Both the position numbers and the translations under genes were made by a program. The notes below the pieces were generated by a model. It did not search any database. It saw only the letters and a list, made by a program, of their open reading frames with translations, and was not told where the DNA came from. Below, in pieces: positions 1 through 64,000 of a stretch of 64,000 nucleotides of DNA; within the stretch, counting starts at the first letter, position 1; each line of letters opens with the position of its first letter. Where the stretch lies: positions 44,432 to 108,431 of IMG/VR virus record IMGVR_UViG_3300045978_000284. One strand, given 5' to 3'. The stretch is from a virus.

Positions 1-1375
1 CTACGATCGCGTGCTGCGCGGGGCCGGGCTCACGAACGTCCCCTATCTGAAGCAGCTTCCGCCGGTGGCCCAGGACGCGGTCCTTGAGGAGAGCGAGCCG
101 CTGGTCGAGCTGATGCTCAGCGAGTTCCTGCTCGCGGGCAACCCGTACCGGGCGGCCGATGGGACGTTCACCGACGCGGCCCACGACGTCGGCGGTGGCG
201 GTGTCGGTGGTGGTGGCGGCAAGGGCGGCGGCGCCGGGCCCGCTGCGGTCAAGGTCTCGCGCAGCGCGGCCCGGGGCGCCCAGATCGGCTGGGACCTCGG
301 GCGCCTCTTCGGCTCCACGAAGCTCTCCGGGGCAGCGGCGACCGGCATCGGGATCGCGGCCGGTCTCGGGTCGCTGGCCGCGGCGAATCCGGATGCGGCC
401 ATGAAAGTGGCGGGCCTGGCGAAGGCCCTCGGCTCGCGTGTCATGCGTCACGGGCCGGCGATCGCTGGAACCGTCCTGGCCGGCGCGGGCATGCTCGGGC
501 TGTCGCGCGTCGGCCGGCCCCCCGCGCCAGGGCGACAGTCACCGGCCGAGCTTGAAGTCGGCGCGGCCATGGCGCGGCAGGGCTTGCTCCCGCCCGCGGC
601 TCCCGGTGGCGCTCCCGCGAAGCCAGCGCTGGGAGCTCTGGCGACCGGGAAAATCCAGAACGCCAAGGCCGTGCTGCGCGAGGTGCTCTCGCGCTATCGC
701 TCGATGCCCCTCAAGCCGGAGGCGCCCGCCGCTCCAGCGGCGCCCGCCGAACCGCCCTACACGTCCTGGGTCGAGCGGCAGATCGCGTCGGGCGAGAAGG
801 GCTCGCGAGGCACGCGGCGGCTGCGCAAGGGCGGCGGCGTCGGCTACCAGGGCGGCCGCAACGTGCGCCTCGACGACGTGCTCGCCACGTTCCGGGAGTT
901 CCGCCTGGCGGATGAGGAGGACGACGCCCTGGAGGCCATCGACGTCGATGCCATCCCGGACGATCTCGCCGAGGCGATCCTGAAGATGCTGCAGGCCTAC
1001 GTGGAGCGCGAAGAGAAGGCGCTCTCCGAGCGGCTGCATCGCACGCTGACCGGCCAGGCGCTCGCCGATGGCGACCCGGAGGACGAGGACGAGGAAGAGG
1101 ACGAGGACGAGGACGAGGACGAGGATCTCGAGTCCCTGCCGAACCGGGTGCGCGCAGCCTGGAACGCGATGTACCCGATGGGCATCTCCATGAACGGCGC
1201 GCGCCATCCCTACCTCACCAAGATCTTCGAGGAGCACGTGATCGCGGAGGACGGCGAGCGGCCGAACACGTGGTGGCAGATTCCGTGGCGAGAGGTCGGC
1301 CCACAGATCGTCTTCGACATGGCGGCCCGCATCCCGGTCCACCAGGTGTGGCTGCCTGCGGGAGCGACCGCATGA
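1..1375 (+). CDS. C-terminal part of a Mu gpI-like prohead protease fusion (5' truncated by window edge), carrying one NPYR cargo module
   Basis: Frame open from base 2: YDRVLRGAGLTNVPYLK resembles the 'LTNxP' end of Mu gpI-type proteases; lies upstream of scaffold and capsid; followed by NPYRAADGTFT, Gly/Ala hydrophobic stretch and acidic tract. Confidence 0.65.
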   Translation, partial: YDRVLRGAGLTNVPYLKQLPPVAQDAVLEESEPLVELMLSEFLLAGNPYRAADGTFTDAAHDVGGGGVGGGGGKGGGAGPAAVKVSRSAARGAQIGWDLGRLFGSTKLSGAAATGIGIAAGLGSLAAANPDAAMKVAGLAKALGSRVMRHGPAIAGTVLAGAGMLGLSRVGRPPAPGRQSPAELEVGAAMARQGLLPPAAPGGAPAKPALGALATGKIQNAKAVLREVLSRYRSMPLKPEAPAAPAAPAEPPYTSWVERQIASGEKGSRGTRRLRKGGGVGYQGGRNVRLDDVLATFREFRLADEEDDALEAIDVDAIPDDLAEAILKMLQAYVEREEKALSERLHRTLTGQALADGDPEDEDEEEDEDEDEDEDLESLPNRVRAAWNAMYPMGISMNGARHPYLTKIFEEHVIAEDGERPNTWWQIPWREVGPQIVFDMAARIPVHQVWLPAGATA

Positions 1376-3288
1376 GCCTCCGGACGACCCTCGCCGAGCA
1401 CACCCTGGCCAACCCCTACCGGGACGAGGGCGGTCGGTTCACGACAGAGTCACAAGACACGGGTGGACGCACTGGGGGCGCGGCGAAAGGCGAGGGGCGC
1501 CTCGCCAAGACCGCCAAGCGCGTCGCGAAGGCGGCGGGGGCAGCACTGGATCTCCCGGAGGCCGAAACCCGGACGATCAGCGCCGATAGAGCGGCGGTGG
1601 GGAAGGCGATCAAGAGAGGCATCGGGCACGGTGTGGTGACCGGCCTGGTGCTCGGTCGGCGCGCCGGGCTCGTAACTGGAGCTGCGGAGGCCGTGACGCA
1701 GCTCTCCAAAGCGCCGAAGCTCCGGCGCACCGTCGACCGCGCCCTCCGCACAGTCAGTCGGGGCGCCATCAACCTGGGGCCCAAGGGTGTCGGCCAGCTG
1801 ATCAATGGCCTGGTCCTCACGGGAAGCCTCGCGTACTCGGCCTACCAGATCTACAAGGGGCTGCAGTCGCTGCGGCCCCCCGGGCCGAGTCGTCAGCTGG
1901 CCGAACCCGATGTGGCCGATCGGGAGTCGTTCGAGGCTGTGCCGGAGGTGATCTGGAAGGCCCTCCTGTCGGCCCTCAAGGACTACACCAAGCATGGCGA
2001 TGGCGATCGCCTGCAGCGGGACCTGGCCGCCATCGCGCCGGCCCAGTCCGAGCTATCGGAGACCCTGCAGGAGTACGCGCTGGCGAACCCGTACCGAGAT
2101 CGAGAGGGCAAGTTCACCACCGAGGCCGGCGACACGGGCGGCGGCGGGCGCGGTGCAAAGACCGAGAGGCCGCGCGCGCGCAAGCGCGGCCTGGGCGGTG
2201 AATCGGTATCCGAAAGCCTGAAGGTCGGTGCCGCCACTGGCGCGACGATGGCCGTCGGCAGCGCGTTCGCCATGCCGCCGTTGCATGCGGTTGGGGCCGG
2301 CGGCCTCTCGGGGGTCGGGGCGGCGGCCTGGAATATCGGGAAGAGCCCGAAAGGCCGCGCCGCCGTCGCCAAGACCGTGCGCACGCTGAGCAACGGTGCC
2401 ATCAAGATCGGCCCCAAGGCCGTGGGCCGCATCCTGAAAGGCGTTAGCGTGGCGGCCACTCTCGGGGGCAGCGCCGTGGCCATGCACGCGCTCTACAAGG
2501 CGATGGGTGGCGGAGGGGATCTCCTCGGAACCTTCCGCGACGAGCTGGCCAAGCCGGGAGGGCCCCGGGGCGGCCCGGCCCCGTTCTCCCCCTACGGTGG
2601 GAACGTGGTGAAAGAGCCCACCTATACGGGAGGAGGTCGTCCCCCCGATCCACCCGATCCGACCATTCGCCGACCGGGCGACACGGCGGCGGTCGAGTAC
2701 CGGGGCAAGACGTTCTATGGGAAGACCGAGGACGACGCCATGAACAAGCTCAGGCGAGCCCAGCTCCCCGAGCAGGGCGCATTCGTCGGAGACACGTCGA
2801 CCATCTTCCGCGGAACCTCCGGGAAGCCACTCGCCCCCGGCCTCGGCATCGTCGGCTACCCGAAGACCAGGGAGGAAGCCGCGGCGCGCACGCAGGCATT
2901 CCGGAGCACGGTGTATGGAGGCCAGAAGTTCACATCCAAGTCGAAGCCGATCCCGACGCTCGAGCCGCCCAAGGCGCGGTTGGGTGGCCTCCTGGGTCCG
3001 CCGCGCGTGGACACGCTCGAAGACCTGCTGAAGCGCCCCGGCTTCAAGCTGGCCGAGCCGGACGCGCCGGACGATCTGCCCGAACCGCTCCTGAAGGCCA
3101 TGGTGTCGGCCCTCCAGGACTACGCGAAGCACGAGGACGCCGACCGTCTCCGGCGGGATCTCGCGGCGATCCAGGCGCGCGTGGACGCGGCCGCGGACCA
3201 GACGGAACCCGCACTGTCAGAACCTTCCATCGGCGAGGTCCTGGGCCAGCAGGCCCGGAGAAGCCTGCTCGCCGCGATCGCCCACTGA
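1372..3288 (+). CDS. Head-operon protein with two NPYR-cargo-acidic-helix modules (putative internal/ejection protein)
   Basis: ATG at 1372 overlaps the upstream TGA (ATGA); internal duplication LANPYRDEGGRFTT / LANPYRDREGKFTT and ALKDYTKHGDGDRLQRDLAAI / ALQDYAKHEDADRLRRDLAAI. Confidence 0.7.
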   Translation: MSLRTTLAEHTLANPYRDEGGRFTTESQDTGGRTGGAAKGEGRLAKTAKRVAKAAGAALDLPEAETRTISADRAAVGKAIKRGIGHGVVTGLVLGRRAGLVTGAAEAVTQLSKAPKLRRTVDRALRTVSRGAINLGPKGVGQLINGLVLTGSLAYSAYQIYKGLQSLRPPGPSRQLAEPDVADRESFEAVPEVIWKALLSALKDYTKHGDGDRLQRDLAAIAPAQSELSETLQEYALANPYRDREGKFTTEAGDTGGGGRGAKTERPRARKRGLGGESVSESLKVGAATGATMAVGSAFAMPPLHAVGAGGLSGVGAAAWNIGKSPKGRAAVAKTVRTLSNGAIKIGPKAVGRILKGVSVAATLGGSAVAMHALYKAMGGGGDLLGTFRDELAKPGGPRGGPAPFSPYGGNVVKEPTYTGGGRPPDPPDPTIRRPGDTAAVEYRGKTFYGKTEDDAMNKLRRAQLPEQGAFVGDTSTIFRGTSGKPLAPGLGIVGYPKTREEAAARTQAFRSTVYGGQKFTSKSKPIPTLEPPKARLGGLLGPPRVDTLEDLLKRPGFKLAEPDAPDDLPEPLLKAMVSALQDYAKHEDADRLRRDLAAIQARVDAAADQTEPALSEPSIGEVLGQQARRSLLAAIAH

Positions 3289-3304
3289 GGAGAGGAGGCC
3301 AACG

Positions 3305-4078
3305 ATGGGCAAGTTGCTCGTTCAGCTGCGCAAGGATCTCGCCCTCGCCGAGGACGCGACGGTCGTCGAGGTCATGGACCACATGGGCCGCATGCTCGCG
3401 GACGACATGACCGAGGAGGAGAAGAAGAAGGCCGAGGAAGAGGCCGCCGCCGCCAATGCGGCGAAGAGCGCCGAGGAGGAGGCCAAGAAGGAAGAGGACA
3501 AGGAGATGTCGGAGGTGCGCGCGCTGCTCAAGATCGCCAAGCCGAAGCCGGGCGCGATCCTGACGGCGGTGCGGACTCTCACGACGTCGGCCTCCGACCA
3601 CGTGCTCTCGGAGACCGCGCTGGGCCGCGAGCTTGCCGAGCTGCGCCTGTCCCACAAGGAGCTGTCAGATCAGGTCGAGGAGCTGCGCCCCGCGGCCGCG
3701 GAAGCGACGCGCCTGGCGGCCGAGGCGAAGGCCACCAAGAAGGCCACCTTCTTCGATCGCCAGCTCCACGAGGGCAAGCTGAAGCCGGCGGAGCGGTCGT
3801 TCTATGAGGCCCAGTACGACCTCAACGAGGACGCGGTGGTCAAGTTCTTCGGCGAGCGCAAGCCGGAGATCAAGCTCGGCCAGTGGCCGTCGGTCAATCG
3901 CCCGGTCGAGGAGCCCGCGGCCGGGGATCCGCGCGAGCGGGTGCTGGCCGAGGCGCAGAAGCTCGCCCTCGCCGAGAAGATTCCGCTCGACCAGGCCGTG
4001 CACCGCGTGACGGCCCAGGACCACGAGCTGGCCGAATCGGTGCGGGGCATGTACGGCCCGGCGGGCGTCCGCCGGTAA
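3305..4078 (+). CDS. Capsid scaffolding protein
   Basis: GAGGAG SD; E/K/A-rich coiled coil; 'HEGKLKPAER' segment like Mu gpI/Z scaffold C-terminus; position before decoration and capsid genes. Confidence 0.75.
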   Translation: MGKLLVQLRKDLALAEDATVVEVMDHMGRMLADDMTEEEKKKAEEEAAAANAAKSAEEEAKKEEDKEMSEVRALLKIAKPKPGAILTAVRTLTTSASDHVLSETALGRELAELRLSHKELSDQVEELRPAAAEATRLAAEAKATKKATFFDRQLHEGKLKPAERSFYEAQYDLNEDAVVKFFGERKPEIKLGQWPSVNRPVEEPAAGDPRERVLAEAQKLALAEKIPLDQAVHRVTAQDHELAESVRGMYGPAGVRR

Positions 4079-4111
4079 TCATCCGGCTCAGCCGGGGAAG
4101 GAGGAACCACC

Positions 4112-4516
4112 ATGACGGCAGGAATGGGCACTCTGGCGAACCCTTCGGTGGGGAACGCCAACGTCGACCTCAGCGGGTCGGTGTACCGCTTCGTCAAGCG
4201 GCTCAGCACGGGGCTCATCGACCTGACGACGGCCGCGGCCGATCTCCCGGTCGGCGTGCTGTTCAACAAGCCCAAGGCGGGTGAGGCGGTCAACTGCTTC
4301 ACGGTCGACGGGGGCATCGTCAAGATGATCTGGGACGGGGTGGCGGGCACGCCCCTGGTCCCGGGCGTCGCGTTGAAGCTCTCGGCGGCCTCGCCGGGCG
4401 CGGTGACGCCCACGGTGACGGCCACCGACAAGGTGGTGGCCGTGCTCGAGGACGCCAACGGCGCCACCGCGGTCGGTCACGTCATCACGGCTCAGCTCAA
4501 GGGCGGCACGCTGTAA
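4112..4516 (+). CDS. Capsid decoration/cement protein (DUF2190-like)
   Basis: 134 aa, small-residue beta-rich, 'PVGVLFNKPKAGEAV...VVAVLEDANGA'; between scaffold and capsid. Confidence 0.7.
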   Translation: MTAGMGTLANPSVGNANVDLSGSVYRFVKRLSTGLIDLTTAAADLPVGVLFNKPKAGEAVNCFTVDGGIVKMIWDGVAGTPLVPGVALKLSAASPGAVTPTVTATDKVVAVLEDANGATAVGHVITAQLKGGTL

Positions 4517-4523
4517 CGCCCTC

Positions 4524-4551
4524 GTGCCGGCGGCCCCCGACGCCGGCACGC
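4524..4551 (+). other. Intergenic stem-loop before the capsid gene
   Basis: CGTGCCGGCG-N8-CGCCGGCACG, perfect 10-bp stem without U-tract. Confidence 0.5.
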
Positions 4552-4579
4552 ACCCAGGGGAGAAAGTTGAGGCGCACGA

Positions 4580-5521
4580 ATGCCTCCGGCACGGCTCGAC
4601 CCACGTGATGTGCGTATCGACCCGCTGCTGTCGTCGATCTCGGTGGCGTATGTGAACCGGGCCTACATCGCCCCGGGGATCGCGCCGGTCATCCCGAGCG
4701 ACCTCGACGGCGGTCGGTACACGGAGTACAACCAGGCGGACTGGTTCCGGAACGAAGCGTCCAAGCGCGCGGCCGGCACGCGCTCGCGACGCGGCGAGTA
4801 CGGGATCACCTTCTCGACCTACTTCTGCGAGGAAGTGGCGTTCTCGCGGGAAATCCCGGACGAGATCCGGCAGAACGCGATGCAGCCGATCCGTCCCGAC
4901 ACCGACGCCACCAACTACGCCACGGACAAGGTCATGCTGGCGAAGGAGGTGCGGGTCGCCACCAAGATGCGGACGGCGGCCAACTGGCCCGGCTCGGTGG
5001 CCCTGACCGGCACCAACCGCTGGAACGACTACGCGAACAGCGATCCCATCTCTGACGTCGAGGCGGGGATCGACCTGATCCACGGCCGCACGGGGTACGA
5101 CGTCAACACGATGGTCCTGCCCCATCCGGTGTGGAAGAAGCTCAAGCATCACCCGGACATCATCGACCGCATCAAGTACAGCCAGCGCGGCTTCGTGAAC
5201 GTGGAGCTGCTGCAGGAGCTGTTCGAGGTCGAGCGGATCATGGTGGCCAAGCCCGTGTACACCCAGAGCAACGAAGGGCTGGCGGCCGGCGCCGAGACCT
5301 ACCAGTACGTGTGGGGCAAGGACGTCTGGCTCGGCTACATCACGGGCAATCCGGGCATCCAGGAACCGACGGCGATGTACCAGTTCGTGAGCGGCCAGCG
5401 GGCCACGCGCACCTGGCGGGAAGAGCCCGAGCACCAGGACGTGGTCGAGGCCTACGAGAAGGTGGACGAGAAGGTGATCAGCCAGCTGCTGGGCTATCTG
5501 ATCGCCACCGCGATCGACTAG
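4580..5521 (+). CDS. Major capsid protein (HK97 fold, capsid-E-like family)
   Basis: 313 aa; 'IDPLLSSISVAY.N..YIA', 'WNDYANSDPISDV', 'LKHHPDIIDRIKY', 'YVWGKDVWLGY' typical of this MCP family. Confidence 0.9.
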   Translation: MPPARLDPRDVRIDPLLSSISVAYVNRAYIAPGIAPVIPSDLDGGRYTEYNQADWFRNEASKRAAGTRSRRGEYGITFSTYFCEEVAFSREIPDEIRQNAMQPIRPDTDATNYATDKVMLAKEVRVATKMRTAANWPGSVALTGTNRWNDYANSDPISDVEAGIDLIHGRTGYDVNTMVLPHPVWKKLKHHPDIIDRIKYSQRGFVNVELLQELFEVERIMVAKPVYTQSNEGLAAGAETYQYVWGKDVWLGYITGNPGIQEPTAMYQFVSGQRATRTWREEPEHQDVVEAYEKVDEKVISQLLGYLIATAID

Positions 5522-5597
5522 CAGCACCGCGCTTCAGGCGGGCGCAGGATCTGCGGACAGGGGACCGTCCGTTCCCGCCTCGCGCAGGAGAGACACG

Positions 5598-6197
5598 ATG
5601 CAGATGCTGGTGACGAAGGACATGACGGCCGCCGGGGTGCGGTACAAGGCCGGCGACCTGTTCAACGTGCTGGGGGTGCAGCATCGCCAGTTCTTCGGCG
5701 ACAGCCTGATGCCCATCACGGACCCGGATCTCATCAAGGCCGCCCGGCTCGGCCAGAACTGGTACACGGTGGTCGCCCCGTTCCGATGGGCGCGCCACGA
5801 CTACGCGGCGGGCGATCTGATGCGCGTCGAGGAGCGCTCGATGCTGCGGCGCCTGCCCAAGACCGAGGACGGCCAGTCGAGCGTGCGCCCCGCGACGGGC
5901 GACGAAGTGGTCGCGTGGTACCGTCGGATCCAGGCCACAGGAGCGCTCCCAGAGGACACGGGGGCACGGGATGCCGGATTCGACGCGACCGGCGAGGACG
6001 ACGACGAAGACGACGCGGGCCCGCCCCTCGTGGCCTCCGGGCGCATCGACGCGGAAACGCAGCCGGGTGAGCCCGACGACGACGAGGACGACGACGAGGA
6101 CGACGACGACGAGGACGAGGACGACGGGGGCACGGTGACTCAGCCGCCGCCGCCGGCCCCGGCCGGTCGTTCCAGGGGGCGACGAGGGCGCCACTGA
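5598..6197 (+). CDS. Hypothetical head-associated protein with acidic tail
   Basis: AGGAG SD; two short repeats (YKAGD / YAAGD); D/E-rich C-terminus; directly after MCP. Confidence 0.6.
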   Translation: MQMLVTKDMTAAGVRYKAGDLFNVLGVQHRQFFGDSLMPITDPDLIKAARLGQNWYTVVAPFRWARHDYAAGDLMRVEERSMLRRLPKTEDGQSSVRPATGDEVVAWYRRIQATGALPEDTGARDAGFDATGEDDDEDDAGPPLVASGRIDAETQPGEPDDDEDDDEDDDDEDEDDGGTVTQPPPPAPAGRSRGRRGRH

Positions 6198-6700
6198 TGC
6201 GCTACTGCGAGATCCAGGACGTCCAGGCGCTGCGGACGAACCACCCCATCACCCCTTCGTCCAAGCCCTCGACCAACGACGTCCAGACGATCATCGAGAA
6301 CCTCACCTCCCGGGTGAACGGGCGGCTCTCGTCGGCGGGATACATCGTGCCGATCACCGGACCCGCGTCGCTGGAGTACCTGCGCTCGATGGTGGCGTTC
6401 GGCGCCGCCGGGATCATCCAGGACTCCCAAGCCGCCGGGATCGCGCCGGAGCTGCATGGCGTCAACGTCGAGAATCGCTACTGGAACACCTTCGAGGTCA
6501 TGCTCGAGGAGTCGGTCAGCGTCGACGGGGTGCTGTCGGACGCGCCGCGCGGCCAGGGCGAATCGAGCGCCGGCGCCAACGGGCGGCCGCTGCCAGAGAG
6601 CTTCTTCACGCGCTACCCGGACGCCAACCCGGACTCGGGCCAGTTCGGCCGCCTCTCGGGGACCGCGGTCAACCGCTTCCAGATCGGGAAGCAATACTGA
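6197..6700 (+). CDS. Head-tail adaptor (Mu gp36 / SPP1 gp15-like)
   Basis: 'MRYCEIQDVQ...VNGRLSSAGYIVPI' N-terminal pattern and position. Confidence 0.7.
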   Translation: MRYCEIQDVQALRTNHPITPSSKPSTNDVQTIIENLTSRVNGRLSSAGYIVPITGPASLEYLRSMVAFGAAGIIQDSQAAGIAPELHGVNVENRYWNTFEVMLEESVSVDGVLSDAPRGQGESSAGANGRPLPESFFTRYPDANPDSGQFGRLSGTAVNRFQIGKQY

Positions 6701-7152
6701 TGCTGGAGATCGCGTTCACCACCAAGGGCGAGGATCCGGCGGCGTTCGTGCTCCGCTTCGAGCGGACGACGGAGCGCGTGGTCAACTTTCGCCCGGCCTT
6801 CATGGAGATCGCCCGGGCCCACGGGCTCTACATGGACGAGGTGTTCACGACCGAGGGGCGGACCGGCCTCGGCCAGTGGCGGGAACTAACTCCGAGCTAC
6901 TCGAGGTGGAAGGAGCGGGCCTACCCGGGGATGCCGATCGGCACGCGCACGGGCGATCTGCGCCGCGACGCCGGGCGCGCGGTGATGGCGGGGTCTAACC
7001 GGATCCTCATGGGCCCCCAGGCGGTGGCCTACGCGCCCTTCTTCAACGCGGAGCGTCCCTTCCTGCCGATCAATGAGCGCCAGGAGCGCATGTACCGGGA
7101 GATCTTCCGGCGTCACGTGCTGGACGCCATCCACGGGGCCCGAGGTGCCTGA
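6700..7152 (+). CDS. Virion morphogenesis/tail completion protein (Mu gpG-like)
   Basis: 'FTTEG...WRELTPSY...RTGDLRR...YA...RPFL' motif set. Confidence 0.75.
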   Translation: MLEIAFTTKGEDPAAFVLRFERTTERVVNFRPAFMEIARAHGLYMDEVFTTEGRTGLGQWRELTPSYSRWKERAYPGMPIGTRTGDLRRDAGRAVMAGSNRILMGPQAVAYAPFFNAERPFLPINERQERMYREIFRRHVLDAIHGARGA

Positions 7153-7643
7153 TGCCGCCCCGCATGTTCGAGGCGATCGCCACGAGCCTCCGGGACCTGC
7201 TGGTGGCCGAGCTACCGGCCCAGATCGACGCGCTCAACGCGGACCGGGCCGACGACATCGTGCTCGACCACATCAAGGACGTGATCATCGGGGAGCGCCT
7301 GGCCCTCAACTGGCCGGCGCTCTGGGTGCACGTCGATCGCTCCCGGGTGCCGTCCGATCGGCCGGACATGCGCCAGCTCGGGCTGGAGGGTGTGGGGGAC
7401 TGGGTCTACATGGCGAGCGTCGCCATCGCGGTCACGGATCCCGACAACCCGGACAACCTGCGGCTGCGCCTCTACCGCTACGCCGAAGCCTTGGCCCTGA
7501 TCGTCCGGGAGCACATGTACCACCAGACCGGGTGGTACTTCGCGCTCGGCATGGACATCTCGCTGAGCACGGCCGGGTGGGTGCGCCAGTCGCTCTGGCG
7601 ACAAGACGTCCAGTTGCAGGTGGAAATCCACCGCGCTGACTAG
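7152..7643 (+). CDS. Putative tail terminator
   Basis: 163 aa between neck gene and tail tube; TGATG coupling. Confidence 0.55.
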   Translation: MPPRMFEAIATSLRDLLVAELPAQIDALNADRADDIVLDHIKDVIIGERLALNWPALWVHVDRSRVPSDRPDMRQLGLEGVGDWVYMASVAIAVTDPDNPDNLRLRLYRYAEALALIVREHMYHQTGWYFALGMDISLSTAGWVRQSLWRQDVQLQVEIHRAD

Positions 7644-7652
7644 GAGGAGACC

Positions 7653-7856
7653 ATGCCCCCGTTCAACCCTGGCGATCAGGTGACGGTCCCGAGCGGACCC
7701 GAGGTGCTGACGGTCGTTCCCTCGAAGCCTGGTGATCCCGCGGGATACGTCCGGGTGGACGTGCGCGCGGCCGATCCGGCGTCACCGCCCTACGAAGGCC
7801 CGGACACCGGGCCGCATGCGCTCTACGCGGAAGGCGACGTCACCCCCAGCCCCTAA
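7653..7856 (+). CDS. Small hypothetical protein
   Basis: AGGAGGAG SD; 'FNPGDQVTVPSGPEVLTV'. Confidence 0.55.
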   Translation: MPPFNPGDQVTVPSGPEVLTVVPSKPGDPAGYVRVDVRAADPASPPYEGPDTGPHALYAEGDVTPSP

Positions 7857-7883
7857 CGAGACGCGACCGAGGAGGAAGAACCT

Positions 7884-8858
7884 ATGGCGGCGCCTGCCGT
7901 TCCGCTAGTCGAACGAAGGACCATCGCGCTCAAGATCGAGACGGTGTACGGCACGGACGTCTTCGCGGGGACCGTGACCCTGGCGGACGTGATGGAAGCC
8001 TACGAGATCATGCCCGAGAGCGGACCGCAGAACGTCGACATCCCGACGATGGGCGGTCTTCTGACGAACCTCGGGTCGGTGCCCGGAACGCGGATCGGTC
8101 AGGTCAGCTTCGCCATGATGCTGCGCGGCGGCGGGTCGGCCTACAGCACGACCGTCAAGCCCGCGGTGGATGTCGCCCTCCGGGCGTGCGGCATGCTGGG
8201 GACGTTCTCGGCCACGCCGACCCCGAACTGGGTCTACACCCCGAAGTCCACGGGCTTCGAGGCGGTCACCTGTTACGTGATGAACGAGTACGGCCCGACC
8301 GTGAAGCTGACCGGTGCCTTCGGGAGCGGCCAGATCATGTTCTCGATGGGGCGGCCGGTCATCATGCGGGTCACCCTGCAGGGGATCTACACGACGGAAA
8401 CGGACACCCCGACCATCGTGACCAAGGCGGTGAGCACGTCGCCGGCCTGGCCGACGTTCCTGAACGCGGCCGCGGTGTGGGGGGCTTACAGCCCCGTCCT
8501 GGCGAACGCGAGCCTCAACTTCGGCAACTCGCTCGACGTCATCGAGTCGGCCAACAACGCGGCGGGCATCGCCGGCGTCATCTTCGGCACGCGTCGCCCA
8601 TCGGGCTCCATCGACCCAGCGGTGACCGTGCGGGGCGCCAGCGGCTTCGACTTCATCGCGGACTGGGAAGCGGCCACGCCGCGCCTGGTGGCCTGGGGCA
8701 CCAACGGTGTGCAGTACCAGCGCTGCAAGGTGGAAGCCCCGCGGGCCGTCATCCGGTCGCGGCCCTGGATCGCGCGAGGCACGAAGGCGGCCTGGCAGCT
8801 CGGCTTCGACTGCACGCCGAATCTCGGCGATGACGATTATAAGATCACCTTTGATTGA
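7884..8858 (+). CDS. Tail tube (major tail) protein
   Basis: 'IALKIETVYGTD' N-terminus, T/G-rich beta composition, position before chaperones and tape measure. Confidence 0.8.
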   Translation: MAAPAVPLVERRTIALKIETVYGTDVFAGTVTLADVMEAYEIMPESGPQNVDIPTMGGLLTNLGSVPGTRIGQVSFAMMLRGGGSAYSTTVKPAVDVALRACGMLGTFSATPTPNWVYTPKSTGFEAVTCYVMNEYGPTVKLTGAFGSGQIMFSMGRPVIMRVTLQGIYTTETDTPTIVTKAVSTSPAWPTFLNAAAVWGAYSPVLANASLNFGNSLDVIESANNAAGIAGVIFGTRRPSGSIDPAVTVRGASGFDFIADWEAATPRLVAWGTNGVQYQRCKVEAPRAVIRSRPWIARGTKAAWQLGFDCTPNLGDDDYKITFD

Positions 8859-9019
8859 CTACTGAGTACTTTTCGCTTGACTAAGCGATGAGCGACAAAG
8901 AGCGCGAGGGCCCGTTCCGCCGGCTGTTCTCCGCCTGCATCCGCGGGACGGCTGCCCTCCTGCGGTGGATCGCGGGTCGGTCGGGCGAGAAGCCGAAGGA
9001 CGGCTGAAATGGCCGGGCC

Positions 9020-9217
9020 ATGGTGGTGGCCTCGATCCTCGCGGCGCTGCTGCTGACGGGGTGTGGCGTACACTTGGCGAGCGACGCCGAGTCGTCGGTC
9101 GTCTCGGCGTGCGGCAACATTCACATGGCGCATCGGCTCCTGATCGAGAAGGGGACCGTCGTGCGGATCACGCAGTCGTGCTCGGTCATCATCGAGCAGC
9201 AGCGCGACGAGCCGTGA
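9020..9217 (+). CDS. Small lipoprotein (possible outer spanin)
   Basis: Hydrophobic N-terminus with lipobox LTGC. Confidence 0.45.
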   Translation: MVVASILAALLLTGCGVHLASDAESSVVSACGNIHMAHRLLIEKGTVVRITQSCSVIIEQQRDEP

Positions 9218-9305
9218 CGATCAGGGGGCTCATCGTCGCCGCCGGTCTGCACAGCTGAAACTGCCAGTACCATAGGCGCGACCGAAGGGCATCTGGAGGC
9301 CATCT

Positions 9306-9971
9306 GTGAGTGATACGACGAACGGACTGCCGCCCGGCGCGGTCGTCCTCACCGAGGAGATGTTCGACAAGACCTGGCACGAGTGGGTCCGCCTGCCAGG
9401 CCTGAGCGCGCGCGTGTCCAGGATGACCACCACCCAGCTGCTGCTGCGCGGGTTCCTGCGACCGCCGCGCGAGTGGGACCCGGTCGAGGTCGAGCGCGTG
9501 AAGGTGCTCGCCCTGGCCGCCCGACCGCCGATCGAGGAGGGCGCCGAGACCGAACCGGTGGAGGAGAACGAGCTGCTGGAGGCTCGCGCCCAGGAGCTCC
9601 GCCGGGACGGCGTGCACGTCGAGATCGGCATGGTGGGCTTTGCCGAGGTCGTGTCCTTCCAGCCCGTGATCCCGGGCTCCGAGGCGTGGCCGCCAGAGCA
9701 TCGCCAGCAGCTGGCCGGCCAGTGGTTTCAGGCCCAGCCGCCCGAGGTCCAGGAGGCCCATCTGGAGGCACTCCTGCAGGCGCAGTACCGGATGGTGTCG
9801 GCGGGACTCCTGACGCCGCAACTCCGGCCCGACCAGGTGGTGCGCTACAAGGACGACGCGTTCTACCTCGCAGCGCGGATCGCCGACCTGTCGGGGGTGG
9901 GGTTCGGGGCTCCCGCGGCCGAGCCCGCCGCGCCGGCCCCCGACCCTGGACGAGACGCCCCGGACGCCTGA
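9306..9971 (+). CDS. Tail assembly chaperone (gpG-like)
   Basis: GGAGG SD, GTG start; between tube and tape measure. Confidence 0.6.
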   Translation: MSDTTNGLPPGAVVLTEEMFDKTWHEWVRLPGLSARVSRMTTTQLLLRGFLRPPREWDPVEVERVKVLALAARPPIEEGAETEPVEENELLEARAQELRRDGVHVEIGMVGFAEVVSFQPVIPGSEAWPPEHRQQLAGQWFQAQPPEVQEAHLEALLQAQYRMVSAGLLTPQLRPDQVVRYKDDAFYLAARIADLSGVGFGAPAAEPAAPAPDPGRDAPDA

Positions 9972-10020
9972 CGGCTGGTACGAGCTGCCCTTCCGGTCGC
10001 GCCGGTTCGGGCAGCCCGTC

Positions 10021-10482
10021 ATGGTCCGTCTCCGCGAGGTCTCCGTCGACGAGCTGCTCGAGGCGGGGATGCCGGACCAGGTGTGCGATCCCTACGGGGT
10101 GACCTACCGGGCCATGGATGCCGACGAGCAGGTGGCGCTGCGCCTGTCCTGGGAGCACTGGATGAACCGGCTCCTGGCCACCGCCATCGAGGAACCCGCT
10201 TTCCTGCGCGACGAGCGGAAGATCAACCTGATGGGCCCGGACCGGGATCGGGTCGGCTACGCGATGCTGCGCCGCTGGGGGATCCTCTCGGACACGCCCG
10301 GGCGGCTCGATACGACGATGAAGCGCCGCCACTTCCTCGGCATGGTGCAGCGGTTCTCGCTCCGGATGCGCATGCTCCCGACGGACGTGCTCGCCATGCC
10401 GGCCAGCAAGTTCTGGCGAAACTACCTGATCCTGTTCGGCGACTTCGGGTCTCCCGACGAGGAGGTGATGCGCGGTGCCTGA
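10021..10482 (+). CDS. Tail assembly chaperone gpT-like portion (possibly reached by frameshift)
   Basis: Immediately before tape measure; C-terminal 'MLPTDVLAMPASKF' resembles gpT ends; frame open from 9814; no SD at 10021. Confidence 0.55.
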   Translation: MVRLREVSVDELLEAGMPDQVCDPYGVTYRAMDADEQVALRLSWEHWMNRLLATAIEEPAFLRDERKINLMGPDRDRVGYAMLRRWGILSDTPGRLDTTMKRRHFLGMVQRFSLRMRMLPTDVLAMPASKFWRNYLILFGDFGSPDEEVMRGA

Positions 10483-13400
10483 CGAACGGCTGATGTACGA
10501 GGTGCAGGCCACCTGGCGGGACAACGCCACCCAGGGCATCCGCGAGTTCCAGCAGCAGCTCGCCACCACGACGAAGAACACCGTCGACTGGATGGCGACG
10601 ACGCGAGATGCCATCCCGATCGCCGGGCAGCTCCAGCAGCGATGGAACGAGGTCGCGCTGGCGATGCGCAACGTGGCGCCGTCGATCGCCCAGACCATGA
10701 CCAACCTGACGTCGCTGCACGGCGTCATCCAGCTGGGGGCCCGGCTGATCACAGACCGGATCACCGCGACCAACAAGGCCGCGGAGAGCCAGGCTCAGTG
10801 GAACATCTCGATTCGCAGCATGACGATGGACGCGTTCGAGGCGGAGCTGGCCTCGGCCAACCGCTCACTCGAAGAGTTCACGGTCCGCAGCGAGAGCTTC
10901 CTCGGGCGCCTGGTCAACGCCTGGACCGATGCCAAGAAAAAGTTCCAGGAAGGCCAGACGACCCGCGAACAGTTCCAGGCCGCCCAGCAACAGTTCAACG
11001 AAGCGTTTACCCTACGCGAGCTACCGCAGCTGCAGATCCGCGACCAGCTGGAGATGCTCGCCATCCAGCGACGCATGGCCGAGGCCAAGCGGGACGCATC
11101 CCGGACCGAGCAGGAAGCCGCCCAGCACGAGCGGGAGCGCGTGCTCATCATGCGCCAGCAGCGCGAGCTGCAGCTCGAGCTGGAGCGGATCGAGCTGCGC
11201 CGCCAGATCGCCGCCTCCCAGGCCATGGGGCAGACGGCCCGAGCAGAGTACTACCAGGGGCGCCTGGCTCGGGTGGACCAAGCGGGGGTCGCCGCCCAGC
11301 AGATCGAGGATCTCGAACGCCAGCCGCGACGCGGCACCGTGACGGGCACGGGCACGGTCAGCTTCCGGGAAGGCCGCCAGCTGATCGCGCCGGCGGTCGC
11401 CGCGCTGGCGCCCGAGTTTGCCGGCCCGGTCTTCCAGGGCGCCCAGGCCCTGCGCCTCGGCGGCTTCGTCGCGGCCTCGGGAGCGATGGGCGCCGGCATC
11501 GCCCTCGGTGCGATCGGCGTCGGCGTGACGGCGCTCGCCGCGTACATGAACGCCGCGAACGAGGCGGCGCAGGCGCAGGCCGCGCTGAACCTCGCGGTCC
11601 GCTCCTTCGATGTGAGCGGGCTCCATTCCCAGCTGCGCTCGCTCCACGGGGACCTGGAGCTGATCGACGTCCGTGCGGAGTCGATCACCGGGCACTTCGT
11701 CAACATGAGCGCGGCGTTCTACAAGTTCCTGACCGGCATGCCCACGGAGCGCGAGCTGTTCGTCCAGCGCGCAGCCGCGCTGTCGGCGATTTTCGCCGAG
11801 ACCGAAGGAGCGGCCGCGACGGCGCGGGCCAACCAGGCGATCATCGGCGGCCAGCAGGCCGGCGTCGGGGCCCAGCTCGAGGAGGCCCGCTTCCGTCGTG
11901 GCCTGGCGGTGTCCCCGGGGGCGATCGCGGGAGCCGTCGGGGTGGAGCGCGGCCTCATGCAGCGCCAGACCGAGCTGGAGGTGCAGAGCCTCAACGAACA
12001 GCTGCGGGAGCTCGAAGCGCAGCGGCGCAGCCGCCTGAAGCCCATCGAGGATCTCATCCGTCGCTTCGAGAACATCCCGGGCGGCGACATGGGCGAGCGC
12101 GCCGGCCAGATGAGCCGCGACATCGAGGCGCGCCTCAGGTGGGAGATGCGCACCGGCTTCCGGGACCCCGCGCTCCCGCGATTGAGGGAAGAGCAGCAGA
12201 CCATGGCGCGGGCCGCCAGAGCGGGCGGGCTCGAACAGCTGCGCACATCGGCGGAGGAAGAGTTCGAGGGCCGGCGCCAGCAGCTCATCATGCAGCGCGC
12301 CGCCGTCGAAGAGCGCGGGGCGACGGCGCGGCGCGGGCTCGACATCGAGCTGCAGCTGGGCAATCTCCAGCGCATCCAGGAGGGTCTGCAAAGCATCATC
12401 TCGGCGCGCACGCTCCTGTCGCAAGGCACCATCGAGGGAGCCCGCTACGAGCGCGGCCGCGCCATCATCCCCCAGGACATCGAGCGCGCCGGGGCCATCG
12501 AACGCGCGGAGATCGTCCAGACGCTGGACCTCGAATCGTGGACGCTCAGGAATCAGCTCACCCAGCTCGACGAGGAGCGAAAACTCCGCGGCAGCGAACC
12601 CTACGGTCGCCGCGAGGCGCTCGAAACCCAGCTCGACGCCCTGGCCCGCCGCCGGCTGAACGTCCTGCAGCAGTTCGACGACCGCCTCCAGGCCGAGCGC
12701 CAGGCCATGATCGAGGCCATCCGGGTCCGGGAACAGCAAGGCGAGCTGCTGCTCGACTCCGCGCTCTACGGTGCGGTGAGCCCCCTGGCCCAGCAGCAAG
12801 CGGAGGAATACGGCCAGCGGATCATGGCCGGCCAGGAGCTGCAGCGCACCTACAACCTGCCGGCCATCATGGAGCAGCTGCAGGGGCGCATCCCGGAGGC
12901 CTTGCGCGAGCGCCTGGGGCGCGCCGCGCCGGCGATCGCCCCGATGGAGATCTCCCAGATCCAGCGCGAGATGGACTTTCGCGCCCAGCAGGAGCAGTAC
13001 CGCCTGGCGGGACGCGACCGCGAGATCCAGGCCCGTCAGGAGCAGTTCCAGGCGCTCTACCAGATGGGCCAGATCACACAGCCCGAGATGTCCCGCGCCG
13101 AGATCGCCGGCATGGCGGAGCAGGTCGACGTCCTCACCGACCGCATCCGCGAGCTGAACCGCCAGCGCGACGCGCTTGCCGACACCAGCCAGAACCAGGC
13201 CCAGCGGGAAGCGCTCGTGGAGGAGACGCGCAAGACCACCGCCGAGATCGAGCGGCTCTACCGGGACATGATCGTGTCGATCAAGGAAGTGGGGGACCAG
13301 GAGGACCCCTTCGCCGGCGTCATCAAGGGCCTCCAGGACGTGGCCTCCGGCGCCGAACAGTGGGGCACCCGGATGCGCTCGATCGTGCAGGGCACGGCGT

Positions 13401-16204
13401 CCGACCTGGGCGGCTTCATGTCGAACAGCTTCTTCACCGTGGTGGACGAGGGATTCAAGGGGCTCGGGCCGCTGGCCGAGCAGGCGGGGCGCGCCATCGT
13501 CACGCGCTTCCTCTCGGCATTCGCAGAGGCCCAGCTCTCGGATCTCGCCAAGATGTTCCTGGGCCAGGGAGCCGCCCGCGGCTTCCCGACGCTGACGAGC
13601 ATCGCCCCGTCGGGTGCCGCCGACGGCGGGGCTCCCACCACAGGCGGCATCCTCCCGGCGGCGGCGGCGATCGCGCCCTTCGTGTCGAGTGGTCCGATCG
13701 CGCATCCGGCCGAGCCCTCGAGGCCGACGGGTGTCAGCGTACCCGCTGCGGTCCCGGCCGTCCCGGCGGAGCCCGTCGAGATTCCGGAGCCCGTCGCGAT
13801 CCCCGCCGAACCCGCGGAGCCCGTCGAGATTCCGGAGCCCGTCGCGCTGCCCGCGCCGCCCATCGGCGTTGTCCAGCTTCCGCATCTTCTCGCGATTCCA
13901 GCCGATCCTCTGGCGCCCATCGACATCCCGGAGCCCATCGCCCTGCCCTCCGGCCCCCTGCTGCCGATCGAGATCCCGGAACCCATCGCGATTCCGTCGG
14001 ATCCGCTCGTGCCGATCGAGATCCCCGCGCCCATCGCGCTCCCGGCGGGCCCGCTCCTCCAGGTCGAGGTCCCGGAGCCGATTGCGCTCCCGGCGGAGCC
14101 GGTCGATCTGACCGCGATGCCATCCGTGGCCACGGTGGCGCCGCCGCTGCTGCCAGAGTTCGTGGCCTTGTCGCCCGCGCCGACCCAGACGCCGCTTGGG
14201 TTGGCGGGTCAGATTGGCCAGCTCGCCCGCATCCTCACGGGCGGCCTCGTGGGAGGTCAGCGCCAGCCGATCGCCGTCCCGCCTGACCTGATCAGCGCCT
14301 TGGTCCTGCCCGGAGCGGCCGTGCCAGGCGCGCAGGCCGTCTCCGGCCCCATGGAGCCGATGGGGCAAGGCTTCGCCTTCCCAGACGTCAGCCAGTACAG
14401 CTTCGGACTGGGCCGCGTCACGGCGCCACAGGTGGGGACCCCCGTCGTCCCTCGTGCACCGGCCACTGGGTTCTCGGGATTCGTCGAGGGGCTGGGAACG
14501 TCGGTGCGCGGGTTCCTCGGCACGCCGATCTCGCAGTTCTTCGGCGGCGGGACGTCCGCGGCCGCCCAGGCGCGGCAGCTCCAGAGCATGGACGCGTTCG
14601 CCACGTTCGACGAGATGGGCACGGCGATGCCCTCCCAGACACCTGGGTTCCAGTCCATGACGCGGTTCGGCGAGTTCGGCGAGATCACGCCTTCGGTGTC
14701 GGCCGCCGGCGCTGGGAGTGGCTTCGACCTGACCGCGGCGCTGCAGTCGCTGACCGTGGGCCAGGGGCTCGGCCTCGCGCTCTCCTCGGTGACCTTCGGT
14801 GTCGGCCTCTACTCGGCCTACCAGTCGGGATCGCCCCTGGCGGGCACGATCACGGGCGGGCTCTCTGGCGCGGCCCTGGGCGGCCAGCTGGCGGCCACGG
14901 GCCTCGTCCCGGTGGCCAGCTCGACGGCCGGCGCGATCGGGGCGGGCGTGGGCGCCGCGGCGGGGCTCGCGCTGGCGCTCGCCGGTCGGGCCAAGACGAA
15001 GCAGGAAAAGCGAACAGCTATCAACCGGACGCGGCGCATGGGGGCCTATGCCACGGGAGCCGCGCGCCTCGTCCGCCGTCTGGCGCAGGGGCTGGACGAG
15101 GCGGTCGACCGGGCGAACGAGGAGGTCCAGAACGCCGCGAAGAACGCCACCCTGGCGAAGCCGGTCGCGGTGCTCGACGAGTATCTACGGACGCACGTCG
15201 TCGGCGATCTGGGCGACCCCGGCTACACCATGACCAACGGGTGGAAGACCTTCGGCGGCACGATGAAGGGCATCACGGGCGAGATCCAGTACGGCCAGGC
15301 GATCGCTTTCAAGGACCCGCTGCCGAAGGGGTGGGGCATCCGCCCGGGCGGCCGCGTGATCGACCCGGACCCGAGGTTCGATGTCATCCTGCACGAGGCC
15401 GACCTCGGGGCCGGCACGCCCCCCACAGAGTTCTGGGGCTACGCGGACGCCGGCGACGTGGTCACGGTGCTGGCTGAATACGTCCGGGTGCGGGAGAGGT
15501 TTCAGGAGATGCAGGACCGACTCGACCTGGAAGCGGCGGGCGACCGCCTGACGGCAGCGGCGGAAGCGGCGGACGAACACGTGGCGGCCATGGCCAAGCT
15601 CGCCTATGGTCAGCCGCGCGCGGCGGCGATCTTCTTCGAGTCGCTCCGGGGCGGCCAGGTGGCCGGACTGCCCCTCGGCGGCGTGATCCGGAAGCTCGCC
15701 CAGCTCAACCTGGCCGGTCGCTTCGGGCAGGACTGGCCGGTCGATGCCGAGCTGCAGGGCCTCGCGGACGACGAGCGCCTGGGTCCCGCGGTGGATGTGC
15801 CGGACTCGTTCATCGCGGCGGACAATCTGGGGCGCCTCCGGTCGATCGTGGAGGGCGCCCGCCGCGGGCGCGAACAGCTGGACGAGGCAGACGCGGACCT
15901 GCGCGCCCAGTTCCAGGAAATCGGTGAAAAGGCCCCCATCGCCTATGATGAACGCTCGACCGTGGGGGGCGTGACCAGGCGGACGTACTTGCCGTTCCAG
16001 GCGCGGCCGGGCGGACCGGCCGACGACGTGTATGAAGCGCCCCGGGGCCAGCAGTTCCTCGTCAGCGGCCAGCAGCTCGGCTCGCTCGGACTCACGGACG
16101 ATCAGGTGTCGGATCTGATCAAGCACATCCGCGAAGTGGCAGGCCGCCGGGGCATGGTGATGGACCTCGGGTCAGATGATTTCATGATGACCGGCCTCGG
16201 CTGA
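10475..16204 (+). CDS. Tape measure protein
   Basis: 1909 aa, A/E/Q/R-rich helical composition, Gly-rich hydrophobic segments, position after chaperones. Confidence 0.85.
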   Translation: MPDERLMYEVQATWRDNATQGIREFQQQLATTTKNTVDWMATTRDAIPIAGQLQQRWNEVALAMRNVAPSIAQTMTNLTSLHGVIQLGARLITDRITATNKAAESQAQWNISIRSMTMDAFEAELASANRSLEEFTVRSESFLGRLVNAWTDAKKKFQEGQTTREQFQAAQQQFNEAFTLRELPQLQIRDQLEMLAIQRRMAEAKRDASRTEQEAAQHERERVLIMRQQRELQLELERIELRRQIAASQAMGQTARAEYYQGRLARVDQAGVAAQQIEDLERQPRRGTVTGTGTVSFREGRQLIAPAVAALAPEFAGPVFQGAQALRLGGFVAASGAMGAGIALGAIGVGVTALAAYMNAANEAAQAQAALNLAVRSFDVSGLHSQLRSLHGDLELIDVRAESITGHFVNMSAAFYKFLTGMPTERELFVQRAAALSAIFAETEGAAATARANQAIIGGQQAGVGAQLEEARFRRGLAVSPGAIAGAVGVERGLMQRQTELEVQSLNEQLRELEAQRRSRLKPIEDLIRRFENIPGGDMGERAGQMSRDIEARLRWEMRTGFRDPALPRLREEQQTMARAARAGGLEQLRTSAEEEFEGRRQQLIMQRAAVEERGATARRGLDIELQLGNLQRIQEGLQSIISARTLLSQGTIEGARYERGRAIIPQDIERAGAIERAEIVQTLDLESWTLRNQLTQLDEERKLRGSEPYGRREALETQLDALARRRLNVLQQFDDRLQAERQAMIEAIRVREQQGELLLDSALYGAVSPLAQQQAEEYGQRIMAGQELQRTYNLPAIMEQLQGRIPEALRERLGRAAPAIAPMEISQIQREMDFRAQQEQYRLAGRDREIQARQEQFQALYQMGQITQPEMSRAEIAGMAEQVDVLTDRIRELNRQRDALADTSQNQAQREALVEETRKTTAEIERLYRDMIVSIKEVGDQEDPFAGVIKGLQDVASGAEQWGTRMRSIVQGTASDLGGFMSNSFFTVVDEGFKGLGPLAEQAGRAIVTRFLSAFAEAQLSDLAKMFLGQGAARGFPTLTSIAPSGAADGGAPTTGGILPAAAAIAPFVSSGPIAHPAEPSRPTGVSVPAAVPAVPAEPVEIPEPVAIPAEPAEPVEIPEPVALPAPPIGVVQLPHLLAIPADPLAPIDIPEPIALPSGPLLPIEIPEPIAIPSDPLVPIEIPAPIALPAGPLLQVEVPEPIALPAEPVDLTAMPSVATVAPPLLPEFVALSPAPTQTPLGLAGQIGQLARILTGGLVGGQRQPIAVPPDLISALVLPGAAVPGAQAVSGPMEPMGQGFAFPDVSQYSFGLGRVTAPQVGTPVVPRAPATGFSGFVEGLGTSVRGFLGTPISQFFGGGTSAAAQARQLQSMDAFATFDEMGTAMPSQTPGFQSMTRFGEFGEITPSVSAAGAGSGFDLTAALQSLTVGQGLGLALSSVTFGVGLYSAYQSGSPLAGTITGGLSGAALGGQLAATGLVPVASSTAGAIGAGVGAAAGLALALAGRAKTKQEKRTAINRTRRMGAYATGAARLVRRLAQGLDEAVDRANEEVQNAAKNATLAKPVAVLDEYLRTHVVGDLGDPGYTMTNGWKTFGGTMKGITGEIQYGQAIAFKDPLPKGWGIRPGGRVIDPDPRFDVILHEADLGAGTPPTEFWGYADAGDVVTVLAEYVRVRERFQEMQDRLDLEAAGDRLTAAAEAADEHVAAMAKLAYGQPRAAAIFFESLRGGQVAGLPLGGVIRKLAQLNLAGRFGQDWPVDAELQGLADDERLGPAVDVPDSFIAADNLGRLRSIVEGARRGREQLDEADADLRAQFQEIGEKAPIAYDERSTVGGVTRRTYLPFQARPGGPADDVYEAPRGQQFLVSGQQLGSLGLTDDQVSDLIKHIREVAGRRGMVMDLGSDDFMMTGLG
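13760..14110 (+). repeat. About seven degenerate 16-aa proline-rich repeats inside the tape measure gene
   Basis: PAEPAEPVEIPEPVAL / PADPLAPIDIPEPIAL / PSGPLLPIEIPEPIAI / PSDPLVPIEIPAPIAL / PAGPLLQVEVPEPIAL. Confidence 0.85.
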
Positions 16205-18390
16205 TGCCGGTCGCCGACGTCGAGTACTTCGGGTTCGGCGCGGTCACGCCGGGGGGCACCGGCCAGTCGGAGTTCCACGTCACGAACCTCAATTCGAGCG
16301 GTCCGGGCTCGCTGCGCGATGCGGTGTCGGCGAGCAACCGCTTCATCGTCTTCGACGTCGCGGGCGAGATCCCGGTGCTCTCGGGTCCCGGGGAGAACGA
16401 GATCCGGGTCCTGGGCGACCACATCACCATCGCGGGCGAGACCGCGCCCCAGCCTGGCATCACTATCACCGGGCGCGGCATCATCATGCGCGGTGACCTC
16501 GGAGCCCACGACGTGATCTGTCGCTACCTGCGGATCCGGAACGTCCTGTTCGACTGCATGCAGCTCTTCCGGGGGGCGTACAACATCGTCCTGGACCATC
16601 TCTCGCTCCGGCGCGCGGACGACGGCGCGTGCGACATCTCCGGGGACGCTCAGAGCAACGACCCGTCCAGGACCACCTACAACGTCACCCTGAGCAACTG
16701 CTTCCTGCACACCGGGTCGACCAGCAACAAGACCCAGCTCATCGGCTACCGGTCCAAGCGGATCTCGGTCTGGCGCAACCTCTACCGCGGCAACCAGCGG
16801 AACCCCCAGTACAAGTGGAACCCCACGGACTCGGAGTTTCTCGAGGACCCCCAGGTCGTCATGGGACCTCCGCCGGACGATACCTGCCTCGACTTCCGGA
16901 ACAACCTGATCTGGGAGTGGGTGACGCAGGGCAGCTGGCTGCACCACGAGGGGCTCGGCAACTTCGTCGGCAACTACTACAGCGCGCCCAGCCGACCCAA
17001 GAGCGACCAGGTGCACGCCCTGACCATCGGGGACCCCGACCTCATCACCGGCACGGCGACGGATCGCCGCGAGGGGTTTGCCTTCTGCTATGAGAACTTC
17101 TCGGCGGACAACCTCAGCTTCGAGCTCGACTCCCGCGGGAACAAGGCCACCCCGTACCCCACGACAGAGCTCCCGATCCTGGATCCCTGGGCCTCCGCGT
17201 CCCTGGTACGCCAGTCCGCTGGCGTGGTGCCCGTCTTTCCCCGCGATGCCGAGGAGCAGGCCATCGTCGATTCGATCGTCCTGCAGGGGCGCCCGCGCCA
17301 GCCGGTCGTCCAGATCATCCCGACCTTCGCGGCGAGCCGGGCCCGGTGGAACGGCATCACGTTCGATCTCCCGGAGCGCACGGTGGAGGCCGCGCCGGCG
17401 ATCACGGCCATCCGGGGCGTCAACGCGCTGCAGAGCGGGCATCGCGAGTACCTCTTCTCGCGTTACGACTACACGGCGCGCGTCGATCTCCTGCTGGAGA
17501 GCCCGGAGTACCAGGCGTTCCGGATGTTCTGGGAGCAGACGGCCGGACCCGGGGGCGCGTTCGAGTTCTGGCTCGATCGCTGGGTGGGCAGCGCGTGGAG
17601 CTTCGAGCGCACGCTGGCGGACCAGAACGGCCTGGTGCTGACCATGCGGAATGCCCCCAGCCGGATCCCCTACGCCGAGGTGGGCGAGGGGCGAGGCGTG
17701 GTCCTGAGCGGCAACCGAGACCTGAGCGTCTTCACGGCCCAGGCCTCTGCGCCACAGCCCACGAACTACGACGACCCGTTCGATTATCGCGAGGGCATCG
17801 TGGCGGTGCGCGTGCGACCGGCCTTCGCGGCAATGGACAGCTCCACGCGGGTCTTCGTGGACACCGAGGAGAGCCTGTCGCCGCCCGGTTCGAACCGGCT
17901 CCTGCTCTGGAAGACCGCGGACAACCACGTGCGCTTCGATGTCTGGGACGGCACAGGCCTGAACCGCCGCGTGTACCACGTCCTCACGCCCGGCGTGGAT
18001 ACGTGGGAGGCCGGCCAGGGGCTCGAGCTGGTGGCGCGCTGGGGCGCGGACGGTACCCTGACGGCGTGGTACGCGGTGGATGCCGGCACGTTCATCAAGA
18101 TGGAGCAGCTGGACGTGACGGGGAACGGCTTGATGTCGGCGCTCCCGCCACGACTCCTGATCGGGGCCCGCAACGACCAGAGCGGTCGCGCGGCCGGGAC
18201 CTACGAGAGCGTCACGTTCTGGAAGCGCGCCTGGTCGGGGGACACGCCGTGGCGCCTGTTCGCGGCGCGCCGCCCCGTGTGGCGCAACTACTACGGCCGC
18301 GGTGAGCTGCTCTCGGCGGAGTTCGAGCCCGACCGTCCCGTGCTCAGCCGCCACCTCTGGCGCGTGACCGTCAACCTGCGCTCGGTATGA
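16204..18390 (+). CDS. Tail protein: PL1 pectate-lyase-like beta-helix fused to a distal-tail-like/LamG-like region
   Basis: 'GFGAVTPGG...VTNLNSSGPGSLRDAV...RFIVFDVAGEI...ITIAGETAP', 'IVLDH', 'DDGACD', 'RNP' match PL1 motifs; C-terminal half is homologous to the next gene. Confidence 0.75.
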   Translation: MPVADVEYFGFGAVTPGGTGQSEFHVTNLNSSGPGSLRDAVSASNRFIVFDVAGEIPVLSGPGENEIRVLGDHITIAGETAPQPGITITGRGIIMRGDLGAHDVICRYLRIRNVLFDCMQLFRGAYNIVLDHLSLRRADDGACDISGDAQSNDPSRTTYNVTLSNCFLHTGSTSNKTQLIGYRSKRISVWRNLYRGNQRNPQYKWNPTDSEFLEDPQVVMGPPPDDTCLDFRNNLIWEWVTQGSWLHHEGLGNFVGNYYSAPSRPKSDQVHALTIGDPDLITGTATDRREGFAFCYENFSADNLSFELDSRGNKATPYPTTELPILDPWASASLVRQSAGVVPVFPRDAEEQAIVDSIVLQGRPRQPVVQIIPTFAASRARWNGITFDLPERTVEAAPAITAIRGVNALQSGHREYLFSRYDYTARVDLLLESPEYQAFRMFWEQTAGPGGAFEFWLDRWVGSAWSFERTLADQNGLVLTMRNAPSRIPYAEVGEGRGVVLSGNRDLSVFTAQASAPQPTNYDDPFDYREGIVAVRVRPAFAAMDSSTRVFVDTEESLSPPGSNRLLLWKTADNHVRFDVWDGTGLNRRVYHVLTPGVDTWEAGQGLELVARWGADGTLTAWYAVDAGTFIKMEQLDVTGNGLMSALPPRLLIGARNDQSGRAAGTYESVTFWKRAWSGDTPWRLFAARRPVWRNYYGRGELLSAEFEPDRPVLSRHLWRVTVNLRSV

Positions 18391-19469
18391 TTCTCCCGTT
18401 CCAGCCGACCTTCTCGTACCCGCGGATCCGCTGGACGCCCCAGGGGACCTCGACGGCGATCCTGCTCGATCTCGCCGAACAGGCCACGGAGCACTCGGCG
18501 AGCACGACCTCCCAGCGATCGACCAACATCGTCCAGGGCGGCAAGGGGGAGTACCTCTTCGCGCGGAATGAAGAGATCCAGCGCGTGGCCTTCTTCTTCG
18601 AGGATGCGGACTACATGGCCCTGCGCACATTCTTCGAGACCCATGGCGGTCTGGGGCGGCCCTTCGAGCTGTGGGTGGACCGCTATCAGGGCAGCGTCTG
18701 GCACTTCGAGTGGAGCCTGGCGGACCAGAACGGCCTCACCTGGTCGCCCGTCGGATTCACGCCGAGCGTGGCGTCCTACGAGTGGGCGTTCCGGGGCCGC
18801 GGCATTCGGCTGGCCACCTCGCAGTACCTCACGATGAACTCCGTCCAGTCGACCGCCACACCGAACCGGACGGGCTATGACGATCCCCTGATCAAAGAAG
18901 AGGGCATCGTCGTGGTCGACTGCAAGCCCTCATTCCCGTCCGGGGACGGTGTCCAGCACTCGTTCTTCCAGGCCTACACCAGCCCGGACACTGGGAAGAA
19001 CGCGATCTATTTCTTCAAGGACACGAGCAATTTCCTGAACTGGTATTTCTTCGACGCAGCCGGCGTCGACAAGCGCCGCTTTGCCGCGGCCGTGTGGAAT
19101 ACCAACGAACGGCTGACGCTCGTCGGACGCTGGACCGCAACGGGCGATCTCTCGGCCTGGTTCTCGGTCAACGGGGCGTCGTTCCAGGAGTTCACGGGCG
19201 CGGCCGGAGCGGGCACGGGGATCCTGTCGACGCAGCCGGCGACCCTCGACGTCGGCGGCACGGCCGAGGGCCTCTATGACTCGCTGGCGATCTTCAAGTT
19301 CGCCTGGCCCAACGATGCGCCGTACCGGGTCCTGGCCAACCACTTCCCGGCGTACCGCAACTACTGGCCCTATGCCGAGCTGGTGACTAACGAGTTCAAC
19401 CCGCAGCGCGTGTACAAGACGCGGCACCTGTGGTCCTGGTCGCCGCTCATCCGCAACGGCGCGGCCTGA
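18387..19469 (+). CDS. Distal-tail-like protein with LamG/ConA-like insertion (paralog of preceding C-terminal half)
   Basis: Shares GKGEYLFAR/GHREYLFSR, FELWVDRY/FEFWLDRW, LADQNGL, YDDP, RNY with 16204-18390. Confidence 0.65.
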   Translation: MILPFQPTFSYPRIRWTPQGTSTAILLDLAEQATEHSASTTSQRSTNIVQGGKGEYLFARNEEIQRVAFFFEDADYMALRTFFETHGGLGRPFELWVDRYQGSVWHFEWSLADQNGLTWSPVGFTPSVASYEWAFRGRGIRLATSQYLTMNSVQSTATPNRTGYDDPLIKEEGIVVVDCKPSFPSGDGVQHSFFQAYTSPDTGKNAIYFFKDTSNFLNWYFFDAAGVDKRRFAAAVWNTNERLTLVGRWTATGDLSAWFSVNGASFQEFTGAAGAGTGILSTQPATLDVGGTAEGLYDSLAIFKFAWPNDAPYRVLANHFPAYRNYWPYAELVTNEFNPQRVYKTRHLWSWSPLIRNGAA

Positions 19470-20725
19470 TGCGGCGCGAATCCTCACGGTACCGCCTGGA
19501 GCGCCAGCGGATGGCCACCCGCCCGGTGGCCTTCGTCGTCTTCAGCGTGGTCCCGAACATGCTCGACCAGTCGCGCGTGTGGGACTTCTCGAGGGACTTC
19601 GCCACGGCGGACGTCCGGTCTCGGCTCCGCGACAAGCTGGTGTGCATCCGCCACCTGAGCGGCATCGCCCAGTCGGTTGACCTGATTACCGGGGTCTCCT
19701 CGGTCGGGGCCCTGACCATCGAAATGGTGGACGTGGGCGGGATGATCACGCGCTATGTCTCGGACCCGGCGCGGCCGCTCATCCACGACCTGGGCTCCTC
19801 ACTTCCCGTGGACCCGAACCTCGGCCTGGGTCGCCACAACCGCGTGGACGTGGTGTCCGACGCCGACGCGGAGATCCGCATCGGCGGCGACATCTCGGCC
19901 TACCCCGATCTCGGCTTCATCCGCATCGACGACGAGGACATCGGCTACCGCGCGACCTACCAGGACGGTCCGGATGGGGTGTTCCGGTCGATCTCGCGCG
20001 GCATGCGCGGCACGCTGCCGGACGTTCACGATGCCGGCGCGCTCGTCCACAATGGCGAGCAGATCCGCCGCAATACCCGCGTCCGCCTGGAGCTGGGCTA
20101 CGACGCCCTGGACGAGTCGGACTACGGGCCCGGACCGGGCTACGCCCTGATGAACGTGACCCAGATCCAGTCGACCCCGGGCGGGTGGACCATCACCGCG
20201 CACGACGTCCAGGTCTTCACGCGAAAGAAGATCTTCACCAAGTCGACGACCAACAACCCGTTCACGATCAAGGGCAACCCGCTGCGCCTGGCGCTGCGCA
20301 TCCTCCTGTCGACTGGCAACGGGTCGAACAGCGCCAACGACGTGTATGAGTACGAGAACGGCGCGGGGGTCCCGAAGGACTTCGTGGACATCTCGATGTT
20401 CCGCTACTTCCAGCGCCAGTTCCCGCTCACGGAAATGCGCTTCCGGGAGCCCGGGCCGGTCGATGCCAAGACCTTCGTCGAGACCCAGCTGCTGCGTCCG
20501 CTCGGCCTGATCCCGATCATCAACCAGCGTGGCCAATACAGCGTGCGCCGGGTGACCAGCCCCACGCCGCTCCTGACGGGCATCTCCTCGGCGACGATGA
20601 CCTACCCGGAGATCATCCCGCCCGAGCCGCCCGAGCCGCCCGAGGACTCGTTCTACATCCTGCTGGAGGACGGCGGCCGGATCATGCTCGAGGACCTCAG
20701 CGGGGCCATCGAGCTGGAGCACTGA
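19469..20725 (+). CDS. Tail-tip hub/Tal-like protein, N-terminal half, copy A
   Basis: TGATG start at 19469; 'IRIDDEDIGY...RGMRGT...HDAGALVH' module; ends with 'ILLEDGGRIMLED'. Confidence 0.6.
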   Translation: MRRESSRYRLERQRMATRPVAFVVFSVVPNMLDQSRVWDFSRDFATADVRSRLRDKLVCIRHLSGIAQSVDLITGVSSVGALTIEMVDVGGMITRYVSDPARPLIHDLGSSLPVDPNLGLGRHNRVDVVSDADAEIRIGGDISAYPDLGFIRIDDEDIGYRATYQDGPDGVFRSISRGMRGTLPDVHDAGALVHNGEQIRRNTRVRLELGYDALDESDYGPGPGYALMNVTQIQSTPGGWTITAHDVQVFTRKKIFTKSTTNNPFTIKGNPLRLALRILLSTGNGSNSANDVYEYENGAGVPKDFVDISMFRYFQRQFPLTEMRFREPGPVDAKTFVETQLLRPLGLIPIINQRGQYSVRRVTSPTPLLTGISSATMTYPEIIPPEPPEPPEDSFYILLEDGGRIMLEDLSGAIELEH

Positions 20726-20726
20726 G

Positions 20727-21302
20727 ATGGCCGACACCCCGATCAGCCTGATCGCCTCGGCGGCCGCCGCGCTGACCTCGCACCGCTACGTGGTGCAGGA
20801 GGGTTCGGCCAACAAGGCGGTGAGCGGGACCCAGCTCTCCGCCCTGATCGGCTCGCTCCTCGGCCAGACGGGGTTCGTCGAGAAGAGCGCGGACCAGGCG
20901 GGCATCGTCTCGACCAGCTTCACGGACATCACGGGCATGGGGATCCCGGTCGCGGCCGGCAAGCGCTACAGCGGCCGCTTCGTGTTCATGGTGGACGCCG
21001 GGGCGACGTCGGAGGGCATCCGCATCACGCTGAGCGGGCCGGCCACGCCGACGCGTGTGTCCTGGCTTCTGACGCGGAGCACCTCGGCGACGATCGTCGC
21101 CCTGGACGCCTTCAGCGCGTACGACGTGGACCCAGGCGATACGGGCAGCGCGGGCCCGGCGCAGCGGTTGACCGTCCTCGAGTGGGTGCTCCAGAACGGC
21201 GGCACCGCCGGGACGGTGATTCCTCGGGTGCGCGCTGAGACGGGCGCCCAGGCGGTGAACATCCGCGCGGGCAGCTACGGCACGTATCGGGAGGCTGGCT
21301 GA
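20727..21302 (+). CDS. Putative tail fibre/receptor-binding protein
   Basis: 'MADTPISLI' fibre-type N-terminus; C-terminal beta-sandwich-like region. Confidence 0.5.
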   Translation: MADTPISLIASAAAALTSHRYVVQEGSANKAVSGTQLSALIGSLLGQTGFVEKSADQAGIVSTSFTDITGMGIPVAAGKRYSGRFVFMVDAGATSEGIRITLSGPATPTRVSWLLTRSTSATIVALDAFSAYDVDPGDTGSAGPAQRLTVLEWVLQNGGTAGTVIPRVRAETGAQAVNIRAGSYGTYREAG

Positions 21303-22399
21303 TGCCGCGCGACGAAACCTTTGCCTATGGCGTGGAGCGCCGCCGCTGGTCGACCCAGCCGGCGCTCTTCATCCGCGCGTCGCACGTCCCGAACTGGCTC
21401 AACCGCGGCACGGAGTACCCGTTCTCGGTCGACTTCGCCACGCTCCAGGTCAAGAACCCCACGGTCCCCAAGATCGTGTGTCTGCGGCGCGTGGGCGGTC
21501 AGAGCCAGTCCGTCGATCCGGTCTCCGGGACGTCGACGGTGGGGGCCACGACGGTCGAGCTGGTCGACGTCGGCGGCGAGATCACGCGCTACGTGGCGGA
21601 CCCAGCGCGCCGCCTGTTCCTGGCCATGGACACCAGCACCACCACCGTCCAGGTGGACGCGAACATCAGCAGCTACCCGTCGCGCGGCCACATCATCATC
21701 GACAACGAGGACATCAAGTACACCGGCCTCAACACGGTGTCCCAGACCTTCACCGGCGTCGTCCGGGCCCAGCGCGGCTCGTCCCTCGAGGCACACGCGG
21801 CCCAAGCCCTGGTGCACAACGGCGAGCGCCTGTCGCGCGGCACCCGCATGACGCTCTACCTGGGGTACGCGCCGCTGAACGAGGCGGACTACGGGCCGGG
21901 CCCGGGCTTCGCCAACATGGACATCCTATCGGTGCAGACCTCGGAGAATGGCACCGCGTGGGTGCTGCAGGCCACGGACATTCAGCGCTTCGCGCGCCGG
22001 CAGATCTTCCGCGGCGCCACGACGGATGCGCCCTTCGAGACCGGCGTGGTCCACCCGATCAACCTGGCGCTCCAGGTCCTGCTCAGCACCGGGAACGGGT
22101 CGAACACGGCCTACGATAATCTATCGTTCGATGACGGCGGCGCCATCCCGAAAGGCCTGGTGGACATCGTGAGGTTCGAGACCTACCGCGACTACTTCTT
22201 CCCGTGGGCCCAGATGCGGTTCCGAGAATCGGCCCCGACCGAGCTCAAGAGCTTCGTCGAGAACCAGTGTCTGCGCCCGCTCAACATCTTTCCGCTCGTG
22301 AACCAGCGCGGCCAGTACAGCTGCAAGCTTCTCCGCACGCCCGAGTTCCTCCGATCGGCCCTCGGCATGGGCCGGATCTCCGTCGAGGAGGTGCTCTGA
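21302..22399 (+). CDS. Tail-tip hub/Tal-like protein, N-terminal half, copy B
   Basis: Paralog of 19469-20725: VDVGG.ITRYV.DPAR, LVHNGE, DYGPGPG, LLSTGNGSN, NQRGQYS. Confidence 0.6.
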   Translation: MPRDETFAYGVERRRWSTQPALFIRASHVPNWLNRGTEYPFSVDFATLQVKNPTVPKIVCLRRVGGQSQSVDPVSGTSTVGATTVELVDVGGEITRYVADPARRLFLAMDTSTTTVQVDANISSYPSRGHIIIDNEDIKYTGLNTVSQTFTGVVRAQRGSSLEAHAAQALVHNGERLSRGTRMTLYLGYAPLNEADYGPGPGFANMDILSVQTSENGTAWVLQATDIQRFARRQIFRGATTDAPFETGVVHPINLALQVLLSTGNGSNTAYDNLSFDDGGAIPKGLVDIVRFETYRDYFFPWAQMRFRESAPTELKSFVENQCLRPLNIFPLVNQRGQYSCKLLRTPEFLRSALGMGRISVEEVL

Positions 22400-22400
22400 G

Positions 22401-22670
22401 GTGGAGAAGTGCACGGGCGTCGTCCTGGACTCGGGTGGCAACCCGCTCTCGGGCGTCACCGTCACCGTGCGCCTCGCGGGGACCGCCACCATCGCCGCCA
22501 TCTACTCGGCGAACACGACCGGCGCCCCGATGGGCAACCCCTTCACCAACGCCGCGAACGGGGCCTACGCGTTTTACGCAGCGAACGGGCGGTACGACAT
22601 CTTCTTCTTCAAGGTGGGAGTGACCTTCGTGAACGAAGACACGACTGACATCCTCCTGCACGACCACTGA
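22401..22670 (+). CDS. Small beta-sandwich (carboxypeptidase-regulatory-like) tail protein
   Basis: GGAGG SD; 'GVVLDSGGNPLSGVTVTV...NPF...G.Y.FY...GRYDI'. Confidence 0.65.
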   Translation: MEKCTGVVLDSGGNPLSGVTVTVRLAGTATIAAIYSANTTGAPMGNPFTNAANGAYAFYAANGRYDIFFFKVGVTFVNEDTTDILLHDH

Positions 22671-22673
22671 GCG

Positions 22674-23570
22674 ATGCAGGCGATCCACGGCGTCCTGTTC
22701 GATAGCGGCGGCAACCCGATGTCCAGCGTCAGCGTCTCGGTCCGCCTGGCCGGCACCGCCACCATGGCCGAGATCTTCTCGGACGACCGCCAGACGCCCA
22801 AGGCCAACCCGTTCCTGAACGATCCGAACGGGAGCTACGATTTCTATGTCACCAGCGGCCGGTACGACATCTCCTTCTCCAAGGCGGGCGTGACCTTCGT
22901 CACCGCCGATAGCACCGATGTCCTCTTCGAGGATCCGGCGGACCGCCGCACGAGCTACACGCGCTTTGACCTGGAGGGCTACTCCTGCTGGTATCCCGCC
23001 GCCGATCGCTTCGTTGTCGACGGCCACTACTTCACCACCGCAGGCAGCGTCGGGTACGATGCCTCGGCTCTGGGAGGCTGTGTTGTGCTGGCGGCCGCCG
23101 GGGGCGTCGCCGGTCGCGCCGATCTGGCCCAGCCCGGCGGCGGTATGGCCGTCCCGTGGCGCCTCAGCTCCAAGCCCCTGACCTTCTTCATGGAAATCCA
23201 GCGATACAACTTCGGCGTCGCCGGAGCCGCTCGGGTTGGGTTGACGGAGGTGTCCTTCAGCGCGGGCGACCCGGCGAACGGCGCGTATATTCGACAGATC
23301 GACTCGGCCTCGGCGTTCCTGGTGTGCCGCAAATCCGGCATCGAGTCGGCCATGGACCTCGGCTCCGGATTCGCGTCGCCGCGGAAGGTCATGTTCCGGG
23401 CCCGCTCGAACGAGGTGAAGGCCTGGATGGACGGCAACTACATGGGCGCGATCACCACGAATGTCCCCGACAGCCTGCTGGGACTGTCGATCTCCGGTGG
23501 CGCCACGACGGACAGCGGCGGTATCCTGCTCGGCGCGATCTCGATTTACTACCAGCCGCAGGTCTTCTGA
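22674..23570 (+). CDS. Tail fibre/spike: same N-terminal domain plus lectin-like C-terminus
   Basis: First ~88 aa paralogous to 22401-22670. Confidence 0.65.
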   Translation: MQAIHGVLFDSGGNPMSSVSVSVRLAGTATMAEIFSDDRQTPKANPFLNDPNGSYDFYVTSGRYDISFSKAGVTFVTADSTDVLFEDPADRRTSYTRFDLEGYSCWYPAADRFVVDGHYFTTAGSVGYDASALGGCVVLAAAGGVAGRADLAQPGGGMAVPWRLSSKPLTFFMEIQRYNFGVAGAARVGLTEVSFSAGDPANGAYIRQIDSASAFLVCRKSGIESAMDLGSGFASPRKVMFRARSNEVKAWMDGNYMGAITTNVPDSLLGLSISGGATTDSGGILLGAISIYYQPQVF

Positions 23571-24343
23571 TGTTCCTGACGACGGTCGCGCTCGACGACA
23601 TCTTCCAGCTCGGCGAGGACGCGATTATCATCGACCCGGGCACCGGGCGTCCGCTCCACCAGTGGGTGATCCAGAGCACGGTCAAAAACGCCATCGATGT
23701 CCGGTACGACTACAACCGGATCAACGCCGACGGCACGCCCCTCGCGCGGGACGCCTTCGGCCGCCGGCAGGTCTACCAGGCCGAGGCCAGCGTGGAGAAG
23801 TACGGGCCCGAGCCGACGATCGTGATGGAGTTCCGCGGGATCGACACGAACCTGGGCGGCCAGACGATCATGGACAACCTGTCGCTGGCCTTCCTGCAGC
23901 GCTGGGCCTATCCACCGCCCTTCCTGCGCTTGAGCGTGGTCTACCAGAAGCACCCGCTCGAGATCCTCGACTCGGTGCGGGTCACGCACAGCAAGATCCA
24001 GAACCCGATCACCGGCCTCATCGGCATCAAGGGCGAGCGATTCGAGATCATCGACATCGCGCCCCAGTTCCAGACGGCCGGCCGGCTCGACCTGCTGCTC
24101 CTGTGGGTGGGGGCGATCGAGACGTCGGCCGCCCCGGTCAGCGGCGGCGAGTTCACCCTGGTCCCGGGAATCCAGGTGAGCTACACGGAGCCCAACACGG
24201 CGGTCCCACTGGGCTCGTTCGTCCAGTTCGACCTGCCGGCCTCCGGGACGTCCAACGCGGCCGGCGTGCGGATCGGTCTGGCGCATCGCAGCTACCGGAT
24301 CTGGCAATGCGTCTTCGAAGTCGAAAACTACGGGGAGCTGTAG
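23570..24343 (+). CDS. Tail-tip hub/Tal-like protein, C-terminal half
   Basis: TGATG start; 'KNAIDVRYDY...ASVEKYG...LEILDSVRVTH' typical of hub C-terminal domains. Confidence 0.6.
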   Translation: MFLTTVALDDIFQLGEDAIIIDPGTGRPLHQWVIQSTVKNAIDVRYDYNRINADGTPLARDAFGRRQVYQAEASVEKYGPEPTIVMEFRGIDTNLGGQTIMDNLSLAFLQRWAYPPPFLRLSVVYQKHPLEILDSVRVTHSKIQNPITGLIGIKGERFEIIDIAPQFQTAGRLDLLLLWVGAIETSAAPVSGGEFTLVPGIQVSYTEPNTAVPLGSFVQFDLPASGTSNAAGVRIGLAHRSYRIWQCVFEVENYGEL

Positions 24344-24904
24344 GTGGGCTGGAACCCACCGGACGAGAACTGGGAGGAGCAGTTCCCTCCCTACGAGAAC
24401 CCGAACCCGCCGCCTCCGCCGCCACCTCCACCGCCACCGGGCCCGGTGTACGGCTGCCGTGTCACCGGTTCGGCCTACACGCGCCGGAGCTACTCCAGCT
24501 CGGTCACCTACCGCATCCGGTACAAGACCCAGACGGCCCCCGACGTCGAGGGCTCGTCCCTGAATCCCACCACGGGCTGGGTCACCCTCAAGACGGCCAC
24601 GCGTGGCCAGCGAGCGAACTACGACCAGATCAGCTGCACACCGGACCCTGTGAATCCCTCCACGCCCCTGGAGGACAACTGGGTGGAGTACATCCCGCTC
24701 CTGGGTGCGGCGCCGAACAAGTACAACATGCGCGTCCACTTCGACACGGTGAACACGCGGGAGGACCCCTGCAGCGCGCTTCCGGCCGAAATGTGCTCCG
24801 GTCGAGACCCAGCCGGCAGCCGCTGTCCGGGAGGGCTCCTGAGTTCGACCCTCGTTGACGATCACGCCGAAATGACCCTCGAGTTCGTGCAGGGCCTCAC
24901 GTGA
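24344..24904 (+). CDS. Cys/Pro-rich tail-tip protein (in frame with upstream gene across one TAG)
   Basis: GTG directly after TAG; GGGGAG 6 nt upstream; 11 consecutive Pro codons 24407-24439. Confidence 0.55.
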   Translation: MGWNPPDENWEEQFPPYENPNPPPPPPPPPPPGPVYGCRVTGSAYTRRSYSSSVTYRIRYKTQTAPDVEGSSLNPTTGWVTLKTATRGQRANYDQISCTPDPVNPSTPLEDNWVEYIPLLGAAPNKYNMRVHFDTVNTREDPCSALPAEMCSGRDPAGSRCPGGLLSSTLVDDHAEMTLEFVQGLT

Positions 24905-25125
24905 TCGCGCCCACGGACGCTCCCGGGATCCTGATCGCCGAGCCCGAGGATCCCCAGGGCCGGAAGCTCTGGGAGCTGGCCATCAGGAAGTGGAGGCGCG
25001 CGGGCCCCCGCGGGCCCGAAACCCATGCCGAGTGGGGCCAGGTGGTGGCGGAGTACAACGCGCTGCGCCGCAAGCTCTACGGCCCGCTCGCGACGGTCGT
25101 CTCCCAGGTCCGGGAGCATGGCTGA
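24901..25125 (+). CDS. Hypothetical protein
   Basis: GTGA overlap with upstream stop. Confidence 0.45.
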   Translation: MIAPTDAPGILIAEPEDPQGRKLWELAIRKWRRAGPRGPETHAEWGQVVAEYNALRRKLYGPLATVVSQVREHG

Positions 25126-25143
25126 CCGGACAAGACGCGGCCC

Positions 25144-25749
25144 GTGGGGCCGGCGCCCGTGGACCTGAGCCTGATGCCCGCCTTCGGCCTGGAGCTGGAA
25201 CGCGTGCTCCCGACGATCGACCCGGTGAACGGCGATCGGCTCACGGTGGTGACGCCGGCGATGGCCGGAGCTGCCCTGGTGGCCTACTGGACGGTGAACC
25301 CGCCCCGGATCATCCGCCGCTGGTTCGACTACCCGAACGACAGCTGGCGGGGATACGTCCGGGAACGCCTGGCGACCCGGTGGACCCAGTGCGCGATCGT
25401 GGTCATCGAGGCCAACCCGGAGCCCGAGGACCCGCGCGACCTCGAGGAGCTGCCGGCCCGCGGGAGCCTCCTGCGCACGATCCGGTGCTACCAGCCCGAG
25501 GCGCCTGGCCAAGTCATGGTCCAAGACGTCTGGGGTGGGCACTTCGTGACGACCACGGTGACCCGCGCCCTCTGGGACCTCGGGATCCGTGCGACGGTGG
25601 GCAACATCATGCGGACGAACTGGGACTGGAAGCGCCGGCTCATCCGGGCTGGGATCCAGATCCAGGACTGGAACGGCCGGCGGAACATGGTCCAGTGGGT
25701 GATCCCCGAGCGGCCGCCGGCCGGCCGGCCCAGCTGGTGGGGCGAGTGA
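25144..25749 (+). CDS. Hypothetical Trp-rich protein
   Basis: 201-aa ORF with phage-typical codon usage; start uncertain. Confidence 0.55.
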   Translation: MGPAPVDLSLMPAFGLELERVLPTIDPVNGDRLTVVTPAMAGAALVAYWTVNPPRIIRRWFDYPNDSWRGYVRERLATRWTQCAIVVIEANPEPEDPRDLEELPARGSLLRTIRCYQPEAPGQVMVQDVWGGHFVTTTVTRALWDLGIRATVGNIMRTNWDWKRRLIRAGIQIQDWNGRRNMVQWVIPERPPAGRPSWWGE

Positions 25750-26360
25750 TCCCCGCGGCGGAGGCCGCGGTGGTGGCCCGGCTCCTGCTGCGCGGGTCGG
25801 CGCTGGACGCCTACGCGGCCCACGCGAGCGGCTGGCTCGCGGATCGGCTGCCGGCCTTCGAGGCGGAACTGCGGTCCAACCAGGAGGACGAGCGCCGCCA
25901 TGCAGCCATCCAGGCCGAGCTGGCGGTCAGGCTCGACCCGGAGTGCCGCCCGGACGGTCAGGCCAGGCTTCTATTCGCCTCGTGGCGGGCCTGGGAGGCT
26001 CCAGGACGGCTCCTGATGCTGCACCTGGTTGAACGCATCGCCATGCTCTCGTTCGAGGTCCTGGGGCGGCGCCTGCGCCAGCTGGGGGCGCTGGACGAGG
26101 CACTCGCGGTCCTCGACATCGCCCGGGACGAGCGTCGGCACGTGCGGACCGGGCGGGACGCCCTCCTGGCAATCGGGCCGGTCCCCGCGGCCGCCGGCGT
26201 GTACCAGGCCATCCGGTCGGTGTACGCGGCGGATCCGCTCCTGGAGGTGGAGGCTCCGCGGGTCCTGGGAATCGGCCGGCTCACGGAGCTGGGTGACAGG
26301 GTGTGGGCCCGGTGGCAGAATGCTCGCGCGGGGAGTCTGGGAGACCACGGTGGCCCATAA
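25746..26360 (+). CDS. Ferritin-like di-iron protein 1
   Basis: GTG at 25746 overlapping upstream stop; two ExxH motifs (EDERRH, RDERRH) with intervening LVE. Confidence 0.7.
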   Translation: MIPAAEAAVVARLLLRGSALDAYAAHASGWLADRLPAFEAELRSNQEDERRHAAIQAELAVRLDPECRPDGQARLLFASWRAWEAPGRLLMLHLVERIAMLSFEVLGRRLRQLGALDEALAVLDIARDERRHVRTGRDALLAIGPVPAAAGVYQAIRSVYAADPLLEVEAPRVLGIGRLTELGDRVWARWQNARAGSLGDHGGP

Positions 26361-26398
26361 CCATCGAGAAGCGGGTTCGACTCCCGCCCCCGTAACCA
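26327..26398 (+). tRNA. tRNA-Met(CAT), initiator-like
   Basis: CGCGGGG/CCCCGTA acceptor with C1:A72 mismatch, GGTGG/CCATC anticodon stem, loop CCCATAA, GCGGG-TTCGACT-CCCGC T-arm, encoded CCA; short D-arm. Confidence 0.8.
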
Positions 26399-26401
26399 GC
26401 T

Positions 26402-26476
26402 CGGGGCGTGGCGCAGAGGGAGCGCGCCTGGCCTGGGACCAGGAGGTCGCCGGTTCGAGTCCGGCCGCCCCGACCA
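26402..26476 (+). tRNA. tRNA-Pro(TGG)
   Basis: CGGGGCG/CGCCCCG acceptor, GCGC D-stem, CCTGG/CCAGG stem with loop CCTGGGA, GCCGG-TTCGAGT-CCGGC, encoded CCA. Confidence 0.9.
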
Positions 26477-26477
26477 C

Positions 26478-26690
26478 ATGAAGGTCACCCAGTTCACGGC
26501 GGACCGCTCGGTCGAGGGCCAGATCACCTACCGGATCGACCTGGACGACGCCACCTTCCGCGAGCTGGTGTCCCTGAACCTGGACCAGCGCCCGATGGTG
26601 GCCGAGCTCTGGCGGGACTACGAGACCGACCAGGTGGAGATCTACACCGAGGACCAGCTCTGGGGCCGCCTGTCGGCGGTGCCTGTCTGA
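26478..26690 (+). CDS. Small acidic hypothetical protein
   Basis: 70-aa ORF starting immediately after tRNA-Pro CCA. Confidence 0.55.
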   Translation: MKVTQFTADRSVEGQITYRIDLDDATFRELVSLNLDQRPMVAELWRDYETDQVEIYTEDQLWGRLSAVPV

Positions 26691-26728
26691 GGAACCCTCA
26701 AAACCCTCGAAACCATCCGGAGGCTCCC

Positions 26729-27298
26729 ATGCTGACTGACCAGATCCTCCACGGCTTCCTCTGGGACCAGGCGCGCGGCGAAGCCATCGGCCTTGGGCGG
26801 TTCGTGTACCTGCGGCGGAGCACCCGGCTCGGCGTCGAGGACCGGCAGCTCCTTGAGCGGCGGCTCGTAGACGAGGTGAACCACGGGGCCTGGCTCACGG
26901 CCCGGGCGCGGCACTACGGCCCGCGTCCTGTCCAGGGCGGCCCGGTCTGGGACACCTGCGAGCGGGACTACCACGGCCAGGTCGCCGGCGCGATCAGCCC
27001 GGAGGAGATGCTGGTGTACGCATACCTCCCGGAGCGCTTCGCCACCAGGGTCCTGCAGCGGGCCGCCGGCGACGTCCGGGTGCACGGCGACCGGGAGACG
27101 GCCGACCTCCTGGACCAGCTCGTCCTGGACGAGCAGCGCCACGTCCGGGAGAACGGCGCCCTCCTGCAGCGCTGGGTGGCCGACCCGGAGATCGGCCCCG
27201 GGATCCGGGCCGCCTGGCACGCAGCACTCCGGGGGAACTACCACAAGTCCCTGTTCTCGGCGCCCCTGCCCGTCGGCCAGCTCCCAGCCCAGCCATAG
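26729..27298 (+). CDS. Ferritin-like di-iron protein 2
   Basis: GGAGG SD; E...DEVNH...E...DEQRH di-iron carboxylate pattern. Confidence 0.75.
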   Translation: MLTDQILHGFLWDQARGEAIGLGRFVYLRRSTRLGVEDRQLLERRLVDEVNHGAWLTARARHYGPRPVQGGPVWDTCERDYHGQVAGAISPEEMLVYAYLPERFATRVLQRAAGDVRVHGDRETADLLDQLVLDEQRHVRENGALLQRWVADPEIGPGIRAAWHAALRGNYHKSLFSAPLPVGQLPAQP

Positions 27299-27375
27299 CA
27301 GTCGGACCCAGTCGTACCCAGTCGGACCGGGTCCGACTGGGTCTCGGCAAGCCAAGCCAAGCCAAGCCAAAGCCA
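27298..27375. repeat. Short tandem/inverted repeats at the end of the late region
   Basis: CCCAGTCG-type units with inverted copy (CCCAGTCGGACC-G-GGTCCGACTGGG) followed by (CAAGC)n run. Confidence 0.75.
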
Positions 27376-27600
27376 TAGCGTAGACGTAGGCGGCGCGAAA
27401 ACTGGAAGGTGGCGCCGCGTCCGCGTCCGCTCCGCTCCGCGCGCGCAAGGCGCCCGGAGCTTCGCGGGCGGAGCCCGGTCGGCCGCTGGCGCGGCGTAGA
27501 CGTAGGCGGCGGGCGGGCGGCGGGCTGGCGCCTGGACCGCGGCCCGCGGCCGCCGGTGCCCGGACCGCGGCGAAAAAACGTCGCGCCGTCGGTTCACCCC

Positions 27601-27638
27601 TTGACACCTGTATCTCCCCGTGCGACATTGAACACATG
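27601..27638 (+). promoter_or_regulatory. Sigma70-like early promoter
   Basis: TTGACA-N17-GACATT with extended TG, ATG 6 nt after the -10. Confidence 0.65.
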
Positions 27639-28196
27639 CCGCACATGACGCGAATCGCCACTAACGCCCATGTGACGCGCGCGCCGTTCCCCGCGCGCAC
27701 TCCGCGCGCTACCGACTGCGAAATGACAATGCCGCGACTGAACCCGACCGCCGCCGCTCCCACGTCCGCCGCTCCCACGTCCGCCGCTCCCACGTCCGCC
27801 GCCGCCGTTGCCGCCGCAACGATCTGGCGCGAGCGGATGGAGCGGTACCTCGCCTCCGCCCGCGCCGATGCTGATCTGATCGCGGCGCGCCTCGGCGCCG
27901 AGCGCGCGATTCTCAAGTCCCTGCCCGCGACCTCGCCCGCACGCGACGATGTTGACCTCCGCGTGCGACGCCTCGCCGTTCGCCATGCCCGCGCTACCGA
28001 CCTCGTTTCGCGCCGCGTCGGCTGGCTTGAGCGCGCGACCGACGCGCTCAATCGCCTCGCGCCTCCGCCTCCGCCCGCGCGCCGCTCGCGTCCCACGTCC
28101 GCCAAACCCCGCCGCTCGCGCCCGACCTCCGCGCCCGCGCCCGCGCCCGACACCGCGCCCGCGCCCGCGCCCGCGCCCGAACCCGCCACCGTCTAA
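27636..28196 (+). CDS. First early gene, Ala/Pro/Arg-rich
   Basis: ORF from promoter-proximal ATG; (AAPTS)x3 repeat; followed by GC hairpin at about 28208-28237; start could be 27723. Confidence 0.55.
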   Translation: MPHMTRIATNAHVTRAPFPARTPRATDCEMTMPRLNPTAAAPTSAAPTSAAPTSAAAVAAATIWRERMERYLASARADADLIAARLGAERAILKSLPATSPARDDVDLRVRRLAVRHARATDLVSRRVGWLERATDALNRLAPPPPPARRSRPTSAKPRRSRPTSAPAPAPDTAPAPAPAPEPATV

Positions 28197-28270
28197 CCCG
28201 CCTCACCGGGGGCGCGCGCGCGGAGTGCGCGCGCCCCTCCACTACTCGCCGCGTGACGACTACCCGGTAG

Positions 28271-28471
28271 ACGTAGGAGTACTTCGTAGACATTCGTAGG
28301 CGGCTGGCGGCTGGCGGCTCGGCCCGGCAGCGCTGGCGGCAGCCCAGGACCTGGCCCAGGCCAAGGACCTCGGCGCCCAGCTCCCGCGCTCCGGCCGGCG
28401 TAGAAACCGTAGAAGCACGTAGGAGTACTTCGTAGACATTCGTAGGCGGCTGGCGGCTGGCGGCTCGGCCC
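28271..28471 (+). repeat. 55-bp perfect direct repeat (28271-28325, 28417-28471) rich in CGTAG units
   Basis: ACGTAGGAGTACTTCGTAGACATTCGTAGGCGGCTGGCGGCTGGCGGCTCGGCCC twice. Confidence 0.9.
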
Positions 28472-28531
28472 CTGGCGGCTGGCCATCGGCCAAGCGGCCA
28501 AGCCCCGCCCCCAGCCCGGCCCCGGCCCCGC

Positions 28532-28569
28532 TCGCAACCCGGCGGTGACACCGATACCTTATCACCATG
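28532..28569 (+). promoter_or_regulatory. Repeated early promoter copy
   Basis: TCGCAA-CCCGGCGGTGACACCGA-TACCTT-ATCACC-ATG. Confidence 0.75.
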
Positions 28570-28575
28570 CGCCCG

Positions 28576-28619
28576 CGTGCCGACCGTGCCGACCGTGCCG
28601 ACCGTGCCGACCGTGCCGA
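28576..28619 (+). repeat. 9-bp tandem repeat, about 5 copies
   Basis: (CGTGCCGAC)n. Confidence 0.85.
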
Positions 28620-28647
28620 GGCCGCAAGTCCACAGGAGGAGGCGACG

Positions 28648-28929
28648 ATGCCGATGACGGCGACTGACCTGGAAAACCTGGAGACCAACGTGGCGGAGCG
28701 ACGGAAGGTGGCCCAGTCCCAATTCAACAGGCTGTGGGAGGCGCTCGAGGAGGCAGCGACCGCGCCCCAGGCGCTGGTGTCGGGCCGGCTCGAAGCGGTG
28801 GCGCGCGCGCAGGAGGTGCTCAAGGACAGCCTGAACGCGGCGCAGGGCAAGGTCGCCGGCGTCCGGCTCCACGGCCAGCCGGTGCTCCGCAGGCCCCAGC
28901 GGGTGTACGACGCCGAGCGGTTCGCCTAA
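28648..28929 (+). CDS. Small coiled-coil early protein
   Basis: AGGAGGAGG SD; in frame with promoter ATG at 28567. Confidence 0.65.
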   Translation: MPMTATDLENLETNVAERRKVAQSQFNRLWEALEEAATAPQALVSGRLEAVARAQEVLKDSLNAAQGKVAGVRLHGQPVLRRPQRVYDAERFA

Positions 28930-29049
28930 GGCGGCTGGCGGCTGGCGGCGCGCGGGCCGGCTCTCGGCCCGCGGCGCCTACGAGCCAAGCAGGCGGCAGG
29001 CGGGCAGCGGGCGGCTGTCGGATCTCAGCTCGGACAGCTCTCCCGGGCT

Positions 29050-29163
29050 CGCCGAAATTCCAGGCGCCGGCCAAGCCATTCGGGCAGAGCCAACGGCGCG
29101 GTCGCGGCAGGACGAGACCAGTCGAGCGGCGTAGGCGGCGCCGAAATTCCAGGCGCCGGCCAA
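29050..29163 (+). repeat. 25-bp direct repeat (29050-29074, 29139-29163)
   Basis: CGCCGAAATTCCAGGCGCCGGCCAA twice. Confidence 0.85.
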
Positions 29164-29200
29164 AGCCATCAGCACCCAATCAGCTCGGCGCCGGCCTCGC

Positions 29201-29238
29201 TCGCAACCTGGTGGTGACACCGATACCTTGTCACCATG
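29201..29238 (+). promoter_or_regulatory. Repeated early promoter copy
   Basis: TCGCAA-CCTGGTGGTGACACCGA-TACCTT-GTCACC-ATG. Confidence 0.75.
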
Positions 29239-29322
29239 TCGCCATGTCTCTACCTCGCCACGACGCCACGACGCGCGACCACCGCGCGCGAGCTGGCGAC
29301 AAATCCCCGAGTGGAGGCGCCA

Positions 29323-30015
29323 ATGTCCGACACGTTTCTCGAACAGCACTTCACACCCACCGAGCGGCGCTCGATCCGTGCCGCGGCGCGCGAGGTGGCC
29401 CAGCGCCAGCTGCAGGCGCAACGCCACCTGGCGCGCAACCGCTACCGGGCGGGCACGAAGCAGGTTGCCGGGATCTCGGAACTCGGGCTCACGGAGCTCG
29501 AGGTGCGGGCCGGTGTCCAGCGTCTCGACCTCGAACACGCCGCCATCAACTCCGCGCTGGAGGCGGGTGGCGACGTGCGCGCGACGGTGCGCGCGACCAA
29601 GGCGAAAGCGATCGTCACCCACGACCCGAAAGGTGAGGCGGCGGTGATCGACCGCCTCGCCGAGATGGCGGCGGCGCTGCCGCCGACGCTGATCGGCAAG
29701 CTCGCCGCCGAATTGAAGGAGGCCCGTCAGCGTGCCGCCAGGCGGGAGGCCGACATCTTCACCGTGGGGATGATCGTGGTGGTGCCCACCCTGACCATCC
29801 CCTATCCGCCGCGCGCGGGGATCGCGATGGTCGTCGCCAGGAACAAGGCGACCGTCACGATCGAGTACCAGGACGGCGCGCGCGAACGGCGCCGCGTCTC
29901 CCCCGCGTACCTGGAGGCGCCGAAGCAGACGGTGATGCCCCGCAACGCAATCGACGAGCAGGCGCTGATCGCGCACCGGCGCCGCCAACTCTTCCCGACG
30001 GAGGGTGCCCGATGA
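29323..30015 (+). CDS. Hypothetical early protein (C-terminal SH3-like beta region)
   Basis: GGAGGCGCCAATG start context. Confidence 0.65.
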   Translation: MSDTFLEQHFTPTERRSIRAAAREVAQRQLQAQRHLARNRYRAGTKQVAGISELGLTELEVRAGVQRLDLEHAAINSALEAGGDVRATVRATKAKAIVTHDPKGEAAVIDRLAEMAAALPPTLIGKLAAELKEARQRAARREADIFTVGMIVVVPTLTIPYPPRAGIAMVVARNKATVTIEYQDGARERRRVSPAYLEAPKQTVMPRNAIDEQALIAHRRRQLFPTEGAR

Positions 30016-30416
30016 TCAGCTACAACCTCCCCGACGCCGAACGCCAGGCGATCTTCGCCCGGCTCGGCGACATCCGCCGCGACCTCGACCTCATCATGAA
30101 GCGCAAGGACGAGAGCAAGGACCGCGCGTACTGGGCGGCGCGCGACGCGCTGATCGCCGAGCGCGACACCCTGGGCGCCCGGCTCGATGCCTGCGCCGTG
30201 AAGGTGGCCGATCCGCCGCGGCCCACGCCCGCGGCGCAGGCGAAGGCGGCGCTCGCCGACCGCGCGGCCCAGAACGCCGCACGCTGGGCGGTGCCGACCA
30301 AGGCCGCCAGAGCTGCCGCCAGCGAGCAGGCGCTGTTCCACGCCATCGTCGCCGGGGCCGAACGCGAGCTGACGGCGGCGGGCATCCGAAAACTGATCGA
30401 GCGGCTGGCGCAATGA
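30012..30416 (+). CDS. Hypothetical protein
   Basis: ATGA overlap, GGAGG SD. Confidence 0.6.
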   Translation: MISYNLPDAERQAIFARLGDIRRDLDLIMKRKDESKDRAYWAARDALIAERDTLGARLDACAVKVADPPRPTPAAQAKAALADRAAQNAARWAVPTKAARAAASEQALFHAIVAGAERELTAAGIRKLIERLAQ

Positions 30417-30600
30417 TCGACAAGCCTCCGGTCTGCTCATCCTGCGGCACGCCTGGCGGGATCCGTCGCGCGTACGGAGTGCCCTACGCGGTGTCGCCGT
30501 GCGGAGCGGTGTGGAAATACAACCATCGGTGGGTTCTCGTTCACCAGCACAAAGACTCGCAGCCGAGTGGCGTAGGCGAGCAACGAAAGGTGGTGCGGCC

Positions 30601-30984
30601 ATGATGATCGTGGACGTTCGGAATCACCTCAAGGCCAAGTGGCCCGACACGCGGTTCTACATCTCGGTGAAGCACCGCGGATCGGCGAACGGCTCGGACC
30701 AGCTGTGCGTGGCCTGGAAGACCGGGCCCGACTGGGTCCAGGTCGAGCGGCACCTGCTCATGATCCTGGCCGGCGACACCAAGTGGGACGAGTTCATCCT
30801 GAGGTCCTGCGACACGGAGGACGTCGAGGCGTACTGGGCGACGATCTGCCTCCGGCACCGCAAGACCATGCTCCAGTGCGAGACCTGCCGCTATGACGAG
30901 CTGTACGACCGGGAGCCGACCGACGACGAGAAGCTGGCGGCCATCATCTTCCCGGACCGGTTCGGTCCTGGAGCGATGCGATGA
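30601..30984 (+). CDS. LPD29-like domain protein (divergent)
   Basis: 'VRNHLKAKWPDTRFYIS...VAWKTGP' parallels 47234-47737. Confidence 0.55.
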   Translation: MMIVDVRNHLKAKWPDTRFYISVKHRGSANGSDQLCVAWKTGPDWVQVERHLLMILAGDTKWDEFILRSCDTEDVEAYWATICLRHRKTMLQCETCRYDELYDREPTDDEKLAAIIFPDRFGPGAMR

Positions 30985-31365
30985 GCGACCCGATCGTGGT
31001 CCGCGCCCGCTCCCAGAAGGTGCGCTGCCGGCGGGTCAAGATCACGCGCGTCAAGGTGGACGGCGCTACGGTCCCGGGCGGCAAGGTGCAGCTGGCCGAC
31101 GGCCGGTGGGTCGAGCACAAGACGGTGGCCCAGGTCGTCGCCGAGCTGGCGGCCGAGCAAGGCCACGCGCCCTGGCAGCCGACGATGCGCCAGAAGAAGC
31201 CCAAGGCGGCGGCGCCCGCCCCGCCGCCGGCGCCGCCGACCTGGCGCCAGGAGATCAGGAAGGCGTCCAGCGGGCGGACGACGGCGTTCGCGGCGGCGTT
31301 CGTGCTGGCGAGCGGCGTAGGCGGTGCCGCGCGTCGTGGTAGCAGTCCCGCTCCGCCGGCGCCGC

Positions 31366-31403
31366 TTGCGACCCGGTGGTGACACCGATACGTTATCACC
31401 ATG
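31366..31403 (+). promoter_or_regulatory. Repeated early promoter copy
   Basis: TTGCGA-CCCGGTGGTGACACCGA-TACGTT-ATCACC-ATG. Confidence 0.75.
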
Positions 31404-31480
31404 TCGCCATGCTCTGTCCGCGCGCACCAATGCCATCCCGCCCCGGGCCATGGCGACAACTCTCCCAGGAGGAGGTGCCG

Positions 31481-31687
31481 ATGTACGTCGAGCCGAACTA
31501 CCCCACCAAGAAGGCCCTGAAGACGGCGGTGGCCGCCGGCAAGGAGGTCTTGGTCTTTCACCCCGGGATCGGGCGGGAAATCCGCGACGGCGAGCACGCC
31601 GTCGAGGGGCCGCACTACCCGAAGCCGCACACCTGGTACGCCAGGGTGCGGGTGAAGGACTGCCGGGTCGAGAAGGTCATCAGCTGA
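31481..31687 (+). CDS. Small phage protein
   Basis: AGGAGGAGG SD; 'NYPTKKALK...GPHYPKPHTWYA'; followed by GCCGGCCCC/GGGGCCGGC hairpin. Confidence 0.7.
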   Translation: MYVEPNYPTKKALKTAVAAGKEVLVFHPGIGREIRDGEHAVEGPHYPKPHTWYARVRVKDCRVEKVIS

Positions 31688-31893
31688 TTGGAGACTTCAG
31701 GCCGGCCCCTCTGCAGTCCGGGGCCGGCATGGTCCGCTGTGCCAGACACAGCCATAGGAGGAGCACATGAGGAACGGAGACGGGCTCAGGAAGCGGAAGT
31801 CGGGAACGTTCGCGGTGGCGTTCGGGCGCGCGCTGGATGCGATGGCGCTGGCCATCTGGTCCGAGCTGATCGACAGGTCATAGGAGGACACCA

Positions 31894-34800
31894 ATGGCGG
31901 AGAAGAAGCGGAGCCTCGAGCAGGTGCGCAAGGCGGGGCCGGAGGCGTTCGTCATGGACGCCATCGTCCGGCTCCGGACCGGCAACTACACCGGCATCCA
32001 CACGGTGTACAGCGGCTTCAACGCCGCGTTCCGGGAGGTGTTCCCGGACGTGGACCCCGTGCAGTTCACCCGCGAGCTGTCGGAGGCCGGGAAGCTGGTG
32101 ATCAAGCCGATCCGTGGCGGGGCGCTCATCACGCGACGGCAGGACTGGAAGGGCGAGCTGCCGGTCAGCACGGTCGAGCGGCAGAAGCGCGCCCTGTCGG
32201 CGCTCAACATCGGGTAGGAGGAAGGACATGAACACGGTGACTGTCATGCCATGCCGCCGCGCTCTGGCTGGGCTACAGAGCCTCGCCGAGCGGGCGAGGC
32301 TCGATCTGCAGGTCCTCGGGGTGCATCGCCCCGAGGTGAAGTCCGAGTTCGGCGACACGGATCGGATCATCCGCGTCGCCATCGGGGGCCTCGACGGGCC
32401 GCAACGCCGGGCGCTCCTGGCCGCGACCCTGATCCTCCACCGCACGGTGGGCGGCCGGGCGGAGTGGCGGATCGACCCCGCCACGTCCGCTCTGACGGTC
32501 CTGTCGTCGGACCCCGACCGCCAGAGCGAGGGATCCGTGGCGTCGCTCTCGGAGGTCGAGGAGTCCCTCGACCTCGAGCCCCGGGTGACCCCCGAGGGGG
32601 TCACCGTCATGTCGCAGCGCCGGGAGGGGGCGTTGCTGCGGGACCAGATCGTGGCCCGCGTGCTGGGCGAGTTGGCGGCCCAGTATGTGGAGAGCTGGGC
32701 CAGTGAGGAGGAGCACGAGGAAGCGCCGAATCATGGCTCGTAGGCTCCGTCCGATCGCAGCGCCGGAACCGTACCGCACCGCCCTGGTGCCGGCCAGTCC
32801 CGTGAAGGTGGTGCACCTGCGGGTCGAGCGGTCGTCCCAGGCGCTCTGCGGCGTCGTCGTGCGGCCGGCGGCCCCGATGGTCCGCGGCCGCCTGGCGTGC
32901 CCGCGATGCTTCCGGGCTGCGGAGGGAGGGTGATGGACGACCCGCGAGTCCTCGTCTTGGTGATCGGCGCGACGAACGATCGGCCAGTCCCCCGCTTCGT
33001 GGCGGGCGTGGTCGTAGGCGCGCTGATTTGTGGCGCCGGTCTTCTGATCCTGCGCCTGGCGATCCTCATGATGCCGTGCGCGCACTAGGAGGCAGGAGGC
33101 TTAGGTGAGACAGCACTGTCCCTGGCGCCGCGTCGACAACGGAAAGCGCACCACGCTCAGGACCCACAGGCTGGGTCGGAAAGGATAGCGATGAAAACAC
33201 AGATTGCGTGCCCCCTGCCGATGCCCTACCCGCTCGACTGGATGCCCTGCGGCCAACCCATGGTCCTGGCCATCGACACCGGCGATCCCTCGGTCGGCAT
33301 CTTCGGCTCGTATCTGGAGGAGGTGGACGGCGAGTGCCCGCACGTGGGCGCGGTCAACATGTGCATCGCCACGAGCGAGGACTGCGCGGCCCAGGAGGCG
33401 ACGGACTGGTCCGAGAAGCTGCAGGCCCAGGAGCGGATGGTCATGCGCGCCATGTGGGAGGAGCTGTCCGTCGAGCTGGACCGCGAGAACCAGCCGAGCG
33501 CCGAGGAGCTGGCCATGCTCGCCATGTACGAGGGGTCACCAGCCGGCGGCTGGTTTGACGAGGCCGGCAACCCGGTCAACGTCGGCGAGTCCGCCGGCCG
33601 TTGCCTGGACTGCGGCGGCCCGCTCGGCGACTACGACCAGTGCCTGAACAACTGCGAGCGGTCGTAGCCATGGCGGTCCAGTTCTGGCTGATGGACGGGA
33701 GAGCGCCTCGGTGGGACGGCGCGACCATCGACCCCTACGACGTCCCGGACGGCCTCGGGCTGCTGACGGTCTCGGAGTCGTTGCTGGAAGCCAAGGGCGA
33801 TCGCGACAGCGGCGCCTTCGGCGATGGCCTGTTCATCGCGGAGGCCACATTCGACGAGCGCAGCTGGCGGCTGCGCCTGCTGTGGAACGAGCGATAGGAG
33901 GAGATACATGAACCAGGCAGCCATGCTCAGGGTCGCCGGGGAGATCCCGGCACAGTTCTCTCGTCGTCTGGAGCGGCTCCACCCGACCGCCACGCCGGTG
34001 CTGCGCGACGGGATCAGAGAAGTCACGATGGAGAGCGGCGTCGACGACGACATCAGCGCCGCGCTCTTCGAGCTGATGGCGGAGCTCGAGGACAAGAAGG
34101 TGTCGTTCGACTGCTACTTCGGCGCGAGCCTGTACTTCCAGGAGGGCGTGCCCACGCCGATCGCCGAGTGCATGGGCGGTCTGCGGTGCTCGCGCGGCGG
34201 TCAGTCCTCCTACTTCGTCTCCGGCGGAATCCCCTGCACCGCGGTCGGCGAGCTGCCGGTGCGCGACGTCCCGGAGATCAGCGGCGTGTTCCTGTCGTGG
34301 GCGGACCTGAAATTCGTGGAAGACGCGATCAGCGCCGGACGTCCGGGTGCGGCGCTTCAGCGGCTCGATCTCCTGGCGGGCCGTCACGTCCAGCCGTTGG
34401 CGTAGAGCCATGGGCACGATCCTGACCGGAGAAGGCATCTACCTGTTCCGGATCCTCGCGCTGCGCGGCGCCGTCCAGCTGGAGGCCAAGGGCATCCGGT
34501 TCAAGCGCAGCATGACGGCGCAGGCCAAGCGGGAACTCGGCCTGCCGAAAGGAACCAAACGCGAGAAGGTGCTGGCGGCGCTCGACGTGGCGGTCGAGGC
34601 CCAGAAGCAGGTGACCAGGCCCGGGATCGACGTCCGCAGCACCGAGGCATAGGAGGAGCACATGGGAGCGGACTTCATCATCCGAGCGGTCAGCGTCGCC
34701 CCGCCAGGTCGGCCGCTGGACTGGGAGGCCGGGACGGCACTACTGCAGACGCTGCGCAACCTCCCGATCTCTCAGTGGCCGGAATCCCTCACGGACTGCG

Positions 34801-35081
34801 AGGCCGGCACGTCGCCGGCCGACGGCCAGGAAGACGACGTCGACCGCAAGCAGATCTTCGGGTCGGTCGAGGCCATGATGGCCACCATCCGCAGCATCCA
34901 CGAGACCGTGGCCGGTGACTTCGAGTTCGACCGTGAGCTGGTCTGTCTGCAATACCCGGATCGCCACATCTACATCGTCGGCGGCATGTCCTGGGGGGAC
35001 GATCCCACCGAGGCGTACCGCGCGATGGCGCGCTTCATCGACTCGGGCATCGCCGACGCGATCGGCTTCGATTCGGCGTAG
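31894..35081 (+). other. Cluster of small hypothetical early genes (31894-32217, 32228-32743, 33191-33667, 33908-34405, 34410-34652, 34662-35081 and others)
   Basis: Co-oriented ORFs, most with AGGAGG-type SD; no recognisable family. Confidence 0.6.
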
Positions 35082-35122
35082 GCGGCACGCCAATGCGCGG
35101 CGGCGCCGACGCCCGGCGCGCC

Positions 35123-35171
35123 TTGCAACATGGTGGCGCCCCGCGCACACTGTCACCATGACGATATATCC
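35123..35171 (+). promoter_or_regulatory. Repeated early promoter copy (variant)
   Basis: TTGCAA-N17-CACACT-GTCACC-ATG-ACGATATATCC. Confidence 0.7.
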
Positions 35172-35235
35172 ATACCGCGCCGCGATCGCCGCGGCGCCCT
35201 GTGCAGCGCACCCCACACCAGAAGGAGACAGCTTC

Positions 35236-35709
35236 ATGGCCACGAAGACGAAGGCGACCAAGACGCAGGCACCCGAGCCCGAGGCGGTGCTCAAGGCGCG
35301 GTCCTGGAGGACCCGGATGGTTCTGTACCGCGACGCCTCGAAGAACAAGATCGCGGAGATCGAGGCGGCCCTGGTGGCGATGCGGCAGGAGCCCAAGACG
35401 CCCGAGCAGGGCGTCCGGGTGGCCACCGCCGAGCTGCGCCTCAAGAAGCAGCGGGAGCACCTCGCCCGCCGCGAGGACTGGCTGAAGCGCGCCGACACGT
35501 CCCTGGCCGGCGCCATCGCCAAGGGCGCGACGCCCAAGGCGCCGGGCAAGGCGGTGGCGGTGGCTGCGCCGCCGGCGCCGATCGAGAAGAAGAAGCCGCG
35601 CAAGCCCAAGGCGAAGGCGCCGGTCGTGGAGCCGCCGGCCGGGCCGGTGGAGACGCTCGAGGTCCCGCCGGTCGAGCCGACCCAGCCCGCCGAGGAGGTG
35701 GCCGCCTAG
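35236..35709 (+). CDS. Lys/Ala/Pro-rich basic protein (histone-like composition)
   Basis: AAGGAG SD; MATKTKATK...KKKPRKPKAK. Confidence 0.65.
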   Translation: MATKTKATKTQAPEPEAVLKARSWRTRMVLYRDASKNKIAEIEAALVAMRQEPKTPEQGVRVATAELRLKKQREHLARREDWLKRADTSLAGAIAKGATPKAPGKAVAVAAPPAPIEKKKPRKPKAKAPVVEPPAGPVETLEVPPVEPTQPAEEVAA

Positions 35710-35792
35710 CACCCCCGGCGCGGCCGGTTCTTGTCAGCCACAGCCCAACAGCGCCGGGGGCCCCAGCGCCCCCGGCAGAGGAGGAACCGCCA

Positions 35793-36377
35793 ATGGTCAT
35801 CCGATCCCAGTTCCCCAGCCAGTGCACCCTTTGCCATAACCCCGTGGTTGTCGGTGCCCAGGTCGACTGGACCAATGGCGTCGGCGTCACCCACCATCCG
35901 GCCGGTAGCTGCCCGCCGCCCGCCGAGCCTGCGCCGGAGCGCACCCAGGACGCCAGCGGGATCGTCGCGTTCCTGACCGCGGCCCAGTCCCGCGGCCTGA
36001 AGTTCCCCAAGGTCCGGTTCCTGGCGCCTGACCGCCGCCGCGAGCTGCGTCTCTCGGTCTCCGGCGCCCAGAGCCGCGTCCCGGGCTCGGTGCAGGTCAC
36101 CCTCGGTCGGGAGTGGATCGGTCGGATCGAGCCCACCGGCGCGATCCGCGGCCGCCTCGCCAACGAGAAGGCGGTGCTCGACGAGCTGGAGGCCATAGCC
36201 GCGGATCCTGCCGCCAAGGCCGCGGAGTACGGCGCCCTGATGTCCCGGTGCTCGTTCTGCGGCCTCGCCCTGACGGACCAGGGCAGCATCGAGGTCGGGT
36301 ACGGTCCGGTGTGCGCCCAGAAGTACGATCTGCCCCACCGCTCCCTCGGGACGCGCGTGGTGCGGGTGGCCAGCTGA
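35793..36377 (+). CDS. DUF6011-family Zn-finger protein
   Basis: C-terminal 'CSFCGLALTDQGSIEVGYGPVCA'. Confidence 0.75.
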   Translation: MVIRSQFPSQCTLCHNPVVVGAQVDWTNGVGVTHHPAGSCPPPAEPAPERTQDASGIVAFLTAAQSRGLKFPKVRFLAPDRRRELRLSVSGAQSRVPGSVQVTLGREWIGRIEPTGAIRGRLANEKAVLDELEAIAADPAAKAAEYGALMSRCSFCGLALTDQGSIEVGYGPVCAQKYDLPHRSLGTRVVRVAS

Positions 36378-36904
36378 TGGCCCGCCGGGAACAGGTCTTG
36401 TTGTCGGCCGGCCCGAACAACGCTCGGGTCCATGCGTCCGTGGTCCGGGTCAGGTTCACCGTGGATCGCGGCGTAGGCGGCCCGCACGTCGGCCACCTCC
36501 TGTCAGATGCGTCCCTGGCGTCGAACCTGTCGCGCCAGCTGATCCCGGACGACGGGCGGGAGCACTTCGGCGTGTTCCTGCTCGGCGCCACCAACAGCCT
36601 GATCCGCTGGCACGAGGTGGCGATCGGCACGACGGGGGCCTCGCTCGTCGAGCCGTCGTGCGTGTTCGGGCCGGCGCTTCGACTGCTGGGCGTGCGCTCC
36701 CTCATCATGGTGCATTCCCACCCGAGCGGCGACACGGACCCGAGCCGTGAAGACATCGAGCTGACCCAACGGCTCATCAAGGTCGGCGACCTGGTCGACA
36801 TCAAGGTCCTGGACCACGTCATCATCGGGTTCCCGGATCGCTACACGTCCCTGCTGCAGGACGGCCGAGCCTTCTTCGGCCGGAACGGGAACCGTCATGC
36901 CTAA
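36377..36904 (+). CDS. radC: RadC-like JAB domain protein
   Basis: 'HSHPSGDTDPSREDIELT...IKVLDHVII'. Confidence 0.88.
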   Translation: MARREQVLLSAGPNNARVHASVVRVRFTVDRGVGGPHVGHLLSDASLASNLSRQLIPDDGREHFGVFLLGATNSLIRWHEVAIGTTGASLVEPSCVFGPALRLLGVRSLIMVHSHPSGDTDPSREDIELTQRLIKVGDLVDIKVLDHVIIGFPDRYTSLLQDGRAFFGRNGNRHA

Positions 36905-38694
36905 GCCGAGATCGAAGGACGAGGTTCACCGCCAGGGCCCCGGCCTCAGGTTCCTGGGCGAGCCCACCACCTGGTATGGCGGCGGCTACTGCGGCATCTG
37001 CGGCGACCGCTCCGAGTCCCTGGTTCCCCGCGCAGTCCGCTGGTGGGACCCGGACGACGGCTGGCGGACCGGCGTGCTCTGCGTCAGCTGCGGCAGAGAC
37101 GCCTCGGCCCGCGGGCCCCGCCCGGATGACTACGCGACGCACCAGCAGGAGCGCCAGGCCCTCATGGCGGACACCCTGGCGGAGCTGGGCGACATGGACT
37201 CCGCACACACCGACTACGAGGACTTGAGGGGAGGGCTGTAATGCCACATCAGACGTGGGTGGTCAGGGTGGTCATGATGGAGCCCACCAAGGATCCGACC
37301 GGCACGGCGATGTTCGCCGTGAACCAGCTCGTCGAGCAGCTGCGCTATGCCGGCCTCTCCTGGGTCCACACGCTTGGCGAGGTCAGGACCGGACCGCTGG
37401 GAGAGGTCTGCACCAAGACGATCTTCGACCTGCTCCCGCCGGCCGGAACCGGCGACTCGCGCGTGTGGGCCAAGCAGAACGCGGAGCGGATGACGAGCTA
37501 CGGCTACAACGCGGTGGTCGCTCCCAAGTGGCACACGGGCGACGCGCGGCCCACCGGCGAAGGGTAGGACTGAGCGATGTGCTGGGAGTGCGCGCCAATG
37601 ATCCTCGAGGAGGAGGAGGACGCCATGAAACTTCACGTGTCGAAGGACGAGCAAGGCCGTCTCGTGATTCAGCCCGTGCGCCCGACAAAGCCAGTCCGGC
37701 TGTGGCTCCGGGAGGTCGGCCGGCTCCTGGCCATGCTCGCCGCGCTGGCGGCCGTGGCGGTGATCGCGGCGTTCGTCGCGGCCGGGTAGCCATGGCCACC
37801 GAGATCTGGGGCGACGGAAAGCCCCTCACCGGCTACTGCCACAACCCGCGCCACGGGATCCCGTGCCCACAGCCGTGCGAGGCCTGCGCGATCGAGTGCA
37901 GGCCGGACGATGTGCGGCCGACCATCGAGAGACAGGAGTACAGCGATGAAGAAGAGCGGAGTGCAGATCGAGCGCCCCGCGCGGCAAGGATTCGCGTCCC
38001 GCGGTAGCAAGCTCGCAGGGTATCGGCATAGACGGCGCGCCGTCAGGGTACGGCGCCTGGTGGAGGAGTACTCGGGAGAAAAGGCTGACCTTCAGACCGA
38101 CATCGTGGACGTGCTCGCCGACCTGCGACACCTGTGCGACGTGAAGGGCTGGGAGTATCACCTGCTTGACGGGCGCGGCCAGCGGCACTACCTGGCCGAG
38201 AAATGGGGGGAGGACTGATGGGCTGGGATGCCTATGCCTTCGACGGGGACGACGGGTCGACCGTCTTCAGCTGGAACCGAGAGAAAGAGGAGATGCAGAT
38301 CGTCCATCCCGGGCTTCGGGCAGCGTTTGCGGTCGCCAGCGAGACGGTCAAGAGGCGCGCCATGTACGTGGACGCGCTGCTCCAGTACGGCGGTCTCGAC
38401 GTCAGCTGGAGTGGTGAGGCGATGGCCGCTGCGACCGGGGAGAGCGTCTATGGAGACCCCTGGTCGCCCAAGCAGGTGCGCGAGCTTCACGCCTCGGCGG
38501 ACTGGTCGAAGGCGAGCGTCGGTCATGGCGGGCGAGCCTGCCAGTACGCCGTCTCGGCACGCCTGCCGACAGCCATGGGCCCCATGGAGATCGTGGGCAC
38601 CGAGACGTGCCTTCATATCGAGTCGGCGAAGGAGTTCCTTCGCGTGTGCGCCGAGCAGGGTCTCGGCATTCGCTTCAGCTGGTAGGAGGACCCA

Positions 38695-39069
38695 ATGAGG
38701 AGGCTCCTGATGTGCCTGGTCGTGGGGCTGGTGCTCTGGCCGGGCGTGGCGGCCGCCCAGAATCCCTCGAACGACGTGGCGGACATGATGGTGGGCGAGA
38801 TTCGGCGCGGCCTGCAGATGTACGGCAGCCGGATCACCCACGACTACGCGATCGGCGTGATGGTGGGCTTTCTGGTCTGGAACGACATGGTCGCCGTCTG
38901 CCAGCAGTCCTTGACCGCGGGCGAGATGCTGGCGCGCTTGCGCTACAGCGACGACATCCCGGCTCACTGGACGCTGCAGCGGTTCATCCTGGACGACTTC
39001 CGTCGGCGCGGCTGCCGCTGGCGGGAAGAGCTGATCAAGGCCATCGGAGGCATGAAAGGCGGGGCGTGA
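38695..39069 (+). CDS. Small exported protein (Rap1a/Tai-like?)
   Basis: Signal peptide ending AAA; 'YAIGV...VC...LTAGEM'. Confidence 0.5.
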   Translation: MRRLLMCLVVGLVLWPGVAAAQNPSNDVADMMVGEIRRGLQMYGSRITHDYAIGVMVGFLVWNDMVAVCQQSLTAGEMLARLRYSDDIPAHWTLQRFILDDFRRRGCRWREELIKAIGGMKGGA

Positions 39070-39440
39070 TGGGAACAGGACGGACGATGCGAAGCATCCT
39101 GATCGTGGCGCTGCTCGTGTGCCACCCGTCGGTGGTTGCCGCCCAGAAGTCGTATGTCGCCGACTCCACGGTGGCGGACTTGCGGCGCGAGGTCCGCCAG
39201 ATGAACGGCGCGATCCCCGAGGCTGGGGATGCCTATCTGGTGGGCGTCGCCAGGGGCGCGATGATCTACGCGAGCGGATTCTTCACCTGCTCGAACCCTG
39301 GCACGGTCGCCGAGCTCGCGTACTACCTCATGGTGTTGGCCGAACCCACCTGGACGGTTCAGAAGGCCATGTACCGCGAGCACACGCTCCGAGGATGCAC
39401 GCTCAGTCCCGGCATCATCGAGTACCTGCGCCGTCAGTGA
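39069..39440 (+). CDS. Small exported protein (Rap1a/Tai-like?)
   Basis: Signal peptide; 'YLVGV...TC...TVAELAYYL'. Confidence 0.5.
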   Translation: MGTGRTMRSILIVALLVCHPSVVAAQKSYVADSTVADLRREVRQMNGAIPEAGDAYLVGVARGAMIYASGFFTCSNPGTVAELAYYLMVLAEPTWTVQKAMYREHTLRGCTLSPGIIEYLRRQ

Positions 39441-39459
39441 GCGGCGTAGGCGGCGCGCC

Positions 39460-39508
39460 TTGCAATCCGGTGGCGCCGCCCGCACACTGTCTCCGTGATG
39501 ATATATCC
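39460..39508 (+). promoter_or_regulatory. Repeated early promoter copy (variant)
   Basis: TTGCAA-N17-CACACT-GTCTCC-GTG-ATGATATATCC. Confidence 0.7.
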
Positions 39509-40235
39509 GTGTCACCAACCCAACCATAGGAGGCGCCAATGCTGCACTTCGACGTGAAGATCCCGGCCAGTCTCACCCTCGCCGCCACGGACGAGGAGGA
39601 CGCGCGGCGCAAGCTGCGTGACCACCGATACGCCCTTGCGAGCACCCTGGGTGACCGCGGACCCGAGGTGTCGGCCATCGCCCTCGACGTCGACCAGGCG
39701 ACCATCGCCGAGCACGTCCACCAGTACGAGTTCCAGCGCTACTGCGGCGCCCGGGTCTGCTCGGTCTGCGAGGACCACAAGGGTCTCGCGCGCTGCTTCT
39801 GCGGCTGGGCCGAGTCGGGCGGCGATGGGCGACGCGAGCTGGAAGAGATGGGCGAGACCATCGACGAGGAGGCGTAGATGCGAAGGGGAATCCGGCCCGT
39901 CGACGGAACAGGGGGCCCTCGCTCGCGCGAGATCGTGGCCTTCTGCCAGACCATCGCCACCAAGGAAGAGCTCAGCTTCACCTACGACATGCTCAAGCTC
40001 AGATCGCGAGCCCTGGAGGCCCAGCTCGGGGCGTCGTTCAACATCGGAGACGTCGTCGCGTTCCGTGGCCGCCGGAGCCAGGGCATGGTGACGGGCACCG
40101 TCGTCGGCTTGGGCGCCCGGATCAAGGTGCGCGCCGACTCGTACAGCTTCTTCGGGAAGCCCGGACCGAATGAGGTCTGGCGCGTGCCCCCGAGCCTGCT
40201 ATCCCCGGCCAAGACCTGAGACCAAGGAGGAGCCA

Positions 40236-41102
40236 ATGACCCCGAGTCACTACATCGTGTGGGGACTCCTGTCCCTGCCGGTCAAGGCGAACCTCGCCGC
40301 GGCCGACGAGCGCCTGGAGCTCCGCAACCTGCACCGGCCCTGCCGGTCCCTGCTCAAGCAGACGCCGAACGTGTGCGCGGCGTGCGCCAAGCCGGTCCCT
40401 CCCACCATCGACGAGAAGCCGAACCCTGATCTCGTGAAGGGGTACGAGCAGGGCAAGGGCTCGTGGGTGATCCTCACCACGGAGGAGATCGCGGCGCTGG
40501 CCGATGAGAAGGACAAGACGGCCGAGGTCGTGGCCTTCATCCCGGCGGCGTCCATCGACCCGGTGTACTTCGCGAAGTCGTACAACCTGGAGCCGGCGGA
40601 CGCCCCGACGTCGAAGCCGTTCTCGCTGCTGCGGGCCACCATGGAGCGCGAGTCGATGGTGGCGATCATCGAGTACAAGGGCTCGGGCCGCGACAAGCTG
40701 GGGGCCATCCGCGTCACCCCGGCGGGCCTGATGCTCCACGAGCTGTACTACGCGGCCGAGGTCCGCGCCTTCTCGTCGAAGACCTGGAAGCCGGACATCC
40801 AGCTGTCCGAGGCCGAGCACCGTGCCGCCGCGGCGCTCCTGCAGCAGTTCAGGACGGAGTGGACCCCCGAGGCCTATGTGAACAAGTACAACGCCCGGGC
40901 CGCGGCTCTCATCCAGTCGAAGCAAGACGGCCAGGTCATCGAGGTCCAGGCGCCGACCCGACCGACCGCCAAGGTGGTCGATCTGGCGGATGCCCTCACC
41001 CAGTCCCTCGCGCTTCGGTCCGCGAAGGCGGCGGACGTAGACGCGCCGAAGCCGGCGGTGCCGGTCAAGGCGGGAAAGACGAAGAAAGGCCGTGCCGCGT
41101 AG
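40236..41102 (+). CDS. ku: Ku DNA end-binding protein
   Basis: 'WGLLSLPVK...LVKGYE...IDPVYFAKSYNLEP...LMLHELYYAAEVR...VVDLADALTQSL'. Confidence 0.92.
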   Translation: MTPSHYIVWGLLSLPVKANLAAADERLELRNLHRPCRSLLKQTPNVCAACAKPVPPTIDEKPNPDLVKGYEQGKGSWVILTTEEIAALADEKDKTAEVVAFIPAASIDPVYFAKSYNLEPADAPTSKPFSLLRATMERESMVAIIEYKGSGRDKLGAIRVTPAGLMLHELYYAAEVRAFSSKTWKPDIQLSEAEHRAAAALLQQFRTEWTPEAYVNKYNARAAALIQSKQDGQVIEVQAPTRPTAKVVDLADALTQSLALRSAKAADVDAPKPAVPVKAGKTKKGRAA

Positions 41103-41337
41103 ACCAATCATCGCGCTCGTCATCCTCGCAGCCGTGGTGCTCACCGGCTGCGCCCGCGTCGTCTGGGTTCGCTCGGGCCTGACCGCGGCCGAGTGGAACC
41201 AGGACAGCTACCAGTGCGAGAAGGATGCCCGGCAGAGCGGGTATTTCGGCACGGGCTGGGTGGCTCAGATCGAGATGGAGCGCTTCATGGAGCGATGCCT
41301 GCTGTCGAAGGGCTACAGCAAGCAGATCGTCCAGTGA
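41092..41337 (+). CDS. Small lipoprotein
   Basis: Lipobox LTGC; 'DSYQC...CLLSKGY'. Confidence 0.7.
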   Translation: MPRRPIIALVILAAVVLTGCARVVWVRSGLTAAEWNQDSYQCEKDARQSGYFGTGWVAQIEMERFMERCLLSKGYSKQIVQ

Positions 41338-41904
41338 AGACCCAGGGCAGCATCTCGCTCTCGAAGATCCGAGGACTGCAGCGGGCGCTCCGGATCCGGT
41401 CGGGCGCGTTGAACCCGACGGAGCGCCTGATGCTCACCGCGATCGCGGACGGGAAGGTGCTCTGTCTCGGCATCGACCCGCTCTGCATGGCCGCCCCCGT
41501 CGGGATCGGCTTCGCGGTCGCCGGCGTCGGTGAGGGCACCGTGGTCGCGGTCCATGTGCTCGCGGACCTGGTGCGCGCCGGCCTCGTGGTGGCGGAGGCC
41601 AACCAGCCGATGCGCTTGGTTGTCCCACCCGAATGGTCCTGAAAGGAGGCCCTATGACCCGCCCGCGAACCCGAAGGGCTGGAAGGCACGAGTACGACCC
41701 CGACTTCGACCCCGGCGATGCCGGCGACGGCACCCGCTTCGCCGACCCGGGCGGCCGCTCGGCGCTGCGGGCTGCTGGCAGGGGCAACCCGCGCAACAGG
41801 CCATGCCCGTCCTGCGGCAGAAGAAACATGCTGACCCCGGCGGACGTCGCGCGGGGCTACCAGTGTGATCGCTGCTCGGACCGAACGGAGATGGGGCTCG
41901 ATCC

Positions 41905-42297
41905 GTGACGCTTGCAGAGCGCAAGGCCAGGGCACGGGCCTTCATATCTGAGCTGAGGAGCCGGACGGTCTGTAAACGCTGCGGTCGCCAGCCTATCGAC
42001 TGGCACCGCGAGGAGCATGCACTGAACCATAACTGGCGTGTCTCTGGTAGGGCGGCACGCGGCAACTCCCCTCGTGTTCTGCAGGAGGAGGTGGATAAAT
42101 GCGAGCCGCTCTGTCGTCGCTGCCACATGCTCGCCGACGGTCGGCTGGCGGCTCTTGTGGCGAATCGTCCGTGGAAGCCCGGTATGAGGATCGCACCGCG
42201 TCCATGCGCGAGGTGCGGACAGGAGGTCAACCCAATGCGCAAAGGTTTGTGTCGCCGTTGTTACGACAGGGTCCGCCGAGCACAGGGCGGGCCATGA
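41905..42297 (+). CDS. HNH endonuclease-like Zn-finger protein
   Basis: CKRCG...DWH...KCEPLCRRCH; more AT-rich codons than neighbours. Confidence 0.7.
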   Translation: MTLAERKARARAFISELRSRTVCKRCGRQPIDWHREEHALNHNWRVSGRAARGNSPRVLQEEVDKCEPLCRRCHMLADGRLAALVANRPWKPGMRIAPRPCARCGQEVNPMRKGLCRRCYDRVRRAQGGP

Positions 42298-42707
42298 AAG
42301 CGGTCGAGCCGCTCCGCCTGCGGGACAGTGACGCCGGCCGTCTCTACGATCTCGGGATCGAGGCCAGGCGCCTCTATCTCGCGGACTACCTGGCCCGCCA
42401 CCACGGCAACCGGAGCGCGGCCGCGCGGGCTCTCGGGATGCAGCGAGCCTACCTCTGCAGGCTGGCGAAAGAGCTGGGCCTGAACGACTCGTCGCGGCCG
42501 ACCGCGGGCCGCCATCCAGACACGCCCCACGACCTGGGGCGGCTGCCGGGACCGATCGACCTGGTCGCGCTGCTGGCGGAAGGGATGCAGCTGGTATACG
42601 CCCTTGGCCGGTCGTCGCCAGCCCTGACCGCCTGGGCCGACAAGGTGTCGATGGCCACGCAGCCATTCGACGCCACCACACTCAAGAAACTGAGGAGGGG
42701 ACGATGA
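42294..42707 (+). CDS. Fis-type HTH protein
   Basis: 'HGNRSAAARALGMQRAYLCRLAKELGL'. Confidence 0.75.
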   Translation: MKAVEPLRLRDSDAGRLYDLGIEARRLYLADYLARHHGNRSAAARALGMQRAYLCRLAKELGLNDSSRPTAGRHPDTPHDLGRLPGPIDLVALLAEGMQLVYALGRSSPALTAWADKVSMATQPFDATTLKKLRRGR

Positions 42708-45700
42708 GCGACACCGAGAGCAGGCCGATCACGGACGAGCGCATCCTGGAGCTGGTCCAGCGCGAGCGTTCCATCGAGGGCACCGAGCGCGAGATCTCCT
42801 TCGAGTGGGACTTCGGGGGCAGCGTCGAGGACTACGACGCGGCCATCAGCGAGATGCGGGCCCGGATCGCCAGGATCTTCCGCGCGTGGCTGGTGGAGAG
42901 CGTAGACGATCCCGAGCGCTACACCAAGGCGTGGACCCAGGCTGACATCGTGTATGACGGCTGGGGCACCCGGACGCTGCGCGAGATCACCATCCCGGTC
43001 CGGCGCGGCACCGAGACCTGGCGCCTCGTCGCCACGCCCAACGACGCGGTCACCTGGCAGCACTGCCGCTACTCCTCCGGGCTGCGCCCGGCCTTCTCGC
43101 CCCTGGACTTCGCGCGCCTCCGGTTCTTCACCGATCTCACCGAGAAGCTCTGTCCGGTCTGCGGCGTGCTCGTCAAGCTGCAGGACCACACCAAGGACGG
43201 CCGGTTGGTCGGGACTTGCGGCGACGCCTTCACCATGAACCAGTGGGACGCCTGCCCGGACTGCGGCGCCAGCGACGTGCTCGAGGGCTGCGAGCCCGCC
43301 TGCTCCGGGCAGAAGTACCCGATCGCGCCGCTCGGGCGCTGAAAGGCAGCCATGTCGTCCTACGCCTCGATGCGCCTGATGATCGGCGGGAACCTGACCG
43401 CCGCGATCGCCGGCGAGCTGGTCGCGCGACTCGCCTTGACCCCGCTGCCCACGGACTGGGGCGACGCCCCGTGGACGCCCTCGGAGCCGTCCGACCTGCT
43501 TCGAGTGGCGGCGTTCGACGAGGGGATCCTCACGTTCCGAGACGACAGCGCCTCGTGGACGAACTGGACCGAGGAGGGGAGCCTCGACAAGTGGCTCGTC
43601 GACCACCAGGTGGCCCATGACCGGCTGATCTCCGATGCGGAGGGCGCATCGCTCCGCCTGTACCGCCCTGGCATGGAGCACCCCCTGGAGTTCCAGGCTG
43701 ACAACGACGGGGACATCGTGCTCGCAGAGAGCTACGTCCGGGCGGCCATCGCGCTGCTCGACGAAGGCGAGATCGAGAAGGCTCGCGCCATGCTGAGCGA
43801 GAACATCGCGGCCGGTATCCCCAATCTGGAGCGGCTCACCATCGAGGGCCTGGAGGCCGTGGCGCGAGCCTGGGCCGCCAAGTCATGAGGGGGCGCCGGG
43901 CTGGACGCGCACCGACGCCTTCATCGGTGGCAAGACGCGCGGCGTCGCCTGGACCCACCGATCCGGATTCGTGGTCCGGCACTGTGGACACCCGACAGCG
44001 AACTACCCGTACTACATCGAGACACCGGAGGGCGAGATGCTCGTCGCACCGAATGGCCGTGGCTTCCGCAGGCTCAAGGAGGCCCAGGCCGCGGTCGAGC
44101 TGCTCGCCCTGAAGAGGAGGAGCCAATGAGTGCCATCATCGACCTGGCGCGCTGCGCCCGGGCCAGGACAATCCTCGTGGTGAAGGGATCCCCGCACGGT
44201 GAGGTCCGCGCCAAGGCCATCGAGGACGCGATCACCGCGTTCCAGCTGGAGGGCGCGCAGGCGCTTCGCGAGGGGTTCATCGGCGTCAAGAACTACGCTC
44301 ACTTCGGCGACCAGCGCTCCGACCATCGGTATGGGTATGGTCCGGCACACGGCGTCCTCGTCTTTACGATCACGCGGCACGACACGGGCGAAGAGTGTGC
44401 GACCTCCGACGCCGTGTACTTCCTCGAAGCGGTCCGCGACTTCGGAACGGTCATGCGTCCCCGGCCCGACCGCCCCAGTCTCGTGGAGCCCTGGAATCTC
44501 TGCGATGTGCTGGATCGCCTCCAGAAGATCGACCATGAGCGCGCGGAGCTGTGCCAGGTCCTCGCCGCGGTCGAGATCGAATCCAGTGAAGTGCCCTCAG
44601 CGTGAGCCCGCGGCGGGCGTGGCCCATCGCTCTCCTGGCCGGGTTCACGATCGGTGTCCTCGCATCGCTCATCGGCCCGGTCCCGTGACCTGTCCTGGCC
44701 CTCCTCGCGGTGGCGTGGGGGGCGGTCGGCATCCTGGGCCTGCTCGGACACTGGTCGTGAGCCGTCCCCTCCCGACAGCCGTCCTTCGCTAACCGACCGG
44801 CCCGCGGCCGCTGCGCTTGAACCGTGGCGGCCGTAATGATACGTTATCACCATGCGACGATACCGCTATGCCATCGTGAACCAGCACGGCGACACCGTTG
44901 CCCGCACCGACGCCAGGATGTGGGCCGAGACGCTCTTCGAGCGCGAAAAGCGCAACTGGCGCAGCGTCGAGCTGCGGGACGTGCTCTACGATCGCGTCGT
45001 GCTCGCCTGGGAACAGCCCCGCAGTCCGCTCGAAGGTGACCCGTTCTTTGATCCGCAGGAGGAACCCCAAGGAGACCCTCCCCCATGAGACACACCCCGG
45101 GGCCGTACTGGTCGACCGCGACCGCGACCGACACCGGCTGGACGATCTGGAAGGATGGCGAACGGCTGGCGGCCGTAGACGCCAGGCCGACCGAGACGGA
45201 GGGCGAGGCCAATCGCCTCCTCTTCGAGAAAGCGCCCGCGATGCGGGCCATGCTCGACAGGGTCCACGCCATGACGCTGCACGCCCTGGAAGGGGACGTG
45301 CCGGTGGCCGATGAGTGGACCGAGCTGCAAGCTGACCTCGCCGAGCTGCTGTCCGCACTCGATGGACTCGCAGCTGGGGAGAAACGATGACGATAGACGA
45401 GTCGGACGCCAGCCGTATCGCCGAGGCAATCCGTGACGAGCTGGGGTGGACTGCCATCGAGGAACCAGCGAAGTGGTGTCGGACCATCACCCGGGAGGAC
45501 GGCGCCGGGATCTACCTGCACTTCCAGTGGAACGGGGAGCGGGTGGAGGTGACGGGCCGCTGGCCCCGCGGCCCCGCCGGATCCTACGCCCCGCGCGGCA
45601 CTCCGAAGATCTCGTTCTCGATCACCCGCTCCACCCACTCGATGGCGGCCGACATCAAGCGCCGGTTTCTGCCGGAGTACATCCGGTTGTACCTCGACGC

Positions 45701-47039
45701 GCTGGACTCCGCCCAGCGAGACCAGGCTGACCACGACCGGGCCGTGAAGCGCATCGAGGAGCTGGGGATGAGGCGCGCCAAGCATGAGAACGGGTCGAAG
45801 CTCACCGGGTACTTCTCAGCCGGACGGGCTGAGACTTACCGCGGCGAGACCTGGCACGTCACCCTGGACAGCGTCCCGGACGCCACCATGGACGAGCTGA
45901 TGGCCGTAATCAGCCGTAAGAAACCGGCATCCCTGGATGGCCTCGAGGTGGCTGCGCGCATCGCCGAGACCTGGTGCGACGAGGGCCACACCCAGCTGCA
46001 GCGGGACACCGCGAAGACCATCGCGGCCGCGATCCGGGCAGCCCGATGACACCTGGCGAGGCCTTCAGCAATCTCCTCTCGGCGGTGGACGTCCTGCGCA
46101 GCCACGCGCGCAGCAAGAACCCCAATCTCCGACGTGGTGCGCTCGACAACCTGTATGCCCATGCCGATGCCGCCAGGCTGGCGCTGGGCGAGGCCCGCGG
46201 GACCAAGGTGGAGTTCTTCCTGTGCCCGGATGACATCACCTGGGAAGACTCCGACCCCGACGATGGCCGTGGGCTCGTGCGCGTCGAGATCTTCGGCGTC
46301 GCTCACCACCTGTGCCTGGTCCCGGTGACGACGGACGCGGAGGGTGTCCAGCGTGGCCGGACGACATACGCGGACTCCGACCTGGACGCGCTCCAGGCGC
46401 TCTATGAGGTCTCGGCCTATACAACCGTCGAAGTGCCCGGGCGTGAGGGCGAGTACGTGGTCTACCTGCATCCGGCGGAGGACTGATATGGCCATCTCGC
46501 CGAGAGCCCTCAACAAGTGGTACGACGCGCAGCCGGACACCCAGACGTGCTCCGACTGCGGGATGGTCGGGCACAAGATGCACATTTCTCCGCAGCATCC
46601 GTCGTGGACCGGCGGGAAGGAGGGGATGGCCTACTGCACGGACTGTCACAATCGCCGCTACTACGAGCGCCGCGCCGCCCGCAAGGCCCAGCTCGCGGCG
46701 CGCCCCAAGGACTGCGTCCGGTGCGGGAAGCGCCCGCATACCTGGACGCTCGCCGGCTGGAAGCTCTGCGGTCCGTGCAAGACCGCGACGCTGCGCGAGC
46801 ACCATGTCGCCGCGTCGGGCGCCGGCTTCCTGGGCCTGCTCGCAACGTCCCCGATGGTAGACACGTCTGGCTGGGCCGGCCGCCAGGCACCGCTCACGGC
46901 GTCCGACGAGCCGGTGGCGGTCGTGACCGTGACGCGCCGGCTCCGCAAAGACGAGGCCCAGACGCTGATGTACGAGGTTCGCGCAACAGACGGATGGATC
47001 GGCCATGCGTGGCCTGATGAGCTGAAGCCGGTCCGATGA
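42704..47039 (+). other. Cluster of small hypothetical early genes, several with CxxC pairs (42704-43342, 43352-43888, 44126-44605, 44852-45088, 45085-45390, 45387-46049, 46046-46486, 46488-47039)
   Basis: Coupled co-oriented ORFs with SD sites or ATGA overlaps. Confidence 0.6.
44817..44854 (+). promoter_or_regulatory. Repeated early promoter copy with palindrome; leaderless start
   Basis: TTGAAC-N17-TACGTT-ATCACC-ATG, containing TGATA-CGT-TATCA; the ATG opens 44852-45088. Confidence 0.75.
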
Positions 47040-47233
47040 TCGACGAGGCTCCCGCTCGAGAGACTCCCCGCGCGCGCACCTGCGCCGACTGCGGGGAGCG
47101 GGCCGTGGTGCCCCCCGGGGAGGAGCTGGGCGGCATCTGCCTGATGTGCGGCGCCGACAACACCTGCTCGTCCTGCGGTGAGCTGCGGCTCGGCCACCGC
47201 TGCGAGTTCTAACCAAAGAGAGGAGACCAACCA

Positions 47234-47737
47234 ATGGCGACAGCACGCTACATCCCGATCACCGAGGTTGCGGTGATGGTCCGCACCGCGTTGAAGAAGG
47301 CCTTCCCGACCACCAAGTTCAGCGTGCGCTCCAAGTCCTATTCCGGCGGCTGCCACATCGACGTCCGCTGGGACGACGGTCCGCCGCCGCGCCGCGTCCA
47401 CAAGGTCACCGACTACTTCAGCGGGACCGGGTTCGACGGCATGACGGACAGCACCACGCACCATGATCGCGTGCTGAACGGCGAGCCCGTCCACTTCGCC
47501 GGCAGCAGCCCGAGCTGCCAGCGCCACATCACGGACTGGAAGGCACGCGAGGCCGCGTCCTTGGCCATGCTCAAGGAGCGGCTCCACCTGGACGAGCACG
47601 GGCGCTTCGGCGAGTACCACGTCGACATGCTGGCTGGCTCCATGGCCAACTCCGGCGACTACCGCCGAGCGGACTGGCTGGAGGACGCCTATCGCTTCGT
47701 GATCCTGCACGAGGAGGACCAGGAGGAGAGCAAGTGA
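47234..47737 (+). CDS. LPD29 domain protein
   Basis: 'VRTALKKAFPTTKFSVRSKSYSGGCHIDVRWDDGP...FDGMTD'. Confidence 0.8.
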   Translation: MATARYIPITEVAVMVRTALKKAFPTTKFSVRSKSYSGGCHIDVRWDDGPPPRRVHKVTDYFSGTGFDGMTDSTTHHDRVLNGEPVHFAGSSPSCQRHITDWKAREAASLAMLKERLHLDEHGRFGEYHVDMLAGSMANSGDYRRADWLEDAYRFVILHEEDQEESK

Positions 47738-48471
47738 CGCGCCGCGAGCGGCTCGAAGCGAAGGTCGAGAAGCGGCGCGGCTGGGCGGGCACCCGCCGCG
47801 CCAAGGCGGAAACGCTCGCCAAGCGGGCGGAGCCGTACCGCGGGGACGTGGCCTTCAACACCCAGCCCGGACACATCCCGGAGCGGGCGCGGGTCATCCG
47901 GGCCCTGGACAAGTCGTTCGAGCACCAGAACATGGCGAACCACCACGAGGCCAAAGCGGCCGGGCTGGAGCACCAGCTTGAGCGCTCGGTCTTCTCGGAC
48001 GACCCGGACGCGCTCGAGGCCCTGGCCGCGCGCATCGCGGAGCTGGAGGCCAAGCGCGAGGAGATGAAGGCGTCCAACGCGGCGTTCCGCAAGGGCGATG
48101 CGGTCTGGGCGGCGCACCTCGGGATCACCGTGGAGCAGGCTGCGGCCAGGCGGGCGACGGTCATGGAGGGGTACTCGTGGTGCCGCCAGCCCTACCCGGC
48201 CTATCAGCTGTCCAATCTGGGGAACAACATCAAGCGGCTCCGGGATCGGGTGACCGTCATCACGGCGCGCCAGCAACGGACGGCGCGCGCGGAGGCCTCG
48301 GGGGGCATCACGATCGAAGGCGAGGAGTGGGTGCGCATCACCTTCGCGGAGAAGCCGTCCCGGTCTGTGCTGGCGGAGCTGAGACAGGACTTCCGCTGGT
48401 CGGGAGGGTCATGGATCGGCCAGCGCGCCAAGATCCCGGCCTGCGTGCTCGAGCTCCTGCCGCCAGCCTGA
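47734..48471 (+). CDS. DUF3560 domain protein
   Basis: 'QPGHIPERARV...SDDPDALEAL...YQLSNLGNNIKRLRDR...FAEKP...FRW'. Confidence 0.8.
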   Translation: MTRRERLEAKVEKRRGWAGTRRAKAETLAKRAEPYRGDVAFNTQPGHIPERARVIRALDKSFEHQNMANHHEAKAAGLEHQLERSVFSDDPDALEALAARIAELEAKREEMKASNAAFRKGDAVWAAHLGITVEQAAARRATVMEGYSWCRQPYPAYQLSNLGNNIKRLRDRVTVITARQQRTARAEASGGITIEGEEWVRITFAEKPSRSVLAELRQDFRWSGGSWIGQRAKIPACVLELLPPA

Positions 48472-48486
48472 AGTAGCCGGCCACCG

Positions 48487-48526
48487 TTGAAACGCGGTGG
48501 TCCGAATGCGATGATACGTTATCACT
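48487..48526 (+). promoter_or_regulatory. Promoter/operator copy
   Basis: TTGAAA...TGATACGTTATCAC. Confidence 0.6.
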
Positions 48527-48544
48527 CACACCATGGAGGCGCCG

Positions 48545-49081
48545 ATGCCACGAACCACGTCACCCGAGTTCCCCGTCTGTCTGCTGCTCTTCACGGAGCT
48601 GGACGGGCAGTACTACCGGATCACCCTCCGCGTCCAGAAGCTGGAGGCCGGCCGCCGGATCCGCAACGGGATCGACACCTGGATTGACGATCTCGTCATC
48701 GTCGGCCAGGGCGACGAGCACCAGCGCCGCATCTACAGCTGGTGCGTCGAGTACCGCGACGTCTCGTTCGTCGGCGCCCGCCGCGCCGAGCGGATGCACC
48801 AGACGTTCAAGCGGATCGAGCGCGGACTGGCGCGCATGAGCGAACGCCGCGGCGAGGTGGCCACCTTCCCCGAGTACGTCGGCCGCATCTGCGAGGTCCT
48901 GGGGATCGAGACCATCGTGCGGAAGATTGGCGGCAACTCCTCGTCCTTCGACGAGAACGAGTACCTGCTCATGTCGGCCAGTGGCGGCGTGCACCATCTG
49001 CGCGCGCTGGAACGGGAGTGGGTCGACCGCCTGCAGCAGCTGGACGACGTGCGGGCCGCTTCGCAGGCCGCTGGAGGTTGA
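48545..49081 (+). CDS. Hypothetical protein
   Basis: GGAGGCGCCGATG start context. Confidence 0.6.
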   Translation: MPRTTSPEFPVCLLLFTELDGQYYRITLRVQKLEAGRRIRNGIDTWIDDLVIVGQGDEHQRRIYSWCVEYRDVSFVGARRAERMHQTFKRIERGLARMSERRGEVATFPEYVGRICEVLGIETIVRKIGGNSSSFDENEYLLMSASGGVHHLRALEREWVDRLQQLDDVRAASQAAGG

Positions 49082-49784
49082 GATGGCAGTCCCGCCCATG
49101 ACGGAGTGGGTCAAGCGGAAGGTTATCCACGTGGTCCCGGCCCGCAAAGGCGGGCCGGTCCTGGTGCTCGAGTGCGGGCACACGCGCCGCCACCGTGCCG
49201 ACCATCGGCATTTCCGGTGTTGGCGCTGCACGCGGCGTCATCCCGCCGTGCCGATCGACGAGGCGATCCGGCACGCTCATGAGCTGGCCAAGACGGAGGA
49301 GATCCGCGCGGAATGGGACAACGGCCTCCTTCGATGCGGCCGCTGCCACCGGAGACTTCGATTCGCCGCCGTCGGCAAGGAGCCGATGAAGCGCAAGCGG
49401 CACACGCGGACCGGCAACAAGCGACGCCTCATGGCGTACTGCCAGTGTGGAGCTGTCGTCCCGATCCACCGAGGGACCTGACCATGCGGTGGCTGGCCGA
49501 GATCTACGCGCACCTTCGGGCCCGCCTTCTCGGTCCCGACCCATGGGCGCCGCGCGCGTGGCGTCGAGTCGACGATAGCGCTGGCTGCACCTGGGAGCCC
49601 TGGTCCGATGGGTGGGCGGTGGGGTTCAAGGCCACCTACCGGGGCGAGGTGCGCTACGTGGTCCTGAATCCCTCGTCGCACCCGGAGACCCCGAACGTCT
49701 TTCTCTACGAAGGCAGCGGCGACAACCCGATGGAACAGCCAGTGATTTACCTGGAGCCGTTCGCTCCGAGAAAGGAAGAGGCCA

Positions 49785-50969
49785 ATGATCCTCAAGAGCA
49801 TTGAGCTGGGCTACACGGCCGGGACCTCGGACAAGGTCTACCACCTGCGCCTCGAACAGGAGGGCGTCGAGTACGCCGTCAACGCGCTGTGGGGCCGCCG
49901 CGGATCGCTGCTGCGCGTCACGCCCAAGTACTCGGGTCGGGACGGCGACGTCGCCCGGGCCATGTGGGACCGGGTCCGCAACGAGAAGCTGTCCGAAGGC
50001 TATGTCGTCGAGCGTGATGACGCCGCGCCGGGCCCGTCCGCAGCGGTGGCCGTAGAAGGCCACCATCGGGTGGCAGCCCGGGCCATGCCTGCCGCCCACG
50101 CCAAGGCCGAGCTCGAGGAGAACGACACGCGGATGCTGATCGAGGGACGTGTTCTCCCCTGGCTCCCGTCGGACGTCGAGCCGTCCCAGCTGGAGCAGCT
50201 GATCGTCGATCCGGCCTGGATGCTCCAGGAGAAGGTCGATGGGATTCACCTGATCCTGGACGTCCGCAACCACGTGGTGACGGCCACCAACAAGAAGGGG
50301 ATGCCCTACGCCATCCCGGAGGTCCTCGGCCGCCACGTCATCACCACCATGCCGGACGGGCTGTGGGACGGCGAGTGGCTCGCCAGGCCCCAGCAGTTCG
50401 TCGTGTTCGACCTACTGCGCGGGCCCGCCGGTGATCTGCGGGGTGAACCCTGCGAGGAGCGCTGGCGCTCCCTGACCAACCTGCTCATCAAGGCGCCGGC
50501 GTGCCTGGGTCCGCGCGTCTCCATCGTGTCCAGCCCCGGGCGCCTGGAGAAACACAAGCGCGGCTTCCTGGCCGAGCTGCACCGCCAGGCCGCGGAGGGC
50601 GCCATCTTCAAGCGCGCGCTGGCGCCCTACCGTCCTGGCGCCGCGGGCGACATGCTCCGTCTCAAGTTCCGGAAGCGAGCCGACGTCATCCTCCAGCTGC
50701 GGACGGGCGACACCAAGGCGAGCGCCGAGATGTTCGTCATGCACGAGGGCAAGCCGTTCCACGTCGGGACGGTCGCGGCCCGCACGTTCTTCCGGCGCTT
50801 GCAGGTCGGATCGGTCCACGTGGCCGAGGTGGAGTACCTGAGCGCCAGCGATAGCTACGCCTTGGCCCAGGTCGTGATCCTGCGGCTGCGCACCGACAAG
50901 GCGCCCGAACAGTGCACGCGCGACCAGATCGTGATCGGCAAGCGCTACCGGACCGCGGGTGGCCAATGA
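49785..50969 (+). CDS. WGR-domain ATP-dependent DNA ligase
   Basis: N-terminal 'SDKVY...WGRRG...KLSEGY' WGR domain; ligase motifs QEKVDG, WDGE, VFDLL, EGAIFK, LKF. Confidence 0.85.
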   Translation: MILKSIELGYTAGTSDKVYHLRLEQEGVEYAVNALWGRRGSLLRVTPKYSGRDGDVARAMWDRVRNEKLSEGYVVERDDAAPGPSAAVAVEGHHRVAARAMPAAHAKAELEENDTRMLIEGRVLPWLPSDVEPSQLEQLIVDPAWMLQEKVDGIHLILDVRNHVVTATNKKGMPYAIPEVLGRHVITTMPDGLWDGEWLARPQQFVVFDLLRGPAGDLRGEPCEERWRSLTNLLIKAPACLGPRVSIVSSPGRLEKHKRGFLAELHRQAAEGAIFKRALAPYRPGAAGDMLRLKFRKRADVILQLRTGDTKASAEMFVMHEGKPFHVGTVAARTFFRRLQVGSVHVAEVEYLSASDSYALAQVVILRLRTDKAPEQCTRDQIVIGKRYRTAGGQ

Positions 50970-51689
50970 GCAGCGTCGCCGCGTGGACGCGCCTCTACAC
51001 GGTGGGCCTCTATTCCATGTATGGCCCGATCAAGCCGCAGTACGCGGCGCGCCTTGCGCGGCTCCTGGAGCGGCCATCGGACGAGACCTGGGACGCCTGC
51101 CACGGCATCATCGTCTCCCGCCAGTCAGCCCTCCGCGTCGAAGGCTGTCGACCGACGCCGAGCACCATCTGGCAATGGGTGCTGTTCGTCGATCCGACCT
51201 TCACGCGGTTCGGACCGACGACGGTGGGGAACAAGCCCCGCCCCCCATGGCCACAGGTGCCGGACGAAGCCATGCTCCGCGAGGCGCTGCGGTGCGCGCA
51301 GGAATACAACCGGGCGGCGAATGCGGGCGCGTCCGGCGTTCTCAGGCTGGACTCGTTCTCGATCACGAGTGGACAGCCACGTCGTCCCCGCTCGACAGGG
51401 GCTCAATGAGCCGTCGCAGGCGGGTGCCAGGCACGCCCTACGAGCTTCTGCGAAAGGGGGTCTGCGAGTGCTGCAACGTCACGTCGGTGACGGCTCAGAT
51501 CTGGGAGCGCAAGGGGGTGCAGCGCTGCCAGGCCTGTCGGCACCACGTCTCCCGATGCCGCCCGGGGCCGCCGCTCGTTCTGGAACCGACGCCACGGCAG
51601 CTGGCGCTCGACGACGACATTCGTGACGCGCTGGACCAAGGAGGAGACTGATGTTCGACTGTTCCTCCCACCGGCGCTGGAGGATAACC

Positions 51690-52529
51690 ATGGGAGCTGA
51701 GACAGCCATCTCCTGGGCGCACGCGACGTTCAACCCCTGGTGGGGCTGCGTCGAGGTCTCCCCGGAGTGCGATGCCTGCTATGCCCGCTCCTGGGCGCGC
51801 CGCACCGGGCACGACGTGTGGGGGGCCAAGTCGCCGCGGCGGATGTTCAGCGACAACCATTGGCGCGAACCGGTGCGGTGGAACGCCAAGGCGCGGTCGG
51901 AGGGCCAGCGCCGGCGCGTGTTCTGCGCCTCGATGGCCGACATCGGCGAGCGCCGCACGGGGTCCGTGGGGCGCGCCCTCGACGATGCGCGCGCCCGGTT
52001 GTGGGATCTGATCGACGCCACGCCGGCGCTCGACTGGCTCCTGCTGACCAAGCGACCGGACCTGTACCAGCGGATGCCGATGGACATCCTGAATCTCCCG
52101 AACGTATGGCCCGGGGTCACGTGCGGCGTCGAGTCGTCCCTCTGGCGCGTGGCCGAGCTGCTGCGCGTCACCGCGACCGGCCCCAAGTGGATCTCGGCGG
52201 AGCCCCTGCTCTCGCACCTGGACCTTCGGCGGGTCCCCTGGGGCCGCCGCGAGCCCGGTGCCGGCCATGCCGCCGAGTACGTGGACGCCCTCTGGGGGCA
52301 CATCGACAACATCAAGTGGGTGGTGGTCGGCTGCGAAAGCTCTCCCGGCGGCCGCCCGGGCCGGCCCCTCGATCTCTGCTGGGTCCGTGGCCTGCGCGAC
52401 CAGTGCCGATCGGCCGGCCTGGCGTTCTACCTGAAGCAGCTCGCCGTCGATGGCCGTCTCGTCATCACCCCGACGCTCGACGGCCGTAGCTGGACGGAGT
52501 TTCCCGGGACGGGGAGGAGGAGCCAATGA
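51690..52529 (+). CDS. DUF5131 (phage Gp37/Gp68) radical-SAM-like protein
   Basis: 'FNPWWGCVEVSPECDACYA...VFCASMAD...LLTKRP...SAEPLL...WVVVGCES...FYLKQ'. Confidence 0.88.
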   Translation: MGAETAISWAHATFNPWWGCVEVSPECDACYARSWARRTGHDVWGAKSPRRMFSDNHWREPVRWNAKARSEGQRRRVFCASMADIGERRTGSVGRALDDARARLWDLIDATPALDWLLLTKRPDLYQRMPMDILNLPNVWPGVTCGVESSLWRVAELLRVTATGPKWISAEPLLSHLDLRRVPWGRREPGAGHAAEYVDALWGHIDNIKWVVVGCESSPGGRPGRPLDLCWVRGLRDQCRSAGLAFYLKQLAVDGRLVITPTLDGRSWTEFPGTGRRSQ

Positions 52530-52748
52530 CAGACAGTGAAGCGATGCTCGCCATCCAGGAGCTACTCGATGGTGTTGCGTGGACGGCCGATCTCGGGCCA
52601 GAGATTGCCGCGATCATGGTCCAGGCCGGCTACCGCATCAGGGACCGGGACGACCGGGATGACCCCGTGATCCCCCAGGCGTGCCCGGCGACGCTCTCGG
52701 ACGGCTCGCGCCTCTCGTCGAAGGGGGCGCTCAAGCGGAGCAGGGCCA

Positions 52749-53540
52749 ATGGTCGCACGTGACCCGGTCGACCTGGACCGCTACGCGCTCATCCTGGTCA
52801 ACACCTCGGGCGGGAAGGACTCGGCGCTGACCGCCTGGTACGTCACCCAGCTGGCCGAGGCCTTCGGGGTCAAGCATCGCGTGCTGGCCGTCCACGCGAC
52901 GTTCCGGGAGGAGTGGCCTGGGACGGTCGAGCTGGTGCGCCGCCAGTGCGCGGCCCTCGAGATCCCCGTGGAGATCGTCTCCCGCGGGGAGGGCCTGCTC
53001 GACTACGTGCGCCGCCGCGGCCGCTGGCCATCGAGCCAGCAGCGCTACTGCACGTCGGACTTCAAGCGGGCGCCCATCGACAAGGTCATTACCCGCGTCG
53101 GGCGCCGAGCTGGCCTGTGGCGGTACACCCGCGTCCTCAACGTTATGGGTCTGCGGGCGTCCGAGTCGCCGGCCCGGGCCAAGCGCCAGCCGTTCGAGAT
53201 CGACCGCCGGCGCTCGAACAGCCGCCGCCGCGTCGAGACGTGGCTCCCGATCTTCCGGCTGTCGACCAGCCAGGTGTGGGCGCTGATCAGGCAGCACGGT
53301 CTCGAAATGCACCCGGCGTACACGGCAGGCATGCCCAGACTGAGCTGCCGCTTCTGCATCTTCTCGCCGCGCGAGGCGCTGCTCCGGGCCGGCGCGATGA
53401 ACCCGGAGCTGCTCGAGGAGTACGTGACGGTCGAACGCGAGACCGGCCATTCGTTCCGCGCCGATCTCAGGCTCGCGGACATCCAGGCGGCCCTCGCCCG
53501 CGGTGTCCGCGCAACGTCCATTCAAGACTGGAGGATGTGA
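52749..53540 (+). CDS. PAPS reductase / PP-loop family protein
   Basis: SGGKDS PP-loop; 'RYCT..FK..PI', 'GLRASES..R', 'HPAY..G..RLSC.FC'. Confidence 0.88.
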   Translation: MVARDPVDLDRYALILVNTSGGKDSALTAWYVTQLAEAFGVKHRVLAVHATFREEWPGTVELVRRQCAALEIPVEIVSRGEGLLDYVRRRGRWPSSQQRYCTSDFKRAPIDKVITRVGRRAGLWRYTRVLNVMGLRASESPARAKRQPFEIDRRRSNSRRRVETWLPIFRLSTSQVWALIRQHGLEMHPAYTAGMPRLSCRFCIFSPREALLRAGAMNPELLEEYVTVERETGHSFRADLRLADIQAALARGVRATSIQDWRM

Positions 53541-53934
53541 ATGGCGCAGAACCACGAGGCATACCGAAAAGCCCTCCACCGATGGAAGCTGCTGGAGACC
53601 CAGTACGACGACGCCATCGAGAAGCTGGAGCCGCTGCGCCGCCGAGCCGCTGCGGCCCTGGAAGAGGTCCGACGTCTCCGCCCGACCATCGGCCAGATCG
53701 CCGAGGAGGCCGCCCATGCCCAAAGGTGACCGGCGGATCGCCTCCTACCTGAAGGCTAACCGCCAGCTGCAGCGGTTGAAGCTCAGGTACGACACCGCGA
53801 TGGAGAAGCTGGAGCCGCTCCGCCGGAAGGTCATCCTCGCGGAGAAGGAGGCCAAGCGTCGCTGGGAGCGCCTGAGCGGCGGAGAGATGGCTCGCGCGGA
53901 GCGCGTGAAGAGAGCGGAGGAGGCCACTCGATGA
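53541..53934 (+). CDS. Two tandem paralogous coiled-coil mini-proteins (53541-53729, 53716-53934)
   Basis: YDDAIEKLEPLRRR vs YDTAMEKLEPLRRK. Confidence 0.6.
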
Positions 53935-54212
53935 AGGACTGGATCCGCGATCTGTGGTCCCGCCTCTCCATGACGGTCACGGTGGAGCGCGGTCGGGTCC
54001 TGATCTCCCTGCCGCCGCCGCGCCCTCGTCGCAAGCCACCGGCCCGCCGCGCCCTCAAGGCCCGCGCCCGGCGTGAGCCATGAAGTCCCGCGAGGTCCAG
54101 AAGAGGCTCGGCCTGACCAAAACCCAGGTCCTCCACTGGTCCCGGGAGTGCCTCATCGTGGTGAATCTCTCGGTCATCCGTCGCGTCGCCGGTGATCCTG
54201 ACGAGCAGGCGA

Positions 54213-54225
54213 TGATACACTATCA
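54213..54225. promoter_or_regulatory. Palindromic operator-like site before HTH gene
   Basis: TGATA-CAC-TATCA. Confidence 0.6.
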
Positions 54226-54241
54226 ATGAGGAGGATATACC

Positions 54242-54502
54242 ATGACCGCGACCCGACGAAGGAAGCGTGCTGGCGGCTCCAAGACCAGCTGGCGCTTCAA
54301 CCACGATCTGATCAAGACCCGCCGCGAGGAGCTGGGGCTCACCGTGACGGCATTCGGCCGGCTCTTTACCCCGCCCATGGGCGGGGCCCAGATCCGCGAC
54401 CTGGAGGAAGGCAAGCGCGATCTCATGGTCGGCACACTCCTGCGGATGGCGTCCTTCCTGGACATCAAGCCCGGCGACTTCTTCGCGGAGCAGGAGCCAT
54501 GA
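54242..54502 (+). CDS. XRE/Cro-like HTH regulator
   Basis: 'IKTRREELGLT...IRDLEEGKR...LLRMASFLDI...FF'. Confidence 0.8.
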   Translation: MTATRRRKRAGGSKTSWRFNHDLIKTRREELGLTVTAFGRLFTPPMGGAQIRDLEEGKRDLMVGTLLRMASFLDIKPGDFFAEQEP

Positions 54503-54728
54503 CCATCAGGATCATGGTTCAGGACGGCGACGGCTATGTGAACGCCGGCACCATGAGCGACGACGGCGGGAAACTCGTCACTGTCCCGTCATCGGAGAAG
54601 TGGAAGAGTCTCCTGGAGCGGGTGTCGACCAGGCCGATCGGTTCCGCGCAGTCGACCGATCCGGAGTTCGTCGAGGCGGCGCTCAGATACTACCAGGGGC
54701 AAGCCCTCTGGGCGGAGGAGGTGAAGCC

Positions 54729-55808
54729 ATGACGCAAGCGCTGGCCACGATCCCGGTGCTGACCGGCATCCCGGATGTCCGGGCCCTGTTGACCCGCAAC
54801 CAGCAGTCCATCGCGTCGAGCCTCTCGAAAGCGATGCGGCCCGATCGCTTCATTCGGGTGGTGACGAACGCGGTGATGCGGAATCCGGAGCTCCTGGGGT
54901 GCACGGCCCGCTCGTTTTACGGCGCCGTACTCCAGTGTGCCCAGCTATCCCTGGAGCCCGATGGGCTCACGGCGCGCGCCTACCTGATCCCGCGCGTGAA
55001 CCGGCAGAAGAAGGGCGAGCCCAAAGAGGTCAACTTCCAGATCGGCTATCAGGGTCTGATCGACCTGGTGCGCCGCTCGCGCCAGGTCCTCACGATCGAG
55101 GCGCGGGAGGTGTACGACGGCGACGTGTTCGACTTCCGCTACGGGTCGAAGCGCTTCCTCTCGCATCGCCCGATGGGCACCAGCACCAAGATCGTGGCGG
55201 TCTACGCCCTGGCCACTCTTGTGGGCGGCGTCACGCAATTCGAGGTCATGACCTACGACCAGGTCGAGGCCCATCGCCTCAAGTACTCCACCAACGAGAA
55301 GGCATGGAAGGTCAGCTGGCGCGGGATGGGTCTCAAGACGGCGGCCATACGCCTGTGCAAGTTCCTCCCGCAAAGCGTGGAATTGGCGACGGCCATCGCG
55401 CTCGACGAGCGGGACGAGCTGGGTCTCTCGCAGAACCTGGAGGCGAACATCCCGGGCGCCGAGGAGCCCTTCGACGCTGACAGCGAGCTGCCGCCATTGA
55501 CGGACGAGCAGAAGGGCAAGCTTGACAGCCTCAACTCCATGCTCGCTCAGGCCGGAAAGGGTCTGAACCGCGGCCAGCTTGATGATCTCCTGGGGCGCCT
55601 GGGCTACGATGGCGCGGCGGAGGAGCTGGACGATCGTGTCCGCGAGCTGCGCGCCTCACTGGAGAAGGGCGACAAGCCGGACAAGGCCGAGAAGGGGCGG
55701 CGTCGTCAGGCCGAGCCCGAGTCCAAGACGGAGGCGAAGGTCGAGCCGAAGGCCGAGTCCAAGCCCGAACCGAAGGGCGATCCGCCGGCGACCTTGTTCA
55801 CGCTGTGA
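54729..55808 (+). CDS. recT: RecT family single-strand annealing protein
   Basis: 'PDRFIR...CAQLSLEP...AYLIP...FQIGYQGLIDLVRRS...MGLKTAAIRLCKFLP'. Confidence 0.92.
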   Translation: MTQALATIPVLTGIPDVRALLTRNQQSIASSLSKAMRPDRFIRVVTNAVMRNPELLGCTARSFYGAVLQCAQLSLEPDGLTARAYLIPRVNRQKKGEPKEVNFQIGYQGLIDLVRRSRQVLTIEAREVYDGDVFDFRYGSKRFLSHRPMGTSTKIVAVYALATLVGGVTQFEVMTYDQVEAHRLKYSTNEKAWKVSWRGMGLKTAAIRLCKFLPQSVELATAIALDERDELGLSQNLEANIPGAEEPFDADSELPPLTDEQKGKLDSLNSMLAQAGKGLNRGQLDDLLGRLGYDGAAEELDDRVRELRASLEKGDKPDKAEKGRRRQAEPESKTEAKVEPKAESKPEPKGDPPATLFTL

Positions 55809-55988
55809 GAATCGCGCTGCGTGAGCTGGTGCAGCGGGCCCAGGACGTGAGCGACATGCTCGCCGACCGCAACGGGACCACCGAGCACGATCTGGACGGC
55901 GCGCTGCACTGGCTGGACGTCGCTCTCACCGCTGCCAGAAAGGCGCTCGAAAAGCCGATCACGCCCGAGGAGATCCTGGAGGCTCTCG

Positions 55989-57212
55989 ATGAGACCCGAC
56001 TTCGACGATGACGATGAGGAGCTGGACGAGGAGGAGCCCGAGGTCGACGCGATCGACGATGACGTTACGGGGCCGGCCATGGCCTACTCGGCGTCACGCC
56101 TGGAGACGCTCCGGTGCCTCTTCCGCTTCCGCGCGCGATACCTGCTCCATCTGCCGGAGGTGCAGACGCCGGAAGCCCGGTTCGGCAGCTTCATTCACCG
56201 CGTGACGGATCGCTATGTGAGGCTGTGCTGTCGCGCCGGCGTCGACGCGGATCCTCACCTGGCTGTGCAGGCTCTCGAAACGGAGTGGGCGCTGCCGCGG
56301 ACGGGCGAGCCCGTTGTGGACCCGGAGCTGTACGACGAGGCGCTCGCGGGCATGCAGCGCTTCGCCGAGCGCTACCGGCTCCGCTACAACAACGTGCTCG
56401 ACAGCGAGATGTCGCTGTCCATGGACGCGAGCTGGAAGCCCGTGGCCTGGGACGCGCCCACCGTCCGAGTCAGGGGTAGGGTTGACCTGCTGGAGGTGAG
56501 TGGTAGGTCCGCGATAGTTTCAGATTGGAAAACCCAGCGCCAGATCCCCTCGCAGGCGGCGGTGGAGCGGATGATCTCGCCCCGGATGTACGCCGCCCTG
56601 GTCTCCGCGCACAATCCGGGCATCACGCAGATCACCGTCGAGTTCTGGTTCTGGCGACACGGTGTCGCGCGCCGGGTCAGCTTCTCGCTCCCCGAGCTGG
56701 ACGAGGCCAAGCGATTCGTGGAGCGTCAGGCCCAGCGCGCCGACCAGCTGATCGCCAACAGCCAGGACGCCTCGGCCTTCCCGGCCACGCCCTCGACGGC
56801 GTGCGTACATTGTTCTTATCAAACCGTGTGCCCGGCTAAAGATCAACTGTCCGCGGTCTCGCTCTCCACGCTCGATGAGGCCGAGGCGGGGGCCCGCCGT
56901 CTGATCTATCGTCGGATCGCCCAGGCCGGCGAGCGCGCCAGGCTCAAGGAGTGGGTTGCCGCGGCCGGGCCGATCCATGTGGACGACCAGGTCCTGGACT
57001 TCCACCGCGTGACGCAGCCGAGCTACGACATGGCGGCCATCGAGGCAGCGTGCCGCCGCCATGGGATACCTCTTCGTGAATTGGTCCGCCCCGACCGGCG
57101 CCTGATCGAGCAGCTGAGCCGGGCGTATCCGGCCTGGGGCGACGAGATCCGACAGGCCACCACCGACGTCGGAGCGACGCGCTTCGGCTTCCAGAAAGAG
57201 GATGCTCAATGA
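55989..57212 (+). CDS. PD-(D/E)XK RecB/Cas4-like exonuclease
   Basis: 'YSASRL..C...FGSFIH...E...GRVD...DWKT...Y...CVHCSYQTVC'. Confidence 0.85.
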   Translation: MRPDFDDDDEELDEEEPEVDAIDDDVTGPAMAYSASRLETLRCLFRFRARYLLHLPEVQTPEARFGSFIHRVTDRYVRLCCRAGVDADPHLAVQALETEWALPRTGEPVVDPELYDEALAGMQRFAERYRLRYNNVLDSEMSLSMDASWKPVAWDAPTVRVRGRVDLLEVSGRSAIVSDWKTQRQIPSQAAVERMISPRMYAALVSAHNPGITQITVEFWFWRHGVARRVSFSLPELDEAKRFVERQAQRADQLIANSQDASAFPATPSTACVHCSYQTVCPAKDQLSAVSLSTLDEAEAGARRLIYRRIAQAGERARLKEWVAAAGPIHVDDQVLDFHRVTQPSYDMAAIEAACRRHGIPLRELVRPDRRLIEQLSRAYPAWGDEIRQATTDVGATRFGFQKEDAQ

Positions 57213-59077
57213 GACTGCAGGCGCTCCGTATCACCAATGTCGCCCACTACGACGACGTGATCTGGCGTCTGGCCGGCGAGCCCATCGTCCTGCTCTATGG
57301 CGCGAACTGGGGCGGTAAGAGCGTGGTGGCCGACTCGATCCAGTGGCTCCTGTCGGCCACGGTCCCGGGCCTGCCGGCCCGGATCGAGCAGCACACCCCG
57401 CTCATCCGCCCGGCGGCAGACACCATGACGGTCGAGGCCTCGTGGGTCGACCGACACGGCGAGATCGTGCGGATGCGGCGGAACCTCGGGCCCCAGGGGC
57501 ACGGGTACATGGGGCACTCGCTGCCGGAGGATCTGCGAGTCCCGGTCTCCTTTCTCTGCCATGGAGAATCTCTCGTGGCCAAAGACGCCACGATCCAGCG
57601 GGAGATCCTGTTTGCGGCGGCGGACCCCCGCATTCGCCTGGAGGACCTCGTGAAGGTGCTGCCGCTCACCGAGCTGCCGGAGAGCAAGCGCCCGCCATCG
57701 ACCGACCCGGACTTCGCGTTGAACCGGGCCCAGGTCGAGTCGATCTACCAGTGGGCCTATGACACCCGTCGCGACGTCCGGCGTGACCTGAACGCCGTGC
57801 GCCCGGTGGAGCCCGTGTCGTGGGGTCCGGGCGGTCGTCCCGATCTGGCCAAGCTGAGCAAGGACCTCGAAACGCAGAAGGCGCGCCATACCGAGCTGAC
57901 GCTGCAAGAGGGCCAGCAGGGCGGCGCCATGGTCGAGAAGGCGCGCCAGTACGGCGAGATCGCCAAGGAGCTGTCGGAACTCGACGGGAAACTCGACGGG
58001 GCGCCCACCGACGATGCGACCCTGGAGGAGATCGCCGCGGATGGCCGCCGCGCCGCGGCCTCCCGTGCCGAGCAGGAGGCGTGGGCCAAGGAGTACGGAG
58101 CCTGGGAGCGCCATCGACGGGAGCGCGAGGGCCTGCTCGCTGGCCTGCGGGCGAGCTACGCCATGCTCCAGAACGCCGAGGCGTGCCCGACGTGCCTGCA
58201 GAAGTTCCCCTCGGCGCAGGAGCGCTCGGTCGTACTCCTGAATATCTCCAAGCGGATGGCCGAGCTGGAGGAGGATGCGCCCGGGGAGGCGCCCCCGCAG
58301 CCGGCGGTCTACGAGCCCCGGACCGCGAAGCTGGAGGCCGAGCTGACCGCCCGACGGGCTCAGACGGCCCGTCGAGCCAAGCTGCTGTCCGAGGCCGAGA
58401 CCCTCCGTGCCCAGGGGGTCAAGCCGTCCGCGGCGGCCCAGCCCGTGTCATCCGCCGCCGCGGCGCGCACCAAGGCCCTCACCGAGCTCGAGGCCAAGGT
58501 CACCGCGGCGCGCGATGCGCTCGGCCGGGAGAGTGCCTACCAGGAGTCGATCCTGGCTCGCGACCGGCTCAGCCGGCGCCTCGAAGCGCTCCAGGCCGCC
58601 TGCGAGTTCCTCGCGCCGAAGGGGGGTGCCCTGGACCAGGCGCTGGGGCGCGCCATGGACGGCATCCTCTCGGACGCCAACGAGCTGCTCCAGGGCTGGG
58701 GCATGTCGCTCCGGCTGCAGGAGGACCCGTTCGGCCTCTACCTGCGAGACCATGACGTCAACCTGCCGCTGACCCGGGCGTCGTCGTCCCAGCAGTGGCT
58801 CATCAGCGCCGTCCTGGCCATCGCCATCGCCGTGCCGCTGGGATGGCGTACCATCGTGCTCGACGGCGCGGACATTCTGCGAGGCCCAGAGAACAAGTCG
58901 AGGCTCCCGTCCCTCCTCTCCGAGGCCGCGCGCCGGGAGCTCATGCTCATCGTGACCACCGCCGATCCGCCCCCGACCGAGATCGCGCGTGTCGCCGGGG
59001 TGGAGCGCTGGCAGATCGTCGCGGGAGAGCGCGGGCCAGCCTTCGTGCCGATCGACCGAGAGAAGGAGGTGCCATAG
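57209..59077 (+). CDS. Rad50/SbcC-like SMC ATPase
   Basis: Walker A GANWGGKS, coiled coil with CPTC zinc hook, signature-like ASSSQ, Walker B IVLDG. Confidence 0.8.
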   Translation: MRLQALRITNVAHYDDVIWRLAGEPIVLLYGANWGGKSVVADSIQWLLSATVPGLPARIEQHTPLIRPAADTMTVEASWVDRHGEIVRMRRNLGPQGHGYMGHSLPEDLRVPVSFLCHGESLVAKDATIQREILFAAADPRIRLEDLVKVLPLTELPESKRPPSTDPDFALNRAQVESIYQWAYDTRRDVRRDLNAVRPVEPVSWGPGGRPDLAKLSKDLETQKARHTELTLQEGQQGGAMVEKARQYGEIAKELSELDGKLDGAPTDDATLEEIAADGRRAAASRAEQEAWAKEYGAWERHRREREGLLAGLRASYAMLQNAEACPTCLQKFPSAQERSVVLLNISKRMAELEEDAPGEAPPQPAVYEPRTAKLEAELTARRAQTARRAKLLSEAETLRAQGVKPSAAAQPVSSAAAARTKALTELEAKVTAARDALGRESAYQESILARDRLSRRLEALQAACEFLAPKGGALDQALGRAMDGILSDANELLQGWGMSLRLQEDPFGLYLRDHDVNLPLTRASSSQQWLISAVLAIAIAVPLGWRTIVLDGADILRGPENKSRLPSLLSEAARRELMLIVTTADPPPTEIARVAGVERWQIVAGERGPAFVPIDREKEVP

Positions 59078-59137
59078 AGGCTGTAACGCGCGCTGTGCCT
59101 GGACTCCGGTCCCCCGTCACACAGGAGGAGATACCGT

Positions 59138-60145
59138 ATGAGACTAGCCCTGGCTGTTAGCGTGCTGCTACTCGCCGCGCCCGCGTGGGCCGGCACGTTC
59201 TGTGTCCCGGATGCCAGCATTCGCGACACCTGTCCCTCCGTGGCGCCCACGCTGCAGGAGGCCATCAACGCGGCGACGCCGGGCAGCGTGATCTATGTCG
59301 GGCCGGGCACCCCGAGCCAGCGGATCGTAATCGACCGGCGACTGACGATCCGGTGCATCAACGGGGGCGAAATCACCGACGAGGGGCTCGCCAAGGTGTT
59401 CGGGGCGAACGTCGTCCACATGGTGGGGACGGGGACCCCGCCCAGGCCGGTGATCAGCACGAGGATCGAGGCCTGCACCATCCGTGTCACCGCCAGTACG
59501 GCGGGCGCCGTGCTGCTGGAGCCCCAGCAGATCTTCACGCAATTCAAGGGCGTGAGCCTGATCGCCGACATGGGTGGGCAAAAGCCGATCTACGGGTTGC
59601 GGGCCTATGACAACGGCCGATACTTCTTCATCGGCGGACCCAAGGGCACCCCACGCCCGACCGTCTCTGGCTTCGGCATTGGAATCGACAGCAAGAACAC
59701 GGGCTGGGCCAACGTCGAGGCTGGCCACCAAGGCGGCGTGCTCTTCACCGAGAACGGGATCGGCATGCGTTCGATCTCGGACAAGGGCCAGCTGTTTTAC
59801 AACGTGTTCGACGGCAACGAGGATGTGGGCCTGATCATCAGAGGCAACTTTCACCAAGACGTCAATGCGAACGAGTTTTACAACAACGGCGTGGGCCTCG
59901 TGTGGGGCTTGAGCTTGACGCCGAACATCTGGAACGGGTGCACGGCGCAGACGATGATGGAGTTCAACCACGCCATCTTCGAGGGCAACGGGATCTCGAT
60001 CTTGGTGGACACCGCGCCGTTCGTGAATACCCAGGACTACACCCAGGACCCCGGCCGAGGCACCCAGTGGCAGAACATGACCATTGACGGGGTCAAGGTG
60101 CCGAACCACAAGACGACCTATCGTGATGGCCAGTGCCAGCCATGA
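59138..60145 (+). CDS. Secreted right-handed beta-helix protein
   Basis: Signal peptide ending AWA; 'TLQEAINAATPGSVIYVGPG'; N-x-F-x-G-N repeats. Confidence 0.75.
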   Translation: MRLALAVSVLLLAAPAWAGTFCVPDASIRDTCPSVAPTLQEAINAATPGSVIYVGPGTPSQRIVIDRRLTIRCINGGEITDEGLAKVFGANVVHMVGTGTPPRPVISTRIEACTIRVTASTAGAVLLEPQQIFTQFKGVSLIADMGGQKPIYGLRAYDNGRYFFIGGPKGTPRPTVSGFGIGIDSKNTGWANVEAGHQGGVLFTENGIGMRSISDKGQLFYNVFDGNEDVGLIIRGNFHQDVNANEFYNNGVGLVWGLSLTPNIWNGCTAQTMMEFNHAIFEGNGISILVDTAPFVNTQDYTQDPGRGTQWQNMTIDGVKVPNHKTTYRDGQCQP

Positions 60146-60277
60146 GCCGCTGGTACGCCATCCAGCTCGCTCGGCGCCGCTACCGCCGCTGGGTGCGAGC
60201 GATGCAAACCGTGTCCGCGGCGGGGCTCGTGGTCGTGTTCATGCTGTTCATGCAGCTCTAACCAGGGGAGACTCATC

Positions 60278-61462
60278 ATGAAGCCGAAGATCGCTGTGCT
60301 TGCTGCTCTGCTGACCGCCGCGCTGCTCGGGTGGACCGCGCCCGCGCAGGCGGCCTCCTCCAACCTCTGTCCCGACACCGGGGGAACCCAGTACCTGGTC
60401 GACACCGCGCTCGACGCGGCCGACGTCGCCGCCGGGTACAACAACACGGCCTGCGAGCTGGTCATCAGCGTGCCGGTCACGCCGACGCTCCAGGACTGGG
60501 ATGTCTTTGCCAAGTCGTTTCGGACCTCGGCTGCGGTCATCAACACCGCGGGCCAGTCGGGGATCCATATCACCACGAGCGGGAACATCGTGATTGCGGC
60601 GACCGGTGAGCTCCGGGCGCGCTCGGAGGTGCATCTGCGCTGCACGGCGCTCGGGTGCAACGTGCTCGGCACGAGCGGGGTGCTGCTGGCCTCGGAGAGC
60701 CTGGACGTGTTCGCGATCCCGGGCGACCCGCTGAGCGGGCCCGCGACCAAGGGGAACCTGACGATCGTGAGCGTGGGGGACACGATCCTCAACAACACGC
60801 TGGTCTACGGGGGCTCGCGCGTGCATATCATCGCGACCCAGGGCGCGGTGACGTGGGCCTGCCCGCGGGCCGGGGGCGACGTGTGCGCCGACCCGACCAT
60901 TGCCTGCCCGGGTGGGTTCCCGTGCACGCTCAACTTCACGAGCGCGGCCCAGGTGCTCCAGACGTTCTGCACCCCGTCGAGCGGGCCGAAGTGCGGGGGC
61001 GGATCGAACGAGATCCGGGTGACGGCGCTGCTGGACATCGATATCACGGGCAGTATCATCTCGTCCCTGAGCCACATGACGTTCGAGAGCAAGCAGGGCC
61101 GCGTGCTGGCCGCGAACACGCAGTTGACGGCGGCCACGGACTTGCAGGTGATCGCGTTCATCCACATCAACGCGGAGAGTGCGCGGTGGGTGAGCGGGCA
61201 GACCCTCCGGGCACAGACCAAGGTGGGGTGTCTGGCGGGGACGCTCTGTATCAATGCCAAGCTGGCGGACTTCGCGGGGTTCAAGGACGTGATCGGGTCG
61301 ACCGCGGGGAACAACGGCGACGTCGATCTGTGCGGCGGGATCTTCGATCGCGGGGTCCCAGGCCTGCCGCGGTTCAACGGGGTGGCCAGCTTCCCGTATC
61401 CGCTCACGGTGATCCTGAGCGCGCTCGCGTGCGCGCCGCTCCCGCCGGCCATCATCCAGTAA
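60278..61462 (+). CDS. Secreted Cys-rich beta-repeat protein
   Basis: Signal peptide ending AQA; many Cys; T/S/G/I-rich. Confidence 0.7.
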   Translation: MKPKIAVLAALLTAALLGWTAPAQAASSNLCPDTGGTQYLVDTALDAADVAAGYNNTACELVISVPVTPTLQDWDVFAKSFRTSAAVINTAGQSGIHITTSGNIVIAATGELRARSEVHLRCTALGCNVLGTSGVLLASESLDVFAIPGDPLSGPATKGNLTIVSVGDTILNNTLVYGGSRVHIIATQGAVTWACPRAGGDVCADPTIACPGGFPCTLNFTSAAQVLQTFCTPSSGPKCGGGSNEIRVTALLDIDITGSIISSLSHMTFESKQGRVLAANTQLTAATDLQVIAFIHINAESARWVSGQTLRAQTKVGCLAGTLCINAKLADFAGFKDVIGSTAGNNGDVDLCGGIFDRGVPGLPRFNGVASFPYPLTVILSALACAPLPPAIIQ

Positions 61463-61604
61463 CTGGCGTAGGCGAGAGGCCAGCACGGTTCCCGCCGTGC
61501 TGGCCGTCAATACTGATATATCCTCAGCGATTCCCCTTGCGTCCTGGTGGTGCCCGACTGATAATAAATCATGCACCAACGTCTGTCCCGTGGAGGCGCC
61601 GACG

Positions 61605-62027
61605 ATGCGCGTCTGGACCAGCCGATACTCCAACCCTCAGCTCGCGGTCGACAAGGACATCACACCGATCGGTATCACGCGCTACCCGCCCCGGTTCCCG
61701 CTCCGCTACGAGCTGGCGGGCAACATCAGCCTGCTCTCGCCGACGCCGGCGATGCTGTCCATCACCCGAAATGATCCGAGTCAGGCAGCGCGCGAGGCCT
61801 TCACGGACGCCTATCTGGCCTCGCTGCGGGCGCTCGGCCTGCCCCGCGCGCTGCGGATGCTGGAGGGGCTGTCACATACCGAGAACGTCGTCGTGCTCTG
61901 CTTCGAGGACATCCGGATGCCCGGCGAGTGGTGCCATCGCCAGCTCTTCGCCGGCTGGCTGATCGAAGAGACGGGCTGGGCCGTCGACGAGCTATTCGAC
62001 CCGAGCGATCCACGGCGACGGAGGTGA
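61605..62027 (+). CDS. DUF488-like protein
   Basis: 'VWTSRY...IGITRYPP...LSPT...VVLCFE...WCHRQLFAGWL'. Confidence 0.75.
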   Translation: MRVWTSRYSNPQLAVDKDITPIGITRYPPRFPLRYELAGNISLLSPTPAMLSITRNDPSQAAREAFTDAYLASLRALGLPRALRMLEGLSHTENVVVLCFEDIRMPGEWCHRQLFAGWLIEETGWAVDELFDPSDPRRRR

Positions 62028-62123
62028 TGCCCATGATCGTGCGCTAATCCGTGTCCATCCATCTGTCCACCCACCGGCGCCCCCAAGCGGGCGCCGGCTC
62101 AATTTCCAGCGAAAGGAACCGAC

Positions 62124-63971
62124 ATGGCCAAGAAGAAGGCGGACCTCGAACCCGAAGTGACCCGTGGCCCCGTGTGTTTTGACGGCCTGGGCGAGCCCAT
62201 GCCCCCGGCGGTTGTCCCGATCTCTCAGGTCCATGCGATCCCGCGGGCGGTGATCGACGCGGACGCCGACGCCCAGCTGGCGGCCAGCATCCGCGACCAT
62301 GGCCTGTTTCACCCCATCACGCTCCGGCTCCGCGGCGACAACGAGTACGAGGTGGTGGCGGGCGCCCGGCGCTTCCGGGCCATGACGCTGCTCGGCCTCG
62401 AGGAGATCCCGGCGCACTGGTCGGTCATCCGCGCCCTGACCGATCAGGACACGCTGATGATCCGCCATCTGGAGAACCTCAACCGGATGGCGCTGCACCC
62501 CATCGAGGCGCTGCGGGACTACGAGGCGCTGATCGAGAGCGGCATGACGATCGCCGACGTGTCGCAGCGGACAGGCCAGCCGGTCCGCACCATCGAGCGC
62601 ACCCTGCGACTGGCCACCCTGACCCCGACGTCGCGCCAGGCCTTCATCGAGCGCCGCATCGTGCCCGAGGTGGCCTCCCAGCTGGCCCGGATCGTCGATC
62701 CGGTCGGCCAGGCGGCGACCCTCAAGTACGCCCTGACCGGCACCTATCTCTTCGCCGGGCAGGAGCGGCGCGACTTCATCGCCCACCAGATCCCGACGCC
62801 GTGGGACGTGGCGCGCCACATCCGGGAGCGTGTCCTGCTCTCGCTGGGCGTCGCCCCCTTCGACACCGGCATCGAGATCGCCGGCGTCGGTCCGTGCACG
62901 GTCTGCCCGAAGCGCTCCGGGAACCAGGCGGCGCTCTTCGATTTCAAGCAGGAGGAGCTGACGGAGAACCTGTGCCTGGACGCGCCGTGCTATGCCCGGA
63001 AGGCCGCCGCGGCCGCCGAGGCGCGGGCCGAAGCGCTCAAGGCCGAGGGCACCAAGGTCATCACGCCGGCCCAGCTGAAGAAGGCCGAGCGCCAGGCGGT
63101 CGACGAGAAGAAGATCGGGTACACGGGGACGCCCCTCGACGCGCACCGCGGCGGGTCGGGCGGCAACACCTACATCGAGGACCTGGGCGAGTTCCACACC
63201 ACCAAGTGCCTGGCGGCGTGCCCGGACCATCGCTTCGTCAACCAGGGCGACAAGGTCCAGGAGATCTGCCTGAACCAGAAGTGCCTCGCGACCCTGCTGC
63301 GCCTGTCCGCCAAGCGCGCGGCCGCCCCCGCGTCCGCCGCGGCCCATGATGACGTCTCCGAGGAGGAGCGCCGCAAGCAGGCCAAGGCGCGCCGTGACCA
63401 GCGCAAGGAAACGCTCCAGGGCTACGCCGCGGGAGCGCTCGACAAGTGGCTCGTCCCGACGGTGGGTGCTGCGCTGCGCTCGAAGGCCAAGGTGCCGACC
63501 GACAAGCCGATGCTCGCCATCTTGAAGCTGGCCCTACTGATCTCCCTGGAGAACTGGCACGCGGGCGCTGCCGCCACCATCACGGCGGACGACCTCAAGG
63601 CCGCGCTCGGGTGGGCCCCCAAGCACGGCTGGGGCGCGTCGCTGCCGGGCGAGCTGTGGGAGCGCCTGGACTCGATGTCGCCGGCCAAGCTCGTGGCCGG
63701 GCTCGCCGTGGTCCTGCCGGCCCTGATGCCGAGCCGCGACAGCGCCATCCTCCGTGCGGTCGGCGCGGTGGTCGGCGTCGACGCCATGAAGCAGTACCGG
63801 CTCTCGTCGGACGACCTGCACCCCTACCAGAAGCCCGAGCTGACGGCCCTGGCCAAGTCCTTCAAGATCGAGCTGCCCGAGGAGGCCGACAAGGGCGCGA
63901 TGATCGACGCCATCGCCAAGGCCCTCAAGCCCGGGATGTTGCCGGTGGAGTGGGAGAAGGTGATCGACTGA
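62124..63971 (+). CDS. ParB/Spo0J-family protein with long Cys-containing C-terminus
   Basis: 'LAASIRDHGLFHPITLR...YEVVAGARRFRA...ENLNR..LHPIE' plus HTH; CTVCPKRS...CLD. Confidence 0.88.
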   Translation: MAKKKADLEPEVTRGPVCFDGLGEPMPPAVVPISQVHAIPRAVIDADADAQLAASIRDHGLFHPITLRLRGDNEYEVVAGARRFRAMTLLGLEEIPAHWSVIRALTDQDTLMIRHLENLNRMALHPIEALRDYEALIESGMTIADVSQRTGQPVRTIERTLRLATLTPTSRQAFIERRIVPEVASQLARIVDPVGQAATLKYALTGTYLFAGQERRDFIAHQIPTPWDVARHIRERVLLSLGVAPFDTGIEIAGVGPCTVCPKRSGNQAALFDFKQEELTENLCLDAPCYARKAAAAAEARAEALKAEGTKVITPAQLKKAERQAVDEKKIGYTGTPLDAHRGGSGGNTYIEDLGEFHTTKCLAACPDHRFVNQGDKVQEICLNQKCLATLLRLSAKRAAAPASAAAHDDVSEEERRKQAKARRDQRKETLQGYAAGALDKWLVPTVGAALRSKAKVPTDKPMLAILKLALLISLENWHAGAAATITADDLKAALGWAPKHGWGASLPGELWERLDSMSPAKLVAGLAVVLPALMPSRDSAILRAVGAVVGVDAMKQYRLSSDDLHPYQKPELTALAKSFKIELPEEADKGAMIDAIAKALKPGMLPVEWEKVID

Positions 63972-64000
63972 TGACGCGCGAGGAGATCCGCGCGCGCATT

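Follow-up and report, generated by a model that had tools for sequence, protein, structure and literature searches.

A candidate cargo tag in the head operon of an uncultured phage recurs ahead of variable domains beside the head genes of distant viruses

Phage proteins that are carried in the head and injected include the internal proteins and Alt of T4, the Dar proteins of P1, and toxins fused to MuF or portal domains. The T4 internal proteins (IPI-III) and Alt bear a capsid targeting sequence and are processed by gp21, which follows the rule L/I-x-E. Outside T4, we know of no sequence rule that tells in general which proteins get loaded. Short border motifs are established for polymorphic toxins, in which V-E-N-N of CdiA and D-P-x-G-L of Rhs proteins each start a swappable C-terminal cargo. 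Here, we analyzed a 64,000-nucleotide stretch of viral DNA (the window; IMG/VR record IMGVR_UViG_3300045978_000284, positions 44,432 to 108,431). The source phage is uncultured and high in GC. Two adjacent genes of its head operon, ORF A and ORF B, contain three modules headed by a shared tag. Our overall reading, for which we see the chances as evenly balanced, is that the extension of ORF A together with ORF B makes up three head-internal modules that were inserted, are loaded by the tag, and are cut by the prohead protease.

A six-frame scan of the whole 108,431-bp genome located N-P-Y-R-x-x-x-G-x-F-T in frame at window positions 140, 1411, and 2086, all within these two genes, with no other copy in any frame. 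Read off the sequence, each copy has L-x-E-x-x-L-A upstream and a Gly-rich linker, D-(T/V)-G-G, downstream, and Gly runs follow all three tags; a first-pass annotation had reported these positions and flanks correctly. Copy 1 follows the protease domain at a distance of 14 residues. ORF B, whose start codon overlaps the stop codon of ORF A (ATGA), has copy 2 from its residue 14 onward, and the capsid gene follows 1.3 kb 3' of ORF B (Table 1). The module frames are coding, with a GC3 of 0.85-0.88 and GC3 > GC1 > GC2.

The first-pass annotation had described one module occurring three times. The shared tag and layout held up, but the copies comprise two paralogs and one analog. Tag and cargo of module 2 are homologous to those of module 3 (BLASTP, 1e-16; the similarity between the modules is also found by tblastn, 6e-13 and 8e-13), as is acidic helix 2 to acidic helix 3 (BLASTP, 7e-14), and module 3 has an extra segment of ~170 residues that is absent from module 2. 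The match between modules 1 and 2 is confined to the tag and linker (4e-5), and acidic helix 1 gives a weak match (0.019). By these sequence comparisons, modules 2 and 3 are paralogs and module 1 is an analog of the same layout, in keeping with the earlier view of cargos 2 and 3 as homologous and cargo 1 as divergent.

Table 1. Features of the head operon at the start of the window (window coordinates).
Feature	Position	Strand	Basis
Prohead protease domain of ORF A, C-terminal end	2..100	+	PF10123; phrog_328; AF2; gp21 fold match
Tag copy 1: L-x-L-S-E junction motif, then N-P-Y-R core	110..172	+	Sequence; flank score
Gly-rich linker 1	173..238	+	Sequence
Cargo 1, orphan: basic, Gly/Ala-rich, mildly hydrophobic, Pro/Ala-rich	239..871	+	Charge/hydropathy profile
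Acidic helix 1 and poly-Asp/Glu run	872..1135	+	Net charge -10 and -19 per 30-residue block
ORF A C-terminal segment, ~79 residues, and stop codon	1136..1375	+	Matches no family
ORF B, 638 aa	1372-3288	+	Reading frame
Tag copy 2, N-terminus of ORF B	1387..1449	+	Sequence; tag HMM 21.7 bits
Cargo 2: basic, Gly/Ala-rich, predicted helices	1450..1887	+	Homology to cargo 3; charge profile
Acidic helix 2, between L-A-E (residue 176) and L-S-E (residue 228)	1888..2061	+	Homology to helix 3
Tag copy 3	2062..2124	+	Tag HMM 22.4 bits; AF2 low-confidence beta-hairpin
Cargo 3, paralog of cargo 2	2125..2526	+	BLASTP, tblastn
Segment found only in module 3, ~170 residues	2527..3036	+	Gap versus module 2; pLDDT <55
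Acidic helix 3 (L-A-E 560, L-S-E 615), 21-residue tail, stop	3037..3288	+	Homology to helix 2
Scaffolding protein, separate gene, 257 aa, coiled coil	3305..4078	+	Weak phrog_3894; non-significant collinear alignment with the L229 fusion
Small conserved head-operon protein, 134 aa	4112..4516	+	Homolog at the same position in 7/24 related loci
Major capsid protein	4580..5521	+	phrog_1005 1.7e-86; PF03864 3.4e-5

The window motif is recognizable as a diverged form of a widespread phage tag and is not private to the source phage. Elsewhere, the consensus reads K-[FA]-N-P-Y-H-D-x-x-G-R-F-T before a Gly/Ala/Ser linker, and its core can be written as N-P-Y-[HR]-D-x-x-G-[RK]-F-[TA]-[TS]. A pattern scan retrieved at least 120 viral loci with 152 tagged ORFs, 16 of which hold two to six tags, and a profile search yielded 25 tagged proteins; an exhaustive HMMER search with module 2 matched a single protein, P0002. 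One of the 25 consists of an XkdF-type protease, an acidic helix, the tag, a Gly run, and a C-terminal domain, which is the order of ORF A. Conservation extends to flanks outside the search pattern (K at -2 in 66% of tags, F at -1 in 48%, T/S at +10/+11), and the upstream flank is a short amphipathic stretch usually ending in K-[FA]. Copies 2 and 3 of the window fit the broader core N-P-[YFHN]-[HR]-D-x-x-G-[RK]-[FW]-[TAS]-[TS] fully, and an HMM of unrelated viral-contig tags detects both (scores in Table 1) and nothing elsewhere in the genome. Copy 1 is the most diverged, its core having A in place of D and T in place of R, and scores just 0.6 bits. Upstream, the window copies have L-A or A-G where other tags have K-F; scored on flanks alone, the three copies fall at the ~98.9th, 99.7th, and >99.9th genome percentiles, the last being copy 1.

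The tagged proteins share a genomic setting and differ in what follows the tag. The profile and pattern searches found ADP-ribosyltransferase, GNAT, zeta-toxin, glutamine-deamidase, NUDIX, and 2H domains behind it. A Pfam tally of 89 tagged ORFs comprised portal (12), ADP-ribosyltransferase (9), XkdF protease (6), MuF (3), and ART-PolyVal, ART, zeta toxin, and glutamine deamidase (2 each), among others. Because no capsid protein was found among the 89, the tag is not a general protease site. The tag is located 15-30 residues past the end of portal or MuF domains, lies C-terminal to protease domains, or stands at the N-terminus of stand-alone proteins; 74 of 117 complete ORFs have it no further in than residue 75, often 5-10 residues from the start. 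A Gly/Ala/Ser-rich linker follows 83% of the tags elsewhere, and a median of 262 residues lies beyond the last tag. The nearest neighbors are mostly head genes (portal, MuF-like, protease, terminase, and capsid), and the carriers span Clostridia and Alphaproteobacteria lineages to archaeal proviruses. The variable domains and head-gene neighbors agree with the earlier proposal that the motif is the entry point of swappable cargo in head operons; they are the opposite of an unlinked motif with invariant cargo.

In cultured phages, tblastn with the tag, which is insensitive for 30-residue queries, matched only a Nitrososphaera provirus portal and a Caudoviricetes protease, and the actinophage MuF/protease-toxin fusions that we checked (IAmGroot, Iter) have no tag. 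No tag-containing chain was found in the PDB, no Pfam or NCBIfam model covers the tag, and a literature search for the motif strings returned no paper presenting them as such a tag. The tag occurs in exactly the kinds of polyvalent and MuF- or portal-fused toxins described by Iyer et al. (2017; PMC5512222) and Jamet et al. (2017; PMC5576092), and a term search of both papers found no such border motif. Its carriers of this type are portal- or MuF-anchored multi-domain effectors encoded among late head genes. The tag may be a label for head-carried proteins, and as such it appears to be undescribed.

These placements bear on whether the tag is instead a release site, with the polyprotein cleaved at or next to it to free its domains, either autocatalytically or through the prohead protease. 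In multi-domain proteins, each domain is separated from the next by a tag: P0002 carries three, in front of an unknown, a GNAT, and an ADP-ribosyltransferase domain, and one 2597-aa ORF carries six. Others sit directly behind anchor domains, which would already ensure encapsidation. As a lead, N-P-x-H resembles the N-P-T-H loop at which FlhB/EscU-type export proteins cleave themselves. However, cutting the 74 ORFs that are tagged near their start would free nothing, capsid proteins are untagged, and at least four protease families (Mu gpI, XkdF, S78, and DUF2213) are found together with the tag. Asn-Pro also varies among same-locus tags (N-H-N-H-D, D-Q-P-R-D, and H-P-R-D), the constant part being [HR]-D-x-x-G-[RK]-[FW]. 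We judge a release site to be unlikely. FlhB-like Asn-Pro self-cleavage as a general mechanism was rejected owing to the replacement of Asn-Pro in these variants; the tag is flanked by low-complexity linkers, whereas cleavage of the FlhB/EscU type requires a folded domain.

For modules that are loaded by the tag and cut in the head, the candidate enzyme is encoded by ORF A. The complete ORF (587 aa; L003:14043-15806) starts 388 nt 5' of the window, and its residues 29-163 match PF10123 (Mu-like_Pro) at 65 bits, against a curated cut-off of 25.2, which upholds its initial assignment as a prohead protease; it also matches phrog_328 (head maturation protease, 5.8e-19). An AF2 model of ORF A with 14 relatives captured the protease domain alone (pLDDT 70-90), with the ORF A tag neither ordered nor docked onto that domain. 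The best fold match of the modeled domain is T4 gp21 (5jbl_A; Z 9.2, rmsd 3.9, 123 aligned), followed by the proteases of VZV (Z 7.8) and HCMV. The 15-sequence protease alignment shows three invariant candidate catalytic residues, H37, H73, and S116. Together, family matches and modeling identify ORF A as a Mu gpI-type head protease with a predicted T4 gp21-like fold.

The comparison set for the operon was 24 relatives, found through capsid-protein similarity. In these, protease and scaffold form a single ORF of ~435 aa (378-445), the tag is absent from all 24, and the protease start lies ~1.5 kb from the capsid gene versus ~5.0 kb in the window. Given that the relatives have one untagged protease-scaffold protein, the ~3.3 kb of tagged modules (~1060 residues) is, on this comparison, a lineage-specific insertion. 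The locus thus resembles gpI/gpZ of phage Mu in its protease family, PF10123, and in having relatives that keep protease and scaffold in one ORF, but the window scaffold is separate, with the tagged residues in between. That scaffold matches phrog_3894 weakly (its positions 276-424 of 458) and aligns collinearly, at a non-significant level, with the fusion protein of locus L229; it probably corresponds to the C-terminal half of the relatives' fusion. High-GC contigs with N-P-Y-R-D tags (L004-L006) belong to records without a match to the window capsid protein; in L006, a protease gene is followed directly by one for a 1259-aa tagged Gly/Ala-rich protein, the same gene order.

An insertion at the exact boundary of the protease and scaffold parts of the ancestral gene could also represent extra scaffold or core for a 108-kb phage head, which would be degraded and expelled at maturation with nothing delivered. 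The modules are predicted to be helical and low in complexity, with acidic helices; no enzymatic domain was found in them, and they share an enrichment in L-[AS]-[ED] with the scaffold. We nevertheless find this improbable: the same tag heads toxins and enzymes elsewhere, a separate, complete scaffold gene lies downstream, the modules lack similarity to the scaffold, and strongly basic segments are unusual in scaffolds and typical of internal DNA-associated proteins. BLASTP of the scaffold against ORF B gave no match, and an HMM of the relatives' scaffold starts matches none of the acidic helices and also misses the scaffold of the window. Because the acidic helix has no relatives elsewhere and no detectable relation to the scaffold, the initial suggestion that the modules co-assemble with the scaffold through this helix is a guess and found no support. 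By eye, the acidic helix resembles the scaffold N-terminus.

On the favored reading of the modules as tag-loaded cargo, the cargo itself is orphan. A search of 5.8 billion proteins with ORF A and ORF B returned just themselves, tblastn found no ORF B homologs in cultured phages, a search of viral contigs gave no cargo homologs, and the ESM Atlas gave no usable match. Pfam, PHROG, and NCBIfam matched neither ORF B nor the ORF A extension; unlike polyvalent and MuF toxins, the window modules have no MuF, portal, effector, or recognizable enzyme domain. AF2 produced no confident fold for ORF B (pLDDT 39). Cargo 2 is basic, at a net charge of +2 to +5 per 30 residues across ORF B 31-150. The highest 19-residue Kyte-Doolittle means, 1.45 in ORF A and 1.22 in ORF B, stay below the ~1.6 usually taken to indicate a membrane helix; on this measure, neither transmembrane helices or holin-like peptides nor the initial description of membrane-active glycine-zipper helices is supported. 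The cargo is more likely to be DNA-associated or ejected than membrane-inserting.

The distribution of L-[AS]-[ED] suggests where the modules may be cut. This motif is enriched 4-7 fold in the ORF A extension (5 observed versus 1.18 expected), ORF B (5 versus 1.16), the scaffold (8 versus 1.10), and an upstream polyvalent protein (7 versus 1.48), the expectation deriving from a shuffle test that ignores helix-forming sequence bias; the capsid protein and three further proteins of the head operon have none. All five copies in ORF B lie exactly at module borders, and those at residues 432, 452, 471, and 484 of ORF A fall in the region of acidic helix 1. L-x-L-S-E is invariant at the protease/scaffold junction of the 15 aligned protease proteins (L167, L169, and E171). 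Cutting at L-[AS]-[ED] is plausible from this pattern. L-x-E also lies 5-6 residues before each window tag core; given that an acidic residue at 5-7 positions upstream of the core is seen in just 42% of tags elsewhere, this site is lineage-local and not a general part of the tag.

That the tag docks cargo on the portal/MuF complex or orders protein ejection through the tail, with the protease uninvolved, is very doubtful: portal and MuF-like proteins are its commonest fusion partners and neighbors, and the portal C-terminus faces the head interior, but the tagged genes of the window are attached to a protease instead of a portal, and several tags per protein would be left unexplained.

For head-internal, protease-cut modules, we envisage the following scheme. 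The modules entered a Mu-type protease-scaffold gene between its protease domain and its scaffold. Elsewhere, the tag marks the joint of variable cargo with a portal, MuF, or protease domain, or heads stand-alone cargo encoded beside head genes. Presented on a flexible linker, it may be the element by which cargo is recognized inside the assembling procapsid; by analogy with the T4 capsid targeting sequence, its likeliest partner would be either the prohead protease or the core of the scaffold. The gp21-fold protease would cut at L-[AS]-[ED], 5-6 residues before the tag cores and on both sides of the acidic helices; the helices would be discarded, and basic Gly/Ala-rich peptides that retain the tag would stay in the DNA-filled head. 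Tags kept after portal, MuF, or protease domains, or repeated within one protein, are superfluous for simple targeting. More tentatively, and with rather less confidence than in the reading of this locus, we suggest that K-[FA]-N-P-Y-H-D-x-x-G-R-F and its variants are a general, ancient signal for encapsidation and processing in tailed viruses of bacteria and archaea.

This scheme resembles that of the T4 internal proteins in that a short N-terminal leader would bring unrelated cargo into the prohead, the protease fold is shared, the candidate L-x-E fits the gp21 rule, and acidic parts would be removed from a basic cargo. Unlike the T4 leader, to which it has no sequence relation, the phage tag would remain on the cargo, the candidate cut being upstream of it; it also occurs inside proteins, behind portal, MuF, and protease domains and in several copies per polyprotein, and its range extends over very distant groups of phages, archaeal proviruses among them. 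Like the CdiA and Rhs border motifs, it is short, conserved, and placed before swappable cargo, but it differs from them in sequence, in carrier, and in the route of delivery; in Rhs proteins, the motif belongs to a folded autoprotease, and the phage tag is a ~20-residue element between flexible linkers. Encapsulin cargo-loading peptides, which are short peptides on flexible linkers that serve diverse cargo and an HK97-fold shell, offer an analogy only, and the tag has no sequence similarity to them.

In the source phage, a standard protease-scaffold gene can evidently be split and enlarged by cargo modules. If the tag is such a general signal, a stretch of ~20 residues before unrelated toxins and enzymes would provide a loading rule beyond T4, and any protein bearing it would enter the head and be delivered together with the DNA. 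The release of MuF and portal toxins from their anchor would then be explained, and foreign cargo could be loaded into capsids by adding ~20 residues. Injected effectors and anti-defense proteins would become predictable from genomes, making the injected proteome of these viruses readable from sequence.

Three copies of the motif N-P-Y-R..G.F-T occur at the beginning of the late head operon (table below), exactly where the first-pass annotation had placed them, and no other copy is found in the six frames of the genome, whose source IMG/VR virus record spans 108,431 bp at ~69% G+C and is an estimated 96% complete; the window covers bases 44,432-108,431 of that record. The first copy lies in ORF A, a 587-aa protease gene that runs off the window, and the other two in ORF B (638 aa), whose ATG overlaps the ORF A stop. 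Both ORFs have a GC3 of 0.85-0.88 and the codon-position G+C pattern of real genes. Residues 29-163 of ORF A constitute a Mu gpI-type prohead protease (PF10123 at 65 bits, cut-off 25.2; phrog_328, 5.8e-19), in agreement with the earlier assignment. The predicted structure of this domain, obtained with 14 relatives, is confident (pLDDT 70-90) and most closely matches the T4 capsid assembly protease gp21 (5jbl_A; Z 9.2 and rmsd 3.9 over 123 aligned residues), with the VZV and then the HCMV proteases ranking next. The initial description of one three-part module (tag, cargo, and acidic helix) repeated three times needs revision. The anatomy is real, and the two halves of ORF B are paralogous (1e-16 across tag and cargo, 7e-14 across the acidic helix), the second half carrying ~170 additional residues. 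Beyond its protease domain, ORF A matches ORF B significantly only at the tag and Gly linker (4e-5), so the window holds two paralogous modules and one analogous module.

Features of the tagged-module region and neighboring genes (window coordinates unless prefixed L003, a locus within the genome of this phage)
Feature	Coordinates	Position and annotation
Multi-enzyme protein, 1132 aa	L003:9196-12594 (genome 39196-42594)	Head operon, upstream of the window
ORF A, complete gene	L003:14043-15806	Prohead protease and module 1
Tag copies	140, 1411, 2086	Modules 1, 2, and 3
ORF B	1372-3288	Modules 2 and 3
Coiled-coil scaffold-like gene	3305-4078	Downstream of the tagged modules
Additional N-terminal part of scaffold	3305-3500
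134-aa gene	4112-4516	Downstream of the scaffold-like gene
Major capsid protein gene	4580-5521	phrog_1005, 1.7e-86; connector and tail genes beyond
1909-aa ORF	10475-16204	Follows a tail tube-like gene; probable tape measure protein; no family match (PHROG search, none at E <= 0.001)

When module 2 was searched exhaustively with HMMER against 1.84 billion representatives, a single protein (P0002) was retrieved besides ORF B itself. It contains three motif copies, each after a short hydrophobic stretch ending in K-[AN], and the domains behind them are an unknown domain, a GNAT acetyltransferase, and an ADP-ribosyltransferase (PF03496, 2.5e-25). A profile built from nine motif copies retrieved 25 proteins, including further ADP-ribosyltransferases, a zincin-like protein, and P0025. 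In P0025, an XkdF-type prohead protease-like N-terminal region (judged by eye) leads into an acidic helix, then the motif and a Gly run, and finally a C-terminal domain, matching the order seen in ORF A. Scanning IMG/VR with the His form of the core yielded at least 120 loci holding at least 152 motif-bearing reading frames. Among the matches listed, conservation extends to positions outside the scan pattern, namely K at -2 (66%), F at -1 (48%), I/V/L at -4, T at +10, and T/S at +11, followed by a Gly/Ala/Ser-rich stretch; the matches are therefore not due to chance. The resulting consensus is [IVL]-x-K-[FA]-N-P-Y-H-D-x-x-G-R-F-[TA]-[TS], then the linker. Variants in the same loci (N-H-N-H-D, N-E-N-H-D, D-Q-P-R-D..G-R-W, and H-P-R-D..G-R-F) reduce the constant part to [HR]-D-x-x-G-[RK]-[FW]. 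An HMM built solely from these viral tags gave 21.7 and 22.4 bits for the two ORF B copies and had no other match in the phage genome. In ORF A, the copy has a weak core, and its flanks score above the 99.9th percentile. These scores place the motif of the window in a large family, as a diverged Arg-form member, an assignment that we hold with high confidence.

The motif had been expected to accompany head operons and variable cargo, and both expectations hold. The two nearest same-strand genes on each side belong mainly to portal, MuF-like head morphogenesis, head maturation protease, large terminase, and capsid families among the matches listed. The 89 complete, non-redundant tagged ORFs among these matches include portal proteins (12), ADPrib_exo_Tox domains (9), XkdF-type prohead proteases (6), MuF proteins (3), and ART-PolyVal, ART, zeta toxin, and glutamine-deamidase toxin domains (two each), with single cases of S78 protease, DUF2213, NUDIX, and 2H domains; capsid proteins are absent from this set. 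Portal and MuF proteins have the tag 15-30 residues past the end of the anchor domain, and ADP-ribosyltransferase ORFs have it ahead of the enzyme. Among the matches listed, the tag falls within 75 residues of the upstream stop in 74 of 117 complete ORFs, often 5-10 residues from the start codon, and at 150 residues or more in 38. At least 16 ORFs contain two to six tags, and in at least 24 loci more than one gene is tagged, in some cases as an array of neighbors whose cargo differs. The extreme case among the tagged polyproteins is a 2597-aa ORF on the minus strand of an IMG/VR locus (L121), whose six canonical tags stand at residues 297, 979, 1431, 1630, 2016, and 2199, and which has more tagged ORFs on either side; locus L075 is likewise listed. 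Scanning one genome for each prokaryotic species yielded 96 stretches, where chance alone would give roughly 17 (our own estimate from pattern degeneracy). Isolates of Novosphingobium, Mixta, and Corynebacterium are among the carriers, and the hosts range over Clostridia, Alphaproteobacteria, Verrucomicrobia, Bacteroidota, Chloroflexi, Corynebacterium, Nitrososphaera, and Methanobrevibacter. The tag is also present in the putative portal of the Nitrososphaera provirus Pro-Nvie1 (match H46, FR725450.1 5638-5709) and in Nitrososphaera and Methanobrevibacter genome contigs (L153 and L143), and so spans bacterial and archaeal tailed viruses.

Most stand-alone proteins are tagged at the N terminus, which suggests a recognition or targeting element rather than a mere cut site. 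Retention of the tag after portal, MuF, and protease anchors, and its repetition before every domain of the polyproteins, points additionally to release or handling of each cargo unit. The absence of the tag from capsid proteins among the matches listed and its co-occurrence with at least four protease families speak against a generic protease site. A reading consistent with placement, retention, and absence from capsid proteins alike is that the tag acts as a cargo-side docking element, recognized within the procapsid by the protease or scaffold core, and that cleavage would occur at a lineage-specific site just upstream. Encapsidation of the tagged proteins is probable; for the window, the whole account of tag docking and upstream cleavage of head cargo stands at even chances.

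Candidate processing sites were assessed against 2000 composition-preserving shuffles, a control that ignores helix-forming sequence bias. By this measure, L-[AS]-[ED] is enriched in the ORF A extension (5 observed vs 1.18 expected, p 0.004), ORF B (5 vs 1.16, p 0.003), the scaffold (8 vs 1.10, with 8 reached in 0 of 2000 shuffles), and the upstream multi-enzyme protein (7 vs 1.48, with 7 reached in 0 of 2000). The tripeptide is absent from the capsid protein and three neighboring proteins and is not enriched in the 1909-aa ORF by the shuffle test. The ORF B occurrences, at residues 7, 176, 228, 560, and 615, place one just ahead of each tag and one on each side of each acidic helix. T4 gp21 follows the cleavage rule L/I-x-E. 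Excision of the acidic helices at L-[AS]-[ED], with the basic, tag-bearing peptides staying behind as initially proposed, would fit this arrangement, the gp21-like fold, and the gp21 rule; the cleavage map is tentative, its likelihood falling slightly short of even. The multi-enzyme protein combines HAD/PNK-like parts (phrog_1238, phrog_415) with a PI3/PI4-kinase-like part (PF00454, 9e-9) and has no N-P-Y tag; it appears to be a second polyprotein, organized differently from the tagged one.

The cargo is basic over most of its length (net +2 to +6 per 30 residues), Gly/Ala-rich, and predicted to be helical; homologue searches and structure prediction gave no homologue and no confident fold. 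The segments had been proposed to form membrane-active glycine-zipper helices, and the best 19-residue hydropathy means (1.45 and 1.22) fall short of a membrane helix. Membrane activity is accordingly unlikely, and a DNA-associated or ejected role is at least as likely.

Comparison with 24 viral loci whose capsid proteins are related to that of the window (36-43% identity; ~30% G+C vs 69% in this phage) bears on the origin of the modules. In these relatives, a single ORF of ~435 aa joins the protease domain to a coiled-coil scaffold, the protease start lies ~1.5 kb from the capsid gene (~5.0 kb in the window), and no tag occurs in the protease-to-capsid region; 7 of the 24 encode a homologue of the 134-aa protein ahead of the capsid gene. 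The alignment of the window's separate scaffold to the C-terminal half of the fusion is collinear without reaching significance. L167, L169, and E171 of ORF A, within L-x-L-S-E, are invariant in a 15-sequence alignment; this motif opens the scaffold half in the relatives and is directly followed by the tag in the window. Judged by sequence comparison, the junction motif and the fused ORF indicate that the tagged modules are an insertion at the protease/scaffold junction, later duplicated. The relatives (L223-L246, e.g., L229:7277-8572) also share a conserved ~60-residue N-terminal extension ahead of the protease domain that is absent from the window's protease. The window's scaffold has ~65 additional N-terminal residues relative to the scaffold start in the relatives; they open with a second L-x-L-A-E-D-A-T-type helix, which may have arisen by local duplication. 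A comparable gene order occurs in locus L006, where the gene right after the protease gene encodes a 1259-aa Gly/Ala-rich protein bearing N-P-Y-R-D and H-R-R-D tags; the record holding it has no match to the window's capsid protein. Two genes upstream of this pair is an 830-aa MuF-like head morphogenesis protein (L006:760-3252), whose first 170 residues give matches to domains of giant polyvalent and DarB-like proteins.

The targeting leader of T4 is classical. Polyvalent proteins, MuF toxins, and portal fusions are already described (PMC5512222, PMC5576092, and PMC11699363), and searching these three papers by term turned up no mention of the border motif. A literature search for the motif strings found none used in the sense of a border tag, no Pfam or NCBIfam model covers the tag, and no solved structure contains it. 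Encapsidated, processed phage cargo is a known kind of system; we found no description of the tag family, and it is this family that forms the part of the finding most worth pursuing.
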